A stretch of 47,461 bases of DNA from Prasinococcaceae sp. CCMP 1430. Taxonomy: Eukaryota > Plantae > Prasinodermophyta. This document shows positions 1 to 47,461 of the stretch, in pieces (the first letter of the stretch is position 1; every line of letters begins with the position of its first letter). The DNA lies in NCBI GenBank assembly GCA_013416795.1, contig RQSC01000008.1, positions 195,996 through 243,456 on the forward strand, given 5' to 3'. Under the pieces are notes generated by a model. It was not told the DNA's origin. It did not search any database and worked only from the letters and a program-made list of their open reading frames with translations. Made by a program: the position numbers and the translations under genes.

Positions 1-2
1 CG

Positions 3-3000
3 CGCGCTGCGACGGCGACCACGGGCGCCGCGGCGCGCGACCCAGCGCCCGTCGCCGCGCCCGCCGCGTCCGCCTCGCAGGCGGAGGTCGATGACTCGGC
101 GTACGAGGCGGCCGAGCCCGTTGACATCCTGGCCGCGCTGGAGCGCCGCAAGTTCGGGGACGATGCGCTGCCGCTCCTTGAGGCGCTGGAGGCCAAGAAG
201 TGGACGGTCAAGCGCGACGCGCTGCAGGCGGTTAAGGGGGCGTGCAAGGACAACCCGAAGATCGACGGCTCTGGCTCCAACTACTTTGAGCTGTGCCGCC
301 TGATCAAGAAGCTGCTGGGGGATTCAAACGTGGCCATCGTGGTGGAAGCGTCCTCGACGATCACCGCACTCGCGGGCGGCATGCGCGCGGCGTTCGCCCA
401 GCACGCGCGTCAGCTGCTGCCGACCATGATTGACAAGCTGAAGGAGAAGAACACCGGCGTGGGCCGCGCCCTCAAGGAGGCGCTCGCCGTCGTCTCGCTG
501 CACGTGATGCCGCTCGTTGAAGTCGTCGACGACGCCAATCGCGGTTTCGGGCACAAGGTGCCCAAGGTGCGCATGGAGACCGCCAACTGGATCTGCAGCG
601 CCATTGGCGCGGCCGCGCCGGCCGAGGTCGCCAAGGCCCTGCCGGACATCGCCCCAAAGCTGGTCAAGATGGTGAGCGACGCGGACGCCTCGGCGCGCGA
701 GGCCGCGCTCATGGCGCTCGCCGCCGCGCAGCGCGCGGTGCCCCTGGACAAGGCGCTGCAGAAGCACCTCGACAAGCTCGACGCAAAACAGAAGCAAAAG
801 TTCGAGAAGATTCAAGCGACCGCGGGCGGCAGCGTCGACGCGCACGCGGACGCCGGCGGCTCGGGGCGGCCGGCCGCCCCGGGCGCCTCGAATGCAAAGC
901 CCGCTGGCCGGCCCAAGACCGCGCCTGCCAAGACCCCCGGCAAGGCGCGCCCGGCGTCCGCAAAGGCGGGCAGCGCGGCCGGCGCCGCGACGGAGGCAGG
1001 CCCTGCAATGTCGAAGGAGGAAGCCCTGGCCAAGGCGGAGGAGCTCGTAGACGACAAGACGATTGCGAAGCTGAGCTCGACGGACTGGAAGACTCGCGTC
1101 GAAGGCGTGGAGTGCGTGCAGCGCATGGTCGACGCACTCGAGGGCGAGTCTCTCAAGGCCGCCGCCGACCCCATCGTGCACTTGCTGGCGTACCGCGTGT
1201 GCAGCCCCAGCGAGAAAGTGTTCCAGATCACCAAGGCGGCGATCGAGTGCATCGGCGCGCTCGCGCGCCGCGAGGAGTCCGGTTGCTCTCGAGGGCTCGC
1301 GCATGTGGCCGTGAGCGTGCTCGCCCCTCGCATCGCCGACGTCAAGCTCAAGGGCGTGGCGACAGCGGCGTTGGACGCGCTCTGCCAGGCCGTCGGTCCC
1401 GACTTCGTCACCCTTGAGCTCGCGGGCGCCTGCAAGACGAACAAGAATGTGAAGGTAGTCGCCGAGATGCTCTCGTACGTTGCACAGGCGGTGCAGGACT
1501 ACGGGACTGGCGCATTCCCACACGTGTCCAAGGTGGTGGCTCTCGCGAAGGAGTGCCTGCAGATGACTGCCCCCGCCGCCAAGACTGGCGCCAAGAAACT
1601 CTGCCGTGCGCTCTACCGCTGGATGGGCCCGTCCATCCTGTCGCAGCTCGACGGCGTGAAGCCCGCAACGCTGGGCGATGTGAAGGCCGACCTTGCCAAG
1701 GCCGCGCATGAACCAGATTCGGCGCCGGCGAAGAAGGCGCGCAGGGGTGCGAGGAAGCCTAAAGCGCCCCCAAAGGCCGCAGCTGGCGCCACGGCAGCGT
1801 CGTCGACGGCCGACGCGCCAGCCACACCAGGTGCTCCCCAGCCAGAAGTAGACGAGGGCCCGCGGCGAGACGTGTCGTCTCAGCTCGGCCCGATCGTTTC
1901 AGGGCTCGGCAGCGCGCACTGGAAGGAGCGCCAGGCGGCGCTTGAGCGCCTCAAAGGCGTCATCGGTGATGCAAACGGTCGCGTCGCTGCGGCGGGCACG
2001 AACGCCACCTTCGAGGCGCTCAAGCCGGTCCTGGCCGACTCCAACAAAATGCTTATCATTCGCGCGCTCAACCTGCTGGGGGAGCTGGTGAAGGCTGTCG
2101 GCAAGGATGCCTCGAAGGAGGGCCGCTCGTGCATTCGCGCAACCTTCAAGTGCCTGAACGATCCGAAGAGCGCAGTACGCGATGCTGCGGTGCGGTGCCT
2201 CGACTGCTGGGGGGATGCCGTTGGCATCACCCCGCTGCTGGCCTCGATTGCAGTGGGCGCTGCGCGCGTCGCGTCCTCTGGCGCAGTCATTCCTGCGGAG
2301 GGGCGCGCAGCTTCGATGGGTTTCGCCGCGCGGCGCCTGCTAACTGCTGGCGCGGGCAACGTACGCACCAACGACGTTGCCAGTGCGCTCCTCAAGCCCA
2401 CCATCGGCGCCATCGGTGACAAGAATCCGAGCGTGCGCGCTAGCGGCGAGGCTCTGGGCGCGGCACTGGCGGCAGTGTGCGACCACAAGTCGCTCCGCGC
2501 AGCAACGGGGGGCGACAGCGCCCTCGAGAGTGCGCTGGAGAAGATGCTTTCGAAGGCAAGTGGCCCCGGGGACGGAGGCAAGACCCCCGGGCGCCGCCCG
2601 AAGACTCCGGGTGCGAAGCTTCGCACCCCAGGAAGGGGGGGGCGCACGCCAAGGACGGGGCGCACGCCGAAGACGGGCGCGAGGCCCTCCGCCTTGGTGC
2701 CGTCGGGCGCCTTCTTGCTTCCCAGCGACGGCAAGGCGGCGCGGGCGTTGCTTCTGCCGTCGCGAGCCGAGTGGTGCCTCGCGCCCGCCGTCGGTCAGGG
2801 CCATTTCGAGGCTCTTCGCGCCGAAGCGGAGGCGACTGGCGCCGTGCGCGAGGATATGCTCGAGCTCATGTTCTCCCCGAAGGCGAGGGAACGCGCAACA
2901 GCCGCCGCTGCACTGGCAGCCACGGCGACGGCCGGGGGGCTCCTGACGAGCGAGATAGTCGGCGTGGTGGACTTGCTACTGCGGTGGGTCGCTAGCGAGT

Positions 3001-5498
3001 TGCGGGACGATGGCGGCGCCGGCAGCGACTCTGCGGCTGCCCTCTCGGCCCTGTCTGCGATCACCGATGCGGCGTGCGAGCAGAACTACACGCTGAATTC
3101 GGTCGAGGCGGCCGTGATCATGCCGGCGCTCCTCGAGGCGGGTGCGAACGACGAAGCGGTCGCCGAGGGTTGTGAACAGGCGATCTCGTCTCTCTGCCGC
3201 ATCCACCCCACGTCGCGCGTCTTTGGCCTGCTTGCTGAGGGGGCGATGTCGTCGCCCACAGCTGTCGGCAAGGCGCGCGCACTGGCATCCATGAGCGCAA
3301 TCGCGAAACAGATGGGCAAGAGCAGCGCAACGTTTGCGTTCGCCGCGCTGCCCGCGCTGGCGCCGCTCTTGGCAGACCAAGATGCGGCCGTGCGCGGCGC
3401 TGTGCTCGCGTTCTGGGGCCGGGCCTATGGGCTCATCGGCGATGATGTCTGGCAGTACGTAGGAGAGCTGTCGAACCAGCAGGAGGAACTCCTACAGGAC
3501 AAGTTGTCGTGGGTGAAGCGCCAGGCTGAACACGAGGCTGCTGTCGCGGCAAGGTCACCACGGGCCGCGCAGCGGACGACGCCGGCCTTCGCCACGCCGC
3601 TGGGGCTTAAGGCGCACCCGGTGTCGGCTGAGGGCGCGCCCTCGACTCCGAGGCGCCCCGCCAGCGCAGCTGCGACGGCAGAGGATTTCAGCCCCGACTG
3701 GGAACGCGCCATGTCGCTGCTGCAAGCGCAAGGCAGCTCTCAGGTGGTGGAAGGGCTCAAGCTTGCGACGCACACAATGGAGATGGCCGGCCGCATGGAC
3801 GATGTCGTGCTCAGTGCCACCCTCGCCGAAGATGCGGACCTGCTGGTCACGCGCCTGGCCAAAGCGCTCCCAAGCCTCCTCGAGGACGCCGCGTCGTCGC
3901 ACACGTCCCCCCCGGGGCGACAAACGGTTGCTCTCAAGCCGGTGAAGTACCTGCTGAACACGCTGATGAACGCGTTCCAGCTGCCGTGCATCGCCCTGTC
4001 TGTACCCGAACCATCGCTGCGCGTCCTGCTGGCGGCCCTGTTGCACGCACTGCTCGACACCAACCTAACGTCGCTCGCGGAGGGCGTGCAGGTTCTAAAG
4101 GCGCTCAACGTGCTTGTGCTCAAGGTGCTGGAGAACATCGAGCGCTCGGACAGCTTCTGCGCCCTCATCGCACTCCTGCAGCAGCATCGCGGACCCGGTG
4201 CCGCCAGCAAACGTCCCAGTGCCCCCAAGGCCGCAGCGAGCGACACGACTGCGTTCGCGGATCTCGTCGTGCGTTGCCTGGTGAAGCTGACGAAGGCACT
4301 CGGCGCCACCATCGAGGCAGTCGACGTGCCTCGCGTTCTGCTTGCGGTACACGGCTACCTCATGGCTTTCTCCGTGGATGAGCTGCGAAAACTAGCCTCA
4401 ACCAACAGCCGCCCGCTCCGTATGATCAAGACCCTGCTGCACGAGCTCGTACGCGTCAAGGGCGAGGCCATCAACGACTGCCTGACGCTTGTGCCGGGGG
4501 GCAGCTCATGCAACGAGCCTATCGTCGCCCAGTACATCGCACTCAACCTGGCGTCGATGCACCCGGGCTCCGCAACCACGGCGGTGCCCGCGCCCGCGAC
4601 TGCTGCGGTGACGCCTACGAGCAACGCACGGCACTCGCCTACAGCGGACGCTGCGATGGGTGTAGCGCTCTCGGAGAGTTCCCCTAATGTCGCACGTCTG
4701 CCCGCGGGGCGCGCGGCTGCAAAGGCCTCGCCGGCTCCCGCCACTGCGCCATCGGCCGCGGCGGTCCCAGCGTCGCCAGCGCCTGCCGGACTGAAGAGCG
4801 AGCTGGCGAATATCTTCAAGAAGATCGGCAACAAGACCACCACGAGTGAGGGGTTAGAGGAGCTGTACCGGTTCACGCTCGCACACCCGGACGTCGACAT
4901 CACGCCGCATCTGCGCAAGACGAGCGCGGCGTTTAGGCAGTACATCCAGCAAGGGCTGGCGCGAGCGGGGGAGCGCGCGAAACGCGCCGCTGCCGCGGGC
5001 GCCGCTTCGAACGCCAAGCGAGCGGCCGCGGCCGACGTCGTGGCGATGCCATCGACCGCTGCCGCCGCTAAGAGTGCCGCCGACGCCGCCGCGCCCGAAT
5101 CCGTCGCTGCGCTGGCGGGAGGAGACGTGTCTACTGGGGCCGCCAAGTCGACGAGCGCAGCAGAGGGCTACCAGGCTCGCATGGAGGCGCTGCGCTCTGG
5201 CATTGCGAGCGAACAGGCGTCAGCGGGCACGCGCACGCCCGGCACCACAGGGGCTCGGGCAGCGGATGTAGACGCGCTGCGCAAGAGGATGAGAAGGTGC
5301 GTCGCCGCGCGCTTGACCTTTGCCACGGTTTGCAAAAGACCAGCCTGCGACATGGCGCGCTGACCCTCCGTCGCACCTTCGCACGCGCGCAGTCTGGGCG
5401 GCGGTGCACCTGCAACGAGCGCGGCAGTAGACGCGGCGGCCCCGGCGCGCTCCTCGACAGCCGACTTGCGCGCGAGGTTGGCGACGCTCGGCCGGTAG
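3..5498 (+). CDS. MOR1: MOR1/XMAP215/ch-TOG microtubule polymerase, 5'-partial; one intron 5297-5392
   Basis: Frame open from base 3. TOG starts EPVDIL..AKKWTVKRDAL, STDWKTRVEGVE, SAHWKERQAALE; TOG5-like LLRWVASE..EAAVIMPALLE; C-terminal PDWERAMSLL..QVVEGLK matches the plant MOR1 tail. AG|GTGCGT donor 5297, GCTGAC branch ~5360, CAG acceptor 5392, TAG 5496-5498. Confidence 0.95.
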
Positions 5499-5663
5499 CG
5501 CCGACGGAGCATATGACAAACCGTATTAAGAAGCGCTTGGCTCGATATTATTGCGGGGTGCTCGCGCTCTCGCGAGATTCGATTTCGCACCTACACTGAT
5601 GCCGCGTGCGTGTGCCTTCGCTCTGAGGGTCCGTCCAGGAGAGTGTCTTCAATTCCTGACGTC

Positions 5664-6898
5664 TCAGATGTCCGCCCCATACTCTTCTGTCTCCTCAGGC
5701 AGCAGCAGATATTGAACGAACGCCGAGGCTCGCCCATCTCCCCCGCCTGCCATCACCCTCTGCACGGCCAGCGTGCCGGTAGCATCGACCTTAATCTTCA
5801 CTAGGGAAGACAACGGCGCCATCGGTGCTTCGTGCTGCACCCCGAAGTGGGACCCACCCTGGTGCCCATAGTACCCATGCGAGCCATGTGTACTGCCACC
5901 GTGCCCCTTGTGCGCATGTTCTGTCGCGGCGCGCAAGAACTGCGCGAGAGCCAACAGCTGTGCGTCAGCGCGCGCGCGCCATTTATTGCGCTCAGGCGCT
6001 TTGCGCCGCGCATGGCCGACGCTCGCACGGTCGTGCGCACCTTGACTTTGTACGTAAACTGCAGCGGGACCCCGACAGCCCACTGCCGAATGGCATCGCC
6101 CGCCAGCTCGATGTTCACGCTCCCGTTGCCCTCGGCCGACAGGATCGCACACGGCGGGGTCGGCAACAGGGCGACGCTGGCGACGCTGGCCACCGCCTCC
6201 AGATCCTCGACCGCGTCGCGGAGCACCGAGGCTTCAACGGCGAAGGCCACGGCGTCCGCCTGAAGTGCGATTGCCTGCGCGCCGTCGTCTGCCGGGTCGA
6301 GCACGTGCGTCCGCATTTCCGCGTCAGTGCAAAGCGCCTCGCTCGCGTCTTCCATGCCAAGGACGAGCGAGTCGTCGACGCCCGGGTACTGCATTGTTAG
6401 CACGCCGTGGCCGCTGCCGGCATCGCCACCGCCGCCACCATACGTGCTGCCGCCGCCTCTGGCTGAGAAGAGCGCCAGCGTGTCGAGGAGCGCGCCCAGC
6501 TGCACGCCTGCGCGCATCGGATCGGGCCAGGGAAGCGCCATGTCAGCTCTCAGCGGCGCAGTCTCTAGGCGGAGCGCCAGAGCACGTTCCGAGCGATCAC
6601 GCTCATTGGCGCGCCGGCGCGAGGTGGCGTGTCACAACGGGGACGCACCGAAAGTGCTCCCTTTGACAGGGCCGATGTACTCGAACGACTCGAAGACCGC
6701 CGCGGAGAGGAACGCGTGCGCTCGCATCGCCTGCGCCTCCGCGACCGACACCGTCATGCCCGCAGACGAGACGAGCACGGTTGCCTGCTGATTGCGCTTC
6801 CACCTCAGCGCCGAAAGCGCGCGCGATAGCTGGTCCGGACCGCCCAGGGAGCACAGCAGCGTCGGCGAGAGCGTGGGCGTCTGCACCGGCTCCGCCAT
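5664..6898 (-). CDS. RAD1: Rad1 subunit of the 9-1-1 checkpoint clamp; introns 6508-6648 and 5940-6040
   Basis: MAEP..LCSLGGPDQLSRALSALRWKRNQQA..FESFEY..FG|VQLGALLDTL..LRDAVEDLE..YKVK|FLRAAT..VQYLLLPEE resembles plant RAD1 (VRWKRHQDA, FGVSLGLFVDCL, YKYKFLRAT). Canonical GTGCG donors and CAG acceptors join the three ORFs in frame. Confidence 0.88.
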
Positions 6899-7486
6899 CG
6901 CCGCGCGCACCCGGTCCCGGGGCGCCGCCGCGCCCGCGGGCGATCCGCGCGTCTCGCAGCGGCACCCGCGCCCCCAGGGGTCTAGGCCGCCGACCCCCGA
7001 GGCCCACGCCCGCGGCGCCCGCCGCGCCCGCCGCACCAAGCTCGCCCCGCTCACACAGCTCGCCCAGCTCGCCCCGTGTCCCGCGCGCTCTGTGGCGGGC
7101 GGGCGCCTCTGCGCGTTTTTCGCCCGCCTCCGCGCGATGCGGTGCCGCGATACCATGCCGCACATGCGGGTACACTCCCAATCCATTTTGATGTGCGCTT
7201 TTTGGCGGCGCCGCATTTTGCCGCGCGCTCGTTGACAGCGGCGGCGCCGCCACCACTCGCCCGCGGCGCCCGGCGCGCCACACGCCACGCCGGCGACGCG
7301 CGCGCAGCTCCTCCGCCCTCGCTCCGCGACGCCGTGCTTGCACCAGTCCGGCGCAACCCGCCGACGGACTCCTGCCGGCGTGTCGCTCCGCAGTCCTCAC
7401 CGGTCGCTCACGCATCTCAGCAAACAAAGGAGGTGCAGTACGTCACTGCGGGCGCTCTCACGGAGAGAAGGCTGATACGCACATCC

Positions 7487-8412
7487 ATGACCTCCGCGCG
7501 CGCTCTGGCGCCCAAGATGCGCCCCGCCGGCGGCTCTGCCGTGGCCGTCTTCCTCGTGGCAGTACTAGCGACGGTCGCTAAGGGTGCTATTGCGCAGCCA
7601 AGTGGGACGACGAACCGGTACACTGGCTATCTGTTCGACATCTACTGCTGGTTTCTGAACCCCGACGAGCCGTTCCATCGCGCCCTGGACGGCGCGCTGC
7701 TCGAGACGAACCCCGAGGACCACTACTTGCACTGCATGCGAGACGGTCCGTCAGCATTGCTGCCGCTATTATCACTTCGGACGGACGCCATGCCGGCACC
7801 GTGACGGTGCCGATGCTGTGCTACTACTGACTTTAGTACTCGCGAAGGATCACCGTGATGACCATCACTGACACGCCCTACTTCTCGCATTGACGTTCAC
7901 CTGTCACTTGCGGCGTGTGCGACCCGTCCGCGCTGATGCGGCACGCTCCACTTGCACACTGCCGTGCATATTATTACACGCGCTCGGATGCAGTGCCGAT
8001 CTGCCGAGCGAACGGCTACGGGCTCCTAGCAGATGTGGACGGCGACGGGCTCTACGAGTACTGGGCGCGTTTTGATGAGGTTGGCAACGAGCTCACGCTT
8101 GCGTGGCTGGACACCCAAGTCGGAGACTACCAAGGCGTGTTCGTTACCGTCGAGGCGCAGGGAGTCGACGCGGCGCCTGACGCGGATGAGATGCTCTTTT
8201 TGTCCGTGACGGCCTTCAGGCCTGCCGAGCCCGGTGAGCTAGAGGGAGACGTGATTCCGATTGCTGACGACGGCGGCGCACCTCCTTCCCAAGGAGGCGC
8301 GCCGCGCCCAGAGCCGGCGCCTGCTCCCGGCCCAGCGCCGTCCCCTCTCCCTGCCGCCAGCGACGAGGCTGGGGCAGCGATGATGAACGCAAGCTTTGCG
8401 CTCACTGGATGA
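7487..8412 (+). CDS. Secreted/surface protein of unknown function with Cys/His motif and Pro-rich tail; intron 7746-7993
   Basis: Hydrophobic signal peptide AVAVFLVAVLATVAKGAIA; GYLFDIYC..PEDHYLHCMRD|VPICRANGYGLL after splicing G|GTCCGT..GCAG; DVDGDG motif; PEPAPAPGPAPSP tail. Confidence 0.75.
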
Positions 8413-8891
8413 GGCTGGCGACGGCGCCGTGACGCCACGGCGACGACCACACTAACGACGCTCTGACAGAACCCGGGGGCATCGCGATGGACGGATTCAA
8501 CGGAAGATGTCCCTTTTCCACCCCACACGCTCATAGAACCGACGAGATGCACGCGTGTGCGCGCGCGCGCAAGTACAGTACGTACCGATGACGGCACACG
8601 CAGAGACGACTCGGACACACGACGCGCTCCGTCTATTTATTTTTGGGATTCTAACACTGCAGCTGAGACCAGTTTGTGGATATGTGGTTGGCCCAAGCAG
8701 ATACTAGACTAGTCTAGAGTACCCCAAAACAGTGCGGCACACTGGCAGGCGCTGCGCGCGACAGATGCGGAGGCGCGCGGGTCACAAATGTGTGCCAGCG
8801 CCGCATGCGGACTGCCACGCGCCCGGCGAGTGCTCACTGCCAGTGGCACGTCGCAGACCAATGTTGGTGTGCCATTTGATTATGCTTATTA

Positions 8892-10945
8892 TCATGTGTG
8901 TTGTTGCGGCGCGCGCGCATTGAGGCCCAGCGCGTCCTCAACGCCCAATCTGGCTGCCTTGAGGTTGGGGCGGCTCGGTCGCGCGCGCGGGTACAGCGCG
9001 CACACCGCCGCCGCCGCCCTTCTCATCGCCACCTTGGGATCGTCGATGAGGCTCTCCGCGGCCGACGCACTCGCGTCCGTGCCGCTCGCGAGCGGCAGAG
9101 GCATTGCAAGCGCGAGCGCGGCAGCAGCGCAGACGCAAACGTCGACGCCACCATCGCACCAGAGCAGCACGCGCTTCACACCGCGCGTCCGCCAAGCGCG
9201 CACAAGCGCCAGGGCGCGCGGCATTGCCTCTCGAAGCGACAGCGACTCTGGCGCGTCGCACGCCGCCGTCGATCCGCCCGGGCGTCTCGCTTTGCCTTCG
9301 CGCTTGCTCCCGGGCACGCGCAGCAGTGCAACGCGCCACGAGCCCGTCGGCTCCGTGCCACCCGCTACAGCGACCGCCAGCGCTTCCGAGCAGGTCAACC
9401 CGAGCATCGCGTCGACGTGCTCAAAGATGTCTGAGCGGATGGCACCCGCCGCCCCGCACAGCAGCAGACCACTGTCGCCAAGGCGCGTCGGGGTGCTGAC
9501 GCCTTCTGCCACATAAGTACTGCCCGCCCCACCATTAGTCTGATCGCCTGTGGCTGTCCCGCAGCGCCCGCCGGTCAGAAGCTTTGCAACCTCCGCCTCG
9601 CAATGCGCCCTGCCGCCGGCGAGGATGCGCTCTGAGTTGGCCCAGAAAGCGCCGGCCGTCAACGCGAGCTTCGACCGGCCAAGCCGCGCCCATGATTCCT
9701 CATCGTCGCCGGCGCCAGGCACTGCAAGCGCGCTCGAATGGCCGGGTGGTCAGGAGCGCCAGTACGCAAGCGGTTGAGGTCAACACTGTGCGTTGCAGCC
9801 GCGGATGGATGTGTGTCGCGACTCGACCACCCGCGCGTGCGCGCGTGCAGACGCGGCGCGAGCAGCGCGCATCACGCACCGTACAGCCAGCTCTGGTCGG
9901 AAGCCGCCGCGGCCCCCGCCGCTGTCCCCGCGCCCACGCTCTGCGCCGCGAGGACTGCAGCCTGGGCTGCCTGCGCCGCTGCGTCCGCGACTGGCATGCT
10001 CGCCGACACGCACACGATAGGCGTGAATGGCAGCGCGTCCAGGCCACCCTCACCGCCATGATGCTCGTTCACGATGAGTGAGCTCAGCTGGCCGACCCAC
10101 AAACACCGCAGCGGCCGCTGCAGCGCGCACAAGAGTGGTTCCAAGAGCGGCGCCGCCACCTCCAAGAGCTCGTCAGCCCAGCCTTCCAGGCGCGCAGCTA
10201 TCTGTCCGCTCTCCGAGGCAGGCAGCCACGGCGGGAGGTGAATGGCAGTGTCCCAGGCGTCACCCGCAGCAGCGTGCTTATCGTTTCCTGTCTCGCAACC
10301 CTGACGCTCAGAGAGAGCACGATCGCCGTCTGCTCGTTGCCCGCGCTCGGCTTCGCGCAGTGCCAGCCGCCTGAGCGCCACGTTGAGCGTGGCGCACCAC
10401 ATTGGCACGGTCTTCGTGAGCGCGTCCGGAAAGGTTTTGCCGCGCGTCGTAGCGTCCACGAGCGCCACGCCGCCCCGCTCGGCCGCCGCCGTCGCCACGT
10501 GAAGATTCAGACGTGCCGTCGAGAACCTGCGCGCGCCGCGCCGGCGGCGGCGGCACCCGCGCGTTGCGGAAAGCGCGCATGCATCAGCCTCAGCCCGCAG
10601 CGCACTGCTGGCGCGCGCGCGCGCGTGCGCGCGCGGCCGCTGCCACAGTGCCTACTCCATTCATCGCCGTGTGACGCACCTCCAGTGGCTTGTGTGCCCA
10701 TCCGTAGACTTGAAGTGCGCGGGTGGCAGCGTGAAGATATCGGGCGTACCCGCATACCACATTCCGCAGCGCAGGTTGGCAGCCACCGGCAGCGCCCGGT
10801 ACGCAGGCGTGCAGCGTAGGGTCTCGCGCACAAACGCTGCGTCGGCCAGGCAGGAGCGCAGGCGATCATACAGCGCGTCAGAGCCGCTTCGCTTTGCCGC
10901 GCGTGAGAGAGCGCCCACGCTCCGCTGCTGGAGCGCGGCGTCCAT
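8892..10945 (-). CDS. RIT1: Initiator tRNA A64 2'-O-ribosylphosphate transferase; introns 10527-10679 and 9722-9879
   Basis: ANLRCGMWY, HFKSTDGH..WRFSTARLNLHV, VDATTRGKTFPDALTKTVPMWCATLN, WLY|VPGAGDDEESWA and a C-terminal phosphatase-like LLWCDGGVDVCV..ARPSRPNLK; splice sites join in frame. Confidence 0.93.
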
Positions 10946-11295
10946 GGCACGCTATGCGCGCTCGCACTCGCGCCGCCGCCGCCGTCACAATCGCAGCGCG
11001 CCGGCCATGCCCGCGCGAGCGCCGACACCCTCAGGGAGATGCTGCACCTCAAGCCCGTCCACGCCTCCGACCCAAGCCACCCTGACCCGGTCACGGCCTG
11101 TGCAGTGTGGCGCACGCTCAGTGGACTTGCACGGCACACTCTCTCACTGGAAGCGCGCCCGCCAACCGCGGGCGCGCGGCGAGTGGCGCGCACTGGGCGG
11201 CACCAGCAGTGGCAGCGGAGGGGCGCGTGCGAGTGGAGAGATGCATCGTCCTTACAGCACCCTCGCGCCGGCGCCGCCGCGCGTGCGGGCGCGCG

Positions 11296-11299
<4 letters not shown>

Positions 11300-11339
<40 letters not shown>

Positions 11340-11346
11340 CGCGCGC
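11300..11346. repeat. (TG)15 microsatellite followed by a (GC)n run
   Basis: Read directly from the intergenic sequence between RIT1 and ARP4. Confidence 0.95.
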
Positions 11347-11404
11347 GTGCTCGAGGGGGGCAGGCGCGGCACCATCAGGGCGCCGTGCACGCGCCCCCAT
11401 GCCC

Positions 11405-12793
11405 TCACGGGCACTTCCTGTCGATGAGGTTGGCGCCGTGCTCGTCGTACTCTGCCTTGCTCATCCACATTTGTTGGAAGGAGCCGAGCGAGGCGAGGAT
11501 GGAGCCGCCCATCCATGAGGCGTGGCGGCGTTCGGCGCCCGATGCCGGCGACACCACGCGCAGCTTGATGCCCGGCGGCGCGTGGCTCCCCATTGCCTTC
11601 TCGAAGCGCTCGCGGAAGCCGCGCGCGCACGCACCACCGCCGACAAGCAGGATGTTGGCGAACATGTCGCGTCGCACGTCGGCATCGCACAGCGAGATGG
11701 CATCGAGGCACATGTCGGGCAGGCTGCGCGGTCCCTTGCCCGCCGCGCCGTTGTCCGGCGGCGTCGCCCACAGCGGCAGCTCCTTGAGCGCGGGCGCGTC
11801 CTCGAACGTCGAGTAGAGCGAGGGGTTGAAGTTGCACTCGGGGAGCTTGAAGCGCTCAGCGCCCATCTCAAGCGTCGTGCCGTCGGGCAGCTCATACGAA
11901 GCCGTCGGGACCGACTTCATCTCCTCGGCATCGAACGGCGACTCGCTCACCACGCAGACGCTCTCCTTCAAGTCGTGCATTATCTCCAGCTGCTTGTAGC
12001 GAGCGAAGGACGCGTGCACCTTTGACACGTCGACGTCGCTCACATCGTACTCCCCGGCGGCGTTTTCGACCTTCTTGAAGGCGTACCGTGGGCGCACGAC
12101 GACGCTCTTGGACTCGAGGTGCGCCAGGATGGCGGCGGACAGCGCCTCGCCGCCCATCGCTGTGCGCAGCGCGCAGCGCTGCAGCGCGTACCCATCATGC
12201 ACGGGCGTCACGCTCGCGCCGTTGTGGCCGACGTCGACCACCAGCCCCGTGGCGCGGCCTGTCGCGAAGCCCGCCAGCACCGCGCTCTTCCCGAGAAAGA
12301 ATGCCGGTACGTTGAACTGCTCGAATGCGAGCTCCGCCATCTTCTCACGCGTCTTGCTGTCCGACACAGTGGGCTCGGAGCACATCAGCGGATGCGCCGA
12401 CGCGTCACAGCCCAGCCGCTCGCGCAGCGCGTGATCCCACACCGCCTCGAGCGCGTCCCAGTCGGCCACCGTGCCGTCCTGCGCGAGCGGCGAGCTGAGC
12501 GGACAGTCGTCATGCCGGAGGCTTGCTGCGCGCGCGCCGACCCGCCACCTCGCCGCAGCAGCAGCGGGCGCGAGCTTGGGGGCTCCCGTGATCGCATCCG
12601 CGTCGGCCATCTCCTCGTCGCCGTCCGCACCCGCTGCGGCTGCCGCCTTCTCCTTGCCCTTGGCGCCACCCTTGCGCGATTTACTGGGGGCATCGGCGGG
12701 GCACACCACCGTCTGGAACGTCGCTTTCGGCGTGTCCTCACCCGCATATCCCGCACGTGTCGTCCACGAGCCCACGTCGAGGACGAGCGCTCC
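11405..12793 (-). CDS. ARP4: Nuclear actin-related protein 4 (ACTL6/BAF53-like); first exon not located
   Basis: GALVLDVGSWTTRAGYAGEDTPKA, HPLMCSEP..REKMAELAFEQFNVPAFFL, YELPDG, SWMGGSILASLGSFQQMWMSKAEYDEHGA..RKCP. CTCGCAG acceptor at 12794; upstream exon unresolved. Confidence 0.93.
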   Translation of the reverse strand, partial: GALVLDVGSWTTRAGYAGEDTPKATFQTVVCPADAPSKSRKGGAKGKEKAAAAAGADGDEEMADADAITGAPKLAPAAAAARWRVGARAASLRHDDCPLSSPLAQDGTVADWDALEAVWDHALRERLGCDASAHPLMCSEPTVSDSKTREKMAELAFEQFNVPAFFLGKSAVLAGFATGRATGLVVDVGHNGASVTPVHDGYALQRCALRTAMGGEALSAAILAHLESKSVVVRPRYAFKKVENAAGEYDVSDVDVSKVHASFARYKQLEIMHDLKESVCVVSESPFDAEEMKSVPTASYELPDGTTLEMGAERFKLPECNFNPSLYSTFEDAPALKELPLWATPPDNGAAGKGPRSLPDMCLDAISLCDADVRRDMFANILLVGGGACARGFRERFEKAMGSHAPPGIKLRVVSPASGAERRHASWMGGSILASLGSFQQMWMSKAEYDEHGANLIDRKCP

Positions 12794-13002
12794 CTGCGAG
12801 GGCGCGCATGCGCACGCGCACGCATGCGCGGCGCGTTCCCGCGCGTTCGCGCGTCAGCACGCACGCTCGGCGCGCGGCACACGGGAGGACGTCAAGATCC
12901 GCCCGATCGGCGCGAGCACACCGCCGCTCCCCCTCCTCTCCTCCCCGCGCGGGAGCGCGCCCGCCTGGCGCCTGCGTCGCAGTGCTGGCGGCCGAGGCCT
13001 GC

Positions 13003-14586
13003 ATGCGCTGGCTCGCGTCCACAGCTGAGGCCCAGCAAAGGCACGGTGGTGGCAGGGGCGATGCGCGGTGGCCGCGAAGTCGAGTCCCCGCGTGCGTGCC
13101 TGGCCACGGCCGCGGCCGCGGTCGTGGCGGCCGTAGTGGCGTCGGCAACGGCAGCGGTGGTGGCGGTCGAGGCACTGGCAACGGTCGCGGCCGCAGGCGT
13201 GGGGGCGCTGACGCGGCAACAAGGGGAGATGCCGGTGCCCACGAGAGAGGCGGCGAGACCGCGGCGCACGTGCGTCTTGCGGGCGTGCAAGGAAAGCCGG
13301 ATGAAGCGCACGCAAAGAGCGCTCTCAAACTGCACGGCGGCGGCCTGGTGCTGTCAGCAGCGCGCACGGCAGCAGCGGCCGCTGGCCGACCTATGTCTCC
13401 TATGCGCGGCGACGTCAGCGTCGACATCGACACGACGCGCGTGCAGCCGCGCAGTTCCGCGCCGCTCATGCTCAAGTGCACGGGATCGGAGCGCGCGGTC
13501 GACGCCGCAGCGGCGCTCCGCGGCATGCCCGCGCTGCGAGCGCTCTGGCTGGTAGCGCCCGCGCACATGCAGGCGAGCAACGGCGCCGCGCTCGCCCGCG
13601 CAGTGCACGAGCACCCTGGCCTCGACCGCCTCATAGTGCATCAGGGCCGAGGCCGGGCGGGTCCCGGCGTCTACGGTGCGCGCGGTGAGGGCTTCACGCT
13701 CGCGCATGTGGCCGAGGCGCTCGCAGGAGATGGCGAGCTCGTGGGGGCGCTGCGCAAGGTCACCGTGCATGGCGCGGCCGCCAAAGACGCCGCCTTGGGG
13801 CGCGTGACGCGTGACACGGCGAGGTCGGAGGGATGCGGGGGGGGGCGCTGGACGGACGCGCGGGCCGAGGACGCGCTCGCGCTCGCACTCGCCCTGCGCT
13901 CGCCCGCGTGCGGCCTCGAAGACCTCGCGCTAAAGACGTACGCGCTCTGTGCGGACGGCGAGCGCTCGCTCGCGTGGGGGCTGCGCGGCGCTCACTCGCT
14001 GCGGCGTATTTGCCTCGGGCTGGCACACACTACGAGGGGCGGCACCGATGCGCTGTGCAGCGCCCTTGGCGCCAGTCCCGCGTTGCAGGTGCTCACGTGG
14101 CGGCTGGGTGGCGTGGCCGACAGCAACGGAGCTGCGGCAGCGTCGCTCGCACGGATGGTGCGCTCCAACGCGACGCTGCGCGAGCTCAATCTCCACAACT
14201 GCGGCGACGAGGTCGCGCACGCGGTGGGCGACGCGCTCGAGACCGCGGAAAGCAGCTGCGTGCAGTCGCTTGGCTTTCACTCTGCCACGCTTAGTGACGA
14301 GGGCGCAATTGCGCTCGCGCGCGCGGTCGAGCGCACACCGCGCGTGCAGGCCTTCTACCACTCGGACAGCTTGCGCCTCACAGATGTGGGGGTGGAGGCG
14401 CTCTCGCGCGCGGTGGAGATCGCCAGGCAGCGAGCGATGCCCGCTGCGGACGCGAGCGGCGCGGGAGAGGCCGGCGCGCAACAAGCCACGGGATGCGATG
14501 GAAACGACGCGAGCGGTGGCGGCAGCTGGATAGGATCGCTCGCTCGCTCGCTCGGGCTTGGGCGTGGCATCAATCGTGGCACGTGA
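13003..14586 (+). CDS. RNI-like leucine-rich-repeat protein with Gly/Arg-rich N-terminus
   Basis: Repeats such as LEDLALKT, LRRICLGL, LQVLTWRL, SNATLRELNLHN, VQSLGFHSATLSDEGAIALARA, LTDVGVEALSRA. Start at ATG 13003 is a guess. Confidence 0.72.
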   Translation: MRWLASTAEAQQRHGGGRGDARWPRSRVPACVPGHGRGRGRGGRSGVGNGSGGGGRGTGNGRGRRRGGADAATRGDAGAHERGGETAAHVRLAGVQGKPDEAHAKSALKLHGGGLVLSAARTAAAAAGRPMSPMRGDVSVDIDTTRVQPRSSAPLMLKCTGSERAVDAAAALRGMPALRALWLVAPAHMQASNGAALARAVHEHPGLDRLIVHQGRGRAGPGVYGARGEGFTLAHVAEALAGDGELVGALRKVTVHGAAAKDAALGRVTRDTARSEGCGGGRWTDARAEDALALALALRSPACGLEDLALKTYALCADGERSLAWGLRGAHSLRRICLGLAHTTRGGTDALCSALGASPALQVLTWRLGGVADSNGAAAASLARMVRSNATLRELNLHNCGDEVAHAVGDALETAESSCVQSLGFHSATLSDEGAIALARAVERTPRVQAFYHSDSLRLTDVGVEALSRAVEIARQRAMPAADASGAGEAGAQQATGCDGNDASGGGSWIGSLARSLGLGRGINRGT

Positions 14587-14628
14587 CTGCCTTTGCACAA
14601 CATTAAAAATACGACATGAAAGACCTCG

Positions 14629-17600
14629 TCATTTCGCCTCGTACCAAGAGAGCGCCTTGTCCGAGTCAACAGCGAGCTCAACGGTGAGCTTGTTGACCAA
14701 TTCGCCGCTGCTCTCATCTCGGAAGGGGTGGCCCATCAGATGCACAAGCCGGCGCTGCGCCTCGTCCGCCGACTCGATGGGACCCTCGATGATGATCTCG
14801 TCGTGTACCTGCAGCAGCATTGTGTACCCCAGTTCGCGCAGCCGCGCGTCACTGGCCACCTCCACCATGGCCAGCGTGACGATGTCCGCCGCAGAGCCCT
14901 GGATGGGCGTGTTGATAGCCGCGCGCTCCGCGCGACCACGCGCGCCAGAGTTTTTGGAGGTGATGTCCGGCAGCGGACGTCGCCTGCCCAGCAGCGTGCA
15001 CACCGCACCGTAGCGCCGCGCCTCCTGCCGCATACGCTCCTGCCAGTCGCGCACCTCAGGTCGCGAGTCGTACCACGCCTTGACAGTATCTTCCGCCTCC
15101 TTCATGGACACATCCCAGTCCTTGGCCAGCCCATGCGCTGTCTTGCCGTACGCGATGGAGAAGTTCAGCGTCTTGGCCTTGCGCCGCTCAGCGCCGTACT
15201 TGTCCTTAACCAGCGGCGTGTTTGGGTCGCTCCCTGCCTCCTTCTCGAGCAAGCACGTGCCGTTCGCGATATCATCCTGTATGAACGAATACATGTTCAC
15301 TGCGGTGCGGCTGTGGAAGTCCCCGCCCGTAGCGAAGGCCTCCTTCATGGCGGTGCAGTCCGCGATGTGCGCGAGGATGCGGAGCTCGAGCTGGCCGTAG
15401 TCGGCGACGATTAATGTGTTCCCAGGTGAGGCGACGAATGCCCGGCGTATGTTGTAGCGGTCCTTCTCCAGCGCGGGCTGATTCTGCAAGTTGGGGCGGC
15501 GGCTCGACAGTCTGAAGGGGCAACAAGGAGAAAGAGCGGCAAATGTCAGCCCAGCTAACCACGCAAGCGCGCACGCTGCCACACGCGAAGCCACTCCAGC
15601 GGCGATGACGTACCTGCCAGTCTCGGTGTTCATGTTCAGGGACCCATGCACTCGGTCGTTCGCGTCGAGAATACCGTAGAGGCCCTGGAGGGGCATGATG
15701 AAGCTCTCGAGCAGCGTATTAATAGCAGAAACCTGCACGAGCGCGCGCACGGCCGTGCACGCCTCCTCTCCCTCCTTGCGGGTCTTGAAGGCGTCAACGA
15801 GCGGACCGGGCTTGTCCTCACTCCCCGCAAGCATCTACGCGTACCATGTGGCCAATCGCAGCGCTAGTCAGATCGAGTATCGGACGAGCACGCGGCGCGG
15901 CGCCAGCACACTTGCACACACAAGACAGCGAACCGCGCGCACCTTGAGCACCGGCGTGCTCATCTGTGGCATGCCGGTCTTGGTGAAGGCCACCGGCTGC
16001 AGGGTAGGCTCGGTCACGCGCCTCAGCTCAACTTTGTTTGGAATGCCATCGCTCTCTGCAGTCTGCACGGCCTTCGCAAGCAGCTTCACGCGATCCTTCG
16101 TTCGCTCCCTCTCGCGTTCCTCGACACTCATTTCTAGGAGCGACTTGGACGACTTCGGCTCGGCTATTTCAGCGGCGTGCGCCTCCACAATGGCTTTGTT
16201 TTCACGAAGATACTTCGCAAGGTACTCCTCGACCTCGGCATTGACCTCGGGGGAGAGCGCAGGTGCGAACCCCTTGGCGTCGGATGCGGTCGCATCGTTC
16301 GCCGCGCTGTTGCCCACGATTGAGGCAGAGTCCGCGTCGTGATGCTGCAGCGGAGGCGCATCAAAGTCGTACTTTTGGACGACCTTTGGGTCGTGTAGTG
16401 ACTCCGTGGTGCCCCATGTGGTGGGTTCAATTTGCGTTTTGCGGCGCACCTCCCGCTCCTTTTTGTCGTAGGCACCGGCAGCCTTCTTGTACGCGGCTTT
16501 CGTGAGCGCAACGCTCGCCCTGCAACTCTTGACCATTTCCTTCGCGCGCGCCAGGCGATCCTCGCATGCTTCGACCTCGAGCACGAGCGCCTCGACGTCC
16601 GGGACGGCACCTTGCGCCTCCGGTGATGCAGCAGACACGGCGCCCTTCCTCGCCTGCTGTCTCGCGTTTCTCGCCTCCCTGTCTGCCCGCTGCTTCGCCA
16701 TTCTCGCCTCCTTCTTTGCTCCAGTAAGCCCTTCTTTTGCTGCCTCCTGCCGCTTCTTGGCTAGCTCAAGCTCCTGCTCGTCAATGGCTAGCTCGCGCGC
16801 CGCTGGGTGCACGGCGGGCGCGAGCTCGTCAAGCTCGGGCATGAGCTTGGCTGCCTTCTCGGGGTTCGTCCACCCGCCGAAGAAGAGCGTCTGTAGCTGC
16901 AACGTGCTGCCCGAGTTCATGAAGAACGCGCCAGGTATGACTTTGTCCACCCATCTCCGGAAGACCAGCTCATTTTCAGTCAGATCCCTATCGGCGGCAG
17001 CCTGCTGCTCGCGCAGGTAGTCGGTATCGATGCGGAAGCCTGTGGCTTCCATGTCTGTAAGGATCTCCCCGAATGGCCTCCAGAGCGACACGTACAGGTC
17101 GTATAGCGTCGTACAGCCGCTAATGGCGGCGGCCTCGCGCCCGCTGAGGTCTTCGCCGTCGGGGAATTCGATCGGCTTGGACATGAGCAGCCGCGTGAGG
17201 CAAAAATGCAGGTGCCACGTCGCGCGCGCGTCGAGTAGCGCGTAGTGCACCCACTTCTCGCGTGCGTCAGGGTCCCACTGGATCTCGCGCATGCCAGGCA
17301 TGTACATGGTCTTGGCGAGCGTGCCGTCCTGCTTCACGTTATTCTTTGCGAAGAGCTCCTTCATAGAGACTTTTGGAGTCTCACTGGCAAACTTTTTGCC
17401 GACGATCGATGGGTCCCTGCTGAGGCTCGCTAGGCTGTACCCGCGCGCTGTCTCGCCGGCGGCATCTTCGCCCTCGGCGTGAAACGCGACGCTCGCGCGG
17501 CTGGCGTCGTACAGGCGCGCCATGTGCATTGTGTCACCGTAGAAGCCCGCCACGCGCACGCCTGCGCGCTCGAAAACGTGCCGGTCGAAGCCATAGTTGT

Positions 17601-18208
17601 GCCACACCTTCCGCACTGACGCGTCCTCGAGGTAGCCGCGGAATACCTCGAGCACCGCCACGCCATGCTCGCCGTCGGTGTCCACCCACACGCTCAGCGC
17701 GTCGTCCGCGACGCGCACGCCCGTGTCAGCGTCCTCAAACGCGGGTGGTGAGCCAGGGGTACCACCCTCGCCCGCCAACGCCTCGGGCAGCAGGCTGCTT
17801 GCGTGCACTGAGAAGCACACCATGTCGCCAGCGCACGCAGGCGAATCGTGCTGTATGTCGAGGCCGTCCACCTCTGTGTCGAGCGCCGCGACGCCCGCGC
17901 GGCGCGCGTAGAGCTCTCGCACAGCAAACTCGGCCTCCTCGACGGTGCGCACGTGCAGTGTTCCACACGCGACCGTGTCAACGGCGCCGCGCGGAGCGGC
18001 GTCCGACGTGTCTCTGGGCGCAGCTGCGTCCGGTGTGCGCGCCGGGCTGGCCGCCCGTGAGCGCGGCAGCGCACGGGCGGGGGAGCCTCCCGCTCGCGCG
18101 GGGCGCGTGGTCGAGGGCGCGGAGCGCGCCGTGTGCCACCACAGCGAGCCGCCCCCGCCCGCGCCACCGCTGCTCCCGCCGCCGCCACTGCTGCTCGGGA
18201 AAAAACAT
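14629..18208 (-). CDS. POP: Plant organellar DNA polymerase (family A, POP/PolI-like) with 3'-5' exonuclease; introns 15835-15942 and 15512-15613; start uncertain
   Basis: Exo motifs ALDTEV, KVWHNYGFDRH, GDTMHMARL, YALLDA. Pol motifs TETGR|LSSRRPNLQNQP, ADYGQLELRILAH, DFHSRTA, RRKAKTLNFSIAYG, AINTPIQGSAADI, LQVHDEII. The second intron is an in-frame 102 nt. Confidence 0.95.
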
Positions 18209-18438
18209 TTCCTAAGAATTTACACAAAAATGTGTCTCAAGAAAAAATAGCGGGCTGTTGCCGCAGTCCAGCAGCGCAGCACCCGAGGCAGAGCGCGCGC
18301 CGCAGGCGCGCGCCCCGCTGGCGCCCGCTGGCGCCACCCCAACGACGTCCGCCCAACTGCTACAGGCGCGCTCGCCGCTCTGAAGCGCTGCGCTCGCGGC
18401 GGCTCTCCCTTCCTCGTGCGCACGCGCGCCAGTCTTCC

Positions 18439-21400
18439 ATGGCGGACTGCGTGGCGTCCGAGGCAGAGCTGAGCGTGGACGCGCTCCTCGCGCTGGACAG
18501 CAGCAGTAGCGACGACGAGCGCAGCGAGGGTGGGGAGGGCGGTAGCCCTGGCGCCAGTGTCGGCGCTGGCGCAGGTGCCAACGCAGATGCAGGCGCTGGC
18601 GCAGAAGCAGGCGCGGACGTGGGCTCGGGTGGTGTGGGCGATGCGCTGCGGACTGGTCTTCAGGCTGAGGGCATGGGCGTCGGGACAGCGGAGCTGTTCC
18701 TGGATGACCTGCTGCTGAGCAGCGAAGGCGAGTACGAAGAGGAAGGAGACCGAGAGGATGGGGTCGGTGCGCGCGCTGGCGTGCCCACCGAAGCGTCGCT
18801 GGCATCTGTTGAGCAAGAGAGAGACCAAGAGGATCCTCCCCCGCTCGTGAACCCATTCACTGGTGCAGCAACACCGACCAGGGCGCTCGAGGTGACGCGC
18901 ACGGCCGGCGCCACGGTATCCAGGGTTGCTGAGCGCGACTCCTCAGAGGTAGCCGTGAGCGATGGAGACAACCCGTTCACACGCCTCGCGAGCACGCAAA
19001 TCACGCAGTCGCGAGAGCCTCAGCCACAGACACAAACACAGACGCATGCGCAGGTGCACAAGCTGGCGCTAGCAAGCTCTCGCATGACAAGCAACGCTAC
19101 TAGTCGTCTGCCAACCCGCCCGCCGCCGTCAGGCGTGTTCGGTGACGCAGCCATTGCGCAGGCGCTGCGTCGGCGGCGTGGCAGCGGCGGGGAAGCGTCG
19201 TCGTCGCCACCACGCGCGCGTCCGCGCCCGCGCTCACCCCTCCTCGCAGCGGAAGAGCCCGGCAGGCGTGGAAGCATCGACGAAGGCACAGGAAACGCGG
19301 CAGCGCTCTTTCACCGCTCGCCGTGCAAAGCGATGCTCGCGGCTGAGGAGCGCGAGCGAATGCTCGCTGCAGGCGCGGGCGCGCTACGTCCCGGTGAGGG
19401 CGTCAGTGACGGGGGCGCGGGTGGACCTGCAGACGGGCCGGGCGATCCTGGTCATGCTGGTGCGTTCGCAACACTACTACGCGCGCCTGCGCTGCTGCCT
19501 TCGGCAGTACGCCTCGAGCCTGCAGGAGCGCTTGCGCACGGCGTGGCGCACGCTGGACGGGCTCTCGGTACGCCAGTTTGCGTGGGGGCTTGCGCTGCGA
19601 CGGGATTTGTGGCTGTGGGCGGCTCGTCGGGTGTGGTACTGGTTGGCGACCCTGATGCTCCCGACGGCGAGGCCGCAGCAAGCAGCACCAAGCTGCTCGG
19701 TGGGCAAGGCGGCGGCGCCGCCGCTGCAGCCGCCGCTGCAGCATCGTGCGTTGCCTTTGATGCAGATGGTGATATGCTGCTTGTGGGCCATGCCAGCGGC
19801 CAGGTCGCAATATGGGACGTGGCACGTGGCGTGCTGTTGCGACGCTCGGGTGGCGCGCAGGGCGGTGGCAGCGGCGCTGAGCATCGCGTGGCAATCACCT
19901 CGGCGGCATTCGTCTCCCGGCATGTATCAGGAGCCAGCGGCGTGGTGCTCACTGCAGATGCGAGCGGTGTGGTGCTGCAGCACACACTGACGCTCAACCC
20001 GTTTCTCAAGCGCCTTACCGCCAAGACAGAGTGCCTGCTCGATGGCAAGAAGGCAGGCGCTGTGCCACTCGTGCTGCCTTGCATGACGAGCGACGCCGAA
20101 GAAGCGCTCGCCGCGGCTGTCGCGGCCAGCACCAACGGTGCACACGTGGATGGTGCGCCATCGGCCCCTGCAGGAGTGGGTGGACGGCAGGCGTCGCTCG
20201 CGTCAGTGTCTGCCGCGCATGCGCGCGGGCTTTGTGCTATTTTCACGCTCAAGAGCGTGATGTTCGTGCGCCTCTTCCCGTCGGTGGAAGTATGCACGGT
20301 ATGGCGCAGACCTGATGGCGTACGAGAGGGTGCGGTGCCATACGCTAGCTGGCGCGTGGCGGAGGATGCGTATGGCAGCGATGGCGGTGGCAGTGCCCTG
20401 CCTGCATTGCAACTCGTGGTCGCATGGGGAAAGATCGTCACGCTCCTGGGCATCGAGACCAGCGGCGGCTTCGAAATGACGGCCCTGTCCAGCTGGGAGC
20501 TGGGCTTTGAGGCCGCTGGCGTTCAATGGCTCGAAGGTCGCTCACTGTGCGTGCTTTCAGCCTCGGGGCTACTTTCGGTACACGAGCCCATCAGTGGTCT
20601 CGAGGTTGCGACGCACGACTTCGGTGAGGCCGCCGTGGGGGATTTGGCGTACCACGCTCACGTCGCGAATATTTATGGCAATCCTGAGCGCGCATGCCAC
20701 GGCGCCAGCGCTCTGGGCTCAGTGGGGCCGTCAACTGGTGCTCAGAGGGTGTATGTCCTGGGCAGCACCAGCGGCATCGTCGCGGGTTGGCTGCGTCCCT
20801 GGGACGAGCTTTGCGCGGCGCTTGCTGCGGGCGTCGGCGTTGAGCGCGAGGGAGGCACTGACGTGCAGGACGCAGGGCAGACAGTTGGCGCGGGAGTGGG
20901 TGCAGCCCTCGCGCTCGCGGCAGAGATCGCGTGTGGCGAGCCTGCACGTACCTGTGCTTGCGCCAAGCTTCCGCGAGACGCTGACGAGCTCGCCAAGCGG
21001 CTAGCGCCAGCGCTGCGTGCGATGAGCGCGGCATTCGCTGGCGAGGCAATCAGCCGCGCGCAGTCAGGGGCGGTGGGGAACAGCGGCAGCGGAAGCGAGG
21101 GAGCTGCCTCTGCCGCGGACGCTGCGTCCGCTATTGCCGGGTTTTGCCTTCGCCCGGGCCGCCCGATGCGCGTTGCCGAAACGCTGCGCCATGCCCTCTT
21201 TGAAGACGTTTACGCGCAATTCGAAGGGGCAGGTGCCGCCGCAGAACTGCTGGACGCGCTCGAAGCGTGCGTTCTTGCCGGAACAGTATCATCGCTCCCC
21301 CCAGAGCTCATGCAGGCACTGGTCGAGCTGCGAGCGGGCCGTGGCGAGGTGGCGCGCGTTGAGGCCGCCGTCCTCAACATGGACATTGCCTCGCTTGACT

Positions 21401-23622
21401 TCAACCAGGTGATCAAGCTATGCGAGAAGCACGAGCTGTACTCGGCGCTCGCCGACGTCTTCTCACGCGGTCTCGGAGATGTGTTGACGCCACTTGAGAG
21501 GCTGCTTGCTGCCGCTGAACGACAGCTGGCAGCGTGCGGTGCGAACAACACAGGAAGCACGTTCGTTGAGGGAGGCGCGCCGGACGTCGTGTACAAGTTG
21601 CTGCTGTTGCTACGCTGTTGCTTCGTCGGCGAGCGCTTCCCGCCTGGGCGCGGTTCCCTGGGGCGTGACGAGGCAGCGCGTGCGCGCCAGGCAGCGCTCG
21701 AGTTCGTAGCCGGACGAGGCTCGATGGCGACGCTGCTTAGAGCTGACGTCGTCGCCACGCTCGAGACACTTGGTTTCGCCTTTGACCGCTCCTTCGTGCA
21801 AGCCATCGAGACAAGGTGCGATGCGCCTCCACACTCCTCCAGAAGGTACACCGCCTGCATGCGCGCGAGCATATGCGACGGGATGTGCGCTGACTACGAA
21901 AGTCATTGGCGCAGTGTTGTCGACGGTGCGAACCCACTCGCAGAGGCAGATGCAGGAGAGGCGCGCATGGTCGATGAGAGCCTCCTCCAGGCAGTCGCCG
22001 ACTGTCTTTCGACCCTGAGCGCAGAGGAGAGCGCTGGAACGGGCCTCATGGCATTTTCGCTTGGCCTCGTGATCGAGTTTGTGGCCGAGCAGGCAGGCAG
22101 CGGCGTCGTGTCGCTGCGAGCGCCGGTGGCGGCGCGTGCGCTGCAGCAGCTTGCCTCGCCTGCACCGCCGCCGCCTGGCTCCGTCACATCGGTGGTACAT
22201 GAGGGGCACGCATCGAGACGTCAGCGCGCCTTCATGGCGGTGATGGATAGGCTTCTGCCCAGTGGGGGTGGCACGGATGAGGCCACCGTGAGCTCGGAGG
22301 AGATCGAGCGCATGGCGCGGCTAGGGGGTTTCATGTCGGCCGTGGCTAAGCTGCGCGCGCGGGGGGGCGATCTCGCAGGCGCGTTCGACGCGCTACGCGC
22401 GGACGCATTCGCTCCCCGCGATGCGCCACACTTGGCGCTCAACGCGATGCTGCGCGCGCCGCACTGCGGCGTCTTCGACGTCAGCGCCGACTACGAGGTG
22501 CGCGCGCTCACCTCGGAGGCCCACGCGCAGGCCAATGCCAGCACACAGGCTACGCGAGCGATCGAGGCGGCACATGCCGAGCTCCGGCGCGTAGCGGTTG
22601 GCGCTCTGTCCGAACTCGCGTCGCGCGACGCGCACATGGCGGCCGAGCTCATGGTGGAACACTTCGCCGCGGAGGCCGACTCCGCGGTCGACGCGCTGGG
22701 TGACAGGCCTGAGCTGCAGCTCGAGTGCCTGCGCAGGATCGTTGGCGGCGGAGGTGCAGGTGACATCGAAGGCGCGCGCGTGCCTGGCGTGGCGGCACGC
22801 GCCTCGGGAAAGTATGTGGCGCTACTGTGCCAATTTGAGCCGGCCAGCGTGGTGCCGTTCCTGCGCTCGTCGAATGAGTACGACCTGGATGCGTGCCTCG
22901 CGGCCTGCCGGGCCGGGGAATGCGTGGCGGGCACAGCGCTGCTGCTCGAGCGCGCGGGCGAGGCAGCGGAGGCGCTCAAGTTGCTCCTTGACGAAGCAAA
23001 CGTCACGCTGGCATGTCTAGCCGAGCGTATCCTGGTTGGTGGGTACGCTTCGACCGGCTTCGCGGTCGAAGAGGCTCAGGCTATGGCCGCGCTCAATGAC
23101 GCTGCCGCCCTGTGCGACCGCGCGTCGTGGCCTACCGACGCCGAGACCGAGCGTGCGTGGTTCGACGTGGTGCGCTGCGCGGTGGCGCCGCTTCGCGAGG
23201 TGCGCTGGGCGATGGCCGCGCGCGCGGCGCTCGAGTCGCGGACCGCGGGCGCCGCGGCAGAAGCAGCGGGCGCGGCGGCTGCCATGGGCCTGAATGTGGA
23301 CTCATGGCTAGTGACTTCCTCGGCGGAGTCGCTCAGGCGCCTATTGGCGGCCCTGGCACGCCTAGCTGAGCTGGCGATGGAGCAGGCGGCATCGGCGCTT
23401 TCCTTGGCGAATGTCCTCAAGCAGCTGGTCGATGAGCACGGCGCAGGCGAGCTTGGCGACTTCCGCGAAACCATCGCAGCCACGTTGGGCTCCATCCGTT
23501 ACCAGGAGGCCATCACAAGCACCGCGCGCTCTCTAGTCGGCGCTGACGCTTTTGCGGCCTTCAACGGCGCGCTCGAAAGGCGCGCGCGCGCGAGGCGCCT
23601 GCCAGCGCAAGAAGCAGCCTGA
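18439..23622 (+). CDS. VPS8: VPS8 (CORVET subunit): acidic N-terminus, WD40 propeller, alpha-solenoid/CHCR; in-frame intron 21816-21914
   Basis: LLVGHASGQVAIWDV, VLTADASGVV, LPPELMQALVE..VEAAVLNMDIASLDFNQVIKLCEKHELYSAL..RGLGDVLTPL, YVALLCQFEPASVVPFLRSSNEYDLDACL. AAG|GTGCG donor, GCTGAC branch, GCGCAG acceptor. Confidence 0.92.
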   Translation: MADCVASEAELSVDALLALDSSSSDDERSEGGEGGSPGASVGAGAGANADAGAGAEAGADVGSGGVGDALRTGLQAEGMGVGTAELFLDDLLLSSEGEYEEEGDREDGVGARAGVPTEASLASVEQERDQEDPPPLVNPFTGAATPTRALEVTRTAGATVSRVAERDSSEVAVSDGDNPFTRLASTQITQSREPQPQTQTQTHAQVHKLALASSRMTSNATSRLPTRPPPSGVFGDAAIAQALRRRRGSGGEASSSPPRARPRPRSPLLAAEEPGRRGSIDEGTGNAAALFHRSPCKAMLAAEERERMLAAGAGALRPGEGVSDGGAGGPADGPGDPGHAGAFATLLRAPALLPSAVRLEPAGALAHGVAHAGRALGTPVCVGACAATGFVAVGGSSGVVLVGDPDAPDGEAAASSTKLLGGQGGGAAAAAAAAASCVAFDADGDMLLVGHASGQVAIWDVARGVLLRRSGGAQGGGSGAEHRVAITSAAFVSRHVSGASGVVLTADASGVVLQHTLTLNPFLKRLTAKTECLLDGKKAGAVPLVLPCMTSDAEEALAAAVAASTNGAHVDGAPSAPAGVGGRQASLASVSAAHARGLCAIFTLKSVMFVRLFPSVEVCTVWRRPDGVREGAVPYASWRVAEDAYGSDGGGSALPALQLVVAWGKIVTLLGIETSGGFEMTALSSWELGFEAAGVQWLEGRSLCVLSASGLLSVHEPISGLEVATHDFGEAAVGDLAYHAHVANIYGNPERACHGASALGSVGPSTGAQRVYVLGSTSGIVAGWLRPWDELCAALAAGVGVEREGGTDVQDAGQTVGAGVGAALALAAEIACGEPARTCACAKLPRDADELAKRLAPALRAMSAAFAGEAISRAQSGAVGNSGSGSEGAASAADAASAIAGFCLRPGRPMRVAETLRHALFEDVYAQFEGAGAAAELLDALEACVLAGTVSSLPPELMQALVELRAGRGEVARVEAAVLNMDIASLDFNQVIKLCEKHELYSALADVFSRGLGDVLTPLERLLAAAERQLAACGANNTGSTFVEGGAPDVVYKLLLLLRCCFVGERFPPGRGSLGRDEAARARQAALEFVAGRGSMATLLRADVVATLETLGFAFDRSFVQAIETRCDAPPHSSRRYTACMRASICDGMCADYESHWRSVVDGANPLAEADAGEARMVDESLLQAVADCLSTLSAEESAGTGLMAFSLGLVIEFVAEQAGSGVVSLRAPVAARALQQLASPAPPPPGSVTSVVHEGHASRRQRAFMAVMDRLLPSGGGTDEATVSSEEIERMARLGGFMSAVAKLRARGGDLAGAFDALRADAFAPRDAPHLALNAMLRAPHCGVFDVSADYEVRALTSEAHAQANASTQATRAIEAAHAELRRVAVGALSELASRDAHMAAELMVEHFAAEADSAVDALGDRPELQLECLRRIVGGGGAGDIEGARVPGVAARASGKYVALLCQFEPASVVPFLRSSNEYDLDACLAACRAGECVAGTALLLERAGEAAEALKLLLDEANVTLACLAERILVGGYASTGFAVEEAQAMAALNDAAALCDRASWPTDAETERAWFDVVRCAVAPLREVRWAMAARAALESRTAGAAAEAAGAAAAMGLNVDSWLVTSSAESLRRLLAALARLAELAMEQAASALSLANVLKQLVDEHGAGELGDFRETIAATLGSIRYQEAITSTARSLVGADAFAAFNGALERRARARRLPAQEAA

Positions 23623-23746
23623 CACGTGGCAATGTCAGACAGACAAAAATCCTTTGAAAGTGGCCGTGAGAATGTCACCCGCGGGAGCCCCCCCCGACCT
23701 CCCCCGCTGCCCCGCTCGCGCGCGCTCCCAGCCGGCGACCGGCTCC

Positions 23747-24323
23747 TCAGACCGTCAGCGCAATCACCTTGTCGTAACAGCGTGCAGCAGCATCGAAGTC
23801 GTCCGACTCCGTGTAAAGGTCGCCGAGGAATCCATAGACTTCAGTGGGGTCGATCTGTTCCCGCGCCTCCTCGTTCACTTCGATGACCGCCGCAACCGCC
23901 TCGAGGGCGCTCAGGGCGCCCTCGATGTCCTGCCTCTCGTCGTACGCTTCATGCGCGCGATGCAGGGCGAGGAGCGCTTCAGCTGCCGGGCCGCTCGCGC
24001 TCCCGTGCATTCCCTTGATCGTATCGCGCGGCAACCGCTCCTTGCGCTCGGCGTGCTTGAGCTGTAGGAGCTGCGTGTTCAATCGCTTGAGCTCCTTGCC
24101 GCGACGGGCTGACGTCACGCCACTGGTGATGGCTCCCACAAACGCGAGCGCCTGCAGCACCGCGAAAATCGGCCAGTTGCTGCGGCAGAACGCAACGAAG
24201 GGCGTCGTACCATCGGCGCTCGCCGCGAGCTCGGGAACAGCAGGCGCCGCCGCGACGCTACACACGAGCTCCGCCCCCGCCGGCCCCTCGCCTGCGAGCG
24301 CGACGGACGCGGGCGCCGCCAGT
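23747..24323 (-). CDS. FLU: FLU/FLP-like thylakoid TPR protein (tetrapyrrole feedback regulator family); 5' exon unresolved
   Basis: TM helix IFAVLQALAFVGAITSG, then ARRGKELKRLNTQLLQL (cf. RQRKGELQRLNEQLRQI) and TEVYGFLGDLYTESDDFDAAARCYDKVI (cf. TEAYGAIADCYTELGDLEKAGKFYDTYI). CTGACAG acceptor at 24324. Confidence 0.75.
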
Positions 24324-24871
24324 CTGTCAGTTCATTAGCGAGCACGTTTGTACGCGAGCGCGAGCGCCCGCCGGCCGCGCGCGCGAGACCGCGCCGTTCG
24401 CGGCCGTCCGCGCTACATGCATCGCCGACGCCATGTCTCCACTCGAGCTCGCGCCCCCCCGCACGCCGCGCGTGCAGTGGCGCAGTCAGTTCCCGCGGGC
24501 GGCCTGCGCGCCCGGCAGCGCCAACAGCCACGAGATCTGGTTCTGGATAAATCCCATCAGACTTCGCAATGAGTTGCACCAATTATGTAAACACCGTCGT
24601 TTTTAGCTTTAAATGATATCTCATGTCACGGTGATTCATGATTGAAATCAGATTCGAGGCGCGCCGAGAGTCGTCCGACGCGCGGTTGCACAACTCGCGT
24701 GCGTTTCGAGCGCGAGCAAATTAGTGCGTTTTGATGGTGCTTTCGGCGCCCTCTGGCGAGGCAGCTGCCCGCAGGGGGAAGGGAGGAGGCTTGCAAGTGC
24801 CGCGCACACACACCACCTGCAAGACGGCCACGCCGCCCCCGCCCCGCATCCGTACTGTTATACAGGTAGCT

Positions 24872-26082
24872 TTACAACTTGTAGACGACCGTGGACTGGC
24901 CCTCGAAGTCGAGCTCGGCCGTGAGAGTGCCAGGCCCGCCGCGGCGCTTCAGGTACTCGATCAGGTCGTCGATGGTCCGCACCGGCTTGCCGTCCACCTG
25001 CCGCGACGGGAACGCCTTCCAGTGGACGCAGCAGGGCACCACTGCGAAGGGTAGGTCGTGTTCGAGCGCGTAATCCAACACCCAGTCGGTTGCCTCGTCT
25101 GGGTGGATGGCGAGGACTAATGAGGCTGAACGCAGGGCGGCCTCCAGCTCCCTCTCCGCGGACTCGAGCTCCCTCTCAGCGTCGTCCGCGCCGTCGCCGC
25201 ACGCGTTGCCACTGAGGGCGACCGCGGCCGCCGCGCGCGCTTTATCCACGGCGAATTTCGGCAGTGACATTTGGCCCTTCTCGTCGAGCTGGAGCGCACT
25301 GCGCAGCATCGCGCGGCGGCCCTCGTTTGTCCTTGGCTCGCGCTCAGCCCCAGCCTGCCCAGCCTCGGTCTTCCAAAGCTCGGGCGCGAAGAATGCGCGC
25401 ACGCGCCGAGGAGACGACGACCGCTCAGCTCGCGGTATGGTGTTGTATGGCGCACGCGCCTTGTTGCGGTGGTACCATCCGTTGTGGAATTTTTTGTGCA
25501 GCGGCGCGACGTTGCCGGGCCGCTGCGAGCACGCATGTAGGTGTGTGCGTCAGCGACATGCCGTGGGGCGCGCCTCTGGCACGCGCGCGCGGAGGGGCGG
25601 GCGGGCGCACGCACCGGATCGATGACGACCGCATCAACGCCGTTTAGATTGAGGAGCTCGAAGCTGAGCTCGCCGCGACCGCCCGCTACGTCCAGGACCG
25701 TCCCACACAGCGCAGGAGGCAGGCGAGTATTCAGAGGGGTTAGAGGTGGGCTATCGGCCGCGGCAGCCAGGGCAGCCTCCGAGCTGGGCGATCCAGGCGT
25801 CGCGGCTGCCTGCGCGCGTGTAGCCTCTGCCTGCGCCGCCGCGTCGAGCAGCCATCTCCTGAAGACGCCCGCTTTGCCGCGGTTGGCAGGGCGTGAGCGC
25901 TTGCCTCCCTCCCCGCCTTCCGCCGCGCCCTCGGAGCGCTTCCGCCGCGTTGGTGGCCGCTGCGACCCGGCAAGGTCCGCAGGGTGGGCGTAACGGCACG
26001 CGTCGCCGTACGCACACGCGCCTGAACGCAGCCACAGCCAGCAGGGGGTGGCGGCGGTGCCGCCGCTGCCGTTGCCCGGCAT
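24872..26082 (-). CDS. CCCH zinc-finger plus class I SAM methyltransferase-like protein; intron 25523-25614
   Basis: C-x8-C-x5-C-x3-H at 25984-26043; KAGVFRRWLL; motif I VLDVAGGRGELSF; VIDP|RP splice; LVLAIHPDEATD..FAVVPCCV..DFEGQSTVVY. Confidence 0.8.
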
Positions 26083-26276
26083 GTCTTCCGCCCTGCCGCT
26101 CGCGCCGCCGGCGCCGCCTGCTGCCGCACCGGCGCCGCCAGCGTCGTCGCTGCCCGCCACCAGCTTGGCGCGACTGCCTGCAGTGCGCGCCCTTGAGGAT
26201 GTCCTGCAGCCCGCCGCCGCCGCCTGCGCGCCAAACACCCTCGTGCGAGGGAAGTTCAAAATGCATGCATTTTTAG

Positions 26277-27258
26277 GTGGCCACACTCTGCGCGCGCGCG
26301 CGGCCGCCGCCGCCGCCGTGTACAGCGCGCGGGACGGGGCGAGGCGGGGTGACTGGCGCCGTCAGTACCGCTCGCTGCCACGCAGGCGGTCTCCGTGGCC
26401 CGGGGGACGGTGCGCGTGTGGTCGGGACTCGAGAGGGTGGGCCCTTTTTTTTGGGCGGCGGCAGCGATCGGCTCGTCGGTGTGCAGGGTCAGGCACACCG
26501 ACATTGTCGGTCGCTGGAGCTTGGGTCGCGCTTGGCGCCACCTGGGCCGCCGCGTGCGCTGCTGCAACTCGCGATATGCGGGCGTTGGGGGCTCACGCAC
26601 GCCGCGCGCGCCTCGCGCGAGGCGCGCGAGGCGGCCTCTCTCGCCTCGCAATGTGCGGCGCCGCGCTCGTGCTACTCGCATTCACGACAGGTACGCTCCT
26701 GGTGGTGCAGAAACGGCTGGGACAGGGCAAAGATGCGCGCACGGGCATCGAACGCCTCCTGCTGGGACAAGGAGGTACTGGGATCTTGACGCGTAGAGAC
26801 AGTCCGAGTCGCGGCGGCTGGACCACTGGCTCTGGCGTGCCCCGCGAGCGTGGCAGAGGAGACATCCTGGCCTTCGTTGCTGTGTTTACTGGCTTCGGCA
26901 GAAGCTCCGCTGGTCGGCGAGCCACCCTGCGCGCGACGTGGTTTCCGAGCTCGCGCGACGCGCTCGCAAAATTTGAGGAGAAGTACAGCATTGCCATGCG
27001 ATTCGCTATAGGGGATGCCGATGCGGGCGCGCAAGTAGGTGACACCACCGCGCAGAAAGCCGAAGCAGCGCTGCAAGCAGAGATTGCCGCATATGGAGGC
27101 TTCATGCGCATGCACGGCGTCACGGAGCGATACAGCAACTTACCTCACAAATCGCGCACCTTCTTCGCGTCTGCCGCGCGCCACCCGCTGCTGTCGCGGG
27201 CGAGGTGGCTGGTGAAGGTCGATGACGATGTGTACGGTGCGTCGGGCAGCGAGAATGG
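26277..27258 (+). repeat. Copy 1 of a ~1 kb inverted segmental duplication (partner ~41195-42125)
   Basis: Shared upstream words (GGCCACAC, GTACAGCGC, CTCGCTGCCACGCA, GCAGCGATCGGCT, GAGCTTGGGTCGCGCT), all of GT31 exon 1 and the first bases of intron 1. Confidence 0.9.
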
Positions 27259-28053
27259 GCCATGCGCCAGCACGCGCGGCTGTCCGTGATGTGAAGCTCG
27301 TCGCGTGCGCTTGCCGGCGGGGTGCCCCTTTCTCATTCCGCAATCTGATATATCTGTCTGCTCCGCTCGCAGTCATACCTCGCAACCTAAACGCAGTGTT
27401 GCGCCGGCACACTCCTGCTGCGGGTGCGGAGCAGCGCATCTTGCTGGGGCTCATAAAACGGGGCGACATCTATCGCCCAGACAAGTCCAAGGGATACGGG
27501 AAAAAGGTGCGTTCGCTTAGCAACACATTTCAGAGCTGAGCCGCTGTCGGCCCGATCGTCATCCCCGATTTGAGCGGCGCGCGCGTGCAGCTGACGTGCG
27601 TGCGCGATGCCCTGCGCGTGCAGTGGGTGGAGAGGAGCTGGGGGCTGCTCGCGTCGTCGCAATACCATCAGAACTGCTGGGGTCCCGCGTACGCCGTGTC
27701 ACAAGCGGCTGCTGCTCAGTTGGGATCATTTCCCGGCTCGGCTCTTCGGTATCTCTCGAACGAGGATACGCTCATGGTACGCAGGCGCAGGCGCAGGCGC
27801 AGGCGCACACATGCATGCGCACACGCTCGTGCGCGCGCGTTCTAACATGCGCGCACGCGTGCACGCACGCACACAGGGGCTGTGGAGCGTGGCATTCGGC
27901 TGGGACATGGTAAACGAGCTGGACCTGGGCCGCAAACGGTGCCGCGAGGGCGCAGCGGTGGTGTACGGCCTGCCGCACTGCGCGGGGCTCTGTCACCCGG
28001 AGAAAGAGATGCCCGCTCTGCACGCCAATTCCTCGTGCAACTTGGACTCGTGA
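26576..28053 (+). CDS. GT31 beta-1,3-galactosyltransferase-like type II membrane protein; exons 26576-27236, 27373-27506, 27624-27776, 27877-28053
   Basis: Signal anchor CGAALVLLAFTTGTLLVV; RRATLRATW, ERYSNLPHKSRTFF, WLVKVDDDVY|V (DxD), GPAYAVS, YLSNEDTLM|GLW. All splice junctions are canonical and in frame. Confidence 0.9.
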
Positions 28054-28231
28054 CTGCCACGCCTTTATCGAACGCACTTCTGGACTATCGTCTCCACTCA
28101 TTATACACGGGGCGCATCCCCGCTCGCGTCCGGCCTAGTTCTCTCGTGCGCTCGCTCGCGCCATCTAGGCGCCAAGCACGTGCGATGCGCGCACGCGCGA
28201 GCGCGCCACGGCGCGCGGCGCCGGCTGCTCC

Positions 28232-28900
28232 TCACTCCTTGCGCGCACACCCCTTGGCCTCCCAGATGCTCGCGAGCTCGTCGGAGTCGACCACGCACGG
28301 AAAGAAGTGAATTTGCCCGCCACCCACCTTATCCAGCTGGCCGGGGCCCTCGTTCCACTTCTCCTCGGGCGTGTGCGTCTCCTTGAAGTACACCAGGATG
28401 GGGAAGGGCAGCGGCGCGTCCTCGCTGTCGGCCTTGCGCGAGGGGAAGAACGTCCAGTTGGTGAAGCTGTCGTAGGGCCAGCGGTTCTCCCCGCCGACCG
28501 CCCAGTTCTCGAGCGAGTCGCGCAGGTCCTCCTCCTGGCCGAGGCCGATCTTGACATAGAAGTCCTTATTGCCGCAGATGAACTTCACGTTGGCCGTCTG
28601 GAAGGTCAGGAAGGCGCCGAGGAAGGTCAGCCCCACGCCGAGCGGCACGAGGTGCACCGCGTTGAAGAGCGTGCCCGCGGCGAGGAACGAGCCGCCCACG
28701 GAGTAGTCCGGGTTGACGACGATCGGCTCACCGGCCTCGAGCTTGGCCTGCACCTCGGCCGCGCGCTTCTCCTTGTTGAACGCAGGCAGCCAGCTGGGCT
28801 TCTCCATGCCGAGCTTGTCGGCGAGCGCCTTGAACGCGGCCGCGCGCCGCCGCCGCGGCCGCGCGGCCGACGGCGCGCACCGGACGCGCGCCGCCGCCAT
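28232..28900 (-). CDS. Plastid-targeted DUF3119-family membrane protein
   Basis: Arg/Ala transit peptide; two hydrophobic segments; GGENRWPYDSFTNW, FPILVYFKETH and GQIHFFP, typical of this cyanobacterial/plastid family. Confidence 0.8.
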   Translation of the reverse strand: MAAARVRCAPSAARPRRRRAAAFKALADKLGMEKPSWLPAFNKEKRAAEVQAKLEAGEPIVVNPDYSVGGSFLAAGTLFNAVHLVPLGVGLTFLGAFLTFQTANVKFICGNKDFYVKIGLGQEEDLRDSLENWAVGGENRWPYDSFTNWTFFPSRKADSEDAPLPFPILVYFKETHTPEEKWNEGPGQLDKVGGGQIHFFPCVVDSDELASIWEAKGCARKE

Positions 28901-29875
28901 GCCCGCTCCAATCGGTCCGGGCGCGAGGAAACCACCACCCGCCCGATCACACCACTTCCCCCGGCGCCCCCGCGCGCGCGCGCTGTGGCCACCCGGAGTT
29001 CGCCATGGCCGCCCGCACGCCGCAGCTTGACCTGCTGCAGGAGCGCGCTCCTCTGCACCTGCTGCTCACCGGCCACACGCGACACCATCGCCCACCGCCT
29101 TTTTTTTCTTTTTTTTGCAGGCGCACCGCCTCGTCAAATCGCATCCATTTCCCCCGCGCGCCCCCCGCGCCGGCGCCGGACAGCGAGGTCACTTCCCACG
29201 CCTCGCACCTCTTTTTTTTTTTGGCCGGGCGGCCAGGCGCATTATTCGGAGGTCAAATCGCACCCGAACTTTTTTTTGGTTATTATTGTTGATTTCTCAA
29301 TGCGCCTTCTTATCCGCGCGCGGTGCTGACGCCCGGCGAACGGGCGGCGGCCGCCAAAACCTCAACCTCACATCAAAATATTTAATGTACTATGATGTAT
29401 AATATAAACCCTTAAACTATAAAAACCTTAAATGCGCGCGTTGGGGGAGAAGCTCACACAAAGGAGGGCACGTGGGCGAGACGCAGGAGAAGCACCGATC
29501 AGAGGATTCCACACATGCGGTGGGAGATTGGATTCCAAATGGAATCCATTTGTGCGCGTGCGTGCGTGGGGTTGCGCGGGCGGGGGATCTGCGCGGGATC
29601 CGCGCGCGGGTGCGCGCGCGCGCGCGCGGTGCGGTGCGGTGCGCCGCCTGCAGGGGGTGGGGGTGGNCCAAGCGTTCGCATCAGCACAGCTATCCGCGTC
29701 CGAGAACGAGCCGCAGTCGTCTGGCCTCGACTCGTCGCATCGCACGATGTTGCCCGTGCCACCCACCGGACTGGTCTTGCATTGCTTGAAGCCAAACAAC
29801 TCCCCGTTCCCACACATCTCGTCGCGCCCAGCTCCCGGGGGCGCGCTCTGCGCGCGTACGCGGCAAAGCGAGGCG

Positions 29876-31318
29876 ATGCGTGCCGCGCGACGCGTCGAGG
29901 TGGCTGCGCTGCTGCGCGCCCCACCCCCCTCGCCGCCGCCCCCAACTGCCGCGCGCGTCGCGTGAGCCCGCACGTCCTGACAATCACCCTCGCCCTCTCT
30001 CCAAACACACCCCAACACGCGGCTGCGCAGGGCGCCGCGCGCTGCGCGCGCTCCTGCGCGCGCGGCGATCGCCGCGGGCGAGCCGCTGACCAACGAGACC
30101 ATGGACTCGGTCAAGCTGGAGAACCGGCCCACCAAGTCGAGCGGCCGCTTCGGCGACTACGGCGGCAAGTACGTGCCGGAGACGCTCATGAGCGCGCTCA
30201 CTAATCTCGAGGCCGAGTACTACAAGGTGCAGGAGGACCCCGAGTTCCAGGCGGAGCTCAAGGGCATCCTCAAGGACTACGTCGGGCGCGAGTCGCCGCT
30301 GTACTACGCGGAGCGCCTCTCCGAGCATTACGGCAACGGCGTGGAGATCTACCTGAAGCGCGAGGACCTCAACCACACTGGCGCGCACAAGATCAACAAC
30401 GCCATCGGCCAGGCGCTGCTCGCCAAGCGCATGGGCAAGAAGCGCATCATCGCGGAGACCGGCGCCGGCCAGCACGGCGTGGCGACCGCGACGGTGTGCG
30501 CGCGCTTCGGGCTCGACTGCGTTATCTACATGGGCGCGGCCGACATGGAGCGCCAGGCGCTCAACGTGTTCCGCATGCGGCTGCTGGGCGCTGAGGTGCG
30601 CGGCGTGACCGCCGGCACCGCCACGCTGAAGGACGCCACCTCGGAGGCCATCCGCGATTGGGTGACCAACGTGGAGGACACCCACTACATCCTCGGGTCG
30701 GTCGCCGGCCCGCACCCGTACCCGATGATGGTGCGCGACTTCCACGCCTGCATCGGCGAGGAGACGCGCGCGCAGTGCATGGAGAAGTGGGGCGGCCTGC
30801 CCGACGTGCTGGTGGCGTGCGTGGGCGGCGGCTCGAACGCGATGGGCCTCTTCCACGACTTCGTCGGCGAGGAGGGCGTGCGCATGATCGGCGTGGAGGC
30901 CGCCGGCCACGGCACCGAGGTGGTGGACGGCCACGCGGCGACGCTCACCATGGGCTCGCCCGGCGTGCTGCACGGCGCGATGAGCTACCTCATCCAGGAC
31001 GAGGACGGCCAGGTCAAGGAGCCGCACTCGATCAGCGCGGGCCTCGACTACCCGGGCGTGGGCCCCGAGCACGCCTTCCTGAAGGACGTCGGGCGCGCGG
31101 AGTACTACTCGGTGACCGACACGGAGGCGCTCGACGCCTTCCAGCGCTTGAGCAAGCTCGAGGGCATCATCCCCGCGCTCGAGACCAGCCACGCCATCGC
31201 GCACCTCGAGGACCTCGTGCCCACGCTCAAGCCGGGCACGCGCGTGGTGATCAACTGCAGCGGCCGCGGCGACAAGGACGTCAACTCGGTCATCAAGGCG
31301 CTGCCGCACCTCGCGTGA
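29876..31318 (+). CDS. TSB (trpB): Tryptophan synthase beta chain, plastid precursor; intron 29962-30030
   Basis: [40 protein letters not shown] (PLP lysine), [27 protein letters not shown]. Transit-peptide exon joins via GC|GTGAGC..GCGCAG in frame. Confidence 0.97.
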
Positions 31319-31376
31319 GCGCGGCAGCGGAGCGGCGGCGGCGGCGGTGCGAGCAGTGAGCCCGGCAACGCGTGTG

Positions 31377-31381
31377 TGTAA
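31377..31381 (+). terminator. TGTAA polyadenylation signal of trpB
   Basis: About 60 nt after the stop; UGUAA is the established chlorophyte poly(A) signal. Confidence 0.6.
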
Positions 31382-31488
31382 AATCTGCCGGCGAGCGCAT
31401 GTTTTGTATACCTAGCTAGCTGGCCAGAGAATGTCCACGCTGGAAAACGGGAGCTCACTGTAGATGCTGCGCGTGGGGGACGGTGCGC

Positions 31489-32439
31489 ATGCGCCCGAGG
31501 TGTGCTGCTGCCGCCACACACACGCCACGCGCGCGCAGGCGCGACGCGCGGCGTCCGCCGCCCCTGCTCGCGCTGCGCCGCGCCGCGCACAGCGAGCGCG
31601 CCGGCACGTTCGCGGCCGAGGCGTCCGCGGCGTTCGCGAGCATCGGCGAGCTCGCTGCGTACACGCGCGCGCGCGCGCGCGACTACGCCGCGGAGGGGCG
31701 CCTCGGCGAGGGCGAGCGCGACGAGATCGAGCGTGAGGCGGGCGAGTTCGCCGCGGCGTGCCGGCAGCGCGTTGACATGCTTAAGGATGCTGCCGAGGCG
31801 GGGGCAGGGGCGAGGGGAAAGGCGGGGCGAGGTGCGGACGCGCGCGCGCACGCCCTCGGCGCGGTGCTGGCGCTCAACGAGCGGCTCATGGAGGCCACGG
31901 AAGCGTTTGACGCTCTACGGGCCGCGCGCTGTGCGGCTGCGCTGCGCCGCAACGCTGCGTCCGGCTGTTCGGGAACCGCGGCGGCATACTTTGCGCGCGC
32001 GGAGGGCGCTGCGGGGGTCGCCGCAGCGCTAAAGGCAACGGGTGGCGGCGCGCGGCTCGACGCGCGAGCCGTCGCATTGGAGCAGGAACGCGAGCGGGAG
32101 GGCGAACACAGCAGCGAGACGCAGCAGCAGCAGCATGCAGAAATGGTGCATGCGATACACAAGGACCTGGCCGATACGCTGGCGTCGTCCAGACAGGCCG
32201 AGAGATCGGCGCTCGAGCTGCAGGCGATGAGCACCATTCTTAGCACAAATGTCGCGAAGCAGGCCGAGCAGATCGAGGCGCTCTACCAGAACGCGCTGCA
32301 GACGAGCGCCAACCTCAAGGCGGGCAACGTGCAACTCGAAAAGGCGAAGGAGCGCACGGGGCAGGCGACGCGCTACAGCGTGTGGGTGATGGTCATCGCC
32401 GGCCTCGTGCTGCTACTCATGGACTGGCTCACGCCATGA
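31489..32439 (+). CDS. SYP81: Syntaxin-18/SYP81/Ufe1 family ER Qa-SNARE; start approximate
   Basis: ERDEIEREAGEFAAACRQRVDML (Habc), SNARE helix QAERSALELQAMSTILSTNVAKQAEQIEALY..GNVQLEKA, and a C-terminal TM ending LMDW. Confidence 0.85.
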   Translation: MRPRCAAAATHTPRARRRDARRPPPLLALRRAAHSERAGTFAAEASAAFASIGELAAYTRARARDYAAEGRLGEGERDEIEREAGEFAAACRQRVDMLKDAAEAGAGARGKAGRGADARAHALGAVLALNERLMEATEAFDALRAARCAAALRRNAASGCSGTAAAYFARAEGAAGVAAALKATGGGARLDARAVALEQEREREGEHSSETQQQQHAEMVHAIHKDLADTLASSRQAERSALELQAMSTILSTNVAKQAEQIEALYQNALQTSANLKAGNVQLEKAKERTGQATRYSVWVMVIAGLVLLLMDWLTP

Positions 32440-32457
32440 ATTCGGAGGATCTAATGC

Positions 32458-33296
32458 TCAGTTGCTTTGCTGGGCCATTGCGAGCGCCTCCATCATCGCC
32501 TCCGGGTCGCTTTCGTTCACATTGAGAATCTGCGGGCCGCCGCCGCCGCTCTGCACGACGACCTCGGGCTCGTTCTCGCACACGCGTGTCCAGTGGTTGG
32601 CGCTCCAGGTGGGGCGTGTCTTCACGAGCGTGACCACAAGCGTCCGCTCCTCAGGCCTGTCGCCGTCGTCCTCGAACGACCACACGCACTCGTCTGCGTC
32701 GAGCGACGCCGGCGTCGTGCCGTCGAGCACGCTCCCACCGTCTCCGAGCGTCGCCACGCTCAGCTTGATCGCCTTGGTCTTGAATACGCACGTCACGTGC
32801 TTCGACTTGGTCGCCTTGGGCACCTGCACGCGCACCTCTACTTCTGACTCGCTCTGCATCCACGTGTACCTGCCCGCGTCGCCACCCTTGGGCGCCTGGT
32901 TTGCGAGCTGCTCGTTGATGTAATCTTCCATCGCGACTGCTGCTTGCGCGCCTTCGGCCGTGCTCTCGATGGCTTCGGCCTCGGGTGCGTCATCCACGCC
33001 TGCGAGGCGAAGGCGCGTGGCGCGACGGCGTCAGCGCGCCACGGATCGAGATCGCGGCACGCGCATGCCCGCGAGCGCGCACACTTACCAGCGGGCACGT
33101 CCTCACCGCCACCTAGCCTTCCGCCCGCCATGCCGCGCTCCACGATTCGCCTCGCCTGCTCATGCATTCGCTTGCGTTCCTCGGGCGACATGATGCGGTA
33201 CCAGTAGAACGCCGCCGCCGCGCCACTCGCCAGCACGGCGCCAGCCGCCAGCTGCCAGAGCGCCGGCCCGCGGGCCGACCCTGCCTCGCCACCCAT
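32458..33296 (-). CDS. CS (p23/NudC-like) domain protein with N-terminal membrane anchor; intron 33000-33088
   Basis: Exon 1 LWQLAAGAVLASGAAAAFYWY; G|GTAAGT donor; exon 2 RYTWMQSESEVEVRVQVP..CVWSFED..TLVVTLVKT..HWTRV. Confidence 0.82.
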
Positions 33297-33344
33297 AGCG
33301 ACCGCCACCACCTACCACCCCCTGTTCCACCCCTCTGCGCGCAG

Positions 33345-34961
<1,617 letters not shown>

Positions 34962-35209
34962 GCTCGTCGACTGGCAGGGACCTGCTCCTCCACACGAAAC
35001 ACAGCGCGCGCGCTTCCATTCTTCCACTGGGCCCCGCACGACATCGCACGCCCCGGCATTCAACGCTGCATCGCCGGCCGCTCCCGCCGCTTGAGGCGAC
35101 AGGGGGCGAGCCTGCGATGCCCCTCGCATCCGCCCACGCGCGCGGCGCCCACCATTCTTTTTTGACCGCCCCACCCACCCACGCACCCACCCTGAGCGCG
35201 CTCGTGCAC

Positions 35210-35214
35210 TGTAA
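35210..35214 (+). terminator. TGTAA polyadenylation signal of HPPD
   Basis: TGTAA about 250 nt after the HPPD stop. Confidence 0.55.
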
Positions 35215-36726
35215 ACACTGAACTACCGAAGCTTGTACGTCAGACGGGATGCCCGCTTCTGGCAAGCGCACAGCGCGACCTCCTGTGCCGTCCTTACGCC
35301 GTCTGTCCTCGTCGTACCTGGACCTGGCGCCGCGCCTCTCGCCGATCTGGCCGCGATCCGGATCGCACGGAGCGGCCCGCCGGTGACCGGCCCGAAGCCC
35401 ACGAGCACCGGCCCGAGGCAGGCCGCGGGCCCACGTGGTCGCGCGTGTGTCCGTGCCATCCAGCTCAGCAGACGCGTCGTGGCGCCGCGCGTGGTGTGCG
35501 TCTGCTGTCTGCAGTTTGCGCGTGGGCGTTGACGCACGCCGCAGGCGGGAGCGCGGCGTTCGAGGTTGATGATCACCCGGCCCGTTACGACCCGCGCCCG
35601 GCGAGCGGCGTGCGCGGCAACTCCGCAGGGAGCCACACCGCGCTGTTGCCGCCAGCGCCCGGCGAGCCGTTTTGGCACAGCCGGCCGGAGATTTTGGCAG
35701 ATTTGGTGCGCGGCTTTTGACAGCGCCCCGCTGCTAGCGCAGGTCTAAGAAGGAGTCCTCTTGTGATGCGGTGCCAAAGCGATGAGCGAGGGGAGGGGCG
35801 TGGGTGGTCGCCCGGGCGGCCGTGCGACGGCCCACGTCTCGAGCAGGGCCCCGACCGAGGCGGCCGCAATCGTCCGCTTGGCGGAGGTATTGACCACGTT
35901 ACTCATGTGCCGCGCCGCGGGCGACCCACTCGAGCCCGAAGAGGTCGCTCATTGGTGCGACGTTCTTCGTCTTGGTCTGCTTCCCGCCCGCCCCTGACTG
36001 AGTGACTGCGAAACATTGGAGGCGTCCCACCCGTCGGTGGGACCGGGCACGTGTCCGCGTGCAGCACTGGTGGGACCGCCGTCCGCCGCCGCGCCGGGCC
36101 GTCCCGCGGCGCGCGCGGATCGGAAACGGATCGTTTCCTGCGCTCGCAGCCCCACGCGCCGCGCAGCGCCGCGCTCGCGCCGCGCGCTCGCGCGCCGCGC
36201 CGCCTCCCATCCGCGGCCCAGTCAAAAAATATCCCGACCGGACCACCCAAACCAACCGCTTCAACAACCAGTCAACCACCCACCAGCCACAGCTGCAGCC
36301 GGCCGGAGGCCGTCGGGGCGCCGCCGCGCCCGCGAATTCGGCCGGATTTTGTCGAACACAATTCTTTTTGTTGGGAGATCGGTTTGCAATGGATTTTGAT
36401 GGGCGTTTTTTTTGGCCCGTCGACCGTTTCGGCGCGCGCGGGCGGCCGCGGCGGCGCCTGATCCGATCGGCCCATTAAGAGCTCGGAGGCCGACCCCAAG
36501 ACCGAGCNGCAACCGCCTCCCCCTTTTCGGCGCGCCGCGCCACGCACGCATCGGAAAGCGCGCGCGTGCTCGCACTTTCATCGCGCGAGCCGAGGCGGCG
36601 GCGCATCCGGCGAGCGGCGGACGGCAGGCGGGGCGCCCTCCCCCCCCTCCCACGTCCCCATCCATCCCCCTCCCTACCAAGCAGCGATCACGGAACGCAG
36701 CAGCCGCGTCGCGCGCGACGATCTCA

Positions 36727-37785
36727 ATGGCGCCACCGGAGGCGACGGGCGATGGGCCCGGGGCGGCGCTCACCGTGCAGCAGCAGGAGGCCTACCTGTT
36801 CCAGCGGATGCCCAAACACCAGCAGCAGGAGCAGGGAGCGGGCGAGCGGGCGGGGCAGCGCGTCGTGCTGCAGCAGGCGAGGCAGACGGCGGCGGACAGA
36901 AGGGTGCAGGGGAACGCGCGCGATCACGCGGCAGGCGGGTGGCATGATGAGGCGGCCCTGCGCGTGCGAGCTCTGCTCGCGGCCGACGCCGCCTGGGGGC
37001 GCCCCCGTCCGGCAGCGGGCGGCGCGCTGCGGCAGTTGAGGCCGGAGCTCGCCGCGTGGGCGTGGGAGCTGGGCAGCGCGCTCGAGCTCTCGAGCGAGTC
37101 GGTGCACATGGCGATGGTGATCGTAGACCACCAATGCACGCGCATGCGCGTGATCAGGCCCAATCTCCAGATGTCGCTGGTGGCCGCCGTGCGCATCGCC
37201 ACCAGGGCGGCGGACGAGAACGTGCCGTCGGCCGAGCAGCTCTCCGAGATGACCGCAGGCACGTACTCGCCGCGGCTGATCCTTGCGACGGAGGAGAAGA
37301 TTCGCGCGGTGCTCGCCCTCACCGACGCCGTCAAGCCTGCGCTCGCACCGCCGCTGGGCGGGGAGGGTGCCGAGGGGAACCCGGCGCGCGCGAGGCTGCC
37401 GCCTCACGCGCTGGAGGCGCTCGACGCGCTCAGCGAGTACGCGGGCGTGACGGCGGACAGGCGCGCGGAAGAGACCGCGCGGCGCGTGCTCAACCAGGCC
37501 CTGTGCGTGAGCGACCTGGCGATGAACATCCCCACGACGGAGCTGGCCGCCGCGGCGCTGCTGTGTGCAGAGAGCGCGGACGCGCGCGCGGTGACCTCCG
37601 CCAACCTCGCGTCTGCGCTCGGCCTGCCGGCGGCGAGGCTGCACGCGATGTGCGAGCGCGTCGGCGATGCCGCGAGCATGATGCCGCCTGTCAAGGATCG
37701 GCACATCAGCCCGCGCAGCCCCATTGGCAGCCTCTGCCTGTTCGACGGCGATTCGGACGACGGCTGCCGCGAGCGCGAGTGCTGA
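36727..37785 (+). CDS. Divergent cyclin (N- and C-terminal cyclin folds)
   Basis: LRPELAAWAWELGSALELSSESVHMAMVIVDH..NLQMSLVAAVRIATRAADE..TAGTYSPRLILATEEKI aligns with the cyclin box (MRAILVDW..ETLYLAVNYLD..LQLVG..IASKYEE..YT...ILxME). Second fold PTTELAAAALL; tail SPRSPIG. Confidence 0.85.
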   Translation: MAPPEATGDGPGAALTVQQQEAYLFQRMPKHQQQEQGAGERAGQRVVLQQARQTAADRRVQGNARDHAAGGWHDEAALRVRALLAADAAWGRPRPAAGGALRQLRPELAAWAWELGSALELSSESVHMAMVIVDHQCTRMRVIRPNLQMSLVAAVRIATRAADENVPSAEQLSEMTAGTYSPRLILATEEKIRAVLALTDAVKPALAPPLGGEGAEGNPARARLPPHALEALDALSEYAGVTADRRAEETARRVLNQALCVSDLAMNIPTTELAAAALLCAESADARAVTSANLASALGLPAARLHAMCERVGDAASMMPPVKDRHISPRSPIGSLCLFDGDSDDGCREREC

Positions 37786-38336
37786 TGGCCAGCTACGCCT
37801 GCGTGGTGATCCCCTCGAGAGACACAGGGATGGGAGGGAGAGGGACAGGGAGAGATTGAGATTATGACGGCCACATCGACGACTGCTCCGGGGCTGGGAC
37901 GCGCGCGCGCGCGCGCGGCCGACTGCGGAGCGGCGCACCACCGAATGGTACAAGCCGCCGACCGCACGGGCAGATCGCGGCAGCGGTCAGATCTCCTTTC
38001 GTTTCATGCCGCAACTACTACAGTGGCCTCTATTGGCACACCACACTTCCGCCAGCCGATTGCCTTTGGCCCCCTGCACGGCAGGGGGGGGGGGCGAGTC
38101 CACGGCGGAAGAGACCTTCTTCAGCATCTGGCGCGGGTGGGGCGGCTCGCGGAGGGCGAGCTGCTTCCCCGCCTCACAGGGCTTGCACATTCATACACCT
38201 ACCCATGCCACCCACCGCCGTGGCAGGGCTGCACCGGACCACTCCGCCGATGCCACGCGATGGCGGGCAGCGGCGAAAACGACTACAATAACTCGCGGCG
38301 ACGCGAAGGCAGCTCTGCACAGTGTTGGCTACTCCG

Positions 38337-38341
38337 TGTAA
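38337..38341 (+). terminator. TGTAA, probable cyclin poly(A) signal
   Basis: First TGTAA downstream of the cyclin stop; faces the opposite-strand signal at 38483-38487. Confidence 0.45.
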
Positions 38342-38482
38342 TGATCTAGACCTTTGACCGGAAGACGGCCTCGAGAGGCTCCAGCACGCAAGCTCGCGCT
38401 CGCAGCGACTCGGGGCTTGAGGCACAGGTGGCACTCGCGCCCGCAACGGTGGCCCGGGTGGCGTTTCGCTCAGACGATGTTC

Positions 38483-38487
38483 TTACA
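38483..38487 (-). terminator. TGTAA (minus strand), probable CDK-inhibitor poly(A) signal
   Basis: TTACA on the plus strand, about 370 nt beyond the inhibitor stop. Confidence 0.45.
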
Positions 38488-38854
38488 TACTAGTGGAGGT
38501 TTCTCACCTCACCGCATGATGCTATCCTTAGTGGTTGTTTGGTGCCACGTACGTCTCTACTACGTTTCGAAATGTGCCGTGAGTCAGGGTGCAGAGCCTC
38601 TTCTTCGCTCGATCGATCGGCCGAGTGGTCGCTCGACGATCGCTTCGTGCACGTGGCTGCCCTCGTCTCGAAGTGCGCGCGGGCGCGTGTGCCGTGTGCC
38701 CCGTCCACGCAGCTGGCCTCTCAACGTCTCCGCGCCAGCTCGTCTTGGGTCCCAAGGTGTCGATGTCGTTCTGCTTGAATACACTGTTGTACAACTGCGA
38801 GTTCTGTCTATGGTGCCAAAGGGCAGGCGCATTGGGGGACGGCTCCCACCGCCC

Positions 38855-39184
38855 TCACTCGCCCACCGTGCTCCACTCCCAGCCCGTCTGCGCGGCCGTC
38901 TGTGTGGGTCGCTCGGTGCGCACGTCGAAGCCCCACCTCGCCGCGAAGCGCTCGGCCTCCTCGGCCTCCGCGGCACCGAAGAACTCGTCGAGCTCGGCCT
39001 GCGTGGGCCCGCGCCCGAACAGGGGGCGCGCGACGTGCCGCACGGGCTTGGGCGAGGGCGCGACCGTGCGCCCCAGCCGCACGTGCAAGGCCGGCAACGC
39101 CGGCAGCACTGGCGGCTGCGCTGGCGCCGCGCCGCGCCGCGCCGCGGCGGCAACTGCGGCCGCCTCCAGCTCCGCGTCCGGCTG
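38855..39184 (-). CDS. KRP: Cyclin-dependent kinase inhibitor (KRP/ICK-Cip/Kip CDI domain), terminal exon
   Basis: VARPLFGRGPTQAELDEFFGAAEAEEAERFAARWGFDVRTERP..GWEWSTVGE*. Pyrimidine-rich CAG|CAG acceptor at ~39185 with CTGAC branch upstream; 5' exon(s) unresolved. Confidence 0.88.
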   Translation of the reverse strand, partial: QPDAELEAAAVAAAARRGAAPAQPPVLPALPALHVRLGRTVAPSPKPVRHVARPLFGRGPTQAELDEFFGAAEAEEAERFAARWGFDVRTERPTQTAAQTGWEWSTVGE

Positions 39185-39530
39185 CTGCGGGAAGGACAAG
39201 GGGGTGAAGGTGTGGGGGGAGGGGCCGCATGGGCGAGTCAGCTCCTTCGCATCGGCACGCCGCCCGTCCATCGCATCCTCTCTCTCTCTTTCCCTCCCTA
39301 CTCCTGCCCCTGACCCCCCCGGCACTTCCTGCAGAGCGCCCCCCCTCATCTCCCCCCCCCCCCTTCCCTCTTTCGAGCTTTCCCGTCTGGACCTGATCTC
39401 CATCCCCCTCTCCCAAATGATTGGCGCGCCGTTTCGCGAAACGGCGCGCGCGCGCCCCTTCGTTTCGCGCGCGCGCGCGGCATATTCCGCGCGGGTGCGA
39501 ACGCGGCGCTCCCCGCTGCCTCGTCGACGG

Positions 39531-40436
39531 NNNNNNNNNNNNNNNNNNNNNNNNNNNNNNNNNNNNNNNNNNNNNNNNNNNNNNNNNNNNNNNNNNNNNN
39601 NNNNNNNNNNNNNNNNNNNNNNNNNNNNNNNNNNNNNNNNNNNNNNNNNNNNNNNNNNNNNNNNNNNNNNNNNNNNNNNNNNNNNNNNNNNNNNNNNNNN
39701 NNNNNNNNNNNNNNNNNNNNNNNNNNNNNNNNNNNNNNNNNNNNNNNNNNNNNNNNNNNNNNNNNNNNNNNNNNNNNNNNNNNNNNNNNNNNNNNNNNNN
39801 NNNNNNNNNNNNNNNNNNNNNNNNNNNNNNNNNNNNNNNNNNNNNNNNNNNNNNNNNNNNNNNNNNNNNNNNNNNNNNNNNNNNNNNNNNNNNNNNNNNN
39901 NNNNNNNNNNNNNNNNNNNNNNNNNNNNNNNNNNNNNNNNNNNNNNNNNNNNNNNNNNNNNNNNNNNNNNNNNNNNNNNNNNNNNNNNNNNNNNNNNNNN
40001 NNNNNNNNNNNNNNNNNNNNNNNNNNNNNNNNNNNNNNNNNNNNNNNNNNNNNNNNNNNNNNNNNNNNNNNNNNNNNNNNNNNNNNNNNNNNNNNNNNNN
40101 NNNNNNNNNNNNNNNNNNNNNNNNNNNNNNNNNNNNNNNNNNNNNNNNNNNNNNNNNNNNNNNNNNNNNNNNNNNNNNNNNNNNNNNNNNNNNNNNNNNN
40201 NNNNNNNNNNNNNNNNNNNNNNNNNNNNNNNNNNNNNNNNNNNNNNNNNNNNNNNNNNNNNNNNNNNNNNNNNNNNNNNNNNNNNNNNNNNNNNNNNNNN
40301 NNNNNNNNNNNNNNNNNNNNNNNNNNNNNNNNNNNNNNNNNNNNNNNNNNNNNNNNNNNNNNNNNNNNNNNNNNNNNNNNNNNNNNNNNNNNNNNNNNNN
40401 NNNNNNNNNNNNNNNNNNNNNNNNNNNNNNNNNNNC
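39531..40436. other. Assembly gap (~906 N)
   Basis: Run of N. Confidence 1.
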
Positions 40437-40440
40437 ACAC

Positions 40441-40535
<95 letters not shown>

Positions 40536-40560
40536 CACACACACACGCACACACACACAC
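40437..40560. repeat. (CA)n microsatellite, at least 60 units, running into the gap
   Basis: Directly visible; probably caused the gap. Confidence 0.97.
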
Positions 40561-40602
40561 GCATGCGTATGTGCTGACGGCGGCAGCCGCGCCACACCGC
40601 AG

Positions 40603-40678
40603 CGGGCAGTGGGACCCGCGCGAGACCTACAAGGCAGGCGAGGGCTTCGGCGACATAGAGAAGAGGCGGGGATACTGA
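40603..40678 (+). CDS. Probable terminal exon of an unknown gene hidden in the gap (GQWDPRETYKAGEGFGDIEKRRGY*)
   Basis: GCTGAC branch and CACCGCAG acceptor directly after the CA tract, then coding-like codons ending in TGA 40676-40678. Confidence 0.45.
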
Positions 40679-41211
40679 GGGAGCTTGCGCAGCGCGCGCG
40701 CGCGCGCGCGCGCGCGCGCGCAAAACCGCGCCCGCCCTCGCGATGATGACACGTCCACGTGTTTTTTTTAACGCCCACGCCACGGGGGAGCCGGGAGGGG
40801 GATGGGGATCGCCCCGCCGACCGCGCGGGCGCCCGCACGCGCGGCCGCGCGGGATAGCTGGCGAACGATCCCCGAGATTGTTCCGCGCGCGGATTGCGTC
40901 GGCGTTCCGTCCCCGCGGCGGGGAGGGCGCGCGACCAGCGACGAGGGGGGGGGGCGAACGAGCGGGATTTGTTTCGCGAAACAATCCGCGAGCGCGAGCG
41001 CGCGTTGATGGAGGGTTTTTGATGACGGGAACGATTCCATATGACGGACATCGGCGGCGAACCCGGCCGCGGGCGGGGGGGCGCGGATCGGCCGCCGATT
41101 TGCGGCGGATCTCAATTCGGTGGGGGGCGGCGCGCGTGAGGCCCGCGGCGGGGCGCGCCCGATCGACCCCCGCCGCGGATGGCTCCGCCCGGATTGTCCT
41201 GCCCGACGCAC

Positions 41212-41881
41212 CGTACACGTCGTCATCAATCTTCACCAGCCACTGCGCCCGCGACAGCAGCGGGTGGCGCGCTGCAGACGCGAAGAAGGTGCGCGTTTTG
41301 TGAGGCAAATTGCTGTAGCGCTCCGTAACGCCGTGCATGCGCATGAAGCCTCCATAGATGTCGACCTCTGCTTGCAGCGCTGCTTCGGCTTCCTGCGCTG
41401 TGATGTTACCTACTGGTGCGCTCGCATCGGCATCCCCTACAGCGAATCGCATGGCGATGCTGTGTCTCTCTTCAAATTTGGCCAGCGCGTCACGCGAGGC
41501 CGGGAACCACGTCGCGCGCAAGTTGGCTCGTCGAGCAGCGGAGCTTTCGCCAAAGCCAGTGAATACTGCGACGAAGGCCAGAATGTCCCCTTCGCTACGC
41601 GCGTGGGGCAGGACGGAGTCGGTGGTCCAGCCGCCACGACTGTCTCTGCGCGATGAGATCTCAGGCCCTCCCATTCCCAATAGGAGGCGGTGCGAACTTC
41701 TGCTTTCGATGCCCGCGCGGGCATCTCTGTTCTTACCCACCTGCCTCTGCGACGCCAAGAGCGTGCCTGTCGTCAATGCGAGTAGCACGAGCGCAGCGCC
41801 GTACATTGCGAGGCGAGAGAAGCCGCATCGCGCGCATCGCGCGAGGCGCGGGCCGTCCGCATGAGCCTCCAACGCCCGCAT
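41212..41881 (-). pseudogene. Second GT31 copy: exon 1 only in visible sequence (truncated paralog, or remainder in the gap)
   Basis: Clearly paralogous protein (RRANLRATWFPASRDALAKFEE..ERYSNLPHKTRTFF..WLVKIDDDVY) with the same G|GTGCGT donor; no exon-2 homology between 41210 and 40437. Confidence 0.7.
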
Positions 41882-42205
41882 ACCGCGAGCTACTGCCGCG
41901 CACGCGGCTCGGGCGGTGCCCAGCGCGACCCAAGCTCGAGCGACCGATGTCTGCGTGCCTCTCCCTGCACGCCGACTAGCCGATCGCTGCTGCCGCGCAA
42001 AAAAAAAGTTCCCCTACCCGACCACACGCGCGCCGCCGCCCGGGCCACGAACCCTGCGTGCGTGGCAGCGAGGGCGCTGTACGCTGCGGTGGCCGCCGCC
42101 GCCGCCATGCGCGCGCGGTGTGGCCGTCGGCGCCGTCGCGCCTACTCGAATTCAAATGCATATTGACCTTCGCTCGCGCGCGGGTGTTGGCGCCACATTG
42201 CGTTN

Positions 42206-42760
42206 CCGCGCTCGCGCGCCGGCGCGGCCGGCGGTGACGCTGCCGCAGCGGCGCCGGCGCCGTGGGGGCACCTCTCGCAGGCTGTGTACGCACTGTGGAC
42301 GGTCGCACCTGTCGGAGACGCGCCCAATGGGTGCGTGGTGACGTACGCCAACGCTGTGTCCATATCCCCGCGGCTGTTCATGGTCGCGCTGTACACGCAC
42401 ACGCTCACGCGTGAGAACTTCATCGCCGCAGGCGGTGGCGTCATGCAGCTGCTCGCACCCGCGCACTCACCGGCGGTGCACACGCTTGGCAAGACCTCGG
42501 GCCGCGACCTGGGAGACGAAGGCCAAAGCTCCAGCAAGCTGGACGCGCTACGAGAGCTGGGGCTCGAGACGCGCACGTGGAGAGGGCACACGGTACTCGC
42601 CGGAGGGTGCGGCACCTTCGAGCTGCGGCTGAAGGAGCTTCTGCCTGTCGACGGCGGCGACCACGACTTGGCGATTTGTGAGGTTGCTGCTGTGGATGAG
42701 AGCGAGCCCGCCGCCGCACCCCTTTGCACCGCCGCGCTGCGCGAGGCTGGCATACTCTGA
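42206..42760 (+). CDS. Flavin reductase-like FMN-binding split-barrel protein; start hidden near N42205
   Basis: PWGHLSQAVYALWT..TYANAVSISPRLFMVALY..TLTRENF..LGKTSGRD..GDHDLAICEV. TGTAA at 42778-42782 follows the stop. Confidence 0.85.
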   Translation, partial: PRSRAGAAGGDAAAAAPAPWGHLSQAVYALWTVAPVGDAPNGCVVTYANAVSISPRLFMVALYTHTLTRENFIAAGGGVMQLLAPAHSPAVHTLGKTSGRDLGDEGQSSSKLDALRELGLETRTWRGHTVLAGGCGTFELRLKELLPVDGGDHDLAICEVAAVDESEPAAAPLCTAALREAGIL

Positions 42761-42990
42761 CGGCCGCGCAACGGATATGTAACATGCTCGTGTATCATTC
42801 GAACGATGTCGCCCGGACGCCGCCCGCGCACTGCTGGCGCGCGCGCGCCCAGCAACGACGGCCCTCGCTCGCTAGCACTCGCAAGAGGCCCGCCACAGCG
42901 GGAAGGCGTTGAATGGTCGTGTTACATGGTGTGTGGCACGCACACGCAGAAGTACAAGCCGCACGCGAGGCCGCCGGGTGCGGGTGCCAG

Positions 42991-43554
42991 TCAGAGCTCG
43001 CCGCGCGCGTCTGCCTCTGCTTCCATCAGGCCGCCCCCCCCGGCCCCCCCGAGCTCGCCGGCAGCCTCGAGCGCTCGGCACCTCTCGAGGCGCGCCGCGT
43101 TGCGCTTGGACACGCGCGCCTGGGTCGCCTGCCGCTCGCGCTCGGTCATCTCTGCCCAGTTGTCAATGCGCCGCATCGAGCAGTCCGTGTTGACAATGAT
43201 GGGCCCCAGTTCGGTGAGAGCGACCTTCTCGCCGAACCTGCAGCCGCGGCGCGCGGCGGGCGCGGTCAGCGCGGGCGCACGCGCAGATGCGACGAACGAT
43301 CGCTCGCTCGCGCGCGCACATGGGTGGCCACGCGCACGCACTTGAGAGGGATGCCACGCTCGCTCACGTCCGGCAGCTCACCCGCATGCTGAGGGGCGCC
43401 AGACTCGCGCGCCGACACGTCCGCGGCGGCGCCTGCCTCTAGACCTCGTGCTCACAGAGCTCTGTCGGCGCCCCCCGTCTCACGGCACCGCTGGTGGGTA
43501 CACGCACGCACCCGGATGCACCCCCACGAGCTTGGTCAGACGTCCCACCTGCAT
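42991..43554 (-). CDS. Small conserved hypothetical protein (LGPIIVN..RIDNWAEMTERE type); intron 43238-43341; 5' end uncertain
   Basis: GIPLK|FGEKVALTELGPIIVNTDCSMRRIDNWAEMTERERQATQARVSKRNAARL; canonical splice sites; minus-strand TGTAA at 42922-42926. Confidence 0.7.
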
Positions 43555-43981
43555 GAGCAGACGCACTCGTGGCCTCGCTGCGTTGCGCGCGCCCGCCCCG
43601 ACCCTCAGGGTCGCGGAGCCCGGCGCGCTCGCCTATCTCGGTCGGCGCGCTCTGCAGGTCCTCGCGCATGGGGGGCATCTCAGCTGTCGAGCGCGTCCCG
43701 GACGCGCCTGCGCCAGCATTGACAGCAACAACTCATGCGTGACGGAGGAGACGCAAATGTTGTTATCAATGTTCGGCATGGGACACATTTTCGCCAGAAT
43801 ATTCCTCGCAGCGCACATGTGTGCTCAACACCTGCGACGTGGCCCGGCGGGTGGTGGGGGGGTGCCACACCGGCGGCGGCGGGCGCAAGCAGAGGGGGCC
43901 TCGGCGCGCGCTGGCTGGTCCCGGCGACGGCGGTGGCAGCGGGTCGCGTCGCGGTGCAAGCGCGCACTGTGAAGCGCGATC

Positions 43982-45484
43982 ATGGCGGTGGCGAGCGCGC
44001 CTAGCGCGCCGCCGCCACCACCGCCCGGTGCAGTGCGCCTCGCGACGGTGAACGTGCGCTCCGTGTGCGACCGCTGGATGCAGCGCCGCCCGCTCCTGCG
44101 CGCGCGGCTCGCTGAGCTCGACGCGGATGTACTCGCCATGCAGGAGGTGCTCACTGGATCGTACGGCCAGGATCGGGCGCTGCTACAAGTGGGGGCCCAC
44201 GACCTTCGCACGCACGGGCAGGAAAGGTCGCGGGAAACGGCGAAGGCCGACAGTGGCGAAGTTGGTCGCGCGAAGAGTGAGAGCAGCGACCACGGCGAAC
44301 TAGACGAGGTGCGCGCTCGAACTGCAGGCCGAGGCTCCGACTCGGTGACGGGGTATCAGACTGTGCTCGGATGCCGCGCGGCGCTGCATGCGCTCCGCGC
44401 CGAGAAGCGCTGGTACTGGGTGATAATTGCAGGACCCTACGGCCTGGTACAGCTCATTGGCTCCGCGGTCATGAGGCCGTTGCCCGCCGCCATCGAGATT
44501 CTGCGCGAGAGGCTCGCAGCAGGCAGCGGGCGAATGTGCGGTAGGCTTTTGGCCGAGCTCCTGCTCCCTCTGAGGCAGATCGTGTTTCTGCCGTGGTACG
44601 GCAACTCGATCGCTGTGCGCGGCGCCGAGCTTGTGCCAGATGGTTCCTCATTGGAGCCACTTGCAAGTGCAGGCCAGCGAATCGCAGAGGACGGCGAGGT
44701 GGATGGGCCGGCCGTCGTGCGTCCAGTGGTCGGCACGCATGACTTGCTAAGCATAGGCCACATGCGCAGCGCGCACCGAGTGCTCTGCGTTGTGCCGGAC
44801 GACCGAGTAGCGCGCACCGAAAAGCGCGCCCATGACCGGTCGCCGGGCGTCAGCAATGTCGCCGGGCGAGGAGTCGAGCGTCCGCAGCAGGACGCCTCGG
44901 CCTCGGCTGGTACGAGTCATCCCCGGCGCATGTGGGTGGTGAATTGCCACCTGCATCATGACAGCGATGCGCCAGAGGTGCGCGTGCGTCAGCTGCAGAG
45001 CGTACTGGACTGGCTGGACGCCGCCGAGCACGAGCAGCCCTCCGACGCCACGGTGCTGATGGGTGACCTCAACGCCTCGCCTGACGAGCCTGCGCTCGCG
45101 CTGCTGCGCGACGCGGGATTCTGGTCGGCGCATGCGGCCGCCAACAACGGCCACGAGCCGAAGGCTACATACCCATCTGGCATCGAGGCCCCGCTCACAG
45201 ACCAGGACCCGCCCGCGACGATCGACTACATTTTCGTTCGCGGCGCGGCGCGCTGCGTCGGCGCGCATGTGGTACTTACGCGCCCTGACGACGACGACCC
45301 GACGCTGTTTGCTTCCGACCACTTCGGCATCATGGCAGGTGCGTGAGCGCGCGCGCGAACGTGTCTGACACGCACCCGTACGTAGCGGCGCTGTCGATGC
45401 TGACAGCGCGCGCCCTGCTGCAATTCTCGTCGGATGCGCCGTCGCAATACACAAGACATTGAGATGCGCACCCCAGATCTGTGA
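43982..45484 (+). CDS. Endonuclease/exonuclease/phosphatase (EEP, DNase I-like) family protein; probable terminal intron 45339-45455
   Basis: RLATVNV, DADVLAMQEV, VVNCHLH, LMGDLNA, TIDYIFV, ASDHFGI metal/catalytic motifs. G|GTGCGT donor; splicing gives ..ADIEMRTPDL*. Confidence 0.88.
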
Positions 45485-45614
45485 TCTGCACATCCTTTGC
45501 TGCTGCGATGCGTGCGTGATGCAGTGAAGTGCTGGTATGAGAACAGATTACTGTACAACAATAGAGGCCAGCAACGCGCGCGCGCGCGCGCGCCTCTCAG
45601 CGGCCCGAGGCGGC

Positions 45615-46949
45615 TCAGCCCGCCAAGTCCCCTAGCATGTCGAGCACACCCGCGAACTGCTCGCGAGCCTCAGCCTTGGTCCGATCGCCTTCAACAGCGT
45701 CTGCGACGTCATTACCGTCGCTCCCGCTATCAGAGCCGATGCCTCCCTTCCTATCGCTGCCATGAATGACGTCAGCGGCGCCATCAGAGCCGTCGGTTTC
45801 TCCTCCGGCGTGGACGGTGGGCAACGGTGGCGCATGCGACTGCTCCCGTGCCGCCGCCGGATGCGCGTCCCCTACTCTCCATGGTGGCGGAGGCAGGCCC
45901 TCGTCGGGGACGTCGCCCAGGGCGCGTGGCTCCCACGAGTCGCAGAGGGTCCATGGGCCGTGTGACGTTGGCGGCTGCCGTTTGCGCTTCTTGCCTTTTG
46001 CACCACTCTGCGAGCGAGCGCGCGCAGCGGCGAGAAGACGCGCATGCGCCTGCTCGGCCGCTGCGAGCGCGTCGCCACTGTCGCCATCTCCGTTGCCTCC
46101 GCCCGCCTCACCCGCAACGGTCTGAGCCGACCCTCCCGCGTCGAGTCGCTCCGCCGCTGCCGCCGCCGCCTCCAGAGCGTCCGCCTCGGCCTTCCGGTCG
46201 GCGTCAAAGTGCGCATCGGCCGCCGCGCGCAGCTGCGCAGCCCACCGCGAACTGCGCGCGCGGCCAGCGCCGATGGCCCCGCAGCGGCCTTCTAGCAACG
46301 CCTGTGCCCACCACGCGAGCTCTGCGACATCCGACTGGGTGGATGCCTCGGCTGCGGCGACGGGGTCCGCGGCGAGCGCCACGGCCTCCTCGGCGAGGCA
46401 GGGAACAAGCTGCGGTCGTCGCACGGCCGCTGCACGCAACGCAGCGACGAGGCCCTCCGTCTCGCTACCTGAGGGTACTAGGCCGTCACGGGCAAGAAGC
46501 GCACGCGCGGCGAAACGCCCGTCCGCCCCGATGGCCTCGGCGAGCGCGCTCGCGTCCACGTCTGCACCCGCGTCCGCGTCTGCGCCGCGGTCGCCCGCAG
46601 CGGCGGCGGCCGCGCGCAGCTCGGAGCGCAGCTTGCTGCCGGCGGCGCGCAACGCCGCGAGCTGCTCACCCCAGTACCGCTCGGCGAGCCACACCATTGC
46701 CTGGCGCGCGGCATCCTCGAGCTGCGCCGTGCCAGGCAGCACGTTGTGCGTCGCCTCGTGGCGTACGTCCACGACAGCGCGCGGGAGCCCTGCGGCAGCC
46801 GCGAGCGCTGCGACGGGTTGCGCGTGCCGCCGCGTCTGCTGCGCGTCGGCGACGGCATTGGCGAGGCGCGCGAGCGCCATGGCGGTGGCGAGCCGCCACG
46901 AATGCGCGCTCGCCGCACTCGCGTGCCCGGTGGCGCGCTCCGTGAGTAG
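45615..46949 (-). CDS. LAS1: Las1 HEPN endoribonuclease (pre-rRNA ITS2 processing); N-terminus lost at N46950
   Basis: WRLATAMALARLANAVAD, LAAAAGLPRAVVDVRHEATHNVLP (RxxxxH HEPN), MVWLAERYWGEQ and a C-terminal W..CDSWEPRALG. Confidence 0.9.
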   Translation of the reverse strand, partial: LLTERATGHASAASAHSWRLATAMALARLANAVADAQQTRRHAQPVAALAAAAGLPRAVVDVRHEATHNVLPGTAQLEDAARQAMVWLAERYWGEQLAALRAAGSKLRSELRAAAAAAGDRGADADAGADVDASALAEAIGADGRFAARALLARDGLVPSGSETEGLVAALRAAAVRRPQLVPCLAEEAVALAADPVAAAEASTQSDVAELAWWAQALLEGRCGAIGAGRARSSRWAAQLRAAADAHFDADRKAEADALEAAAAAAERLDAGGSAQTVAGEAGGGNGDGDSGDALAAAEQAHARLLAAARARSQSGAKGKKRKRQPPTSHGPWTLCDSWEPRALGDVPDEGLPPPPWRVGDAHPAAAREQSHAPPLPTVHAGGETDGSDGAADVIHGSDRKGGIGSDSGSDGNDVADAVEGDRTKAEAREQFAGVLDMLGDLAG

Positions 46950-46950
46950 N

Positions 46951-47461
46951 GCCGCGCGCCGCTGCCGCCGCGCCGCGCGGCCGTGCGCTGTCGCGACGAC
47001 CTCGAGCGCCGATGTCGACGTCGACACCGACGAGGAGCAGAAGGACGCCGTGGAGGGTCCGGTCATCACGGGGAACCTCACCATGTCGGCCGATCAGGTG
47101 ACCAAGCTCATGACCATGGTGTGCGAGGAAACCGACCTCGCGCAGGTCGACGTGACGCTCGGAGGGTACAGCTTCCACATGAAGCGCAAGGTACGTGGCG
47201 CGGCGCGCCTGTGTTGGACATGCGCACCTGCGCCACGCATCGCCCAAGTGTCTGTGGCGGCTCGTGCGATCCGGCCCGCGCGATCCCGTCGCGGGCCTGG
47301 AACGCGCGCGCGCGCGCTTCCCCGACCGCTGCGCCACGCGTGCGACTGGTCCCAGCATGCGCTGACCGTGCTCGCGTGCGTTCGTGCTCGTGCTGGCGGC
47401 GCCTGCGGTCACCAGGCCGGCGCTGGCAAGGCGGCGGCCGCTGCTGCGGCACCCGCGCCCG
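46951..47461 (+). CDS. Plastid BCCP/BADC-family protein (acetyl-CoA carboxylase biotin-carrier-like), partial at both ends; intron 47191-47415
   Basis: Transit-like AARRCRRAARP, QVTKLMTMVCEETDLAQVDVTLGGYSFHMKRK, AAG|GTACGT donor, then an Ala/Pro linker AGAGKAAAAAAAPAP. Not in the supplied ORF track. Confidence 0.8.

What the first reader, a model, noticed from the sequence alone, without database searches (positions are those of the whole stretch)
38855..39184. CDK inhibitor combining the animal Cip/Kip RxLFG motif with the plant KRP/ICK motif
Seen: RPLFG (39028-39014), then PTQAELDEFFGAAE, RWGFD (W at 38935) and WEW at the C-terminus. Established: p21/p27/p57 dock cyclins through R-x-L-F-G about 30 residues before K-W-N-F-D. 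Land-plant KRPs carry P..AE(L/I)(D/E)EFF..AE..KYNFD..EW at the C-terminus and are generally described as sharing only the CDK-binding part with p27, without RxLFG. Here both occur, with R-to-W spacing of 31 aa (p27: 30), the animal-type Trp and the plant-type C-terminal position. Inference: an ancestral-looking intermediate supporting common descent of Cip/Kip and KRP, with RxL docking lost in land plants.
Basis: partly seen in the sequence, partly recalled or inferred. Interest (0 to 1): 0.85.

Follow-up and report, generated by a model that had tools for sequence, protein, structure and literature searches.

The report
Green-alga CDK inhibitor keeping RxLFG motif
This is the last exon of an ordinary but undescribed green-alga cell-cycle brake protein of the p27/KRP family, which still carries the cyclin-docking motif of animal p27/p21 that the nine flowering-plant relatives I sampled lack.

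Summary
Window 38855-39184 (minus strand) is a terminal coding exon of 109 codons. It matches Pfam CDI (PF02234) at 43.9 bits against a cutoff of 25. RPLFG, PTQAELDEFFGAAE, RWGFD and WEW all sit at the stated coordinates, and R-to-W spacing is 31 residues.

- A profile of algal homologues aligns colinearly with human p27, with the algal RxLFG on p27 R30-G34.
- An AlphaFold2 model finds only cyclin-CDK-bound p27/p21 chains as its top PDB matches.
- Eight algal homologues (including Chlorella variabilis and Myrmecia bisecta) all keep L-F at this position, five with R at -2, and all have the domain at the C-terminus.
- Nine angiosperm KRPs lack the motif and have Tyr instead of Trp.
- The algal domain scores equally against animal and angiosperm HMMs (30.0 and 29.8 bits), so it does bridge the two.

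Common descent of Cip/Kip and KRP is already accepted, since they share one Pfam family. The two closest relatives have a shifted Arg. The 5' exon lies in an assembly gap. Transcription, cyclin docking and the time of motif loss are untested.

A second upstream RxLF motif is conserved in all five full-length algal proteins.

Verdict: a new member of a known family, of moderate interest.

The parts
38855..39184 (-). Terminal coding exon (109 codons plus TGA) of a CDI-family CDK inhibitor
   Evidence: Translation. Pfam CDI at 43.9 bits. GC3 0.93. Haplotypes from TARA contigs show only substitutions here and no indels.
39185..39530 (-). 3' part of the upstream intron or non-coding region: acceptor cccgcag, C-rich tract, ctgac branch-like site. 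It runs into the assembly gap.
   Evidence: Sequence. Frame-shifting 1, 2 and 4-nt indels between haplotypes at 39281-39406. The same ctgac...cccgcag layout in phase 0 occurs in the related species locus L021, which has no in-frame ATG upstream.
39014..39028 (-). R-P-L-F-G, aligned to p27 R30-N-L-F-G34 (the cyclin hydrophobic-patch docking motif in p27)
   Evidence: Profile alignment to p27. L-F invariant in the algal alignments A1, A2 and A4.
38933..39001 (-). Predicted linker helix QAELDEFFGAAEAEEAERFAARW, including the plant 'motif C' (E[IL][DE]EFF)
   Evidence: AlphaFold2 helix at residues 24-46 of the 71-aa query, with block pLDDT 92-94. Aligns with the plant MEME motif KIPTTREIEEFF....
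38924..38938 (-). R-W-G-F-D, equivalent to p27 K-W-N-F-D and plant K-Y-N-F-D (start of the CDK N-lobe-binding hairpin)
38873..38881 (-). W-E-W, equivalent to p27 Y74-E-W76 and plant Y-E-W. Only five residues follow before the stop, so there is no p27-type 3-10 helix (FYY).
39531..40435 (.). Assembly gap (905 N) that most likely hides the 5' exon(s)
   Evidence: All metagenome contigs of this species break in or near this region.

Best explanation
The exon encodes the C-terminal kinase-inhibitory domain of a small CDK inhibitor (probably about 140-250 aa) of the Cip/Kip-KRP (Pfam CDI) family, from a GC-rich marine green alga. Earlier notes of this scan name the organism as Prasinoderma coloniale; I did not check this.

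Inferred mechanism, by homology with p27-cyclin A-CDK2. The protein is disordered alone and folds onto a cyclin-CDK dimer. The R-P-L-F-G segment lies on the cyclin's hydrophobic docking patch. The QAELDEFF...RFAAR helix spans the gap between cyclin and kinase. The W-G-F-D-V...P...W-E-W hairpin binds and distorts the CDK N-lobe. The protein ends five residues after W-E-W, so like plant KRPs it cannot insert a 3-10 helix into the ATP site.

The RxLFG plus Trp combination is best read as retention of the ancestral state of the family. Green algae keep it, and the angiosperm KRPs sampled have lost it (LFG gone, W changed to Y).

Shown here: family membership, motif positions, colinearity with p27, conservation among algae, and absence in angiosperms. 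Inferred: cyclin docking, CDK inhibition, and the direction of evolutionary change.
For: Pfam CDI at 43.9 bits, above the cutoff of 25. Seven of eight algal homologues pass the same cutoff.

An exhaustive phmmer search finds a small algal family that includes Myrmecia bisecta KAK9820182.1. Chlorella variabilis 'expressed protein' P0032 joins it.

The algal profile hits human p27 in the PDB at E 1.2e-5. The alignment is colinear, with aRaLFG on ACRNLFG and W on W60.

The AlphaFold2 model has mean pLDDT 85.6 and shows a helix followed by short strands. Its seven best Foldseek PDB matches are all p27/p21 chains bound to cyclin-CDK. The top match is 1JSU_C, with probabilities of 0.44-0.96 (0.92-0.96 for the first four) and TM about 0.5.

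Motif table:
- Algae: xxLF(G/D/A) lies 30-37 residues before W, and the domain is C-terminal.
- Fish p21 and mite proteins: RxLFG lies 30-31 residues before RWGFD, and the domain is N-terminal.
- Nine angiosperm KRPs: no such motif, KYNFD instead, and a C-terminal domain.

Bridging scores: 30.0 bits against the animal HMM and 29.8 against the angiosperm HMM, whereas animal and angiosperm sequences score only 6-16 bits against each other's HMM.

Haplotypes show no change in the CDI domain and no indels in the exon, whereas frame-shifting indels occur upstream at 39281-39406.
Against: No transcript was found: an exact 31-mer search of JGI contigs gave 0 matches. The 5' exon and start codon are missing in the 905-N gap, so the full protein is unknown.

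An unspliced 138-aa model starting at ATG 39274 cannot be excluded for this species. No frame-shifting indel lies between 39185 and 39274.

The Arg is at -4, not -2, in the two closest relatives P0002 and P0003, and it is absent in P0007.

Foldseek E-values are weak (0.045-0.42) for this short model.

The plant and animal samples are small (9 and 7). They were drawn by a profile seeded with algal sequences.

No streptophyte alga, bryophyte or fern was examined. No binding or inhibition data exist.
Confidence: 0.8

Rival explanations
1. The cyclin-docking motif of these algal inhibitors is the second, upstream R-x-[LVI]-F motif. The L-F-G next to the helix is conserved only as the first turn of the kinase-inhibitory domain, so the R at -2 in this gene is incidental.
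For: An upstream [RK]x[LIVM]F is present in 5 of 5 full-length algal proteins, against 0.11 expected, and 0 of 20,000 shuffles reach 5. Likely copies also occur in the upstream ORF of L022 and in L021. The Arg of RxLFG is shifted or absent in 3 of 8 algal homologues, including the two closest.
Against: The L-F-G is at exactly the p27/p21 spacing and aligns on p27 L32-F33-G34, which are the residues that contact cyclin A in 1JSU (established structure). p21 also uses two Cy motifs, so the two readings are not exclusive. The upstream motif cannot be checked in this gene because its 5' exon is missing.
Confidence: 0.2
2. The RxLFG arose here by chance or convergence and is not inherited from the common ancestor shared with animal Cip/Kip.
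For: Only five residues are involved. The Arg position varies among close relatives.
Against: L-F is invariant in all 8 algal proteins, including Chlorella variabilis and Myrmecia bisecta. It sits at the same distance from the Trp as in fish p21 and mite CDI proteins in my sample and as in human p27. The whole 50-residue domain is colinear with p27. The motif occurs once in 95,000 six-frame residues of the window, in the right frame and place.
Confidence: 0.07
3. The exon is a decaying or unexpressed remnant, or part of a mis-joined scaffold, and not a working gene.
For: No transcript contig was found. The 5' part is missing behind a 905-N gap, and the upstream GT31 gene is also truncated there.
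Against: GC3 is 0.93. At least five haplotypes in ocean metagenomes carry an intact open frame, with only substitutions in the exon and none in the CDI domain, while the flanking non-coding DNA carries many indels. All family-invariant residues are present.
Confidence: 0.05

Closest known systems
Human p27Kip1 / p21Cip1 kinase-inhibitory domain (PDB 1JSU, 6P8E-H)
   Same: Colinear RxLFG, linker helix, W-x-F-D hairpin and (Y/W)-E-W. R-to-W spacing is 31 here against 30 in p27. It has Trp rather than Tyr, and RWGFD is identical to fish p21. The AF2 model's best PDB matches are these chains.
   Different: The domain is at the C-terminus, not the N-terminus. The protein stops five residues after W-E-W, so the 3-10 helix (F87-Y88-Y89) that fills the CDK2 ATP site is absent. 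There is no PCNA-binding or QT-type C-terminal region.
Land-plant ICK/KRP proteins (e.g. Arabidopsis KRP1-7; the angiosperm KRPs P0022-P0033 sampled here)
   Same: C-terminal position of the CDI domain and termination shortly after (Y/W)EW. The P-T-x-x-E-[ILM]-[DE]-E-F-F 'motif C' is shared. The Euphorbia KRP has the identical AELDEFF.
   Different: The angiosperm KRPs have no L-F-G before the P-T block and have K-Y-N-F-D instead of R-W-G-F-D. The plant conserved block starts at KIPT, directly after the LFG column. The N-terminal KRP motifs (MGKY, GVRTRA) could not be looked for here.
Uncharacterised green-algal CDI proteins: Chlorella variabilis 'expressed protein' (P0032) and Myrmecia bisecta KAK9820182.1 (P0008)
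   Same: Same subfamily: a C-terminal CDI with RRLF(D/G), RWGFD or RWAWD, and W/Y-x-W.
   Different: Only 30-35% identical in the domain. Both have a visible N-terminal part with a second RxLF motif, which is hidden in the assembly gap in this gene.
SIAMESE/SMR plant CDK inhibitors
   Same: Share only the E-I-E-x-F-F 'motif C', which is thought to bind cyclin (PMC10904545).
   Different: No CDI hairpin (WxFD...YEW). They are a different family.

Membership tests
Pfam CDI (PF02234), the Cip/Kip-KRP superfamily | Match to the CDI profile above the gathering score | tested here: met
   43.9 bits against a cutoff of 25, E 2.5e-11, profile positions 2-47 of 49.
Pfam CDI (PF02234), the Cip/Kip-KRP superfamily | CDK N-lobe-binding hairpin motifs (W/Y)-x-F-D ... 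P ... (Y/W)-E-W | tested here: met
   RWGFDV, P93 and WEW are present. They align on p27 W60-N-F-D-F and Y74-E-W76.
Pfam CDI (PF02234), the Cip/Kip-KRP superfamily | Stoichiometric binding and inhibition of cyclin-CDK | not testable with these tools
   Needs protein biochemistry. Only single-chain structure prediction was available.
Animal Cip/Kip (p21/p27/p57) | RxLFG cyclin-docking motif about 30 residues before the Trp | tested here: met
   RPLFG lies 31 residues before W84 and aligns to p27 R30-G34.
Animal Cip/Kip (p21/p27/p57) | Inhibitory domain at the N-terminus, with a long regulatory C-terminal region | tested here: not met
   The stop codon comes five residues after WEW. The animal sequences have 100-149 residues after the Trp.
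Animal Cip/Kip (p21/p27/p57) | 3-10 helix (p27 F87-Y88) that occupies the ATP pocket | tested here: not met
   The protein ends before the position where this element would lie.
Plant ICK/KRP | CDI domain at the extreme C-terminus | tested here: met
   26 residues from the Trp to the end, against 22-26 in nine angiosperm KRPs.
Plant ICK/KRP | P-T-x-x-E-[ILM]-[DE]-E-F-F block (motif 2 / motif C) | tested here: met
   PTQAELDEFF. It aligns with the published plant motif KIPTTREIEEFF.
Plant ICK/KRP | K-Y-N-F-D with Tyr, and no LFG upstream | tested here: not met
   RWGFD with Trp, and RPLFG present.
Plant ICK/KRP | N-terminal and central KRP motifs (MGKY..., GVRTRAK nuclear-localisation block) | not testable with these tools
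   The 5' exon lies in the 905-N gap. The full-length algal homologues show none of these motifs.

The most novel reading that the evidence does not exclude
Green algae, including an early-branching lineage if the genome is Prasinoderma, preserve the ancestral CDK inhibitor of green plants. This ancestor would have a p27-type bipartite domain (RxLFG cyclin docking plus a Trp hairpin), already placed at the C-terminus and lacking the ATP-site helix, together with a second N-terminal RxLF motif as in p21. The line leading to flowering plants later lost the LFG docking and changed Trp to Tyr, which altered how KRPs recognise cyclins.
Probability: 0.45. Interest if true: 0.55.

Novelty: new member of a known kind. 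Interest (0 to 1): 0.4.

Why it matters
Plant KRPs are usually described as only faintly similar to p27. One paper argues they probably contact cyclin-CDK differently because the domain sits at the other end of the protein (PMC3410867).

These algal proteins show a continuous series. They have the full p27-like docking, helix and hairpin module in the plant-type C-terminal position. They score equally well against animal and angiosperm models.

This gives a concrete, testable picture of how the plant KRP domain derives from the common eukaryotic inhibitor. It also offers a simple single-copy system for asking whether RxL docking matters in the green lineage.

The gain is incremental. Homology of the two groups is already accepted, and comparable algal sequences already sit unremarked in public databases.

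Tried and rejected
- Single-sequence search of PDB sequences gave no hit. The profile search was needed.
- The search for homologous proteins with full-length algal alignments was swamped by low-complexity words and returned only the query set. Adding the published plant motif as one row brought in angiosperm KRPs, Chlorella and animal p21.
- I looked for a spliced transcript or more relatives in JGI metagenome contigs. The exact 31-mer gave 0 matches. Alignment A4 had no usable conserved stretch. A5 gave 228 pattern matches, none confirmed.
- Key closed-access papers were not held: De Veylder 2001, Verkest 2005 and Torres Acosta 2011.
- A full-text search for LFG + KRP + cyclin found 0 open papers. 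The soybean KRP supplements hold no sequences.
- Exact look-ups of five window ORFs for an organism name gave none.
- A fusion of the upstream GT31 exon with the CDI exon (the 1008-aa 'ORF' read through the N run) was rejected. Full-length algal homologues are small stand-alone proteins, and P0005 has an in-frame stop before its ATG.
- The long in-frame extension MEIRSRR... upstream of 39274 was rejected as coding, because haplotypes differ there by 1, 2 and 4-nt indels.
- The upstream 'RARGLF' at about 40990 was rejected as an exon, because it overlaps a repeated TTTCGCGAAA palindrome in low-GC non-coding-looking DNA.

Full report
**What is there**

On the minus strand, window 38855-39184 translates without interruption into 109 residues followed by TGA. 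The exon begins directly after a canonical acceptor, cccgcag|CAG. This acceptor is preceded by a C-rich tract and a ctgac branch-like site.

- RPLFG at 39028-39014
- PTQAELDEFFGAAE at 39007-38966
- RWGFD at 38938-38924
- WEW at 38881-38873, with five residues left before the stop

R.LFG and [KR]W[GN]FD each occur once in about 95,000 six-frame residues of the window. They are in the same frame and 31 residues apart.

The peptide matches Pfam CDI (PF02234) at 43.9 bits, E 2.5e-11, above the cutoff of 25. Residue L55 sits on profile position 2, so the L-F-G lies inside the Pfam model that already unites animal Cip/Kip and plant KRP proteins. Third-position GC is 0.93.

**Gene model**

The exon contains no Met. 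Upstream the sequence runs into a 905-N assembly gap at 39531-40435. Beyond the gap lies the first exon of an unrelated GT31 galactosyltransferase gene.

Ocean-metagenome contigs (TARA and Logan) of the same species carry the identical exon, but all break near the gap. Among these haplotypes the exon shows only substitutions, none of them in the CDI domain. The region 39281-39406 shows 1, 2 and 4-nt indels, so it is non-coding.

Two related species support splicing.
- Locus L021 has the same ctgac...cccgcag acceptor in phase 0 and no in-frame ATG for the whole 284 nt upstream.
- In locus L022 the homologous ORF has no ATG at all and opens three codons after a stop, at a good acceptor. An upstream ATG-started ORF ends in a good donor (ACG|GTATGT). 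Joined, they give a plausible two-exon, 245-aa protein.

I therefore read the window feature as the terminal exon of a spliced gene whose 5' exon is hidden in the gap. An unspliced 138-aa product from ATG 39274 is not formally excluded.

**Relatives**

An exhaustive phmmer search of 1.8 billion representatives found only seven true relatives at E below 1e-3. One is from Myrmecia bisecta, and the rest are from marine or other sequencing runs. A further profile search added the Chlorella variabilis 'expressed protein', nine angiosperm KRPs, fish p21 and mite CDI proteins.

Full-length algal members are 136-211 aa, always with the CDI at the C-terminus. For P0005 an in-frame stop precedes the ATG in three independent contigs.

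Earlier notes of this scan identify the genome as Prasinoderma coloniale. I did not verify this. The 68% GC, the long intron-free ORFs and the marine metagenome occurrence are consistent with it.

**Is the RxLFG homologous to that of p27?**

A profile of the algal domains hits human p27 chains in the PDB at E 1.2e-5. The alignment is a single colinear block. The algal a-R-a-L-F-G falls on p27 A28-C-R-N-L-F-G34, the helix on the p27 helix, W on W60, and W-E-W on Y74-E-W76.

AlphaFold2 with the eight-sequence alignment gives a confident model with mean pLDDT 85.6. It has an extended N-terminal segment, a helix over QAELDEFF...RFAARW and short strands after it. Its seven best Foldseek matches in the PDB are all p27 or p21 chains bound to cyclin-CDK, with 1JSU_C first. 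Probabilities for the first four are 0.92-0.96 and TM is about 0.5, but E-values are weak at 0.045-0.42.

**Distribution of the motif**

| Group | Motif before the Trp/Tyr | Core | Domain position |
|---|---|---|---|
| 8 algal proteins | L-F in 8/8; R at -2 in 5 (window RPLFG, RTLFG, RSLFG, RRLFG, Chlorella RRLFD); G follows in 6 | W (RWGFD, KWGFD or RWAWD) | C-terminal |
| 7 animal proteins (fish p21, mite) | RxLFG 30-31 residues before W | RWGFD | N-terminal |
| 9 angiosperm KRPs | nothing comparable | KYNFD/KYNYD | C-terminal |

The two closest relatives have the Arg displaced (RPQALFG, RHCALFA), and one protein has AQLFG.

A published MEME motif for the plant CDI starts at KIPT (PMC13408456). 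It aligns immediately after the LFG column.

HMMs built from the animal and the angiosperm domains score the window peptide at 30.0 and 29.8 bits. Animals score 6-16 bits on the angiosperm model, and angiosperms score 8-16 bits on the animal model. The algal domain is therefore a real sequence bridge. The samples are small and were retrieved with an algal-seeded profile.

**How it most likely works**

By homology with the p27-cyclin A-CDK2 structure (established knowledge), the domain should fold on a cyclin-CDK dimer. L-F of RPLFG would sit in the cyclin hydrophobic patch. The acidic helix would bridge the two subunits. The Trp-rich hairpin would sit on the CDK N-lobe.

The protein stops five residues after W-E-W. 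It therefore lacks the 3-10 helix that p27 puts into the ATP site, and should inhibit as plant KRPs are thought to.

A second [RK]-x-[LIVM]-F motif is present upstream in all five full-length algal proteins, against 0.11 expected. None of 20,000 shuffles reaches 5. Likely copies also occur in the upstream parts of L022 and L021. These inhibitors may therefore use two docking motifs, as p21 does. Alternatively, the upstream one may be the main docking site.

**Novelty**

I found no open paper that mentions LFG together with KRP and cyclin, or RxL together with KRP in algae.

Even so, the homology of KRP and Cip/Kip is the accepted view. They share one Pfam family, and a 2026 survey that included Prasinoderma states that KRP occur in plants and animals with scattered presence among unicellular eukaryotes (PMC13237563). 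Comparable algal proteins are already in public databases as hypothetical proteins.

The finding is thus a new member of a known family. It carries a useful but incremental evolutionary point. Its key functional steps, its transcription and the time of motif loss remain untested.

Noticed in passing
L018:155-790, L026:171-731, L027:94-504 (P0005, P0004, P0007); P0008; P0032; L022:2205-2651; L021:~160-215: A second conserved [RK]-x-[LIV]-F motif (RDLFSVP, RDVFARP, RELFAEP, KRLFDS, RKLFPR) lies 40-100 residues upstream of the CDI domain in all five full-length algal inhibitors (0 of 20,000 shuffles reach this). Likely copies occur in the upstream ORF of L022 (SRMLFARS) and in L021 (RRDIFDS). This resembles the two Cy motifs of p21.
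   Followed up: partly
window 36727-37785 (+) and L022:3619-4680: The inhibitor gene lies tail-to-tail, 1.07 kb from a 352-aa cyclin gene (Pfam Cyclin_N, E 9.7e-12). In the related species of P0002 the tail-to-tail neighbour is instead a DP (E2F partner) gene. In both species a cell-cycle gene sits next to the CDK inhibitor.
   Followed up: partly
window 39432-39441 and 40972-40981 (plus TTTCGCGC at 39463-39470): The palindrome TTTCGCGAAA, which looks like overlapping inverted E2F sites, occurs only twice in the 47-kb window (0.05 expected). The two copies lie one on each side of the gap upstream of the inhibitor exon. The copy at 39432 is kept in same-species contigs L001 and L009. It is not seen near the homologues of other species.
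   Followed up: partly
window 41212-41881 (-): First exon of a GT31 galactosyltransferase (Pfam Galactosyl_T profile 1-92 of 195), ending at a GT donor. The rest of the domain is missing and is presumably also lost in the 905-N gap.
   Followed up: no
window 40436-40560 and 39340-39365: A (TG)n microsatellite and a long G-run flank the assembly gap. Every metagenome contig of this species also breaks here, so the region is hard to assemble with short reads.
   Followed up: partly
window 330-5363 (+) and 18133-23622 (+): Very long uninterrupted ORFs: a 1677-aa XMAP215/CLASP-type TOG protein and an 1829-aa Vps8. They show that the genome is intron-poor and gene-dense.
   Followed up: no
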